Assembly (NCBI GenBank): GCA_951406725.2
Contig: OX597837.1
Location: 19,530,001 to 19,594,000 of the forward strand
Reading direction: 5' to 3'
DNA length: 64,000 nt
DNA from: Octopus vulgaris
Taxonomy: Eukaryota
Shown: piece after piece, positions 1 through 64,000 of the stretch
Layout: each line of letters begins with the position of its first letter
How positions within the stretch are numbered: position 1 is the first letter of the stretch
The notes under the pieces: model-generated
The model's database searches: none
What the model was told of the DNA's origin: nothing
The model's input: only the letters and a program-made list of their open reading frames with translations
Program-made: the position numbers and the translations under genes

Positions 1-170
1 GAGGAGGGGGTAAGTCCATTACGTCAACTGGTACTTATTTTATCGACCAGGAAAGAATAAAAGTCAAAGTTGATCTAGGCGAAATTTGAACTCAGAATGC
101 AAAGACAGACGAATTACTGCTAAGCGTTTTGCCCGGCGCGGTAACGATTCCGCCAGCTCACCACGTTCCT
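1..170 (-). mobile_element. SINE family A copy (tRNA-derived, Meta/MESC-like central domain)
   Basis: Reverse complement of the element at 9987-10217 (GAGCTGGCGGAATCGTTA...TCTGAGTTCAAATTTCGCC...GGTCGATAAAATAAGTACCAG). Confidence 0.8.
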
Positions 171-254
171 AATAATGAGCCTTCCCACCTTAATTATGAT
201 AATGGTGGATAGATATAAGTATTGTAGTGTGACTCGGAGCAGCAGAAAGAGAGA

Positions 255-900
255 GGTAGTAGTAGTGGTGTAGGTGGTGGTGGTGTATGGTGGTAATGAT
301 GGTAGTGATGGTGGTAGTAGTGGTGGTATTGTGCTGGTAGTGTCAGTAACAGTGTGGTGATGATGGTTTTGGTGATGCTAGCATTGGTAGTTGCTATGTT
401 GGTGTGTGTGTGTGTGTGTATGTGTGTGCGTGTGTGTTTGTGTTGGTGATGGCGGTAATAGTTGGTTGTAGTTTTGGTAGTGGTGGTTGTGGTGTTAGTA
501 GAGATTATACTGGTGGTAGTATTGGTATTGTTAATAGTGGTGGTGATGGTGGTGGTGGTGGTTGTGGGAATGAGACATGATGATCGAAAAGAAAAGGTAG
601 GAAGAGTAGGGTGTTGTGTGTGAGTCGGGGAGTGGTGGAGTGGCGCACGGTTCGTGATAAAGATGGTGGGGGAAAGGCTTTGTAAGGTGGAGAGATCGTG
701 ATGGAACTGGTGTGTTGGTGTGGTGATGATGGGGAGAGGGGTAACACTTGTGACAGTGGAGGCATTGGTGCTAGTGGGACTGTTGGTGGAGGTAACAGTG
801 GTGGTGATGGTAGTGGTGGTAGTGGTGGTGGTGGTAGTGTTGATTGTAGTGATGTTGACAATTGTCTTGATGGTCGTGGTATTGATGGTGGTGTAGGCAA
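255..900. repeat. Degenerate (GGT/GTA/GAT)n low-complexity tract with (TG)n
   Basis: Visible trinucleotide-rich sequence; explains the Pro-rich and Gly-rich ORFs at 505-904. Confidence 0.85.
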
Positions 901-1819
901 TTGAGCAGACTCATGCTGAAAGACATCCCAGCCATGACCATTCTGTCTTTATTTCTAGCAGTGTATCTAAGTTTACATTATTCAATATGGCTTTTCCATT
1001 GTTAAGTCACTGGTTCGAGATTTTATGGCAATTTGGCTGTCATTTCTAGCTAGTTAAGTCCACCTGAAGGCTCTCCCGTTGATTCTTTTAGTAGCCTTGA
1101 TTGCAGCAATGAGAATGGAAAGGGTCGTGGTGGTCGTGAGATCGGCCCGACATTGGTTTCCTTGTTGCATTGTACCCTGTTATGTTAATGAAATGATAAA
1201 TTTCAATAATATACATGTGCGTTGCGCGAAGTGTGTGGAAGTGTGTGTGTGTGTTTAATTTATGATTGAAAATGGTAAAATTTTCCGTATAAGGTATAAT
1301 ATATAAACCAAAAAAAAAAAAGATGAAAATGCACAATAAAGTTAGAACAATTTTTATTATCCTTTTCGATTAATAACATGCATCCTCATTTAGATATGCT
1401 AAATATTTCTACATTAAATGCCAACCGGTTTTACACTCAGGAAGTTAGTCAAGGAAAATGAGAACTTTAGGTTTTTAAGCAGTACACCGAGCAACGAAGG
1501 CTGAAAAGTAGACACATATGTAGTAATGAGAAACAGATTGACAGATAAATAGAAAGATGAAAGAGAGATGGATGAAGAATGAAGGTATCAGATTATAAGG
1601 CAAAGAGTGTTAAGTGAAGAACTTTGGCACTAGACAGGTTATAAATAATTAAGGGATTAGTGAGACCATTTAGTACAAGATAGAAAGAAAAGTATGTTGA
1701 TAAGTAGCAAGATTTAAGTGTCTCTGTACAGCATGCAAAGGTTCACATACACTTACCTTCTATTTAAAAGAGGGTGTAGTCATATACCCATATATACACA
1801 AGTCATTGATATGTTATAT

Positions 1820-1983
1820 AGGCGCAGGCGTGGCTGTGTGGTAAGAAACTTGCTTCCCAACCTCATGTTTCCGGGCTCAGTTCCAATGCATGGTTGCTTG
1901 GGCAAGTCTCTTCTATTATAGCTTCGCGACAACCAAAGTCTTGTGAGTGGATTTGGTAGACGAAAACTGAAAGAAGCCCTTCG

Positions 1984-2046
<63 letters not shown>

Positions 2047-2278
2047 GTATGTATGTATGTATCTATGTATCTATCTATCTTTGTGAGTGTGTATCTTTGT
2101 GTCTGAGTTTGTTCCTCGCTGCCGCTTGGCAGCCGGCGTTAGTTAGTTTGCGTTCCCATAACTTAGCGCTTCGACAAAAGATTCCGATAGAATAATACCA
2201 AGCTTTTAGAAAAATAAGTCCTGGGGTCCATTCATTCGATAAAAAATTCTTCAAGGAGTCTAAGAATTAAAACAATGG

Positions 2279-2281
<3 letters not shown>
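1820..2281 (+). mobile_element. SINE family B copy (tRNA head, CORE-like domain, internal microsatellite)
   Basis: Head AGGCGCAGGCGTGGCTGTGTGGTAAG, CORE-like CTTGGGCAAGT, GTGAGTGGATTTGGTAGACG, internal (TCTA)n/(TTTC)n/(GTAT)n, 3' part AATAAGTCCTGGGGTC. Confidence 0.85.
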
Positions 2282-2369
<88 letters not shown>

Positions 2370-2984
2370 GTATATATATATGTATAAAACTTCCACTTTT
2401 AAGTGGTGAATATTTTACCTCTGGGTATTAATACTGCCTCTGTCACTCTATTAATTTTTTTTTGATAAGCCCACTGGCCTTTAGCGACACCAGAGCCAGT
2501 TTTGGCTCTGTTATTTCTATGTATATCGTTAGCGCAGCAATTACTGCTACATCCACCCGTTTGGTATCTATCATTGAAAAGGCCAAATCAGGCCGAAATC
2601 ATGTGATCACGTAATCCGAGTGGCGGAAGTAGCGGTGATTGTCTGCCGCTGGCGATAGCTGTGATGTGCTTTTATGCACCATATGAGAATTTTTTCCCGT
2701 GGTAAATATTGCAGTATTTGTGTGCTCTAACGCAACTTCCACTGTTAAATGGTGAATTTTTTTTTCTCCATATATATAGACACATATGTAAGTTTAGAGA
2801 GATATATTATCCGGACGGACACCATGGTAGCTCTCTGTTATATTCAAGGTTACGACTAACAGCATCGATTAATATTTAACGTCTATGACTTCCAGTAGTT
2901 TCACACACGCTGCAAATTCCTCCAATATGAAATTGCGTGTTCGCTTCACTGGATGATAATATTATCGGGATTGCTGCATATTAT

Positions 2985-3035
<51 letters not shown>

Positions 3036-3038
<3 letters not shown>

Positions 3039-3333
3039 ACGTGATCACGTGACCGACCAGACCATCAGATGTTGTTACACATCGCTGGTCACAATGCGTT
3101 CGCATTGTTTTAGCCTTCGAATGACGCCACCCCGCTGGCTAAGCGAGCAGGCCAAGAGTGGGAGAAAGAGTGGTGAAAGAGTACAGCAGGGATCACCCCC
3201 CCCCCTGCCGGAGCCTCGTGGAGCTTTTAGGTGTTTTCGCTCAATAAACACTCACAACGCCCGGTCTGGGAATCGAGACCGCGATCCTACGACCACAAGT
3301 CCGCTTCCCTAACCACTGGGACATTGCGCCTCC
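3036..3333 (-). mobile_element. SINE family C (tRNA-derived head)
   Basis: Minus strand begins TGGAGGCGCAATGTCCCAGTGGTTAG (A box) and carries GGTCTCGATTCCC (B box); head similar to 54460-54767 and 47279-47545. Confidence 0.8.
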
Positions 3334-3539
3334 ACACACACACACACATACACACACACACACACACCCACACACACACACACCCACACACATATATATA
3401 TATCATTTTACTCTTTTACTTGTTTCAGTCATTTGACCGCGGTCATGCTGGGCACTAGCTTGAACAGTTTTACTCGAACAAATCGACCTCAAGACTTATT
3501 TTTTAAAGCCTGGTATTTATTCGTTTTCCGGGTTTTACT

Positions 3540-4910
3540 TTATAAAGATCTATTGATATTGCTCTTTCTGTTCTATTCATAAGAAGACTAAATGGAAATG
3601 CCCATTCAATCAGTATATTTTATTTTTCAATTCTTCCAATCTTTGACAATAATTTGTTGTATTTGACACAATTGTGCAAATCTTTTTAAAGTTGAAATGC
3701 AAGGCACTAAATATTTGTTTCTATTCTTCCGCATATTTTCCATAATTAAAATGTCTAGAAATGACAGTTCTTTCCAGTTTTCACTAAAATATAAGACGCG
3801 TTTTCAAATATTTAAGACGATACTTCGTACTTACGGTAATCCATCACTAAGTTGACATACAAAAGGGCAACTTTGATTCCCATTGCAGTCATTGATATTT
3901 TGCGGAACGCTAGTTTATCGAATATGAAGTCATTGTTTTGTAATACGAATCTTCGTCCATCAATGATAATTTTTTCTCAACTAGGTCTGGTCACTCAACT
4001 TGGTATGTATCAAGACTCTTTTTAATCGCATTACTTCCATAATCATGAGGAATATTGGTGCATAAATTAACAAAATCAAAGAAAAGAATCTTTGTATTCC
4101 GACTCAGTGTTTTCCTTGAGGGATTAACTATATCTAAAGATCATCACGGATAAAAGTTAAGTGAGTAACTGTATACAGAGATCATCTCGAATACAACCCT
4201 TTACGTGCTTTAAAAAAAGGTTTCGTAAGATATCCACAATTTTGCTTATAACCTGTGTATTTCATACGCAGGACTTGCTATAGTTGATCTCAATTTCAAA
4301 TCATCTGGAAGTGACTTTTTGATATACTTGGATATAAAGTTTTTCCAGACGTCACTTAAGTCTTTATTTTGTGTATTTTGGGCAAACGACAGAAATTACT
4401 GGTTTTGCATTTGAAATTGCTTATATCGTCAATTTTTTGTAGTGTCGAACGTTTGCGGTATTTATTCAGTAAAGTTGGGCGACTTCCCATTACCTTTGGT
4501 TGTTTATAGTTGTCTATTATTTCAGAGCAGTTATCATTTTCTAACATTTTATTTACAAATTCTCTGTGATACTGTGTATCCATGATAGCAACAGTATTAC
4601 CTTTATCGGCTTCTTCAATTGTAATTTCAGTGTCCATTCTTGTTTCGAGAAATTTGATATTATTCCTATTTAATTAACATTTCTATTCTCTTTCAATTGC
4701 ATGAGAATATTCGTAAAATGTTCGGAGAAAGTGTGAAGAGGTTTATTTTTTTCTTTCTTTGGGCAGATTTTATTTAATTTTTGCTTGTGATTCGTCGTCC
4801 CTATAATATTCTTCAAAACATGCTCGACTATTTTAACGGGAGAATGTGGAAATTTCAGCCCTTTCCTCAGTATGTTCACGTATATCATTTAATGTTTTCT
4901 CAGATAAATT
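3540..4910 (-). mobile_element. Decayed Penelope-like retroelement, reverse transcriptase region
   Basis: Minus-strand translation across frameshifts gives LRKGLKF, EEADKGNTVAIMD, FCRLPKIHK, FDFVNLCTNIPHDYG, FVLQNNDFIF...TAMGIKVALLYVNLVM and LSFLDI, the PLE RT motifs in the expected order. Confidence 0.88.
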
Positions 4911-5059
4911 ATTAACCTTTCGCTTCTCCTGATCGGTAGCCAACTTCCGTCCTCGTGTCTCTGGGTTCGGTCGAAAATACAACTGTTGCTTTCTTCATCT
5001 TTAACCTAAATTGTTCATCTACTCTGAATTCATTTAACGAATCTATCCAACGTTTTATG

Positions 5060-5204
5060 ACTGTGTGGAATGTGGTAAGAAGCTTGCTTCCCAACCACAT
5101 GGTTCCCGATGCATAGCACCTTGAGCAAGTTTCTTCTAGTATAGCCTCGGGCCGATAAAAGCCTTGTGAGTGGATTTGTAAACGGAAACTGAAAGAAGTC
5201 CGTC

Positions 5205-5254
<50 letters not shown>

Positions 5255-5435
5255 CTGCGTGTGTTTTTGAGTCTGTTTTGTCCCCCTCTCAACTGCTTGA
5301 CAATCGGTGTTAGTGAGTTTATATCTCCGCAACATAGCGGTTCGAGGGAATAAGTACCAAGCTTTACAAAAAAAAGTACTGAGATAGATACATGCCCCAG
5401 CATGGCCGCAGTTTAACGACTGAAACAAGTAATAG
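5060..5435 (+). mobile_element. SINE family B copy
   Basis: Same head, CORE-like and 3' segments as 46754-47153, with internal (TA)n. Confidence 0.8.
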
Positions 5436-5937
5436 GATGATTCCATGTAAAAAAATATAATATATTGAAATGAAATACATGCTTTTAGTCTTTATCTAAT
5501 AAGGATTACAATCATTCTTTAAACGTTATTCTTTACTGGCTTCACACTATTTGCATATCTGTCCCAGTCCGACGGTTCATTTAATTTCAACGTATGTCGA
5601 ATACACGGTATCTAAAAGACGTTATAATAGCAAAATATCCATATCTATCATTCCTGCTCACCGTGAGGTGAGTTTTCTCGCCTGGTCTGGGACATTTAAC
5701 GCTCAACGTCGTGTCGAAAGCTTTCTCAGGAAGCTATCCCTCAGCATATTGGCAGATAAACAAAACACACAATGTATGTATAATAATATTACCCTCTTCT
5801 CTCCCCCCTCTCTCTCTATGTTATATATATATAATTAATAATATCAAAGGGTAATCAGAAATATTTGAAATTTCCATTAACAGTGCCCTAGCGTGTAAAA
5901 ATTTAGTCAATAGACTATATATTATTCATATAAATAG

Positions 5938-6178
5938 AGTGTACATTTAAACACATAAGAGGCATCCATCATATAACTTCTTGCACGGTAGAGAGAACAG
6001 TTAAATTCCAAACCACTATTAGGGATAAAATTTCGAAGGGAACGAAAAATAGATAGTAAATGGTTTTATTTTTCATTCCCTTCGAAATTTTATCCCTAAT
6101 AATGGTTTGGAGTTTAATTGTTCTGTCTAGCGTGCAAGGAGTCCTATGATGGATGATTCTTATGTGTTTAAACGTACA

Positions 6179-6180
<2 letters not shown>
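5938..6180. mobile_element. Foldback MITE (about 114 bp inverted arms, about 15 nt spacer)
   Basis: Ends AGTGTACATTTAAACACATAAGA and TCTTATGTGTTTAAACGTACACT; perfect 25 bp inner pair ATTAGGGATAAAATTTCGAAGGGAA / TTCCCTTCGAAATTTTATCCCTAAT; TA at or near both ends. Confidence 0.88.
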
Positions 6181-6256
<76 letters not shown>

Positions 6257-6750
6257 CGTATCAATAAAACCAGCCAGCGATGAAGAATTCTTCATTCTTT
6301 ACGTCAGATATTTTGTAAAACAAAAAATTTTTCTTTCCATTTATTTTTATCTTACTCTTTTAAAAAAAAAGACTTCATCGTATATTACTGAACTTACTGT
6401 CATATACGTCTCTTATGAATTTCGTCGAACATTTAAATCTATATAACTCTCTATTTCTGTTAAACTCATTGGAATTTGTATGAACATTTGATCGTTTAAA
6501 CATGTTTCTCCGAATGCTCCCTTGAAACTTTAAACTATCTGAAACCTTTTCTCTTGTATATACATTTAAATTTTTTTTCTTTTGATAAACAAGAAAATTG
6601 TCGAAACTTGTTTCGTATTTGAATAAATCTATTATAAAATTTTAAAACGACTAAACGCTTCTAGATTCAGGTGCGTTTTCAAACCCCAAAACAAATTCTC
6701 TGACACATACATATACATACATTCATACATACATACATACATACACACAT

Positions 6751-6818
<68 letters not shown>

Positions 6819-7654
6819 CTATATTTATACTTGGGGCGGGTCATCCTTATTTTTTGCCAATTAGGTACACGCATTATTTATTCGGGCTTCACTTTAGTTT
6901 TCCTTCGTATTATATTTAGTATATGTATGTATGTATGTGTGTATATTTGATTCTCAATAGTATACATGAATGATATACACACATATATTAATATATACAT
7001 AGAGCCTTGTATACAGTGTTATGTATAACTCACTCTAAACTGGAAAAAAATAAAAAGAACAAAAAAATACCACGCGCACCTATTTACGTACGCACCCCCT
7101 CAAACACATGCACATAAACCGACTCACACACACGCACGCACTCACTCTCTCTCTCACACACACACACACACACAAATGCGAAAACAGAAATGCAGACAGA
7201 CATGCAGTTTTGCATGCAAACAGACAAGCAAACAGAAACACCAACAGACAGACAGACAGACAGACGCGCAGGCAGCCAGGCAAGCAGACAGGCAGACGGA
7301 CAGGCAAGCGGACAGACAGACAAACAGCGAGATAGATAGCGGGATGGGGTCTCTGATAAAATGGTGGGAATATGTCCGATCAAAAACAAAAGACAAGTGT
7401 AAAAGTTGTTTGTGTTGGTATAAGTCGACCATCTGCCAACTGGAAGGATTTTTCCATTTACCAAACAGATGTAAAAGATGCAAAGATACAAAAGATGTTT
7501 GTTGCAACTTTGCTCAATGATGGCTGCTTATGCTCTTACTTTGATCATTCACACATACCAAACCTTCATTCCGCAAACACACAGCCACCGTTCCTTCAGC
7601 GTTTCGTTGCCATTTTTGTTATTACCGTTGTTTTTGTTTTTCTTTCTTCTTCCT

Positions 7655-7850
7655 TTCTTCTTCTTCTTCTTCTTCTTCTTCTTCTTCTTCTTCTTCTTCT
7701 TCTTCTTCTTCTTCTTCTTCTTCTTCTTTCTTCTTCTTCTTCTTCTTCTTCTTCTTCTTCTTCTTCTTCTTCTTCTTCTTCTTCTTCTTCTTCTTCTTCT
7801 TCTTTTCTTCTTGTTCTTCTCCTCCTCTTCTTCTTCCTCCTCCTCCTCTC
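7655..7850. repeat. (CTT)n microsatellite, with a (CCA)n tract following at about 7928-7968
   Basis: Direct reading. Confidence 0.95.
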
Positions 7851-8016
7851 AGTACTTCTACGTCTTTTTTCTTCACCACCAACAGCAACCATCAGAACCA
7901 ACCAACCAGGCAACCACCGAGCCAATGCCACCACCACCACCACCACCACCACCACCACCACCACCACCATTACGCTGCCGCCGCCATATTTCCATCACCA
8001 CTTATTAACTACTTAG

Positions 8017-8032
8017 AACATAGAGGGCGCTA
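8017..8032 (+). promoter_or_regulatory. CTCF-like motif
   Basis: AACATAGAGGGCGCTA matches the 3' part of the CTCF core (YAGRKGGCRS) in unique sequence; 5' CC mismatched. Confidence 0.3.
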
Positions 8033-8634
8033 CAACCTTTCCGACAAAGGTGCAATTCGTGCCTTTTTTTTCCCTCTTCTTCTTTTCTCTTTCCCTTTAT
8101 CTTTTATTTCTACATTTACAAGTTGAGTGTTTTGTTTATACGAGAACCTTTCAGTTCGTGTGTGCGTATTCCATGTACGTATGCGTATGTGTGTTTGCCT
8201 ATCTGTGCACATCAGTTTGTGCGTCTGCGTACGAGGCTGTGGATATCACGTGTTTGTGCATCTATGTATGTACACATATTTGTCTTTGTATGTGCGTGCA
8301 TGCCTGTTTGTGCGTGTGTGTGTGTGTGTATGTGTGTGAAAGTTCGTGTTTTGGGTTTTGGATTGTGTGTGTTGGTTTGAACGCGCACGCGCATGTAATA
8401 GCTGTTATTCCGTTAAATGTTTATGCGTGTTAGTGTATGCACACATGCATACATGCATACCTACACGCGGGCATATACACATGCGTATCTACAAACAGCT
8501 ATATAGTTATACATGCATAGACGACTATACGTACGTTCACACACATACATAGATGCATATATGAATAACAATATATAAATATATATATATATATATATAT
8601 GTCTGTGTGTGTATGTGTGTGTGAGTGTGTATAT

Positions 8635-8683
<49 letters not shown>

Positions 8684-8770
8684 CATTCATGCGTGCGTAT
8701 ATACATATGTACATATATATATACATATATATACGTATGTGTAACTGTATTATATAAATATATATGTATG

Positions 8771-8837
<67 letters not shown>

Positions 8838-9131
8838 GTATACATACATATAGATAGATATATAAATATGTAGATCGATAGATAGACAGACAGAAATATA
8901 ACTATAAAAATATATGCGTATGTGTGTATGTGTATGTGTGTGTGTGTGTGCGCGCGCGTATGTGTGTGAATGTGTGTGTATGTGTGTATGTGTGTATGTC
9001 TGCTATTGCTAAACACATATAATGCTGTTGTGTACGTGCTTATATATTATGTTTATATGTGTTTATCTATATGACATTCCTGTCTATATACGCGCACGCA
9101 AACACACATCTATATATCTCTTTCTATCTTT

Positions 9132-9179
<48 letters not shown>

Positions 9180-9358
9180 CATACACATGCGCACACACAC
9201 ACACATACACATATAAATGTAGGTGTGTATATGCGTGGTCAGCAATCATAGGGGAGACAATCCTCCCTATATTAAGTCAAGATGTCGTGGGTTTCGATAT
9301 TTGAAATTTAAATGAAACACATCTGTTTAATATATCCCGGCAGAGACTTTAGAAACTA

Positions 9359-9578
9359 CCCTTTCGTTACTGTATTTATTTTGAGATGCTCTGTGTTTCT
9401 TTGAATTATTTAAGATATAACAAAGAATTTAGTAAAATTACTTAGTTATCATTCAGATAGTGTTACAAATATAAATTGTGACTAAGGTTTGGTGGAAGAT
9501 TTTAATTCAAAACTTATAAAAACAAGACAGTTGTACTCAGAGCCAGAGCCGGTTTCAGCCGGGTTGGTAGCGAAAGGG
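9359..9578. mobile_element. piggyBac-type MITE
   Basis: TIRs CCCTTTCGTTAC / GTAGCGAAAGGG; TTAA on the right flank, left flank decayed to ACTA; no ORF. Confidence 0.7.
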
Positions 9579-9986
9579 TTAACTACTTTAAATTTCACTT
9601 CGGTTCCTAATTCTCGCTGTATTTTGCATAAATACTTGTTAGCTATTTAATGACTCGGAAACTAGTGCCTGATATGCAAATTCGTTTAAACATTACGATT
9701 AAGTTGTATTTTTTTCTTGATTTAAATTACGAACACTCTACCGTTTTCTTCGTTCGGCAAATAGCTGAGGAAACATTTATGCTAGGATAAATAATTAAAT
9801 CACTAATTAATGTCTCAACTCAATCTCTTATATTCTTCTCTATGTTAATAGTATAACAAATATACTTACAGTTGTTCATAGTCACACCGAGAAGATTTAC
9901 AAGACAACGTCTAATTATTGTTATACTTGGGGACTGACATATTTTGTCAATTAAACACACGGACTATATGTTTGATCTTTATGCAA

Positions 9987-10217
9987 GGCAGCGAGCTGGC
10001 AGAACCGTTAGCACGCCGGGCGAAATGTGTAGCCGTATTTCGTCTGCCGTTACGTCCTGAGTTCAAATTCCGCCGAGGTCGACTTTTCCTTTCACCCTTT
10101 CGGGGTCGATAAATTAAGTACCAGTTACGCACTGGGTCGATGTAATCGACTTAATCCATTTGTCTGTCCTTGTTTGTCCCCTCTATTTTTAGCCCCTTGT
10201 GGGTAATAAAGAAACAT
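9987..10217 (+). mobile_element. SINE family A, full-length reference copy
   Basis: A box TGGCAGAACCG, B box GAGTTCAAATTCC, central CCTTTCACCCTTTCGGGGTCGATAAATTAAGTACCAG, A-rich end. Other copies at about 24270-24560, 25735-26350 (three in tandem), 39715-39875(-), 41140-41342(-), 41430-41630(-), 45420-45625(-), 47680-47920, 48998-49180 and 53280-53380(-). Confidence 0.88.
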
Positions 10218-10240
10218 ATATATTTGGTCTTTATTTCAGC

Positions 10241-10299
<59 letters not shown>

Positions 10300-10534
10300 C
10301 TTAATTTCTTTGTCGAATCTCTTCCGTCACACATCCTGTGACCACTTTAGCAACTCTTTATCCCACGTGTATCCTCTAGTTTTGCTTCATCCATTTTCTT
10401 GGACTAAAACAAAACGGAAATTTGATTAGTTTCAGCTTTAATCAGCGAGAGTAGGATCGCATGGATGTGCAGCCCAAACGGGCAAAATCTCTTTTTCTTC
10501 AGGATAATTTTTATACTATTTTCACCTTATATAT

Positions 10535-10912
10535 CTTTTACTTGTTTCAGTCATTAGACTGCAGCCATGCTGGAGCATCACCTTTTAAGAGCTTTTAGAT
10601 GAGTGTAACGATCCCAGTGCTTACTATTTTAAAGCCTGGAATTTATTATATCGGTTTCTTTTCCCGAACAGCTAAGTTATAGGGACATAAACCCGACAGT
10701 ACCAGTTGTCAAGCTGTGGCGTGGCGAATAAACATAGGCAAAAACACACACACACACGCATAATGTATGTATTTACATATATACGAAAGGCTTCTTTCAG
10801 TTTCACAAGGCTTTGGTCGGCCCAAGGCTATAGTAAAAGATGCTTGCCTAAGGTGCCACGCAGTGGGACTGAACCATGAACAATATGGTTGGGAAGCATA
10901 TAACCTGCGCCT
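10535..10912 (-). mobile_element. SINE family B copy
   Basis: Plus strand reads TCTTTTACTTGTTTCAGTCATTAGACTGCAGCCATGCTGGAGCA...AAGGTGCCACGCAGTGGGACTGAACC. Further decayed copies at about 14710-15050(-), 15375-15662(-), 20935-21180(-), 31610-31815, 36670-37003, 49870-50240(-), 55320-55545(-), 58250-58670 and 63650-63875. Confidence 0.8.
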
Positions 10913-11594
10913 ATATAGTTCAGAAACTATGATAATTCTTAGTCTCTCGCAAGAATAAAATTTTCAAAAAGTCCCGTAAACTAGTCACTTTTCCTTGATG
11001 ATGGCCATATTAAGGTAAAATGTTTGAAGCATCAGTTGATGATATCTGCTGTTCTCTATTGAAATATCAAGTGATTATAACCACCGCTTGAGGCTTAGAT
11101 TTATCTCAGGTTTCTAATACCCACTATTAATTAATTATTTAGTCGTGGCACCGAACAGCTTCGGAGATGAATCATATCGCCAGTGCTTGACTTATATGCA
11201 TATAACATGAAAACTATGTGTTGATATGCCCCGCTAGATATTATTGTGTAGGAACACAAGGAATAGATATGTTCTGTTGTGGAAAAAAAAATATTTTTCC
11301 GGTGAAATCGCATGTAATGTTACATTTCGAGGTCACACGAAAAAGGCAGATATGTCTGTTAAAAAGTTCACTTAATTTATTCAGCACAGAGTGGATGGAA
11401 CTATTCAAAGTATGGAATATGCCCATAAATATTTTATGTGGAAATATAGTCGGTTCAGACTAAGGGACGAGAGCAACTGGGAGACTGAAGCAAAATATTG
11501 CAGTAAAACAGAGTGGAACATCTACATGTAAAGCCAAAACGAAATGAAAAACTGCTCGCGATAAAAAGTAAATATTATTCATAAGTAGATGTTT

Positions 11595-12600
11595 TGTGGT
11601 CGAGACGACATATCGATTTCGCTGGTCCTTTAAATGGTTCTTACTACTTAGTGGTAGTTGATAGTTTCTCGTAGTGAACAGAAATTTGTAAGTGTAAAAA
11701 AACCAACTCCCTCAACTGTGATAACATTTTTACACGAATTGTTTGCAAGGCTTGGCATCCCAGATAAGATAGTGTCTGATAATGGAACGCAATTTGTGTC
11801 TAGCGAACTTGACAAAAAATTGTGAAACGTTCGCGGTAGAACATATAACTACGGCGCCATACTATCCCAGATCTAATGGACAGGCAGTACATTTTGTAGA
11901 TACTTTCAAAAGAGCACATAGAAAATTGAATAAGGAAGTCACGGATGGAGTAGCTCTACAAACATTTTTAAGAGTGTACCATGTGACAACAAATCCGAAT
12001 ACTCCAGCGGGGAGATCACCAGCAGAGCTGATGCTTGCAAGGAAAGTAAAATCAGTCTTTGATAAATTGCTACTTGGCAAGAAAAGAAAAAGTGCCAAGG
12101 AAGACATAGCAAAATTCTTTAAAGTGGGTGAAAATGTGAATACGAATGCATACAAGAATAGAGGGAAGATGGCGTAATTACCAAATGCATAGGTAAAATG
12201 ATGCATTGGATAAAATGTAGAAAATGCATACAAAAAAGACACAGAAACCAACTGAAAAAGAGATTCATGGAAAGCGAACCAAAGAAGGTGGGGGAACCGA
12301 TGGATGGGTTGTACAATATGTTCCAAGTACCTGGGGGAACCGATGGATGGGTTGTACAATATGTTCCAAGTACCTGGGGGAACCGATGGATGGGTTGTAC
12401 AATATGTTCCAAGTACCTGGGGGAACCGATGGATGGGTTGTACAATATGTTCCAAGTACCTGGGGGAACCGATGGATGGGTTGTACAATATGTTCCAAGT
12501 ACCAACGCCACTGCAGGTGATTGAACTCAGGTGTACAAGTGAGAGGGAAAGAAAACGTACAGAGTTCCTGAAAATGGATATCAAGCGCAAAATATATTAA
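11595..12600 (+). mobile_element. Decayed Ty3/Gypsy integrase region
   Basis: HIDFAGPLNGSYYLVVVDSFS, LHELFARLGIPDKIVSDNGTQF, HITTAPYYPRSNGQAVHFVDTFKRA and TPAGRSPAELM; contains stops and frameshifts. Confidence 0.92.
12289..12503 (+). repeat. Perfect 43 bp minisatellite, 5 copies
   Basis: Unit TGGGGGAACCGATGGATGGGTTGTACAATATGTTCCAAGTACC starting at 12289, 12332, 12375, 12418 and 12461; no spacers. Confidence 0.97.
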
Positions 12601-12690
12601 ATTGTACGAAAAAATACCTCATAAAAAGGAGGTGGGTGCCAATAAAAGAAAATTATCGCTAAATAAAATGACATTTCTTAAGAAAATCTT

Positions 12691-12937
12691 GAAAGGGGAG
12701 ATGTTGTAGGGAATTAGTAATAATGGTGCACCTCTCCTATGTGACGAAGGGGATAACCTGGTCCCTATAAGTAAAGGGAGTTGGCGGCCAGCGATAGTTG
12801 TGTCTTTACTGGTTTTAGTAAGTAGACTGTACACCAAAGAAAGTGGGCGTTTTATCAATCCAACATTTCAAGGATTATAACCCAAAACAAGGTGCTTTCC
12901 TTCACAACCTTGCTACCAAGGAGGTGGACGATCAACA
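12691..12937 (+). mobile_element. Polypurine tract and probable 3' LTR of the Gypsy remnant
   Basis: GAAAGGGGAGA immediately followed by TGTTG at 12702; matching CAACA ends at 12865 or 12937 (right boundary ambiguous). Confidence 0.65.
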
Positions 12938-12979
12938 TGTATTCTAAATTAAAAGGAGAACGAGGACATGCATGCATTA

Positions 12980-13256
12980 ATACATACATACGTACATACA
13001 TACATACATACATACATACATACATGCATACATACACATACATAAATACATACATACGTACATACATACATACATACATACATGCATGCATACATACATA
13101 CATGCATACATACATACATAAATACATACATACGTACATACATACATACGTACATACATACATACATACATACGTACGTACGTACATACATACATACATA
13201 CATACATACATACATACATACATACATACATACATACATACATAAATACATACATA
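12980..13256. repeat. (TACA)n microsatellite
   Basis: Direct reading; similar tracts at 13586-13721, 35285-35458, 51847-51945 and 58059-58250. Confidence 0.95.
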
Positions 13257-13583
13257 ACCTTCTCGGAACCAGAAAGGAGAAAGCTGATTTAAAGACTACA
13301 GATCCAAACCATCACTGGAAATGTAAAATCTGTAAACCTTTGCAGAAGTTTATCATCTAAGAATATATGCACATTTCTAGACGTGAAACTTATAGGCATG
13401 AAAATACATACATACAACAAAACATCCAAATCTGCACGTGCATTGATTCCAAATACTGCACATATAAACACATACATGCAGAAATACCTGGTTGATGTTG
13501 AAATTCCAATGAAGGGACTTTCGAGCTAGGTTAGAGACCGGCTCCTTCTCTATTGGCAAGAAATCTTGAATTAAACTGAATAA

Positions 13584-13614
<31 letters not shown>

Positions 13615-13722
13615 CATACATACATACATACATAAATACATACATACATACATACATACATACATACATACCTACATACATACATACATACATACATACA
13701 TACATACTCATGCATACATACA

Positions 13723-14546
13723 AACGGGGAGGTACCCAATTTAACCAAAAACGCTATCTGTGGGACAAGCCCGTTGTAGTTCAAGCTTCCGCCGTTAGAA
13801 ACCATTAATGCGACCCACGGGCATCAGTCTGCCGACCGGCGTCGTCGGCTATAGTCCTAGTGCCCCGTGGTGCGTCTTTGTTTTACAGCGCTTCCCTCTG
13901 TTCGTCGATTTTTGTGATGACTGAAACGAAAGAACGTCGTGCTTCCGCGAAATTCTGTTTTCTGTTGGGGAAAACGGCCGCCGAAACAGTTCTCATGCTT
14001 CAAGTAACTTACAATAATGTTGCCATTAGCAAAACACAAGTTTACGAGTGGTTTCCACACTTAAAGAATGGTCATTTGTTGCTTGAAGACCAACCTCGTT
14101 CAGGGCGACCGTCGCCGAACAGTTGACGAACTTGTTAACATGACTGGTGTGTCCTGAAGCTCCGGCCAACGAATTTTGACGAGGAGTTCCGAATGAAATG
14201 AGTTGCAGCAAAATTTCTTCTTCACTTGCTCACGTAAGATCAGAAGCAGTCACGACCGAATGCGTGAACTGAAAAGAAGTTTGGACCTGGACATTTCTTT
14301 GAAGGTTGTCACTGGTGACGAAAGCTGATGCTATGGAATTTGTAGATGTGGAAGAGGTGAAGAAAAGGAAAAGACGAAAGTATTACAAGATATCACTTCG
14401 CTAGAGTTTCAGCACCGCTTCAAGCGGTGGAAAACGCGTCTAGACCGATGCATTGTTTCAAATCGAGAATACAAGTGCAGACATGAAAAAGTAAGTGAAT
14501 AAAATAATATTGCAAAATTCTGGTTTCGATTGGGTAACCCCTCGTA
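13723..14546 (+). mobile_element. Internally deleted mariner-family transposon
   Basis: N-terminal HTH (KFCFLLGKTAAETVLML...VYEWF...EDQPRSGRP), VVTGDES and C-terminal RWKTRLDRCIVSNREY; imperfect TIRs AACGGGGAGGTACCCAAT / ATTGGGTAACCCCTCGTA. Confidence 0.9.
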
Positions 14547-16569
14547 TTTAAATGTTCAGTAAATTGTCTTAGAATTACTCTTTTCCCGCTAATGTTGTAT
14601 GCAAGCCCAAACCTTACGGAAGAATTCTGAAAACAATAATCTGGAAGAGAACTACTGAACTTAGCAACAAAATTTCAGACATTTTTATGTCCTGAGATAG
14701 TTACCTTTGATGCTTTACCTGTTTCACTCGTTGAACTGCGACCATACTTGAGCCATGCTTGGCCATAGATTATTAGTCAAACAAGTCGCCTCAGTGCCTT
14801 TTTTTTTACAAACTGGTACTTATTCCATCGATCCGATTTGCCGAATCGTTAAGTTACAGGGACAAAACAAATCAACAGCGGTTGTCATGCATACACACAC
14901 AAACGCACACACACACGCACAAACACGAACATAAACACATACGACAGGCTTCTTTCAGTTTCCTTTTATCAAATCCACACACGCAAGGCTTTGCTGGTCC
15001 TGGGACTATAGTAGAAGACACTCGCCCAAGGTGCCATGCAGTTAGACTGAAGCGGGAAAAATTTGAGATGCTAATACCTTCAATATACTAAAAACTTAAT
15101 GTCTCTTTTAGACTCGTGACCATTACGTCACGTTGTATTTCGAAAGTATGCAAGAACAAAAGAAAACAGCCAAATACTTGTTGAAGCAAAGAAGCGGTGG
15201 TGAAACTCTTAAACACTTAACGTGCGATGGAAATGTCGATGATGAGGAATTTCGCGTTACGTGCGGCTATCTCCGAAATGTCATCAATATAGTACGTTCT
15301 TGGCGGCGAATTATTGTAGCTGAAACAGCATGTATTGCCATACGGGGGAAGCAGTAACCTTCTCTCTTTTATGTTTGACTTGTTTCAGTCATCAGACTGC
15401 AGCCATAAGTGTATGGTTGAAGTCTGGTACTTATTCTATCTAACTGCTAAGTTAGAAGGATGAAAACAAAGCAACACCGGTTGACAAATAGAGACGATCA
15501 TAAGCACACAAACAAACACACATTTATATGCGTATTTTATTTATATGACGGCTTTCTTTCAGTTTCCTTCTAGCAAGTCCACTCAAGGCTTTGGTCGGCC
15601 CGGAGCTATAGAAGAAGACTCTTGAGAATCAAACTTCTTAGCACGAAGCCATACCTACGCCTAAACAGTATTTTATTCTTTAAGAGAATTCATACGATCC
15701 AACATGTGATATGCTAAGGAAATATTCTGAAGAAAACTACTGCGAATTTCAAATGCAAGAGGCCTGCTATAGTTGTTGTTGGTTACCTCTTTGGTAGAGC
15801 AACCATAAATTTCTGCCTCTACCAGCAGAATACACATCGTATGCCTATATGGCTATATGCATACATGGTATATATACACACACATGCACACACACACGAA
15901 TACATACGCTCACACAAACACACATATGCATGGACATGCTTCTGTAAATGTAATGAACGATAAAAAAAAACAGCAGATGGGGGGAGTGGGGACAATGTTT
16001 AAGAAATACGATGTTAGCTTAACGCTTTATTGGGGAGAGAAAAGTCTTAATGTTTTAGTCGTTTGTGTTTCAAGAGAAGAAAGAGAAATGTATAGTGGGA
16101 GTGAGTGAGTGGTTGAGAGAGAGAGAGAAAGCGAGAGAGAGGGAATGAGAGAGAGAGATAGATTGAGAGAGAGAGAGAGAATGGACGAGGGGTTAGAAAC
16201 CAGATGCGAATGTGGTTTTAAGGGGGCACTTTAGAAGGAAGGAGGGTTTGTAAATGCAAGTTTAGGAGTGAAGCCGATCCTGGTGATGACCATGTGGAGA
16301 GAGTATTGTGAGTATTTTGGAGTACATTTATGTGTGTAGAAGGATGCTGATGCAGGAGTGTAGCTGAAGTGTTGGTGTCTGTATAAGAAAGATATAATGA
16401 GGTGGGAGCAAGTGTGAATGTGAAATAAAAGGGAAGGGAAGAGGAATGTGGAGGGTGTGATTGGTGAGTGCGATAGGGTATGAGTGCGAGAGGCTGTTAC
16501 AAGGAAAGAAGGTATCAACTAGAGAATCATAAGAGAGGGAGATAGATAGATAGATAGATAGATAGATAC

Positions 16570-16616
<47 letters not shown>

Positions 16617-16733
16617 AAGTGCGAGTATTGGGGGAGAAGAAAAGTTATCTAAGTGACATAACATTTGAAACTTACACAAGAAATGCAATGGTAAGGAACA
16701 TGGAAAGACAAGGGGAATGTGATGGGTGTAATA

Positions 16734-16807
<74 letters not shown>

Positions 16808-17032
16808 TTATATACATATACAGGATGCAAGAGGTGTTTGAGGCATATTACGTAATTCAGTAACACAACTCTAATCTACCAAAACTCAAATGTATTTTAA
16901 TACAAATTTGTGCACATGTTCTCTCTCGATAAGCTTTCTTATTCGATTATTACATGAATCCACCTTTAGCTTCAACGTCTGGCTCAATGCGAGACCAGAA
17001 TCGTTGTCATGCCTGTACTAAATGGTCCTTAC

Positions 17033-17185
17033 TCATTCCTCAACGAAAGCGACACCGTGAGAACAGCCACCAAGTATTGAAAGCTCTTCGTTCATCTAAT
17101 TTATCAGGGCCCCAGCCATACCATTTCCTTGTCCGTCCTCTCTATGATGCATCACATGAAGTGTTATGCATCATAGAGAGGATAT
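17033..17185 (-). other. Candidate non-coding exon
   Basis: Strong acceptor TTGCTGTTTCTTTTCAG|ATATCC at 17186/17185 and donor GA|GTAAGG at 17033/17032; unique sequence; no sustained reading frame found. Confidence 0.3.
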
Positions 17186-18489
17186 CTGAAAAGAAACAGC
17201 AATTTTAGCAAAAAGACATATTAAGCAACACTAATAATAAATCGAAAAGCATAAAAATAAACAAGCTTTTGGCGGTTTTATAGATATTTCAAACTTATGA
17301 TACTATGATGCTAGGTGTTTCCATTATTTTGTTCAACTCTTGTATCTGCCAATGATGTTTACATGCCCTTCAAGAATGGAACAAGGAAAGCTTCCGTGAT
17401 TTTGTCAGAACGCTGTCAGACAGTTTTACTTCTCTTATGCGCCTTTGCAGCAGATTGTGTTAGGATGGCGTCTGTTTTCTGTAGAAAACGCAACCGCGCT
17501 TTCGTTCTTTCAGCAAAGTGTGCTTCATCAAGGTTTTGCTTGAAAGTACGATGGCGAAGGATAGCTTTTTATTGTTCAAGCTTGCACCCAACACAGTATG
17601 AGCAGGCTTATTTCAGTTGTTCTCACATATACTGTTTAGTAAGCTGCACTTTCCTCTTTGTATTTTTTTTTCTATTCTTCCATCTGTTTGTGTATTAATT
17701 AATATATTTATTATCTGCTGTTTTCCTTTGTTTGGCGGTCGTTTTGTATTACTGTAATCTTTCCGAGAAGCTGTGCCGAGAAAAGAATCCCTTTTTTTTT
17801 TATCTCAGCGTTAGACAGCAGAATAAAATGGCAGTATTTATTTAAAAGCGGCTTGTTGTCTAACTTTAGAAAGGGGAAGATTGCCCAAAATACTCAATGA
17901 AAGCCCCTGTTTGAAATAAAAATGAAAATTATTTCATTTAGTTACACTTGTAAATCAACAAGAAATACCGCAGTAGAAATTTAGCACGTCAGACTTAAGT
18001 GCGCCGCGATTAACAAAAACAATGACAACAACAACGATGACAACAACAATAACAATAATAATAATATTAATAATAGATTGATAATGAAGACTATAATAGT
18101 AACAACAGTAGGGATAATATAGTTAATAATAGGTAGTGATGATGTCATATCTTTGTAGCCGCTGTAATGAAGCTATATTCTTGCAATGATTATTATTAGC
18201 GTAACGGCGTGGTTTCAAAGTCAGGCGCAGCTAATCAAGCGTGAAGGGTGCGAAAAGATGAACAGAAAAGGAAGAAGAAAAGAGAAAGAGAAGAGGAATG
18301 AAAGGAAGGGCGAACGGATAAGAAGGAAAAAATGGATGTAATAAGTGTCAATAATCCAAACAGGATGTATTGCTGGGAGCCGGAAGCGAATCCTTTTTCT
18401 AATGAGGAAATGTATGAGTCACTTTAAATCAGGACAAAATAGGGTTTTCACCGGGAAATGTTGGTCAGAAACTACGACAGAAAGAGGAG

Positions 18490-18520
18490 GAGTGATATAA
18501 AGAAAGAGGAAAGGTTTATA
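18490..18520 (-). promoter_or_regulatory. Candidate TATA + Inr core promoter
   Basis: Minus-strand TATAAA (18520-18515) lies 27 nt upstream of Inr-like TCACTC (A at 18493), next to (CT)n tracts; ETS-like CCGGAAG at about 18380. Confidence 0.3.
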
Positions 18521-18577
<57 letters not shown>

Positions 18578-18727
18578 GAGAGAATATATGGCAGTGAAAG
18601 AAAAATAGGGAGAAATATTGAGGAAGGGTATGAAAGAGACAGAAGAAGGTCGTTGTTGAGTTTGCGAAAGGCGTGAGGGTGAGAAGTGAAAGAAGCAGTA
18701 AGTGAAAAGGGAGAGGATAAGAAAGGT

Positions 18728-18812
<85 letters not shown>

Positions 18813-19177
18813 TGAGAGGTGAGGCCAGAAGTGAAGAATGGGGGGCGGTTGTAGAGGGTAGAGGGTAGAGGGTCTGATTGTTCCATCGACATATGTGCTC
18901 CATTCAGTCTGGATGTTTCCCTTTCATCACGTAATTAAGTGATGACAGAAACCAAACGATATTGGTCCGTAGTGCTGCTGCTGCTGGTGGCGGTGTTGAT
19001 AGAGGTGTTGGTGGAGATGGTGATTGTAGTGGGGAATGGGAGGCGTTCGAACTGGTCCAGAGTGTTAAGGATGGTCATTTAGTGACTTCGAGACACCCAA
19101 AATTGGACAATGTCAAATTGACCATCTCAAGAATTCCATGTATCTCTGTATATTACTCTCTCATTCTTAGTCTCCCA

Positions 19178-19227
<50 letters not shown>

Positions 19228-19322
19228 ATACATACATACATACATATATGTATGCATATATATATATATGTGTGTGTGTGTGTGTTTGTGTTTGTGTTCA
19301 CATGTATATATGTATATGTGTT

Positions 19323-19391
<69 letters not shown>

Positions 19392-19954
19392 TACACACAC
19401 GCACTCAACATATATATATCTGTACATATTTAAGTACAGATATGCATATATATATATGTGTGTGTGTATGTGTGTGTGTGTGTGTGTATGTGTGTGTGTG
19501 TGTATGTGTGTGTGTGTTTCTGTTCCTGTATGCATATATGTTTATATGTATGTGTGCCTCTGCGTATGTGTCATTACGATTTTTTTTTATTGCTTTGTTT
19601 TAAATACACAGAGGCACAACCCGCAAGCCATTGATGTGAAAACTATTTTATACGTACCTTCGACCATGCCGATATATGCCCGTAGCTTTTGTCTCCTTAC
19701 AACTCATCTCCCACCACCTACACATTACCTGCTCATTTCTTAATTTTCTATTTCACACAAATAAATTTAGGCTGGTTTTTGTCTCACCTCTGAGCAAATA
19801 AATCACTTACAGGAAATGACTTCCCGTGTAAAGAAATGAAGATAACCGCCATACGCGCGCGAGTACACAATACACAAACACACACAGACCGACATGTACA
19901 CATATATAAATATATGAATGTATCTCTCCATCTATCTCTCCATCTATCTCTCTC

Positions 19955-20034
<80 letters not shown>

Positions 20035-20058
20035 CCTATCTATCTATCTATCTATCTA

Positions 20059-20112
<54 letters not shown>

Positions 20113-20220
20113 CATGCGTACGTACAAATATACATATATTTACACGGACTCTCATATATATACAATTACGTATGTATACATGTATGTATATATACATGTA
20201 TGTACATGTATGTACATATG

Positions 20221-20265
<45 letters not shown>

Positions 20266-20296
20266 CTATATATATACACATATATATATATGTATG

Positions 20297-20352
<56 letters not shown>

Positions 20353-21175
20353 CATCCATCCATGCATATGTACACAAGCGTACACGCTCATACGCACATA
20401 TATTTTACACACATCTGTCTCCTTGTCCATATGCATATCCGCCTCTGTGCTTTACACTCAAACTGCTCGAGCGTGTCTGTCAGTTTGCCTGTCACTATGT
20501 CGATTCTGTTCTCTCAATGATACTCGAACAGAAACAAATTTCTACCACCGCGCATACAAAATTACAAACACATGCATACATCTTTAATTCCAATACCCAA
20601 AATACACTTTCAGCTTCTCATTCATTATCACTGGAGTGACTGGTATTTCTTATGAACTTCCTACCCCGTGGATTACAGAGCGGCTAAGTTGGGTATTTTG
20701 AAGAAAGATCGTAGCTCGTAGCTCTATAAGTGATACGCTACAGATGAACACGATGTCTAGAACAACAAAAAACATGTAATGTTTTGAAAATTTAAAGAAC
20801 AAATGTGGTCGAACAAAGGATGAGGGCGACAACAGGACAAGTTATATTTTAAACACTTGTCACAAAACAATAATCGAGTCAAGGAGAGGAAATATATATA
20901 TATATACACATACACACACACACATATGTTTTTTTTTTCTTTTACTTGTTTCAGGCATTTGACTGGAGCGATGCTGGAGCACCGCCTTTCAGTCGAAGAA
21001 ATCGATCCCTGGATTTATTCTTTGTAAGCCTCGTATTTATTCTATCGATCCCTTTTGTCAAACCACTAGTTTACGGGGATGTAAACACACCAACATTAGT
21101 TGTCAAGCGATGGTGGTGGTGGTGGTGGTGGTGGTGGTGATGGGGGCAACCACAAACACAAAGACACACATACAC

Positions 21176-21211
<36 letters not shown>

Positions 21212-21340
21212 ATGTATATATATATATTTATGTATATATATATATATATATTTATGTATATATAAATTTATGTATATATGTATATTTATGTATATTTATA
21301 TATATATTTATGTATATATGTATATTTATGTATATATATA

Positions 21341-21387
<47 letters not shown>

Positions 21388-21388
21388 C

Positions 21389-21906
21389 TAGGTACCGCAC
21401 GCTAGGAGGTACTTTGCAGTCAAAACTACTAAAATAAACAAATTGTACCGAATGCAAAACTTCAAAGCGAGTCATTTAAAAACAGAATTTAGTTACATAT
21501 CACCTGTGATTTCGCAATCAATGCAGAACATGTACTATATGCTCTTCAGTGCAACGAACTCAAGACATATAAGAAAAAAACACAACATCACATACCCGAC
21601 AACCAACCGTAGAATTCGCCGCAGCATGTACGAATGTTTATAGATATGTAAAGATAAACATTCGTACATGCTGCGGCGAATTCTACGGCTGGTTGTCGGG
21701 TATGTGATGTTGTGATTTTTCTTATATGTCTTGAGTTCGTTGCACTGAAGAGCATAGAATGCATATTCTGCATTGATTGCGAAATCACAGGTGATATGTA
21801 ACTAAATTCTGTTTTTAAATGACTCGCTTTGAAGTTTTGCATTCGGTACAACTTGTTTATTTTAGTAGTTTTGACTGCAAAAGTCCCTCCTAGCGTGCGG
21901 TACCTA
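21389..21906. mobile_element. Near-perfect foldback element (about 253 bp arms, 12 nt loop)
   Basis: Ends TAGGTACCGCACGCTAGGAGG and CCTCCTAGCGTGCGGTACCTA; loop 21642-21653; mirrored ORFs 21443(+) and 21851(-) give nearly identical peptides. Confidence 0.95.
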
Positions 21907-22039
21907 TGAATAATAGTACCCTCTATATAATATAAATAAGTATTTTCAAAGTTGAAAAAATTTACAGATTTTTTCTCTTACGAGGTTTTTCATGCTAACT
22001 ACTGATAATTTCTTATAAAGATTTATCCTTATTTTTAAA

Positions 22040-22115
<76 letters not shown>

Positions 22116-23163
22116 AAGGACTGCTTCGGCCGGATCGTGTTCTGCACTTACCTTCGAAACAAGCATTGAGTCGAAACAGGGGCAGCTGAAGAAAGGGAAT
22201 ATTCCTTGTATTGTTTGTCTTGTACTCTGTTGTTTTCGTTGTTAAAAAAAGTCCGTTTCCTTGTTTGATTTTGTTTTCGTTTCTCGTTGTGTTCTACGTT
22301 TATTTGTGGTGTCCTGTACTCATATATGCATGTACATATACATATAGATGTATGTATGTACATATATGTATGTATGCATATGTTTTATTTATAAAATTGT
22401 TATTATATACATATATATATATATATAATCCGTATTGTATATACATCACAGTCGATCTTACCAATCGGTTTCACACTATGTGTATAGTGGAGTGTTACGT
22501 AACAATCCGGTTATATAACCCTACGCTTATCAGAGGTAGCCGATATGGAATAAAATATAGCGACTACTCTCTATTGATGAAGGCGAAAGGACACTTCCGG
22601 TTTGCGCTTGCTGTAAAATGATGATGAAGCGAACGGAGCAGTGAATTTAGTTAAGAGTTATGTCTCTTGGTACCGAGACATCGTCTCCGGGTTGTTTATG
22701 CTGTAAATGTTTGTGGGAATTGTGTGCGTCTTTCAGATTGGTATTCTTTGGGAAACGGGATAAATGTAGTGGTGTTGTATGTATAACACCTACCTGGGGT
22801 GCAGGCGTCTATTACTATACTCGCTAGTGTGTTTTCATTCGGTATTGGTTAAGGTCATGAGGGCTTTATTTGTACATGCAGTGTGTGTAGGGATACAATG
22901 TGTGTGTTGCAGTTTATATTGGAGGTGGTGGGAAACGGTCTATTTGGTAGGTGTCCACCGTATTGGGGCGTGCGTGTTTGTATGGGGGTACGTTGGATAT
23001 ATAGTCGGATTGTTGCCTAACAGTCCGTTGTTTCCCCGAGCGCGAAACCGATTGGTAAGATCAGCCCTGATGGATATATGATACTGTACATTCCGGATAA
23101 TATACTCACTCAGCTGACAGATATACGACTTATGGACCTTTAGGCGATATGTGTGTATGTAAG

Positions 23164-23197
<34 letters not shown>

Positions 23198-24653
23198 TGT
23201 ATGTATGCATCTATCTATCTGTCTATCTATCTACATACATATACATATACATATGTATACCTATATGTATGTGTATGTATATTCATACACACACTCACAC
23301 ACACACATACACGCACACACACATACACGCACACACATATATATTTAGAGTGAAATCTATTTGCCAACGTAAAGTGGCAGTCCTGATTAGGACGATGTTA
23401 CTACTCTTTTTTTGGCCCCAGGAAAACATCTTTTTCAGGTGGCTATCGATTCACAACTGCATCCTCATACCTCGAACAAGGGAGCTAATGCCCCCACACT
23501 TACTTCTCACTCAGAGATTTAAACCTAATTGTATATATACTTATATATACACACACACACATCGGTATACAGATATATAGATGTGGGTGTGTGTGTTTGT
23601 GTATGTGCGTGTGTGAGTGTGTATTTGTATGTGTGCGCGCGCGAGTGTATGTGTGTAAACAGTTGTGTTGAGTTGGGGTGGTCTTTATGTCAGAAATTGT
23701 AAACTATATATTCGAGATTGTGAGATTGAGAAAATAGGTATCAAATCGAACGAAAGAGAAAGTCGAGGTATGAATCTGATGTGAAGGCGATGTTGTAGCA
23801 TGGCCGCGGTCCAGCGACTGAATCTAGTAAGAGAATATCAACTTCTGTTGTTTATGTTTTTGTGTTTTATTGTTCTTAACCTTTCTCGTTTTCGTTTTCA
23901 CATTAAAAAAAATTATATTAAGTTGAAATCCTCGTTAAGAAACAATCAGTTAATTGTTAATTAAGAATCAATTAGAATGTTGGCCAACCACAGGAGATTT
24001 TGTTAATTAATGCTGTTATTGAGACAGAAATAATTTTCAGTTAATTAATAATTTCCATTACCGACCGTCAGCCCGCCACCCACAGAGCTCCCCTCCTATC
24101 CACCACTACCTCGTTCAAATCTCGTGCTAAACGTAATTTTAACATATTATTTAACGAGAGCAGAGGTCAAATTGGCGTGTGGCTAATACAGCAAGGTTTT
24201 TGTGTTTACGTTGTGAGTTCGAATACTAACGAAATAAAAATGCCCTGGTAATTCTCAGAACGTTATGTGAGGTGGAAAATTAGCAGAGTTGTCATGGGAT
24301 TTGCGCCCCGAGTTCAAATCCCAGGGCAGTCGATTTTACTTTTCCTCCTTTCGTGGTCAGTAAAATAAAATACCAGTCTTCTATTAGAGTGGATGTAATC
24401 GATTGACACCTCTTCTCAAATTGTTGACCTTGTGCCCAGACCAGAGCTCTTGAAAGGGTGGAGTCTTAGCAGAATAGATAGAACATCGGACAAAATGCCT
24501 TGCAGTAATTGTTCTAATTCTTCTGGGTTCAAATTTTGCAGCGGACAAATTTGCCTTTATGCAATCCAGGGGAGAAAACATAATGTGCTACTAAGCAATC
24601 GACTAGAATTTGAAACGAAATGCCGTTAAGCATTTCATTGAAAATAATTATGA

Positions 24654-25728
24654 TAACGAGAGCACTCAGAGACCACAAACCTCCGCCAAGGCAACATCAA
24701 CGTCCTCTCAACTACTAGCCAGGGGTGATTTTTAAAATGAGAATATTTGAAATAAACTCGACTGCTCTCACAAACGAGAATAGTAAAAAAGAACCCGACC
24801 GCTCTCAAAAATTAAGCAAAAGAAAAAAAAAACGGAAAAAGAATCCAGAATCCTTGTCCAGTACCGGATCGATCCCAATGGTAGTCATGGAATGTGAAGG
24901 TGGGTGTGCGGGCCGTGTTTTTAATGCTCTGTGTGTGTCGTTTGCAATGGGAACAGGGACAATTTTCTCTTGGAAGGCTTTTTTTTAGCCTATCCACTGA
25001 CATAGTGTATTTACGACCATTAAGTTCTATTTTGAAAAATTTATCCGTGCGTGAAAGAAAACGGAAAGGACCTGCATATGGTGCTGTTAACGGAGGTTTA
25101 GCAACTTCGTTGCGCACAAAAAGCGTGAGTTCAAGAAGTAGAGCTTCCTTCAAGGCAGAGCTAGAAATGCAATTATCAAGTAGGTAAGAGGTTTTAAACA
25201 TGAGCGATATATTTAAAATTGGTATAACTAAAAATTGCCGATGATAAATTAAATATATTTTTGTTGCTGAATATGTTAGTCTTATTTAATTTCTGAACGG
25301 TTTTGCTGCCGTTTGTTTATGTAATTTGATTTATGTATCCATCAGTTTCTACTAAGACAGAGACGCGAGTAAAATTAAAAATAGAGAAACGAAAATAATA
25401 CTTTGGAAACAGCAACACCGTCATAACTTACGTGGAAACCATGAGCATACTCTCAAGGGAGATAATCAGAGAAAGACTTGAAAGTGAACGTAAGATCGTA
25501 ATAACTTTATGTAAAGTAAGGTGAAATATAACAAATAATCCAGAATCATTGTCCGGTATCGGGTCGATCTCAAAATCTAATCAGTTCGTGTCAGTCACAA
25601 GGCCAAACATCCTTGAAAGTTTCATCCGAATCTATCCCGTGGTTCTTGAGATATCTGGTCCACGACAAACAAATAAACAAACACGACTGAACACAATACT
25701 TCCGCCTTCGCTAAGGCGGAGGTTATAA
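24654..25728 (+). mobile_element. Helentron-associated (HINE/DINE-1-like) non-autonomous element
   Basis: Subterminal ACCTCCGCC (24679-24687) is the reverse complement of GGCGGAGGT (25715-25723); 3' stem-loop ACTTCCGCCTT-CGCT-AAGGCGGAGGT (25698-25723); (CAAA)n near the 3' end; internal direct repeat at 24842 and 25536. Confidence 0.6.
24900..25200 (-). mobile_element. Gypsy integrase C-terminal (GPY/F module) fragment
   Basis: LFVRNEVAKPPLTAPYAGPFRFLSRTDKFFKIELNGRKYTMSVDRLK. Confidence 0.85.
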
Positions 25729-26629
25729 CTGTTTCGTCTATCTTTACTTTCTGAGTTCAAATGCCATTGGGGTCGACTTTACCGTTCATCCTTTTGGAGG
25801 TCAATAAAGTAAGTACCAGTTGAGTACTGGAGTCGATTTAATCGATTTAGTCTCTCGCTCAAAATTGTTGGCCTTATGGTAAAATTTGAAGCCATTATTA
25901 TTTTCAATTTGAAGGCGGCGAGCTGGCAGAATCGTTAGCACACCGGGCAAAATGATTAACAGTATTTCGTCTGTCTTTTCGCTCTGAGTTCAAATTCTGC
26001 CGAGGTCAACTTTACTTTTCATCCTTTCGTGATCGATAAAATAAGTATCAGTTGAACACTAGGGTCGATGTAGTCGACTAGCTCCTACCCCTGAAATTGC
26101 TGGCCTTGTGCCAAAATATGAAATCATAAGGCAGCAAATTGGTAGAATCATCGTCACACCGGACCAAATGCGTATCGGCATTTCGTCGATCATTACGGTC
26201 TGAGTTCAAATTCTGCCATGGTCGACTTTGCCTTTCATTCTTTCGGGGTCGTTGACATAAATATCAGTTGAGCACTGGAATCAATATAATCGATTAATCA
26301 TTTCTACCCCCCCACACACACACACAATTTCAGACCTTGTGCCTCTAGTAGAACTTATTTTACATGCAAAAATTAGTAATTTTGATGAATGCGGCTTCGT
26401 TAGTATCTAAAATAGTTTGCCGATTATGAAGCAACTTTGAAAGTGTCAAATTTCCACCGAATAACTCACTTTCACACACTAAAATATGCTGAAGTAGATC
26501 ACATAAGAGATTCTACGCCTTTTTCAATAGATAACTTTGAAAGTTTTTTTCCAGGTGCGAAAATCAATAATATTCCTGATATTTTCCTGTAAGAATTTTG
26601 AAATTTTTACCTGTTTTCAGGCAATTTAA

Positions 26630-26679
<50 letters not shown>

Positions 26680-28294
26680 ATGTATGTATATGTATATGTA
26701 TATGTACACACACACACATACACACATTTATATATATATATAAATGTATATACACACAAACACATACACACACATATATATATAAACATAGATACATACA
26801 TAGAAGAACATACACAATGTACCACACATACACACACACACACACACACACAGATATGCATATATGTATGCATGCTTATATAGTTACCTATGTTTCTAGG
26901 TATGTGTGTGTGGAAGCTAAAGGAAAAATGGTAAATGTATATTTGTAGATGAACAGTTGTTGATTCAAACGTCCAAATGATGTCTATGTCAGTTCTACCA
27001 AACCTGCATACATATACCTCCAAGTATATATACACACACATATACATACATATATACATACATACATATATGTGTGTATACATATATATATATACATATA
27101 TATATATACATACACACGAACACATATCTGTATTTGTGCGTGTGTAGTATGTGTATGTTCATATATGTATGTATGTATGCATGTACGTATAAGTATCTAC
27201 GAAAATTGAGAAGGCCGTCTAACCAGAGAGAATTCATTATCTTACATAACTTGCCTTTGCCCAAAGCAAAACTCTCGGATGGTGATTACATTTATTTGAT
27301 CTTACTAATCTAGGAGTGTCCACACAAGCTTATGACACTCTCCCTTCACCGCTGATTTATTATGGTTAAATGAACCGACTTTGGGAAACACGATGTAGTC
27401 GCTTACAACAACATCAACCAGATCTTTCAGATATAACTCCAACGCTGGCCGTCGGTCCGTTCGTCCGTTCAGTCCGTCTGCCTGTTTGTCTCTGCTTGTC
27501 TCTGACTTTCTTTATCTGTCTGTCTGTCTTTATCTATTTGTCTCTGTCTCCGTCTGACCCTGCCTCTGTCTGTCTGTCTGTTTCTCTCTCTCTATCTGTC
27601 TATCTCTCTATCTCTGCCTGCCTGTCTGTCTGTCTCTTTCTCTCTGTCTCTCTGGCTCTCTCCCCACTCTCTCTGTCTTTATCTATTTGTCTCTGTCTCT
27701 GTCTATCTGTCTGTCTGTCTGTCTCTCTCTCTCTCCTTTCATGTTCCTGTTTCCAGATATCGGCAATCATGGACCTCAATACTAAATTCCGGAAATACAT
27801 GATTTTTCTTAGGAAAGATACAGCATTATTTTCCCACTACCTCTTTTTATTTACTGTTTATCGGCATTTCCCTCCTATAGTCCCCTACTCTGCTGGGCTT
27901 ACTCTTGAGGCAGAGGGCCTACTTAACCCCGGGGCAAGGGGGAACCAGTTTACATGATATCAAAACATGTTTACAAACAAATGGGCCTATGTTGAGCCTC
28001 CCATACCCGAGTCCCCAATGCCGTCGCCACAGGACCGTCTTCTGCTATTTGAATCGGGGTGACTAAGGGGTAACTCTATATTCCTTCAAATTTCTGAATA
28101 CCTCAGCTGGAGCTACACCACCTGATGTAGCTGAATGTCTTACCTAAGATCAAATCATATCGATTAAAAATAAGTACACGTTGGATAATGTACTGTTTTG
28201 TCCACTCTAGAAAAAGAAGGGATGGTTACGGTTGGAATATCGTTACTCATAGGCTTGCTAAATAAGGACTTATGTCCTGCAATTTTGAACATCA

Positions 28295-28649
28295 AGGCGC
28301 AGGCGTGGCTGTGGTCAAAAGCCTTACTTCTCAACTACATGGTTTCGAGTTCAGTCCCACTGCGCGGCACCTTGGGCAACTGTCTTCTACTATAGCCTCG
28401 GGCCGATTAAAGCCTTGTGAGTGGATTTGGTAGACGGAAACTGAAAGAAGCCCGTCTATGTGTGTCCTCCCACCATCACTTGACAACCGTAACTTAACGG
28501 TCCCGCAAAAGAGACCGATAAAATAAGTACTAGGGTTACAAAGAATAAACCATAGGGTCGATTTCGTCGGCAAAAAGAAGCCTCTTAAGGCGGTGCTCCA
28601 GCATGGCCACTGTCTTATGACTGAAAGAAATAAAAGAATAAAAGAATAA
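28295..28649 (+). mobile_element. SINE family B copy
   Basis: AGGCGCAGGCGTGGCTGTGG head, GGCACCTTGGGCAA CORE-like segment, (TAAAAGAA)n tail. Confidence 0.85.
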
Positions 28650-29015
28650 TCAAATGATTACACGAGAGAGAGAGAGGGGGTGAGGAGGGGGAACATGCGT
28701 CCCCTAAAATGTAGAATATAACCACCCAATATCCTTTCACGTGCAACTGTCTTGAAAGCTTGAAAGGTGCGGAGCAAGATGTGTGGAAGCGCTTGAGAGG
28801 CGTGAGGGGGGTAAGAAACGGAGTGAAGGTGTCGACGGGGAAGTTGCAGCAGAGTGAAAATAAGGAAAACAAAGAAAGGAAGGGAAGAAAGAAAGCAAGA
28901 ATGACACAATGACAAAGAAATGCTGAAAGAAATACTGAGAAGAAATTTAGAGGTCTTGGGAAATGGTCAGCAGATGACATCGTGATAAACACAGAACACA
29001 ACGAACGTATGTATG

Positions 29016-29101
<86 letters not shown>

Positions 29102-29614
29102 ATATAATAAGAATTAGCTTGAAGGGGGCAGAGGGGAAAAAAGATAACACAAAAACATATTCTATTCAGAATGCGATACATAGGATCAAAAGTATATTTT
29201 AACCTGTCAAAAGTGAGAGGAAATACACTGTTTGTTTGATCCACTCTCTCACTTTGTGGGGCTTTGTAGTTTTTCTTTATTTCTTTCTATCTTTCTTCTT
29301 CTATTTTTTTTTTTTTTTGAAACTCTGCTTTTCTATTGCCTGTTTATGACTCCTTATGCTTCTCTGTCATTTCCAATAGTAATCGCTCTTTGCCCTCAGT
29401 CATTTTCTGCGTAAATCTGCTTGTGCATCGGTCGGTCGGTCGGTCGGTATGTCTGTCTGTGTGTTAGCATGTTTGTATTGTCTGTATGTCTGTTAGTCCG
29501 TATGTCTGTACGTTTGTTATTCTTTTCTGTTGTAACACAGATCTAAATAAGTTGGTTGAGTGTAAGTTTTGTGTGTGTGAGTATATAAATGCATGTATAT
29601 TAAGATATATATTA

Positions 29615-30783
29615 TCTTTATATATATATAAAACTGAGAATGTGTGTGTGTGTGTGTGTCTGTCTGTCTGTGTGTTTCCCTAAAACTTGAGAACTATACC
29701 ACCAATTTCATTCAAATTTTACACATGCCTTACTTAGGGTCCGGGGAGTGTCATCGGCAAAAATCTTTTAACCATTTTGCCTAGATCGAGCCCACAGCAA
29801 TATCATATCTTCTCCACTACGATTCCCTAAAACTTGAGAACTACTCAACCAATTTCATTCAAATTTTACACATGCCTTACTTAGGGTCCGGGGAGTGTCA
29901 TCGGCAAAAAAAATGTTCAACTTCTTGCATAGAGCGAGCCCATAGCAATATCATATCTTCTCCACTATTTCAGTATTACGTGTTAAAAGTGAAACAAAAC
30001 CATTTCTCTATTTTATGTCGGATACTTTCACTTTAACAAAAATAATAATAACAATTGAATTATATGTAGTAAGTAATAATTAAAATCAAACTAAAGTATA
30101 ATATAATCGTAACATAACAAAAGTAAAAATAGCAATTGGTATAAAATTGCATCAATGACTTGAACTTGAATAAGTGGTATCACATGAATGGGAATAAATT
30201 AAACATAAAATAAAATTAGCGTGCAGAAATGGAATAGTCCAGATGGATAATAAAAAATTATATTAAAGAAAAGACTATTGTCTTTTAAGTATACAATGTA
30301 GAGAAAAAAGAAGATTTGTACACATAGAGGAAAGCACCTTCGAAAAGTGTCTTGGTGCGACTATGAAAGATATCTAATCAGAGGCGGTAAATTCGCCACA
30401 ATAGAAGCAAGGTTCGAGTCAACGGAGCGTGCAAGGGAGTACTCGACTAGAACTTGCAAAGAGGAAATATTTTATTTTTACCTTTATATCTGGGACGTAG
30501 GATGTCCAGGAAAAAATTATTAATCCCCCCCCCCCGAAGTAGAGGTAGGCTGGATTGTATACAAGAGGGAGGACAAGATACAATTGATCGAAATTACAAG
30601 AGACGGGCTAACAATTCCAGTCTGTTATATATTTTGAGTATTGTTATCACTAGCGATATCAAGATATAACTTTGTATTTTGTATTTTATGAGTAGATGTA
30701 TATATATAGATGTACATGTAATATGTACACATATATACATGCACTAGCACTATGAGCCGGCAACGACGGGTCTTTAATGCTAG
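29615..30783 (+). mobile_element. Non-autonomous Helitron-like element
   Basis: A|TC 5' end followed by TATATAAAA and (TG)/(TCTG) repeats; about 146 bp internal tandem duplication (29677-29819 and 29823-29968); imperfect GC hairpin GAGCCGGCAACGACGGGTC, then CTAG|T at 30780-30783. Confidence 0.72.
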
Positions 30784-31821
30784 TATATATATATATATGT
30801 GTGTGTGATTGTGTGTGTGTGTGATTGTGTGTGCGTGTGTGTGATTGTGTGTGTGTGTATGTATGTATGTATGTATGTATGTATGTATGTACGCATGTAT
30901 TTATATAGATTTATAGATATATATATGTATGCAATTACATAGATATGTATATATATGTACATATAAACATATATATATATATATGTATATACACACACAA
31001 AAATATGTATGCGTTGCATATGCATGCATATGCATGCATATGTATACATTTTTTAATCCGAGGGGAGGCTATGCGAGCAGCAACTACAAGAACACTACAA
31101 AATCCACAGAAAGATCAAACACATACATATATTCATATATTCATTTATATCTACAGAACAGAGCAAAGCTACAGATAACCAAAAGACGAATGATCACAAT
31201 AAGCAGTCAGCTACCCTACCCTAGTCGTTACCACTCCCAGTGTAGGATTCCTCACCATCCAGGTGACAGGCACAGCCATAAGATGCCTTACGAATCTATA
31301 GCAATTGGAAGGGCGTGACCCAACTGAAAAAAACATTAACAACTGTGTGACGTGAGGGCTAAGGAGAAATGAAAGTATCACCTCTGGAATTTGCAAATGA
31401 CCACTATGCTGATGCGTAACTGGACAGAATAAATTTACAATCAATAAATATCTTTGAATAACCAGTCACTCATCTGGGAAGACCTTGAAATCAATGTTAC
31501 CATCTGGGGACTATGTGTGACCCAGTGCTAATAAAAAGACTGAAAGGAGGTCTGCAACTGAATCAGTGGAGGCAACGATGCCTCTCATTTACTTGACAAT
31601 TTATATAGAAGTGTGTGTATATATATTTGTGTCTGTGTTTGACCCCCACCCAAATCGTTTGACAACCGTGTGTCTACGTCCCCGTATCTTAGCGGTTTAG
31701 CAATAGACCGATAGAAGAAGTACTAGGTTGATAAAGAATAATCCTGGGGTCCATTTGTTCGACTAAAGGAGGTACTCCAGCATGGCCACTGTCAAATGAC
31801 TGAATCCAGTAGAATAATAAT

Positions 31822-31914
<93 letters not shown>

Positions 31915-32455
31915 GTATCTATATATATACATTGTGAACTCAGACATAGCCTTTATCATTTATACATCAGCTTGCATGCACATTTATAAACACACACAAA
32001 TGAATTTACGCACACACACATATGCACACACAAATATACACACGAAGTAATCTAAATATCTATCCATACAGACGTCCGTGCATAGATCTGAAGACACACA
32101 TTGCAACAGTGTTGGTGCCGGTGTTTTTCAAAGACCAAAAACCACGCGTAAACCGAACAAAAGTGAGACGGCTTTTAAGAACTCATTTTTATCCAGACAT
32201 ATTTCTTTCAAATAACTTAACTTCTCGAAGAATGGTTCTTCAAGATTTAATCGGACAATAAATTAGAGATTTTTCATTTATTTATTTGTTTGTTTATTTA
32301 TTTATTTATGAGAAAAGAATGACTGATGAATACACACACATGCACGTGTGCGAACGCATGCATTCACATGAATATATATATATGTATATGCATATTTATA
32401 TGTGTCTGTGTGACTACATAACTATTTATATACATGTTTTATATATATATATATG

Positions 32456-32496
<41 letters not shown>

Positions 32497-32529
32497 TTAT
32501 TTATGTATATATATATATATATATGTATG

Positions 32530-32649
<120 letters not shown>

Positions 32650-32796
32650 TATATATATATACATATTTATATATATATATATATCTGTATATATATGTAC
32701 ATATATATTTCTGTGGAATTTAGATTTAATATGCAGACATTTAACATATACATAAATATATTTTTATATGCATAGGTATATATGCACACGTGTGAA

Positions 32797-32839
<43 letters not shown>

Positions 32840-32845
32840 TATATA

Positions 32846-32933
<88 letters not shown>

Positions 32934-33189
32934 TTTTGTGATAAAAGTAGATTTAACAAAAGCATAGTTCTTATATTCTTGAATAATATTAAAAAAATAC
33001 ATATTCTTTCTTCATTGGCCTGCCTCCCCCCTTCTCCCTCCTTCTACCGCCTTCCCCTTCAATTCTTCCTAATTCTCCTACCTTAATTTTTCTTTGCTTT
33101 TTTTTTTCTTCTTTATTGCTCTACATTGTTCCCAATTGTTCTATCATCATTTACACTGAAAGAAAAATGCACTGAATCGTTTTACTCAC

Positions 33190-33309
33190 CCCTTAGACAT
33201 TACAATAAGGGACTTTCTGATGATGATGTTATGGACGTCTTGAAATGCTGCTGCTATTCAGCACACTGTAATGACGTGACGACAAAAGCTACTTTTCGAT
33301 GATGTTGCC
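33190..33309 (-). other. Candidate non-coding / 5'UTR exon (120 nt)
   Basis: Acceptor CATACCTTAG|GGC after a (TC)n(AC)n tract and consensus donor GGG|GTGAGT; all three frames contain stops. Confidence 0.3.
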
Positions 33310-33317
33310 CTAAGGTA

Positions 33318-33371
<54 letters not shown>

Positions 33372-33600
33372 GGGGGGAGTTAATGTGTGTGTGTGTGTGT
33401 GTGTTTGAGTGTTTGGGGAGGTTTATTCTTGCTGGAACATTTTTACCACAGAGCTATTACTAATGGTGGGTGTTACCGGCAGAAACGCTTCCTTTGTGTT
33501 GTTGACAACAACAAACGACAACAACAAAAACAACAACAACAACAACAACAATAACCACAACAAAGTTCAGGTAGCAAAATCAGGAGGGAGAAAGAATTTT

Positions 33601-33850
<250 letters not shown>

Positions 33851-34854
33851 AAAAATAATGGAATTGAGAAGACATGAGAAGAGCAATTGAAAATTTTAAT
33901 AGTCCATGCAGTCTTTGAGGAAATTCGATTCTTCATTCTTCATTTATTCCACGTATGTATGAATGAATGCATGTATGTTTGTATGCATGTACGTATGTAT
34001 GCATACATATGCAGGGATGCATTCCTTTATATTGTTAATACATCATGCATGTTGTTTAATAACACATCCACTACTTGAATTATGCACATGTATACACACC
34101 TACACACACATGCCTACACACATATGCACACACACGCATACATACATATATACATACGTACATTCATATACATACAAACATACATGCACACACGCACACA
34201 CACACGTATATGTATAAATTCATATGTATGTATAAACATATATATGTATATGTATATATAAATATACATACGCGCGCGCGTGTGTATGTGTGTGTCTTTA
34301 CTAGCAGTCATGAATTCACTATATTTTCAATATATTAATTGTAAAAGATTCTTGTAATCATCATTTGATCAGAGAATGTTGATTCCCTCAAAATTGTTGC
34401 ATCCAAGCCAATGAGAACATGACCAAAGTTGAACACCATAAAAATAATCTTCGATTGGAATCGCTTTACCAGATTTCTTCCAAACAACGTCAAAGACTTT
34501 GTCCTCTCGGACAGACCATGAACATACGGTCCATCCTCTCATATTACACTTTCACCATCACATTATGTTTGTCTCTCATATACCAAACTGCTGCTACAGG
34601 AAACGGCAATAAATATGTAACTGGCAGACACACATTATATATCTCTCATAGATTTACACTAAAAACAGACAGCAAAGATAACACTTGTATATTTAATATG
34701 TTCATTTTTTTTTAAGTCATTCAGACTGAACTTTTTTGAAAATCATTTCAACAGCATTCTAATAGACAAGTAACGAAAATAAATATATCGATTAAGAGAT
34801 CGTATTTATCCTCCAACCATCTCTCAGCGATTTATCGCTACATTTTATTGTATG

Positions 34855-34900
<46 letters not shown>

Positions 34901-34922
34901 GTACGCATGCACACGCACACGT

Positions 34923-34959
<37 letters not shown>

Positions 34960-35155
34960 CAGTTAATCCAAACATGAAAACACAACAACGTGAGGACGTG
35001 TAACAAGTATAGTGTTATTGGACGCTCATGAAAGGAAAGAAAGAAGGCGGATTTAAAGTTTCGAGCGGAGCTCTTCGTCAGAAACATAGGAAAAGGAAAG
35101 ATCCAAGGAAGGGAAGACGGAGGAAAAAATCGCCAACGGTACACACGCGGTCACA
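34960..35155 (-). mobile_element. Short non-coding element carrying a hammerhead-like core (probable PLE-derived)
   Basis: About 195 bp island between microsatellites containing GTTT-CTGACGA-A-GAGC-TCC-GCTC-GAAA-CT-TT-AAAT (35085-35051). Confidence 0.55.
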
Positions 35156-35634
35156 CACACACACACACACATGAAATGGCACTCCGTCGGTTACGACGAC
35201 AAGGGCTCAAGTAGATCCAAACGAAAGATCAGCTTGCTCGTGAAATTAATTTCCAAGTGACTGACCACTCCAGAGACACGCATATTTACATACATACAAA
35301 CATACGTATATACATACATACACATACATACATACATACATACGTGTATACATACATACATACATACATACATACATACATACATACATACGTGCGTACG
35401 TACGTTTACTCATACATATACATACATACATACATACATACATACATACATACATACAGTGGGCCATATTAAGTCATGAATACCCTTGGAAGTTGCCCAG
35501 CGGCCTCACGGATCTAGGGACCCAATTCTGACCTATGTGTGTTGTGATTTACTATCAGTAAATTCTATAGGTTGCAGTGCAATGATTTCCGCAGGGGACC
35601 TGCAACGCTACTAATGCGGTTCTGCTAGGATAAG

Positions 35635-36030
35635 TATCGGCTTCATCACTTTGAGCCAGAGACAAAGAGACGATCCATGCAGTTGAAACACCCCCTCCTC
35701 ACCAGCTCTAAAGAAAGCCAAGGTTATTTCATCTGCAGTTTTTTGGGGGGCGGGAGGGGTGCAAAAGGCATTGTTTTTATTGTTTATCTTCGAAAGAGCT
35801 ACAACATCAATGGAGAATACCATGCTATCAACATCAAATCCCCAGGAAAACTGATGAATGGGATCTTTTTTCATCAGGACAATGCTTCAGCACATAAAAT
35901 CCTCGGGTTCAATGGCTTCAGTGCGTGATTATGGCTTTCAACTGGTTGATCATGCACCCGTTTGTCCTCATTTGTTCCTATTTGACTATCATCTGTTCTC
36001 CAGCATGAAAAAGACCCCACTTGGCTGGTA
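35635..36030 (+). mobile_element. Decayed mariner transposase catalytic-domain fragment
   Basis: HHFEPETKRRSMQ, INGEYHA, IFFHQDNASAHK and LVDHAPVCPHLFLFDYHLFSSMKK (decayed HPPYSPDLAPSDYHLF). Confidence 0.88.
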
Positions 36031-37021
36031 CTCGGTAATGTTGCCCTCGGCAAATATGAACTCAAAACGCAACGACAGACGAGATGACGCTAAGCATTTT
36101 CTCAGACTCTCTCATGATTCTGTCACCTCACTGCTTTACAAATACTGCAAAATAATAAAATCTGAAAAGGGAAGCCAGGTGTTTTTCACTTCAGAATATT
36201 TCTGCTCCAATAGTTATTCACACTTTACAAAGCTCATTGGTAACCCACAATAGAGTATCCCCCCCACACACACACACTTTGCATGGCGATTCTTTTATAC
36301 ACACAGACTAAACATCCTATATGTGTCTCCAAAGAGGTCAGCTGTATCCGATAGATTGATGCGTAGTGTTTCGACAGCTTCTCTCCGATAGACATGCCGT
36401 TCACCCATTTCCGGTGTAATTCCAATGTTCTCTTCTCATCGGAGCGAGCTCCACTCTTAACAATAATGCAGAGGTATTCCACACTATATATCTTTCTTCT
36501 TCTCGACAGGACAGATTACTAAGTCCACTTTCCACTTTCCACCCCTTACCCACGAGTCTTATAAAAAAAAACCTTAAAATGCAGAACTATTTAAGGTGAT
36601 GCTCTAGCATGGCCGTAGTCCTATAACTAAAACCATTAAAAAAAAAAACTATTTTTGAATAGCTTTCTTCAAGTGTGGCTGAGTGATAAGAAGCTTGCTT
36701 CCCACCCAGACGGTTCCAAGTTTAGTCTCACCGCGTGACACTTTGGACGAGTGTCTTCTATTGCTTCGGGCCGAACAAAAACTTGTGAGTGAAACTGAAA
36801 GAAACTCGTCGTATATATGTGTGTGTGTCTGTCAACCGGTGTTGGTATGTTTACGTCGTCAAAAGAGACCGATACTAGGCTTAAAGGGAAAACAAAAACA
36901 AGTACTGGGGTAGATTCATTCGATTAAAATATTGTTCAAGGTGGTACCCCAGCCTGGGCGCAGTCTAATCACTGAAACAAGCAAGAGATAAAAGGTAAAA
37001 GATAAATCAACAGTTTTTCAC

Positions 37022-37060
37022 CCTGCTGATGACTGTTTGATACAACATGAAACCTTCAGG
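37022..37060 (+). ncRNA. Degenerate minimal type I hammerhead motif
   Basis: CCTG-CTGATGA-c-TGTT-tgatac-AACA-t-GAAA-CC-TT-CAGG; stem I CCTG/CAGG, stem II TGTT/AACA. Confidence 0.45.
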
Positions 37061-37612
37061 TTCATGGAAGTGTTTACATACTTAAAGGCTTTGCATTAAG
37101 GTAGGCAACAACCAGAGGAAACACGAAACAGAAACAAAAAGTAAATTAAATAATAAAAAGCAATAAATATATATATGCAATAAATAAATATACCGAAAAC
37201 CCCATCAAGAAACAATTCAACCACAACTAAAATCTCTGCAATATCAACTGTAGAGAACAAAAAAATTATAACAAATAAAACAAAAAATGAAACTAATGAA
37301 AACAGCGGCCATATTTAAATCAGAATAGTTTATGGCTTCCTTATCGTTATTTCTCAAACTTGTTTTTCTTTTTTCTAGTGAACGCCATCATCTCTCTTTC
37401 TATGTTCCCTTCGTTTCACGTTAGCTGTATTGATATTAATTCCCTGTTAATTTGCTTAATTAATCCATAACAGGGAGGTTTTAATTAAAAATTTCAGAAT
37501 TCCTCGTTAACTCAACAGAGAACCTTTCTGAGTTAGAAAAGCGATTCAGAGAGGGGGGGGCGAAGAAAAAAAGAAGAAAAATAAAGAAAAATGGGGAGAA
37601 AGATAGGTAGAA

Positions 37613-37654
37613 AGATAGATAGATAGATAGATAGACAGATTGATAGATAGATAT

Positions 37655-37685
<31 letters not shown>

Positions 37686-37686
37686 T

Positions 37687-37743
<57 letters not shown>

Positions 37744-37819
37744 CAGAGAGATAGATAGATAGATATGTATACAGGGAGAGACTGAGAGAAGAGAGATAGA
37801 GATAGATAGATAGATAGAT

Positions 37820-37873
<54 letters not shown>

Positions 37874-37890
37874 CAGAGAGATGGGCGGAG

Positions 37891-37976
<86 letters not shown>
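37613..37976. repeat. (AGAT)n compound microsatellite
   Basis: Direct reading. Confidence 0.95.
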
Positions 37977-37977
<1 letters not shown>

Positions 37978-38013
37978 ACTATGCACACAGCGACAGTGAA
38001 AGTGAAGAAGAGA

Positions 38014-38052
<39 letters not shown>

Positions 38053-38234
38053 AAGAGAAGAAGTAATAAAAAGACTGGGAGTATGAGGAGAAAGGGTTTA
38101 TTTACCGATCCCATTTCATTAGGGACACGAAAGGATCAAATTCCAATGCTATCGTAATAGATCGCATCGTTACAGTACGTATATACAATACAGTCACATG
38201 TGCATACATACACACATACACGCATGTTTGTAAC

Positions 38235-38303
<69 letters not shown>

Positions 38304-39144
38304 TATTTATGTGTGTTATATATATATTTGTGTGTATATATATATATATATACACAAATATATATATATAACACACATAAATATATATATATACATATAT
38401 ATGTAACATATATATACACACATATATATAACACATATAAACATATATACATATATATATGTATATATATATATATATGTATGCATACATATATATATGT
38501 ATGCATATATGTATATGTATGTATGTATATATTTCTAACATTTGTTGTAATTACTTCACGTCATTGTTGTGGTTGTTGTTGTTGATGTTGTTGTTGTTGG
38601 TGGTGGTGTGTTTATTTGTTATTTCTATGACTTTTCCCACCTCAAGCATTCAGTCTTTCTCACTGGCTCTCTTCCCCTCTCCCCCTCTCACTTTCTCTTA
38701 ATCTCTCTCTCTCTCTTCCTCTCCGTGTCACATGTCTCACTTCCCTACTCGCTTTATTTCTTTCTAATTAGTTCCAATGGTGCTAATTAACCATCAAAGG
38801 ACAGAATATAAAATAAAATAAAATTGAAATAAATAAATTACAACAAATGCCAAAAAAAAAAAGAGGAAAAATCTTAGACCAAATAAAGATTCTACACTAT
38901 CATAAAAATTTTTGAATTTATTTGTAAAGTTAAATTAAACTTGTCACTACATTCACTCGGACTCCAACCCTCGTTTTACTTAATTTCGTTTAAAACGAAT
39001 TGACATAAGTTAATGTTCGCAAATGTTGAATGCATGGCCATAATTTAGTCTGCGGAAGAAATACCTTTAGTAGTCTAGTATAAACTTCACACCTATGTTG
39101 TTTGTATGTGTATATGTATATACATATATACATATACAATTGTG

Positions 39145-39196
<52 letters not shown>

Positions 39197-39363
39197 TATA
39201 TATATATATATGCATATATATATATATGTATACATGCATTTTTACCGGTGAATGCGTTAAATTATGAGGCACTAAAAGATAATGACTCTCCCCAGACACA
39301 ACAGAATAAGCTTCAACACACACACACTCACATAAAAAATCTTGCAAACCAAATCCCAAAACG

Positions 39364-39408
<45 letters not shown>

Positions 39409-39894
39409 CATAGACTCAACAGACATCCAGATTCGTCCAACACAAGACAAGAGCTTTTCGACACTCGTCCACAAGTCGCTGATGCGCTGACGGTGAACAA
39501 TTTCAGGTGAAAATGCTCCGTTCCTCTTAACGCTTCTTGGAGTGTTTCGGCTGTTGGCTCTCCTATTCCTGTGGAGTTTATCTCGAAGAGTTAATACGCC
39601 TCATCCCCTGTAGCATTCAAATAACAACGACTTTTGGAAGTTGTCCATATTCCCCAAACATGGAAGTATTATAGAAACAGCAACAACAACAAAATTAATA
39701 AACCTCTCTTGGGATAGGCACAAGGCCAGAGATTTAGAGGATGAGTCAACGGATACTTATTTTATTGGCCCTTAAGGGATGAAAGACAAAGTTGACCTTG
39801 GCGGAATTCGAACTCAGAACCTATAGTCGCTAAGCATTTGGTCTGGCATGCTAACGATTCTGCCAATTCGCCACCTTTGCTCCTAATTTTGGCT

Positions 39895-41080
39895 CAAGCA
39901 TGATCGGAAGCTGATTGTTGAACTTCCGATAGTCAGATGCGACCTACACACGATAGCAGTTGTTCGACATAAACCAGTAAGTCAGTAATGCCCGGACACT
40001 GGATGAGTACGTGCAGAAGAATTTTGTCGCTTAACCAGAATCTCGTGCAGGCACGTCCGACGCCACTTCCGTGCATGAAGAACTTATCTTGAGCTGGTAA
40101 TGCTCCGCAGTAGAACTACCAGGGCAGAAATATCTAGAAATTATTCATGGGCCCTGAGCCGAAAGTCCTCCAAGACAGGGCAGCCTGTTGATTTTCAGTG
40201 ACGACCAGATTCTCCACGAAAAGGTCATCGCACTTGCCCAGCACTAAACCTCAATAAAATGCCAAAGTGGAACTTTACCGACCACTTTTCCAGACTGTCA
40301 GAGAGCTGTGAGCACCTGACGGCATTCTAGGTACCAGGTCTACGTGAGCACCTGACGGCATTCTAGGTACCAGGTCTACGTGAGCACCTGACGGCATTCT
40401 AGGTACCAGGTCTACGTGAGCACCTGACGGCATTCTAGGTACCAGGTCTACGTGAGCACCTGACGGCATTCTAGGTACCAGGTCTACGTGAGCACCTGAC
40501 GGCATTCTAGGTACCAGGTCTACGTTTGATTCAAGAATGCAGCTCAAAGAGACAAACCGCGGAAAAGTGAGTCTAACAAACGGTGATCGTATTTGTTCAG
40601 CATCAAGGATACACTTCAGGTGCCGCAGCCTCAACGCATGTCTGTACATCCGTTGCCAGCGCATGCCCATCCTCCATTTAGTGGGTGTTGACAACAAATC
40701 GGCGGAAGAGCCTGGTCAGACGTGATCTGGAGTAAGGTACGACGGTCAGCTGGTAATATATGACGAAAGCGATGAAAGCATTCGCCACTTCTTCCCGACC
40801 TTTCAGTAATGGCATTCTCTTGGTCAATTTCTAGATGAAATAGGCTACTCTGTTCATCACTTGGTCTCAGTTCGTATCTATATGCTGATCTGGACCAGAC
40901 CAAACCAAACTAGTGCAATTTTAATCGTCCGTCTAGCTGTTGGACGAAATGACCTACTCATTGACATTTCTCTGTTGATTTTCCATCCTTTCGCCGCCTC
41001 GCCGTCCGTTAGGGCTGCGCTGACCATCTCAATCTGCTTGGTGTCCGACCTAGCGACGGTGAAGTCAACCGCATTTTCTT
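39895..41080 (-). mobile_element. Decayed Tx1/L1-clade LINE, 3' ORF2 region
   Basis: NAVDFTV...AAKGWKINREMS (decayed YADD...ATGAKINxxKS), LLKGREEVANAFIAFVIYYQLTVVP, ICCQHPLNGG and C-terminal LHVLIQCP zinc-knuckle remnant. Confidence 0.78.
40308..40525 (+). repeat. Perfect 36 bp minisatellite, 6 copies
   Basis: Unit GTGAGCACCTGACGGCATTCTAGGTACCAGGTCTAC at 40308, 40344, 40380, 40416, 40452 and 40488; no spacers. Confidence 0.97.
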
Positions 41081-41344
41081 AGACGCTCAAACGATTCTGC
41101 AAAATTCGCCTAACAACAACAACAATCCATACTACTAAACACACAAGGCCTGAAATTTTGGTGGTGGAGGGGACTTGTTGATTACATCGACTCCAGGGTT
41201 TCACTGATACTTAATTTATGAACCCCGAAAGGATAAAAGGTAAAGACAACTTCAGTGGAATTTGAACTCAGAACGTAGCAGTAGGCGAAATACCACTAAG
41301 CATTTCGTCCAGCGTGCTAATAATTCTGCCAGCTTGCCGCCTCC

Positions 41345-41417
<73 letters not shown>

Positions 41418-41644
41418 TTAATCATTTCTACAATAAGCACAAGGTCTGAAATTTGAGAGAGGGGGATAATCGATTACATTGACCCCAGTGTTTCACTGGT
41501 ACTTAATTTATCGACCCCGAAAGGATTAAAGGCAAAGCTGACCTCGGTGGAATTTGAACTCAGAATATAACGACGGGCGAAATACCACGAAGCATTTCGT
41601 CCAGCCTGCTGACGAATTTCCGAGCTTGCCACAACAACAACAAC

Positions 41645-41697
<53 letters not shown>

Positions 41698-41698
<1 letters not shown>

Positions 41699-44640
41699 CA
41701 CTGAACAAAAAGTGTGCCGACGAGGCTCATATGGATGCAAAGATCAACTCTTAATCAATAACATGATCCTTGAGAACTGTCATGACAAACGCAGAAATCT
41801 CAGTTCTGCATGGATTGATTATAAAATGGCCTTCGACAGCATATCGCATTCATGGATCTTGAAATCGCTGGACATCTTCAAGATTTCTCTTGGGATTTCA
41901 AGTTTCCTGAAGCATAACTTGTTAATGTGGAATACGAAACACCAATTGTACCACTCTGTTTGAGTACTGACCACAAAAAATATTAATGTCAACTACGTTA
42001 TTTTCCAAGGTGACGCACTTTCACCTTTAATTTTCTACATAGTCCTAATACCCCTTACAAAAGAACAGGGTATGGATATAAAATTGGCGACCAGAAAATA
42101 AGTCATCTATTTTATATGGATGACTTAAAACTCTATGGCAAAGGCGATAATAAGCTTGAAGGACTACTACGTACTGTAAAATTTGGTCTTGATAAATATG
42201 CGGAGGCCACTTTCCAGAAAGGAAAACTGAAAACCTCACATTCAGTGGTGTTGGATGTTGACACTATCATAAAAGAATTCGAGCAGGAACAAACTTACAA
42301 ACATCTCGGAATAAATGAGGGCTCTGGCATTCAACATGCAAGTATGAACGGGATCAGGAAGCAGTGTTCCAGGAGAATTGAAGCAGTCTTAAAATCCGAG
42401 TTAAATGCACGTGTTAGATATAAATTCCTTGGCAGTTTCTGTTGTTATTTACAGTTTCAATGTGTTGAACTGGAATATGAGCGAAGTAAAGAAGATTGAC
42501 CGGAAAACCTGTAAGCTGCTGACTTGCAATAAGATGCACCACCCAAAGGCAGATGCAGATCGTCTTTACCTATCCAGAGCTCAGAGAGGTCAAGACTTGA
42601 TCCAGTTTGAAATCTCCTGCAAAAGCACCACAACTGGACTGGAAAAATATCTTGAAACATTTAACGACTGGATGCTAAAACTGTTTGAAAACCATGAAAG
42701 ATGTAAGAAGCTTCATTCTGTTATGAAGGAGAGCAAAAAAATTTTTCAAGTGAGTTTATGTATAATACCCCTGTTGGAGGCTAATGTAGTTTCGCACCTC
42801 TCCTAGAAAAGTGCATTTTTTTGAAAAAAAAATTTCAGATTCCTACGTTTTAGATGTCGGAAATTACGAATATGCAAAAAAAAAAAAGTATTAATTCCCC
42901 CCTCCCACTTCTTCTCCACCAATTAAAATTTTTGATTTTGTTTACTTTAAAGAGATCGTAGCGAAATGCAAATCGAAATTAAATGCAGGCAAAAACATTA
43001 AAGTGAAACGAATTTGCGTTTTGCTTGTGTTTGCCTTAAATAATCATAAATAATAATTTAATGTAAATTAAATTAAATATACACCATTTTATGAGAAACA
43101 AACAATGTTTAATAATTAATGTTATGAATTTCACCCCTCCCCCAATTTTAAATTTTGAACTTTTTCATCCATTTATTTATTTATCTGTTTGTCTATTTAT
43201 CCCTGTTCGTTTATTCATAAAATATATTTGTCAACCAAAAGTAGCGGTCCCATAGAAGAGGACGCGTTACTGTTATTTTTAGCCCCAGGAAGACATTCCT
43301 ATCTATCTCTTTGTAACATAATATCTATAAGCTTATTGAATTTAAAATTTTGAAAACGTGGTTTCTTGCATATTCAGAATCTCCGTCATCTAAAAACATA
43401 AGGGGAAAAATTTTTCGAAAATGTTCAAAATTTTAAAGGAGACGGGGCAGGGGTTAATTTTTTTTTGCAAATTCGTGATGTTCGACATCTAAAACACTGG
43501 AATCCGAAAAAAAGTTTTTCAAAACAATGCATTTTTCAAGGAGAGGTAGGAAACTGCATTATCCCCCACCCCAGACAGCCTGAGGGAAGTGTAGCAACTG
43601 TAATTTCAAAGAAGGTGAAACCAATAGCAAAGCAAAATGTATTTGAACGATTGGCTGATAGGTGAGAACAAAAACCTCTTTATGGCAAATATGTGGCCTG
43701 TAGCAAACAAGCAGATGTAGATCAGAAGCATACCCATCAGTGGCTACGGAGCTCAGGTTTAATGCAGAGAGTGAAGACTTTATCTTGGCTGTCCAAGATC
43801 AGAGCTTATTGACACGGAACTATCAAGCCAAAAATGGTGTAGACCCAAAGTGCCGACACTACAACGATGGGATAAAAACAGTACACCACCTAATCTTTGG
43901 ATGTAAGGTTTTAGCACCTGTAGAGTACAAATCAAAACATGACAGAGTTGGCCAATATCTACATTGGATAATGTGACGGCTTTATAAAATCAAGACTGCT
44001 AACAAATGGTATAAGCACCACCCTGAGGCTGTAACTGAGGGAGAAAATGTAACTATTCTTTGGGACTTCCCTGTACGTATATATCGGACCACCAAGGAAA
44101 ACAAACCAGATATTATTGTGAAAGACAAAAGCGATAAAGTCTGTTTATTGATTGACATGAGCATACATTGCGACCATAATATCTTGGCAAAAGAATTTGA
44201 TAAGCTCAGAAAATAAAGACTTGCTAATCGAAATCGAAAAAAATGTGGCATATCAAGACGGTTACAATACCACTGATTATAGGAGCACTTGGAATGATAA
44301 AAAAAGGATGTGAAAATTATCTAAGAATGATCCCTGCTAACAGATATCATTCTTAGATAATTAACATTCATGCAGGAAGTGCAAAAGTTTGTCTTTACTG
44401 GTACGTCACACGTATTGATAAGAGCATTGTCGCTGTGAATTTTCTTTACTTTTCCCTCTTTATTTCATTTGTTTACTTTTCTACTTTTTATTTTTTCCTT
44501 TTTCTCTATCACATGACTCTATAAATGAACAATCTGGTGTGCTTGTTTTAATGGCCTACCAATGTATACTGTACGTTTCTCTACCCTAGGTATGAGGAAG
44601 ATACTCGGCAAGAAATAGAAACAGAATTGAAAGAAGATGC
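41698..44640 (+). mobile_element. 5'-truncated R4/Dong-clade non-LTR retrotransposon (RT + restriction-like endonuclease) in (TAA)n
   Basis: GCKDQLLIN, AWIDYKMAFDSISHSW, HLFYMDDLKLYG, HPKADADRLYL, ILAVQDQSLLTRNY, KCRH...TVHHLIFGC, HDRV, ILWDF, KPDIIV...LLIDMSI; bounded by (AAT)n on both sides; stops and frameshifts. Confidence 0.92.
42775..43568. mobile_element. Non-autonomous DNA transposon (about 125 bp imperfect TIRs) nested in the Dong LINE
   Basis: TGGAGGCTAATGTAGTTTCGCACCTCTCCT versus AGGAGAGGTAGGAAACTGCATTATCCCCCA; flanks CCCCTGT / CCCCAGA; LINE reading frame (IIP|RQPEGS) rejoins when the insert is removed. Confidence 0.85.
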
Positions 44641-44656
44641 TAATAATAATAATAAT

Positions 44657-44730
<74 letters not shown>

Positions 44731-44731
<1 letters not shown>

Positions 44732-45325
44732 TCGCTTGTCAGTTGTCTGACCTTAACCAGTTGTGCATGTGTGATCTGATGCAGTACCAGACAGTTCCTC
44801 TCATGGCTTCTGATCTTAACTGACTGGAAGTGTTATCGTATACATTGTTTTGTCTTGGTACAAAAGATGGTCTACAGCAAACATTCTGCTCAATACCACA
44901 GATTTGCTCGTCATTTTCTTTGACCCTAACCAGTTGAGCATGACCCTTAATAGCTGACGCTATGTGTATCTCTGATCAGGGGCAGAAATAGAGGGGGAGC
45001 ATCATAGCCATGTGTTGAGAGGGATTCTTTTGAGTTAGGATGATTCACCTTTGGAAACACTGGTGTCTCGTTCAACATCCTTAACAAGCCTTATTCAGGG
45101 ACCTCTTGAGTGGGATGGGCAACTCAACCTGAAGAAAATCCTAACTGGGCTCCCCCTTTCACGGCCATGTGCTGTTTATTTTGATATGAAATCATGTCAC
45201 CCACATATGGTCGTGATGCATGTGCCTGATGTACCCTAATCAGACGGGTAGTCCTAATGGATATACTGGCTTTGTATATTTCAACCCAGTGTTACTTTCA
45301 TGGCATTCGCGGCTCTCTCATTCCA
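44731..45325. mobile_element. Unclassified non-coding element bounded by (AAT)n on both sides
   Basis: About 590 bp island between two (AAT)n tracts; internal duplication TGACCTTAACCAGTTGTGCATG / TGACCCTAACCAGTTGAGCATG. Confidence 0.5.
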
Positions 45326-45345
45326 TAGTAATAATAATGATGATG

Positions 45346-45411
<66 letters not shown>

Positions 45412-45676
45412 GTTTCAAATTTTGCCACAAGGGCAAGAATTTTATGTGAGGGAATGAGTCGGTCACATCGACACCAGTGTTCAATTGGTACTTATTTTAT
45501 CGACCCCGGAAAGATGAAAGTTAAAGTCGACCTTGGCGGAATTTGAACTTAGAATGTAGCGACGGTCGAAATACCGCTAAGCATTTCGTCCACCGTGCAA
45601 ACGATTCTGCCAGCTCGCCACCTTCAATAATAATGATAACAAGAACAAGAACAAGAAGAAGAAGAACAACAACAAC

Positions 45677-46126
<450 letters not shown>

Positions 46127-46706
46127 TAGGATATTGAACGAACTTTATCTTGAACCTAAGTACAGTGTATTTTCTCTTCTATCGATTGTCTCAGAAAAGT
46201 TCTTTGAACAATCAACTTCCGATCATTTCCGGCAATTTCCGTTAGTTCATATCGTCTCCGTCTGACTGGAACTTAGTTAACCGCTTTATACATATAAAAA
46301 TACAAAAATCAAAAACAAAAAGAAAATAAAGAAAATGGAAAAAAAGGAAAAACCAAAAAGCCAAAAACAAATTGCTGCTATTAATAACTTATCTCAGTTC
46401 GCACACTCAAAAAAATTCTGCGTTTACGTCCACCATTCATCCACACCCCCACGCACACATACATACATACATACGTACACTCATACGTACAAAGATTCAC
46501 TGTCAATGCTTTGGTTCACTCAGTCTGCGTTAATATCATTAATTGCCAATCGTTTTGAATAGAGTGCAGTGATCACCTCTACTTATGTACAGCAAAGGAT
46601 TTTTTCAGGTGGAAGACAATATCATACACTGAGACATCATATTGCGTTTCTTGTAGTAGTGGATCTTGCTTGAAAAGTCTCAGGTGATCGTGGGGTGGAG
46701 TTGGAG

Positions 46707-46753
<47 letters not shown>

Positions 46754-46754
<1 letters not shown>

Positions 46755-47152
46755 CTTTTACTTGTTTCAGTCATTTGACTGCGGCCATGCTGGAGCACCG
46801 CCTTTAGTCGACCAAATCAACCCCGGGACTTATTCTTTGTAAGCCCAGTACTTATTCTATCGGTCTCTTTTGCCGAACCGCTAAGTGACGGGGACGAAAC
46901 ACACCACCATCGGTTGTCAAGCAATGCTAGGGGGACAAACACAGACACACAAACATATATACACACATACATATATATATACATATATACGACAGACATC
47001 TTTCAGTTTCCGTCTACAAAATCCACTCACAAGGCATTGGTCGGCCCGGGGCTATAGCAGAAGGTACTTGCCCAAGATGCCACGCAGTGGGACTGAACCC
47101 GGAACCATGTGGTTGATAAGCAAGCTAGTTACCACACAGCCACTCCTGCGCC

Positions 47153-47153
<1 letters not shown>
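46754..47153 (-). mobile_element. SINE family B, full-length reference copy
   Basis: Minus strand AGGCGCAGGAGTGGCTGTGTGGTAAC (A box), GGTTCAGTCCC (B box), GGCATCTTGGGCAAGT (CORE-like), tail GAAACAAGTAAAAGA. Confidence 0.9.
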
Positions 47154-47247
<94 letters not shown>

Positions 47248-47278
47248 AAGACATTAATAAACTACAAAATTAAATAAA

Positions 47279-47545
47279 ATAAAAAATAATAAATGAGCCC
47301 TTTTAAAACCTAGCCAGGCTCATGGACCCGGTAACTCGGTTTCCATGGCGTATGTGTTCGCCAGCTGGATGGGACACCAGTCCATCGCAGCGTTACTCAT
47401 TTTTGTCAGCTGAGTGGACTGGAGCAACGGGAAATGAAGTGTTTTGCTCAGTAAAGAACACAGCGCGTCGCCCGGTCCAGGAATCGAAACCACAATCTTA
47501 CGATCATGATGCTGACGCCCTAACAACTAAGCCACACGCCTTCAC
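47279..47545 (-). mobile_element. tRNA-derived SINE with CORE-like and V-like domains, 15 bp TSD
   Basis: Head GAAGGCGTGTGGCTTAGTTGTTAG...TTTCGATTCC; V-like CTGCGATGGACTGGTGTCCCATCCAG; TSD ACAAAATTAAATAAA at 47264-47278 and 47546-47560. Confidence 0.88.
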
Positions 47546-48420
47546 ACAAAATTAAATAAACGACACTTAATCGGTCTGTATTACTGTCACTTCATCTGGC
47601 TCCAATGGCATGAGTCGGCGGATGATTAATTAACCGTCTGTCAAACACGATTTTAATAGGAGTTAATATAGCTTGAAATTAGGGCAGCGAGCTGGCAGAA
47701 TCGTTAACACTTCGGACAAAATACTTAGTGGCATTTCGTCAGTATTTACGTTCTGAGTTCAAATTCCGCTGAGGTCGACTTTGCTTCTCATCCTTTGGGT
47801 GTATGGTGGTGGGGGAGCGACAAAATAAGTACGAGTTAAGCTCTGGGGGCGATCTAATCGACTTAACTCCACGCCTTCCCCTGAAATATCTGCTCTTGTG
47901 CCGAAATTTGAAACCAATATAATTTCAAATACCTGGCTTTAACATACATAAACTGCATCATCGATGGTTGATCGTGCAGCTTTAAAGAAGTGACAAAATC
48001 TTTAAAGAAGGGTAAAGAAGATCTCGAAAGTTCTGACTAAGTGGTTTGTAGGATCACAAATTAACCAGCAATTAAATATGCATCTTTAATAGATGTATGT
48101 ATGATTTTAAAGTCTCGATTATAATATATATAAGCAAAATCAATGAGAGTTGGTCAAAACTTTAGACTCTAAAGCCGTTGTTCTCAATCGAGGTCTATAT
48201 GGCCCTTGCGAGTCCGTAGAAGATTTCGTTCTTAAAACTTATACACAATAAATTGGTTATTCTTCTACTATACACAAAATATTTTAACAAATTTTTTGTA
48301 CAGTTCTTACTAATATTCAATTATAAATATTCAACAAGGTTTCTTGTAGACATCGAATGGCCATGGGGATCCACCCAAGTAAATTAAGAATCAAAGGCAT
48401 CCATAAGTACGAAATGGTTA

Positions 48421-48632
48421 CTCTTTTACTTGCTTCAGTCATTTCATTGCGGCCATGCTGGAGCACTGCCTTTAGTCGAGCAAATTGACCCCAGGACTTA
48501 TTCTTTGTAAGTTTAGTACTTATTCTATCGGTCTCTTTTGCCGAACCGCTAAGTTACGAGAACGTAAACACACCAGCATCAGTTGTCAAGCGATGTTAGG
48601 GGAACAAACACAGACACACAAACATATACACT

Positions 48633-48687
<55 letters not shown>

Positions 48688-48852
48688 ACGATGGGCTTCT
48701 TTCAGTTTCCGTCTACCAAATCCATTCACAAGGTTTTGGTCGGCCCGAGGCTATAGTAGAAGGCACTTACCCAAGGTGCCACGCAATGGGAATGAATCCG
48801 GAACCATGTGGTTGGGAAGCAAGCTACTTACTACACAGCCACTCCTGCGCCT
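48421..48852 (-). mobile_element. SINE family B, full-length copy
   Basis: High similarity to 46754-47153, with internal (TA)n. Confidence 0.9.
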
Positions 48853-51062
48853 ATGTTTGAGAAACATTCCTCTAAAGGAAGTTAATTCTAAGTCGAAAGT
48901 TTTGATTGAGCGGAGTATAAGATGCACATTAGGTGTCAGTTAAACAAACTGCTTTAATAAAGTTGCACATGACTTCAGACCTTGAATATCATTGCTAAGG
49001 CGGCAAGCAGGCAGAATCGTTACCATGTCGAGCAACATGCTAAGGGACATTTCATTTGTCTATGATAGGGAACCCCGCTGAACGATTGCCTTTCATCCCT
49101 TCGGGGTCGATAAGATAAAGTACCAATAAAATACTGAGGTTGAAATAATCGATTTGCCTCACTCTACACAAAATTGCTAGCTTTGAACCCTCGAAAGCCC
49201 CTTTTCAGAAGGATCGTTGGTCATGCTATGGACAGCAGCCTTATGAACTCTGGGGCTCAGCGAAAAGAATTGGTGGAATTCTGATTTAAGCAACTTAAAA
49301 AAAAATTGGTGGGGAATTTCCAGAAAATATTGCGAATTTGTGCTCTGCACTCGAGAATTCATATAATTATGCAAAAAAGACTTGTGTGTGTGTACAAAGA
49401 CTCGAATTTGGCAGAGGGTCTTAGCCTCTTCCAAATTCGATTACAGTACATGACTTATACTGTATTAAAATCGAGCCTGGAAGGATGCAGTTTTGGTTTC
49501 AGTAGGATTTGAATTCAGATTGTTAAGAATTGTAATTAAAAACCGCAGAGATATTTAACCGACACTTTGACGACTGTGCCAAATCACCGCCATAGACGTT
49601 GGTGGACTTAATAATGAATTTTTATAATTAGGTTGTTGTGTTTTTGTAGAGGTTTAGACCGAGGTAGACTCCAGGTGAACAGACTTATAATTGAAGTCGA
49701 ATAGTCTTATCGTATAGCCAGGACAGGACTTAGGTAGTTCTTTCCATCTATTTTTAAGTCCGAAAAATATGATTTGAGAGAAATTTGGCTGCTATAGGTG
49801 GCAGGTCAGCCGAACATTAAAAGGACCCCTTGTTAGCTCATTATAGTAGTACTGATGGAAATGCTTATATATATATATATATATAAACGATGGGATTCCA
49901 TGCAGTTTCCATCAAACAACTTCACTTGGTCCTTTTTGCTGAACCGCTTAGTTAACAGAATGTAAACAAACCAACACAGGTTGTCAAGCAGTGGGTGGAA
50001 CAGAGCCACAAAGACACACACACACAGACACACACACACACACACACAGACACACACACACACATACACACACAGAAAGAAATATACACATGACTACGGG
50101 CTTCCACGCAGTTTCCATCTATCAAATTCTCTCACAAGGCATTGGTCGTCCTGGTGTTACTACAACAAAAGAAGAGACTTGCGCAAGGACCTAAACCCGA
50201 AACCTTGCGCTTGCAGAGCGAGCTTCTTAACCATATGGCCATGGATTCACCTGTGATAAGCAAAATGACTTAACCTCTACAAATCCAGATCTTCGTTATC
50301 CATGAGCTCAGTCGTACCTCTCGGCTCGCTTCCTTATTGGGTTGAGAAAGAGATTCAGCCACTGAGCTGTTGATTTTCAGGTTTTATTTTGTGGTTGCAC
50401 CGTCAATAGCAACTGAACTCTGCATCACTTTACCTTTCTACTAAGTAATACAAAGATGCAACTGTCAGTAAACAACATTTCTCTCATAACATATACCTGA
50501 TGTTGGTCTTAGATTTGACATATGATACCTGAAACACCGCGCACCTTAAATCCACACATTGATATGCAAATATACACGTGTACAAGTATACACGGATACA
50601 AGAATATAAGTATTCAAGAACACTGGAGTTTAGGTATATAAGAATACATGTATGCAAACAGATTTGACGAACACACCTTAAACCTATACACTTATATGCA
50701 AGTATACACGTGTACATGTATACATGAATACAAGAATATAGGTATTCAAGAATACAAGAATATTATAGGTATACAAGAATACAAGAATGCAAGTTTACAT
50801 ACATAGATACACGCAAATGCTAGTCCTCGCATAGAGTTAGTCGTACGTATATGTCTCGTCGTATAAACACATACATGCAAACACATTCCGAAATGCACAC
50901 GCAAACACACATACACCAAAACTATTAAGAAATACATATTCTTCCAAACACACACACGCACGCACACACGCACACACACATACACTCACAAACACACAGA
51001 AAAAGATACCCACATACACATAAATACGCATGCATGCATACACACATTTTACATGCATACGC

Positions 51063-51209
<147 letters not shown>

Positions 51210-51326
51210 CCTAGATTTAGTCAGGCAAGTGCATATAGCTGCCTAGCAAACAAACACTATTTCATTTTATACGCAAATTCATGCATTCCTATAATCCTAT
51301 TTATATACATGTATACGTGCATACAA

Positions 51327-51361
<35 letters not shown>

Positions 51362-52568
51362 TACACACACACACACACACATACATACACACACACACAC
51401 CATACGTACACGCACGCACGCTCACACACGCGCGCACACATTATAGAATCATATACACGGACCGACACATATATATTCGTATCCGCGGACAACCACTGAC
51501 ACATTCACACGCTCTCCAAATCCTTATTACAGTCTGGCGTGATCATACGCCTCACCACTTAAGCTAACATAGAGACATATATTATTCTATTGCATATACC
51601 AAAGCACGCATACGCAAAACCCTAATGAGAATTGCATGAGATTCATGTAATGTATGTGAGATTCATTCGGACATAAATCCTTACCTATGCACAAATACGC
51701 GTACATATATGTATACTTACACACACACACACACATTTATAAATAGTCGTGATGGTGTGTATAGATCACCATACAAATGCATGTAGAAATACATGTTTGT
51801 CAACGACATACACAAACGTACACATACGTGAAAGCTTATTCAGAAATACATACATACATACATACATACACACATACATACATACATACATACATACATA
51901 CATACATACATACATACATACATACATACATACATACATACATACACACACATGTGTGTGTGTGTATTTATGTATGTATTTCACATACATACGCATCAGC
52001 AAATTCGTATATACACACAAATGCATGGACATAAGCACACAAACATACACACGCACACATACACACACACGTTTATACTAGAAGAACAAAACAATGATGA
52101 GGTCTATTATAGGCAATTTTCTTGATAATTTTCGTATATTACACCCTGGGGGTGAGCCATTTGTCCATGGAATATAGTTTCTGCCTAGCGCATCTAAGAT
52201 GGCGTCAACGTCAATGATTTTCCAGCGCTCAATAAACGAAGCGCTCTATTTTGATCTGAAGCAATATTTTTTTTTCAAAGCATCCCTTAATATATTTACA
52301 TATTGCTTATACATTTTCCCTAGTAAGTATTGTCTTTCAGTGGAAAGAGCAATAATAATAATGACAACAACAGCAACAACGACATCTATAACAACATTAT
52401 TAACAATAGTGACACCAACAACAACAGCGACAGCATTTTTTCTGCAGAAATATCAAAACACACATTGTAAGATTGTACGTAGCAAAATAAGGAGTATCAG
52501 TAATGGCGACGTTGTTGTCATTAATACAAAGAGCCAGACTTGGGTGAGGTGGAAGTAGTCGAACATAA

Positions 52569-52610
<42 letters not shown>

Positions 52611-53645
52611 AAATCCGTTCTGACTGTCTGTATGTGTTCCTTCTAGGATCTCGGGCATCCTCCATCCGATTGCGCTAAAATTTGATATGTAGATACAGAC
52701 GATATCAGGGCGTGTATAAGTCCTGAAAAAATTACAAAAATCGATTCCTGGTGAGAATGCGATCGATAAAGACGTTTTTCTTTGGAATAGAAAAAAAGTC
52801 TATTTTTATTTCTTCTTTTGCTGGTATCTCAAATTTAGGTTAAGTCAGTGTTTCTCAAAGGGGAAGCGTATGGGACGGTCGGATAAGTTGTTTTGAGAAA
52901 ATTTGGTTTAAATATTTGACAACTCAGTACCTTCCATTGGACGGGTGGGGGCGTTTTGCTCATATACGTATATATAACTTCTTAGATTGTCTTAAGGAAT
53001 ACAAGTGTTAGGGGAGGGACAAACATGCGATCGTTGTATGGCATCATTGTATGACTGGTACTTATTTGGTACCTGACAAGGAAGAACATTATCGCATAAC
53101 ATAATGTGGCGAAATACAAGAGTGCGAGGCACATAGAACTGGTGTTCTACTGATTTCTCCGGAATATCCTTAATAATGATTTTCCAGGCGATGACAAAGC
53201 GAGAAAAGGATCAGAGTGTTTTAATCTTTTTTTTTTTTTTTTGCCTATTTTATCAACTCCTAGACAATTTATTCTTATTTAGGTACAAGGCTAATAATCA
53301 TCTTTTAGCGACACCGAAAGAATGAAGGGCAAAGTTTACCTCGGTGGAATATGAACTAAGAACGTAAAGAGCAGGCAGAGATATCAAATTAAGTCTACGT
53401 ATACCCAACATAAGCAACGATACTATTATTTGCTTTGGATCACTAGAGTATATATGACTCAACTGTACCCTTGTATGATAAATAGGGTTCACAATTTCGA
53501 ACAGAGGCAAAATAGTTTTCCGAAATACACCGCACAAGTAAAATTTCAACTGGAAATCAAACAACGAAATTAAATTCCTTGGTCAGAGATAGTAAAATCA
53601 AACTTTTGAGGACAATACACAAGCTAAAACTAAAAGAGGCCCGTC

Positions 53646-53720
<75 letters not shown>

Positions 53721-53992
53721 AAATAAGAAAATGGAGAAATACATCGAAATCAAATATCAATTACCAGATAATACTCAATCACATACTGTATTAAACCACT
53801 ACATAAGAAACTATAAGGTTAAACATAATAATGCAGTGTACATGAAGGAGTGTACATAAAATAGTAATGTTATACAATAAGTAGAATACGTATAATAGAA
53901 CATAATAGAACATATAAGTACACATAAATATAAATATAGACTATATCTTACAGCTGTTTCGGCCATGTAGATAAGCATGTCTCATTCAACTC

Positions 53993-54106
<114 letters not shown>

Positions 54107-54459
54107 TAGATATAGATATAGATATACTATTTATAGTCATACTCAAATAACCTAGACAGTTTCTCACTTTTGGGGCTTACATTGTGAGTGAATTTGGTAG
54201 ACGGAAACTGAAAACGTCCGTCTTCTATAGAAGATTTCCTGAAATATCAGGTAAAAGTACTAAGCACTGACCTGTATTATTACTCTTTTTTAACTTGTAT
54301 ATTTTGGAGTTAAAAAGCGCACACATACATAAATGTATGTGTGTTTGTGGATGTGTGTTTCTGTCCATGTTTGTCCTCCACCACCGCTTGATGACTTGTG
54401 TTGGCTTTTTTACGTTCCCCCAATTCAGTGGTTCGGCAAAGGAGAGTGAAAGAATAAGT

Positions 54460-54769
54460 TTTTGTTTCCTTCTCGAGCCACGCCTGGCACATTAGGGCCG
54501 GTTTCTCGGTTTCCCTGACCGGTTTCTCGGTTTCCCCCTCCTGAACGGGACGCCAGTCCGTCGCAGGTGAACTGCAAGATGTAAGAGAAAAGAAAGAGAG
54601 CAAGTTGTGGCGAAAGAGGCAGCAGAAGTTCGCCATTACCTTGTGCCGGCGCCGCGTGGAGCGTAGGTGTTTCGCTCATAAACATACAAATCACCCGGTC
54701 TGAGATTCGAACCCGCGATCCCTCAACCGCGAGTCCGCTGCTCTAACCACTAGGTCATGTGCCTCCAGT
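54460..54769 (-). mobile_element. tRNA-derived V-domain-like SINE nested in a family B SINE
   Basis: Head TGGAGGCACATGACCTAGTGGTTAG...GGGTTCGAATCTC; CCTGCGACGGACTGGCGTCCCGTTCAGG; TSD AAAGAATAAGT at 54449-54459 and 54770-54780; host SINE continues on both sides. Confidence 0.88.
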
Positions 54770-56081
54770 AAAGAATAAGTACCAGGCTTTAAAAAAATGA
54801 GAATTGAAAAAGGATTCATTTGATTGAATCTTGGTACCCCAACTTGGCCATTGTTCGAAGACTGAAACAAGTTGAAGAATAAATAATTCTGTAGACTTTT
54901 TCTAAATCATAATTATAAGATCATATTTTAAAACACTTCCCTTGAAAATTGTACTACTAAGTATTTTTCTTGTATTTTTCCTTTTTTTTTTCTTTTTCAT
55001 TTTTTGGGGTGGTTGGGGGTTTGGTCTCAAGCGCATCATGAAGTCAAATAGATAACGAATCATTCGTTGAACAGTTGCCCTTCCCCATAGCATTCTAATT
55101 TATTCCCTTTTTGAACTGGTTTTATGAGAGATTTTAATATTCACCTCTGACCTGTTGCTGATCCTCCCATTGTAAAGTGCGGGAGTGTGATTTTTAGAAG
55201 CAGAAATTATTTAAAATCTTTGGAATATCAATCACGTTGCGATAGAAAAAGAATCTTCTCGGTATTTCCTACGGCCATTGCTATGACACTAGTGAATGTG
55301 GTAACAGCATGTATATGTATCTTTTATCTTTTACATGTTTCAGTCATTGGACAGCGGCCATGCTGGGGCATCGCCTTAAATGGTTTTAGTCGAACGATTC
55401 GACCTCGGTACATATTTTCGAAGTCTAATACTTCTACCCGTCTCTTTTGCTGAACCGTTAGATCAGGGAGGAGTAAATAAACCAACACCGATTGACAAGT
55501 AGCTGGGGAAACAAACCTAAACACAAAGACACACTCACGCACTCAATTTTAGTTGAACTTCAGTTTCCATTTTTGTTATAAAGTAAAATTGCCATGATTT
55601 AATGACTGAGTGAGATTGATGACTTTCGTAATTAATGAGTTATCCGCTGGGTGTTAATCATGCCGTTAATTACCTGAATGTTTTTATAATCAATTCATTT
55701 GTAAAGTACATCCTTGCAAACTTTAATTGAAAAATACATATTCTATTATTAGACTTTTAGATATTCTGCAAAAAATAGTAAGCATTGTCTATCAAATAAT
55801 TGTCACATATATGTGTGTGTGTGTTTGTGTGTTTGTATGTATGTGTGTGTGTATGTATGTATGTATGTATGTATGTATGTATGTATGTATGTATGTATTA
55901 GTGGATTAAGGATACCGTTGGTTTCATGTTAAGAAAGCCTTCAGCAATTATTTAGCCTATCACATGGAACACCGGAGTTCATCTCCATTTTAGTGTTATG
56001 AAAGCAATGGTAGCCTTAATCCACACATAAAGAATCTTTATCCACCAATGTAGCGTTGAGCACTCATTCTCACTGCTAGAT

Positions 56082-56120
<39 letters not shown>

Positions 56121-56221
56121 ACATATGCACATATATACATACATACAAACATACGACGGTCTTCTTATAGTTTCCGTCAACCAAACCCACTCTGTAAATT
56201 TCAACTACACACACACACACG

Positions 56222-56258
<37 letters not shown>

Positions 56259-57114
56259 GTATATATGTATATGTGTATATATGTATGTTTATGTATATAT
56301 GTATATGTGTATTATGTATGTTTATGTATATATGTATATGTGTATTATGTATGTTTACGTCCCCGTAACTTAGCGGTTCGGCAAAAGAGACCAATGGAAT
56401 AAGTACTAGGCTTAAAAAAATAAGCTATTGTAGATTACTTCTTTCCAAACCGACTGATCTTCCACCAACAGCTCCCAGTCTTCAACATTCGCTGTATGTC
56501 TCCATCTACCAAATCCATTTACAATTTATCTATCCGCCCGAGTCTAAAAAAAGAAACTAAACTTACTCTTGTGTGATGGATTAGCAATAGTTTCTTTACT
56601 TCTGTTTTGTTGTGTTTTGTTTTATTCACTGAAACTAGTAAGATTGTTTATTTGTTAAACTGGGTCGCCATTGTAAACGGTTGTGAATCGACGTTGATTG
56701 ATGGTAGAGGTGAAATTTATATTGTTATTGTCGTTGCTGCTGCTGCTGTTGCTGCTCTTCTTGCTGCTGCTGCTGCTGCTGCTGTTGTTGCTGTTGCTGT
56801 TGTTGCTGTTGTTGCTGCTGCTGCTGTTGTTGCATAGACATCCTTCAAGTCAGTATTTATAGAGTAGAACTAGGATCATAGACATTCCAGCCGTGATACT
56901 TTCCCCACGATACTTCTCATTCTTTTTCACCGAATGTTTTTACCTACGCTCTCCCTCACTCTACTGGTTTTATCTGGTTTGTCCTACATTCTCCAGATAT
57001 TCTGTAACGCCACCACCTCCATCAACAACAATAACAACAATACAATCCTCGCTATCAGCAGTCAACGAAGGACGTGGTTATTAAAAGAGGTAAAGAGACA
57101 TTACGTAACATAGT

Positions 57115-57159
<45 letters not shown>

Positions 57160-57304
57160 CACCATGATTGACCGCTAAATCCACAAGTTTTCTAAATTAT
57201 CTCAGTTTATTTTCTCGTATTCCTTTCTGTTGAAAAGCGTAGACTAGAAACCTGCTTCGTCTTTTGTTTTTTCTGTAAATTTCAACTACACACACACACG
57301 CACG

Positions 57305-57389
<85 letters not shown>

Positions 57390-58057
57390 TTATGTATATA
57401 TGTATATGTGTATTATGTATGTTTACGTCCCCGTAACTTAGCGGTTCGGCAAAAGAGACCAATGGAATAAGTACTAGGCTTAAAAAAATAAGCTATTGTA
57501 GATTACTTCTTTCCAAACCGACTGATCTTCCACCAACGAGTCAGAATGTCCATATTGACCGGCTGCGAGTCTTGATCTACCAAATCCATTTACAAATTAT
57601 CTATCCGCCCGAGTCTAAAAAAGAAGACATTTGATCATGATGCCCGTAACCTTGTGGTTGGGAAGCAAACCTCTTATCACATAGCCATCATTTTGTAAAC
57701 ATTTTGGCACAAATAGGCGCACTGCAAACCCCAAGAACTGTCTTGACTTAAAGAAAAGAGCCTTGCCATTTTGTGATGGATCGGTTTGAATTCTTCAAAG
57801 GAGAAACAAAATCTGAGAAGGCACACACGCACATACACACACATACGCACACGCACGCGCATGTATATACTGTAACTTCAAATACCACGTGTAGCTTGGA
57901 CTCAGCCTTCATCAGATTATAAACGTAAATAAAACTGGTAAAGCTCAAACTTTCGATCGTTGTATAGTTCAAGTCGAACTTGAAGTAACGACGTATTGAT
58001 ACTATTGGACTATATGTGTCAGTCACCCTAAGGTCTTCATGTAAACAATTACAAGTT

Positions 58058-58088
<31 letters not shown>

Positions 58089-58221
58089 CATACATACATA
58101 CATACATACATACATACATACAAACATACATACATACATATATACATACATACATACATACATACATACAAACATACATACATACATACAAACATACATA
58201 CATACATACATACATACATCA

Positions 58222-58252
<31 letters not shown>

Positions 58253-58664
58253 GTGCGTGTGTACTTTTGTGTTTGTATTTATCCCTCACCGCTTTCCAAA
58301 CAGCGTTGTTATGATGACATTCCTGTAACTTAGCGGTTCGGTAAAAGGTGGGGCGGGGGTTGATTATCAAACTATAAAAACGAAATTCGTGTGGTTGATT
58401 ATATCAGCTCAACCCTTGAAGGCCTTGCTGCAGCATAGCCACAACCTATTGACAGAAACAAGTAAAGGAATAAAAGGATAAAAGAATAAAAGAATGTGTA
58501 CGTTTAGTGAACACACGTTTCACATTTCTTCGTACATAGATCTCGGGGTTATGATATAGGCCCCTTTCCACTGGACGGCCCCTTGGGTAATTGTCTTCTA
58601 CAATAGCTTGGGCTTATCAGAGCCTTGTGAATGGATTTGGTATACGGAAACTGAAAGAAGCCTG

Positions 58665-58704
<40 letters not shown>

Positions 58705-58919
58705 AGAAAAAAAGGTCGCCAAAATTTTGGAATTTTTTTTTATTTATTCATTATTATTTGCGCTTTTGTTCGTTTTCGAAATTGCCAAATAAAATTGTGA
58801 AAGTGCAAACAGGTTGTTCATTTATAGAAATCAGATGATTTTTTTTTTGTTTTGTTTAGAAAAGGAGAACATTTTTTCTTTTGATCTTTTAGGTGAAGTT
58901 CCAGGGCAATGGAGATAGA

Positions 58920-59187
58920 TTGATAGGTAAAATTAATGAACACACGATTTCGTTTGTTAGCTTCCACATTCCCGGGATAACCAACATCTTTCATGCCATA
59001 AAATTGAACTTGTCTATACCCCTACAAAGTCCCAAAATGAAAAATCTGATTGAAAAAAAAACACCTTACGGAATATTAGATGCCAACCAAAAAATCTTAA
59101 AAGACACTTCTCAAGAGCAGAATTCATATCAGAAAATGAGTCAGAATTCTTACTAAAATAATCTGGAGACAGGAGATGTGACCATGC

Positions 59188-59248
<61 letters not shown>

Positions 59249-59500
59249 GTAACAACAACAACAACAACTTTAAATTCAAGAGCGGATTCTCATTCAAAAT
59301 AAATGCAGATATGAACTGCAACGTGTAAGAATCCACTGGCAACACATCCGACAAGAGGAATTATGCAAATGTTCATGGGATGACCTGCAATACCAAAAAG
59401 CAATAGAGCAAACTTCTTCAAAAAATGCTCTCCGAAATCGTATGTTTGAAAGAAAAGCGAAGAATTTGCATTTTTGATTCTAAATATAGCTCCAATATTA
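58920..59500 (+). mobile_element. Decayed Penelope-like element, linker and GIY-YIG endonuclease region
   Basis: TISFVSFHIPGITNIFHAIKLNLSIPLQSPKMK, QPKNLKRHFSRAEF, GDRRC, FKFKSGFSFKINADMNC and VRIHWQHIRQ in PLE order; GIY/YIG residues themselves appear deleted; interrupted by (CAA)n at 59187-59267. Confidence 0.7.
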
Positions 59501-60086
59501 GTAATATGATACTCATCTCGAAAATTATTCAGGTATATATATAAATATATATAAAGTTTACATCTAATATAGGATAAAATTTTCGAAAAAATTTTTATCA
59601 CTGGCCAGCATATTAAAAAATACCTTTAAAGGTTAAATTTATAAACAACTTATAAACAAGAAAAAAGAAAAAAATTCCAATGCCAAATATGCCGAAAATA
59701 GACTTAAATCGTCAAAAACCATATAATTCATCACTATAAGCAAGCCGACAGAAATTTCTAAAAAAATTCCGTTATCATCGAATCGGCCCCGATTTCGCCC
59801 TTGTTTATAAGGTGTTTATAAATTTAACCTTTAAAGGTATTTTTTAATATGCTGGCCCTTGATAAAATTTTTTCGAAAATTTTATCCTATATTAGATGTA
59901 AATTTAGTACTACTCACTTCCAGACTCTCTCACTCTATGAGAATTTTCAGTCCGATCACACGTGTCTCGAGGTATGCTGTAGAATTTCTATTTTGGGCAT
60001 ATTTGGGGGTATTTACGTGTACTCATGACTTAGTGCTTACTTCTTCCATGAGTGCAAGTAAGTATCTCATTTATTTCTTTTCGTAT

Positions 60087-60148
60087 TTATCGCTGACAAC
60101 GGGAAAATTCTTTATGAATTAACTCAGAAATCGGGGCCGATTCGATAA
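60087..60148 (+). ncRNA. Type I hammerhead motif in probable PLE pseudo-LTR (core G8 mutated)
   Basis: TTATCG-CTGACAA-[stem II with AATTC/GAATT]-GAAA-TCGG-gg-CCGA-TT-CGATAA; perfect 6 bp stem I and 5 bp stem III. Confidence 0.65.
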
Positions 60149-60255
60149 TAACGGAATTTTTTAGAAATTTTTGTCGGCTTGCTTATTGACGATTTAAGTC
60201 TATTTTTGGTTTATTTGGCATTGGAATGTTTCTCTTTTGCCCTTGTTTATAAGTT

Positions 60256-60350
<95 letters not shown>

Positions 60351-61190
60351 TAACATTGGGATCTTCTAACTTTATGTATTTTTCTAATTTGTAAATATTG
60401 TTTGTTCATGCAAAACGGGAAATTGAAAGAAACCTGGCTTTGTTTTCAATACAAATCACCGAAGTTACATAAAGTGTGAACGTATGAGAAAGCTCTCATA
60501 GAGCTCCTTAGCTTTCTTCTGACATCTTAAGAAAAAGAAAATAAATACCCTATTACTGTTGTTTCTGCCCCAATATTTATAACATAATACTCATCCCTTA
60601 AACGGTGGGTTTTATTTTTCTAATTTCTAAATATTTTACTAATATTTTGTTGTGTCTGGGGAAAGTCATTCTCTTTTAGTCAAGACTATTGAAAAGGTTG
60701 CAAGACGCAACGAAAATTTTAGGAAAATAAAAATAAGAAATAAGTGGAAATTTTACCGGTGAGTGTGTTAAATAATAAGGCACTAAAAGAGAATGACTCT
60801 CCCCAGACACAATAGAATATGCTTCAACACACGAACTCATAAAGAATCTTGCAAACCAAATCCAAAAACGAAATTACTAATATTTGTTCATGCAAAAACA
60901 TGAAATTAAAAGAAACCTGACTTTATTTTTCAATACAAAACAACGAAATAACACAGTGTAGACACAGACATGTTTCGAAACACATGAATTCACAGGCGCC
61001 CCCGCCATATATATATTAAATTTTTTACAGAACCTCTTATCTTCCCCCTGGCGCCATAAGAAGAAGAAAAAACAAAAATGCTTTCAGTGATGGCAGCATA
61101 TCATCCGTTTTTCATTATTTTCCCCATCCTAAAACTGACATCGTGGAGAGGTCACCATCCTTGAACTCATGACAATAGCTATACAATGGC

Positions 61191-61191
<1 letters not shown>

Positions 61192-61265
<74 letters not shown>

Positions 61266-61280
61266 GAACGAACGAACGAA
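61192..61280. repeat. (CTAA)n changing to (CGAA)n microsatellite
   Basis: Direct reading. Confidence 0.95.
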
Positions 61281-61864
61281 CTAAATATAAATAAATAAAT
61301 GGTAAATACATGCCAAATTCGAAAGAAATTTTACCCTCCGCGCCCTCTCTTTCTCTTTCTCTTTATCTATATATCTATATCCATTGTCCTGGAACCTCAT
61401 CCAAAATAACAAAAAAAACCCAAAAAACAACAAAAAACCCAATATTCTCCTCTTCTAAACAACACAAACATTCTTCTGATTTATATAAATGGACAACCTG
61501 TTTGCACATTCACAACTTCTTTTGACAATTTTGGAAACGAACGAAAGCGCTAATGATAATAATGAACTATTTTTAAAAAAAATTTTCTAAAGTTCAAGTG
61601 ACCTCCTTTTAAGTTAATGTGCAATATCTGTACAACACTTCTTGATTAAACCTCGCTAAGTTAAATATTTAAATCACCTGAAGAATGACTGCAACTCGAA
61701 ATTTTAAGAATTGGACAGCCATGAAACAATCGTAGTGTTATATTAATTATCATTTTTTAATAATTTTGATATATATTTAAAATAATATAAATTAATTAAT
61801 CTTATGTATTGGCTTAAGTTTTTGATTGTATGATTTGCCTAATAGTGGTTTTATCTCTAATTTA

Positions 61865-61919
<55 letters not shown>

Positions 61920-61922
<3 letters not shown>

Positions 61923-62114
61923 GTATACACACACACACACACACACGCACACACACACACACACGCACACACATATATGTATATATATATATATATATAC
62001 CCGAGTAAGCACAAAAATGTGAGACAGGGTGGGAAAAAATGTGCTCGAATATTATTAAATCTGCATTTGATTCTCAATCAAAACTGTCCGACGAACATTC
62101 TAATATAATTCATC

Positions 62115-62164
<50 letters not shown>

Positions 62165-62188
62165 TTAATGATGATGATGATGATGATG

Positions 62189-62225
<37 letters not shown>

Positions 62226-62245
62226 TGATGATGATGATGATGATG

Positions 62246-62323
<78 letters not shown>

Positions 62324-62592
62324 TATAATAATATAAGAAGAAGAAGAATGATAATAATATAATTGATATATATATATAAATATATACATATAATATATGT
62401 GTGTATTTATACACACACACACGCACACACGCACACACACACACACACGCACACACATATATGTATATATATATATATATAGTAATGCACAAAAATGTGA
62501 GACAGGGTGGGAAAAAATGTGCTCGAATATTATTAAATCTGCATTTGATTCTCAATCAAAACTGTCCGACGAACATTCTAATATAATTCATC

Positions 62593-62642
<50 letters not shown>

Positions 62643-62666
62643 TTAATGATGATGATGATGATGATG

Positions 62667-62706
<40 letters not shown>

Positions 62707-62726
62707 TGATGATGATGATGATGATG

Positions 62727-62808
<82 letters not shown>

Positions 62809-62845
62809 TAATAATAATAATAAGAAGAAGAAGAATGATAATAAA
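61920..62845 (+). repeat. Two-copy tandem duplication, unit about 480 bp
   Basis: Identical unique core GCACAAAAATGTGAGACAGGGTGGG...TTCATCTAAT at about 62009 and 62487, each followed by the same (AAT)(GAT)(AAT)(GAT)(AAT)(AAG) pattern. Confidence 0.93.
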
Positions 62846-63467
62846 ACTAATTGATTGTTGTGTATGCTTATAAATGTAAATATGTATGTACATTATGTGT
62901 AAATGTGTGTGTATTTATTTATTTTTATATTTATATTTATATATAACTTAACCTTATGTACTTTCCAAAATCTCTGACGAACCCAAGAGAAACACACAAT
63001 TTCATTTACTTATTACTTCAGTCTGCTGGAGGAATAAAGGTAGAATGAGGTATTTTTGCTCCTTGACTGAAACAGCTGTAAGATATTTTCCCAATTTGTA
63101 TTCCTGTATGTTATATTTTAATAATTACTGGTATCTTTATATATTTTATATGTAAAGTATATGTTATACATGTATGTATATTCTTGTAATTGTCATTTTA
63201 GAGAATAAATAAATAAATTGACATAATATAATGACTAAAAGTTGATGAACCGCCTATTGATCCCCTCCATTTTCTTATTGTTCTATAAATTAATGGTAAA
63301 AATATCTCTTTACCTTCACCCATTTAGTACACTCGGTAATGTAATTGCAATGCAATAAAAATCACTTGTGTATTAATAATTGGGTATTCTACCAACAGTA
63401 TATTGGATAGATATTATCCCTTAGTGGGTTGGATTCACAACCTCTAGCTTTCTTGGAATATATATAT

Positions 63468-63525
63468 ATAGCAAAAACTGTCTGATGAACGGCAACGAGA
63501 AACTCAGAGTAACAGATTTTGTTAT
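63468..63525 (+). ncRNA. Minimal type I hammerhead ribozyme motif
   Basis: CTGATGA 63482-63488; stem II CG-GCAA-CG; GAAA 63499-63502; stem III ACTC/GAGT; GUA cleavage triplet 63509-63511; stem I ATAGCAAAAACTGT / ACAGATTTTGTTAT (14 positions, one mismatch, one G-U). Confidence 0.75.
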
Positions 63526-63533
63526 GCAAATAC

Positions 63534-63583
<50 letters not shown>

Positions 63584-63893
63584 TTATATGTGTATATAGA
63601 TGTATATATATATATCAAAGTATATATATTTTTATATGTATATATATATATATGTGTGTGTGTGTATTTGTCTGTGTGTGTCTGTATTTGTATCCCTATC
63701 ATCGCTTGATAACCGATGTTGCTGTGTTTACGTCACCGTAACTTAGCCGTTTAGCCAAACGCAACGATGGAATAAGTACTAGGCGTACAGAGAATAAATC
63801 CTGGGGTCGATTTCTTCAACTAAAGGTGGTGCTCCAGCATGTCCGCAACCACATTACCGAAACAAGTAAACCAATAAAAAACTGACACATTAA

Positions 63894-63923
63894 CCCCGTG
63901 CAACGCCGGGTATCTCAACCAGT
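63894..63923 (+). mobile_element. Isolated Helitron-like 3' terminus
   Basis: Hairpin CCCG-TGCAACGC-CGGG followed 8 nt later by CCAG|T (decayed CTAG); similar to 30754-30783. Confidence 0.45.
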
Positions 63924-63933
63924 ATATACATAT

Positions 63934-64000
<67 letters not shown>

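Follow-up and report, generated by a model that had tools for sequence, protein, structure and literature searches.

A hammerhead motif in Octopus vulgaris as a probable clipped remnant of the end repeat of a young Hydra-clade Penelope-like element

Introduction

Among Penelope-like elements (PLEs), the Hydra clade is defined in its published description by the protein motifs RWK, DKT, CxCX5C, CxxC and CxH and by the absence of CCHH, and (TA)n insertion and canonical hammerheads are noted for it (PMC8557442). The same source states that the role of PLE hammerheads is unclear. For other metazoan PLE hammerheads low activity and dependence on dimers have been measured, and the pair G10.1-C11.1 is described as highly conserved, though not universal, in these minimal hammerhead ribozymes, or min-HHRs (PMC4209133). 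The report on PAc from the green anole, in which cleavage is found to be dispensable in vitro for one element, describes two internal start sites that define a tail and uncleaved RNA as the main template; the PAc hammerhead cuts only with protein, core mutants still insert, and downstream sequence on the ORF side is needed for initiation (PMC11167929). An octopus repeat annotation gives 31 recently active Penelope-like families, which may include the one described here (PMC13282606). In a literature search that had Repbase and Dfam outside its scope, no paper was found on the family described here or on a pile-up of 5' ends at stem I.

The window analysed here is a stretch of 64,000 nt of O. 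vulgaris DNA (contig OX597837.1, positions 19,530,001 to 19,594,000), to which all coordinates below refer. An earlier note had recognised a near-intact solo hammerhead ribozyme at 63468-63525, between TA tracts, and had proposed either a very small non-autonomous element or a self-cleavage site retained in a host transcript. With high probability the motif is instead what is left, 55 bases long and truncated on either side, of the end repeat that carries the hammerhead in a young Hydra-clade PLE; it is likely inert and a side product made when the element was copied into a TA microsatellite. The locus is of little weight by itself, being one among thousands of clipped ends. The family from which it comes is a new one of a known kind, a Hydra-type PLE with a hammerhead; it is recent, at least 33 of its copies have the complete frame, and its hammerhead varies naturally at position 4 (U or C) and at 11.1 (A, G, U or C), with copy numbers at hand for the variants.

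Results

The hammerhead motif

The motif lies on the + strand. Its catalytic core opens with CUGAUGA (C3-A9, 63482-63488) and is followed by the segment 63489-63498, composed of A10.1 (63489), a 2-bp stem II, CG/CG, with a GCAA loop (CG-GCAA-CG, 63490-63497) and A11.1 (63498). The core GAA (G12-A13-A14, 63499-63501), the palindromic stem III ACUC-A-GAGU (63502-63510) and A17 (63511) come next, and established hammerhead chemistry predicts cleavage after A17 in GUA, between 63511 and 63512. The sequence thus bears out the core, stem II and stem III at the positions given in the earlier note, and CUGANGA, GAAA and UH, which a type I hammerhead core requires, are found at 63482-63488, 63499-63502 and 63510-63511, respectively. 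Positions in the family are counted here from core C3 as 0, and the predicted cut falls between +29 and +30.

Stem I is open-ended and closes both sides of the core. As first drawn, with 14 positions (63468-63481 and 63512-63525), it is paired in 13 of them, and the pairing stands; the element origin of the two outermost A-U pairs does not, since the element supplies only 63469-63523 and these pairs use letters of the flanking TA. The element-derived strands (63470-63481 on the 5' side, 63512-63523 on the 3' side) pair in 11 of 12 positions with one A.A mismatch, and the parent version of the stem spans -17 to +45. At the end of the 3' strand the copy stops at +41, short of the usual +67 and +137 of the family. 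The 5' junction is formed by a (TA)n tract (63459-63468), likely part of the microsatellite target, and a (TA)22 tract (63537-63580) follows on the 3' side beyond a non-repeat spacer of 13 bases.

A strict hammerhead descriptor written for this analysis gave one match in the window and one in total across 500 block shuffles. The folding z-score of the motif was -2.84, 3 of 200 shuffles folding equally well. The search with hammerhead models suggested in the earlier note brought no match to such a family: Rfam gave none of any kind at the gathering score in the window, and the 22 matches at E<=10 in 62500-64000 included no hammerhead family. The pair G10.1-C11.1 is absent from the motif, which has A.A instead; as U.U is common in the published Hydra rows, this does not exclude membership among PLE hammerheads.

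Elsewhere in the window, a different complete hammerhead-like motif is present in two head-to-head copies at 21549 (- strand) and 21745 (+ strand), with CUGAAGA, a long stem II, a 5-bp stem III with a 2-nt loop and a stem I paired in 10 of 14 positions; the two probably stem from one inverted insertion by a different PLE or retrozyme family. At 62974 (+), 61678 (+), 37026 (+) and 35081 (-) there are further core-like words whose stems are poor or absent, which are decayed hammerheads or chance. Pieces of other transposons were recognised by a weak RVT_1 match below the cut-off (41613-41960) and by a match to a Mos1-type HTH (13809-14123), and two tandem arrays are perfect, with 100% matches (43 bp x 5 at 12289-12503 and 36 bp x 6.1 at 40308-40525).

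The parent element

All 55 bases of the segment 63469-63523 (+ strand) are identical to positions -13 to +41 of the 3' pseudo-LTR (pLTR) of a full-length Penelope-like element of 3,362 bp (locus L061). Full-length copies were reached through cores spaced about 3.36 kb apart, and the parent is a tandem unit of 3,362 bp with an ORF of 711 aa and a 3' UTR of about 1 kb. The hammerhead sits close to the end of the unit, inside the pLTR; the element is inserted at (TA)n and occurs in tandem and inverted copies. The unit is longer than the <3 kb usual for Hydra, which is a tendency and no strict criterion. With the C-terminal 300 aa as query, 131 ORF copies were scored among 26,391 candidates; all 131 are 98-100% identical over the query, and 33 of them keep the complete frame of 727 codons.

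The single ORF combines RT (YRDD at 344) with a C-terminal GIY-YIG domain (GVVY...YTG at 580-600), and it carries RWK at 37, DKT in place of DKG at 113, a CxCX5C linker at 562, CxxC at 667 and CxH at 695. CCHH is absent, and no cysteine lies within the GIY-YIG core (580-600). The linker reads C in 32 of 34 reads from loci L218-L247 and F in 2. A word GNKY occurs at residues 51-54, a word match only, the GxKF/Y motif of the N-terminus being given as not conserved in the description of Hydra. A Pfam search of the 711-aa protein found no family at E<=1, and a PDB sequence search with the ORF found nothing meaningful. Of 7,972 candidate homologs, 2,049 proteins passed E<=0.001; the top 120 are 43-58% identical and nearly all unnamed, and the second-best match carries PF01541. 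On its protein motifs, and by comparison by eye with published proteins, the parent element is assigned to the Hydra clade. Assignment to the Naiad PLEs, which have an N-terminal GIY-YIG domain and no canonical hammerhead, was ruled out, the endonuclease being C-terminal here and the hammerhead canonical in order.

The earlier note had seen no PLE ORF beside the motif, and this was confirmed: when the window, the preceding 10 kb and the following 8 kb were searched by tblastn, a single match of 37 aa (E 0.01) was all that emerged. About 7 kb before the window, an older relative matches the tail of the family (+65 to +135) at 77% in the left neighbour of the window (L217:2825-2897). A non-LTR retrozyme, made of tandem non-coding hammerhead units, was ruled out for the locus, where the motif is in single copy and no second family core occurs in the window or in the following 8 kb.

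The 5' end of the window copy (-13) falls inside the 5'-end pile-up of the family described below. Its 3' end at +41 is found in only 5 genomic copies, which carry unrelated 5' sides; in two of the five, the arm ending at +41 occupies the place of the short arm of a pair. Two origins fit this end: a start site that is seldom used, and a deletion between TA tracts that came later. Clipped at both ends, and lacking both normal 3' ends and the ORF-side sequence, the window copy is likely inert and a dead end.

Copy number and subfamilies

Copies of the motif were sought genome-wide, as the earlier note had suggested, and the lack of homologous copies that it had named as a refutation was not borne out: 3,891 exact matches were counted for a core pattern of 30 bases, three of them left free, against 0 for the reversed control. 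The flanks of other copies share further sequence on both sides, and a 22-mer from the 3' end of the family has 9,230 matches. The exact 35-mer including A.A at 10.1/11.1 occurs in 3,636 copies, and copies with a canonical core and U at 11.1 number only 31. The mismatch against which the earlier note had cautioned is thus no oddity of one copy; A/A is the state of the family and not decay.

In a sister subfamily position 4 is C (U4C, with the core CCGANGA; 1,582 exact matches to a 28-base pattern), and A10.1 faces a G, U or C at 11.1. Against the reference, three of the longer arms in this subfamily show 86-90% identity over 140-280 bases, and longer ones 74-84%; no full-length coding copy was located in the loci examined (L162-L191). 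A 140-base tree did not resolve the order of the CCG and CUG subfamilies, each of which lies about 1.2% from its own majority in samples picked by exact patterns. In copies with a CUG core and U at 11.1 the partner arm was readable in 14 of 30 loci, with C at position 4 in 8 and U in 6, which hints that many such copies are CpG-decayed CCG. Lower activity in vitro is reported for U4C, yet with viroid infectivity possible (PMC3088659).

Relatives keep a GNRA loop (GGAA or GCAA), and in older ones the arms of stem III are mostly kept while its centre base varies (A, C, G, U). Within the window, a local duplication with a spacing of 478 bp (62080 and 62558) holds in each copy AAAACTGTCCGACGAAC, which resembles the start of a CCG-type core and is preceded by a stretch resembling, by eye, an inverted tail of the octopus family; it is probably the stub of an older relative and is not among the blastn matches. 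By eye, the 3' flank of locus L028 bears on its other strand a further hammerhead-like motif with a CCGAAGA core, a long stem II and the same stem III, and U4C may thus recur in unrelated families.

Predicted folding and cleavage

The earlier note had held that stem III cannot fold within a monomer. Sterically this went too far, a 3-bp stem with a 3-nt loop being possible, but the hammerhead-compatible fold of a 62-mer monomer reaches -7.3 kcal/mol against -14.2 kcal/mol for a misfold in which the core is buried against stem III. When the fold of CUG copies was constrained, stem II did not form. Pairing of stem III is predicted to be intermolecular (duplex -7.4 kcal/mol), and in the cofold of the 62-mer the minimum free energy dimer is a double hammerhead, at -30.6 against -28.4 for two monomers. 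A double hammerhead is likewise predicted for the element-derived part alone and for the parent fragment -17 to +45; with longer parent fragments (-17 to +67 and -25 to +137) other pairings win and the lowest-energy dimer is no longer of this type. Folding and identity to the parent element together support the reading of the earlier note as a type I, Penelope-like hammerhead whose palindromic stem III favours the dimer.

A pair other than G-C at 10.1/11.1 lowers activity when combined with a 2-bp stem, as older mutagenesis indicated. Weak or protein-assisted cleavage by the parent motif would be slightly more probable than not, and meaningful cleavage at the window locus would be most unlikely.

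Insertion structure

For 107 core-bearing arms located within the initial 78 Mb of chromosome C1, the 3' end is the short site +67 in 55, +137 in 46 and elsewhere in 6; the short site is +67 followed by TA, the alignment giving +71 through TA overlap. One end of each type is present in 45 of 49 inverted pairs. An origin of the two arms of one insertion from different source copies was not supported, an A/T marker being concordant in 49/49 pairs. In 4 of 33 full-length junctions (L255, L259, L264 and L271) the start of the upstream repeat lies at +61 to +68, which coincides with the short 3' end, so that only the tail is duplicated there.

When arms were picked by their 3' ends, 91 of 100 spanned the predicted cut, which is what copying from an uncleaved template should give (PMC11167929). 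Only 2 of the 100 begin at +29/+30, and cleavage was rejected as the origin of the 5' ends.

We infer by analogy that the copying mechanism of the lizard element PAc applies to the octopus family. The GIY-YIG domain would nick the (TA)n target and the RT would start internally, at two sites, on RNA that is mostly uncleaved; such starts would yield short, often head-to-head copies, and the window copy would be a short product of this sort whose normal 3' end was in addition either lost or never made. For the hammerhead within the parent RNA, folding predicts an inactive monomer that can pair through stem III into a double hammerhead, its cleavage being likely weak or protein-assisted and not needed for copying.

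The pile-up of 5' ends at the base of stem I

Returning to the 100 arms picked by their 3' ends, 56 reach -11; of these, 32 end in the interval from -11 to -18 and 6 in that from -19 to -120, and 18 continue further. Genome-wide, 2,846 copies reach -11 and 1,590 reach -21, a drop of which mutation in the extra bases accounts for only a small part. On the second passage through the same sequence, in full-length copies, none of 28 stops in the pile-up zone (Fisher p = 3e-8 against 32/56, the samples being picked differently and the first mixing both subfamilies), and the pile-up is thus not a per-pass stall. These 28 passes are the 33 junctions minus 5 that stop before -11; one locus was without a junction and one was a duplicate. 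A splice acceptor, UUCUAG ending at -11, as in the Penelope of D. virilis, was rejected as the cause because copies keep bases upstream of the AG and no such joint is present among those listed.

At position -17 the base of the extended stem I of the parent coincides with the A of CCATTCT, a word that we take to fit the initiator consensus. The reading that we prefer, at close to but below an even chance, is that the pile-up marks a transcription start at -17 and run-off copying from the first pLTR. Early joining of two new strands, through the CTAG palindrome or through the complementarity of stem I, is a competitor only slightly less probable. In contigs from runs presumed to be RNA the whole element is covered in 4/4 runs, but contigs cannot show starts, ends or strand; likewise, no adapter is present at -17 in contigs from four runs of one study, contigs being uninformative on starts.

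A wider form of the preferred reading is offered tentatively and is rather less probable as a whole. RNA would start at the first base of stem I (-17, the initiator-like CCATTCT), and reverse transcription from +67 or +137 in the first pLTR would run off there and leave thousands of ribozyme-only stubs, so that the hammerhead would serve as a 5'-terminal structure and dimer signal and not as a cutter. A start at -17 with a structural hammerhead would explain the free spread of U4C and of unpaired 10.1/11.1, the kept palindrome of stem III and the two-armed insertions. If true, the genome would offer a set of core variants of natural origin, with their copy numbers, on which to test whether cleavage is obligatory for PLE hammerheads.

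Discussion

Alternative explanations for the window motif

The idea of a very small non-autonomous element, copying itself from its own short RNA like a SINE or a retrozyme, draws on short arms that are abundant and distinct, 76 of 100 sampled arms starting 18 bases or less upstream of the core or later, and on repeated mirror-image mini-insertions that share one junction. The same junctions, however, are present in the CUG and in the CCG subfamily, which fits repeated formation from long parents, and there is no retrozyme-like tandem array. The window copy, moreover, is without both normal 3' ends and without the downstream ORF-side sequence that PAc needs for initiation, and the five copies ending at +41, with five different 5' sides, are not a family. 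Being the clipped end of an autonomous high-copy element, with 55/55 identity to its parent, the locus refutes the solo element of the earlier note, and self-copying from a short RNA is improbable.

The same origin leaves the other proposal of that note, a self-cleavage site kept for function in a host transcript, with no support gained, and we consider it still more improbable. The core is indeed intact, and some family copies are probably read through, given the high depth of the family 3' end in contigs from presumed RNA runs; an intact core is nevertheless expected anyway in a copy with zero differences from its parent, hence with little time under selection, and a misfolded monomer is predicted. 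A Pfam scan of the 150 longest of 255 candidate frames, which is insensitive for short exons, recognised no host exon; three frames matched, two of them transposon pieces and one below the cut-off over a tandem repeat. Chance resemblance in AT-rich repeat DNA would agree with the lack of an Rfam hammerhead match and with the marginal stem II, but the single match in 500 shuffles, together with thousands of identical copies that sit in an end repeat of retroelements whose clade is known for hammerheads, reduces its probability almost to nothing. A clipped remnant of the PLE end repeat is the explanation retained.

Comparison with known systems

The octopus family resembles the Hydra clade as described by Craig et al. 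2021, Hydra-1_Obim included, in having RT together with a GIY-YIG domain at the C-terminus in one ORF, RWK, DKT, CxCX5C and no CCHH, in its (TA)n insertion and the hammerhead in the 3' pLTR, and in its 5'-truncated, tandem and inverted copies with an optional tail (PMC8557442). The Hydra hammerheads of supplement S2 of that paper include the same inner stem I (CUGU/ACAG) and an ACUC-N-GAGU stem III, often with U.U at 10.1/11.1; the 2-bp stem II of the present family is shorter than in any Hydra row of that supplement. Hydra-1_Obim, also from an octopus, has a different hammerhead sequence with a 7-bp stem II and a unit of 2.5 kb against 3.36 kb here, and its protein is homologous but clearly diverged, a separate family when compared by eye (PMC8557442). 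The tail measures about 70 nt, against the 30-40 bp described for PLE insertions (PMC8557442). Compared with the Hydra clade, the present family is very young and abundant.

With the metazoan PLE min-HHRs of Cervera and de la Pena 2014 the motif shares type I, a palindromic 15.2-16.2 with loop 3 and a predicted dimer, and these too are described as mostly scattered singly in truncated PLEs, some in close pairs on opposite strands (PMC4209133). In theirs helix II is long (7-8 bp in Schistosoma), helix I is short and G10.1-C11.1 is conserved (PMC4209133); in the present motif stem II has 2 bp, A.A stands in place of that pair, and stem I measures about 16 bp in the parent.

The metazoan non-LTR retrozymes of Li et al. 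2026 likewise have a type I hammerhead and derive from PLE pLTRs; they are described as tandem repeats with at least two hammerheads, and the window motif is a single clipped copy (10.64898/2026.07.22.740005).

The Poseidon element PAc from the green anole (Frangieh et al. 2024) is alike in that two sites, internal starts of reverse transcription in PAc and putatively so here, define an optional tail, and in its AT-rich targets; uncleaved RNA as the main template, shown for PAc, is inferred for the octopus family (PMC11167929). It belongs to another clade, and in the published account there is overlap between its hammerhead and the beginning of the ORF, inside which its start sites are placed (PMC11167929); both putative start sites of the octopus family lie upstream of the ORF. 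With its core variants and its sharp pile-up of 5' ends, the octopus family makes the role of the PLE hammerhead testable in a second clade.
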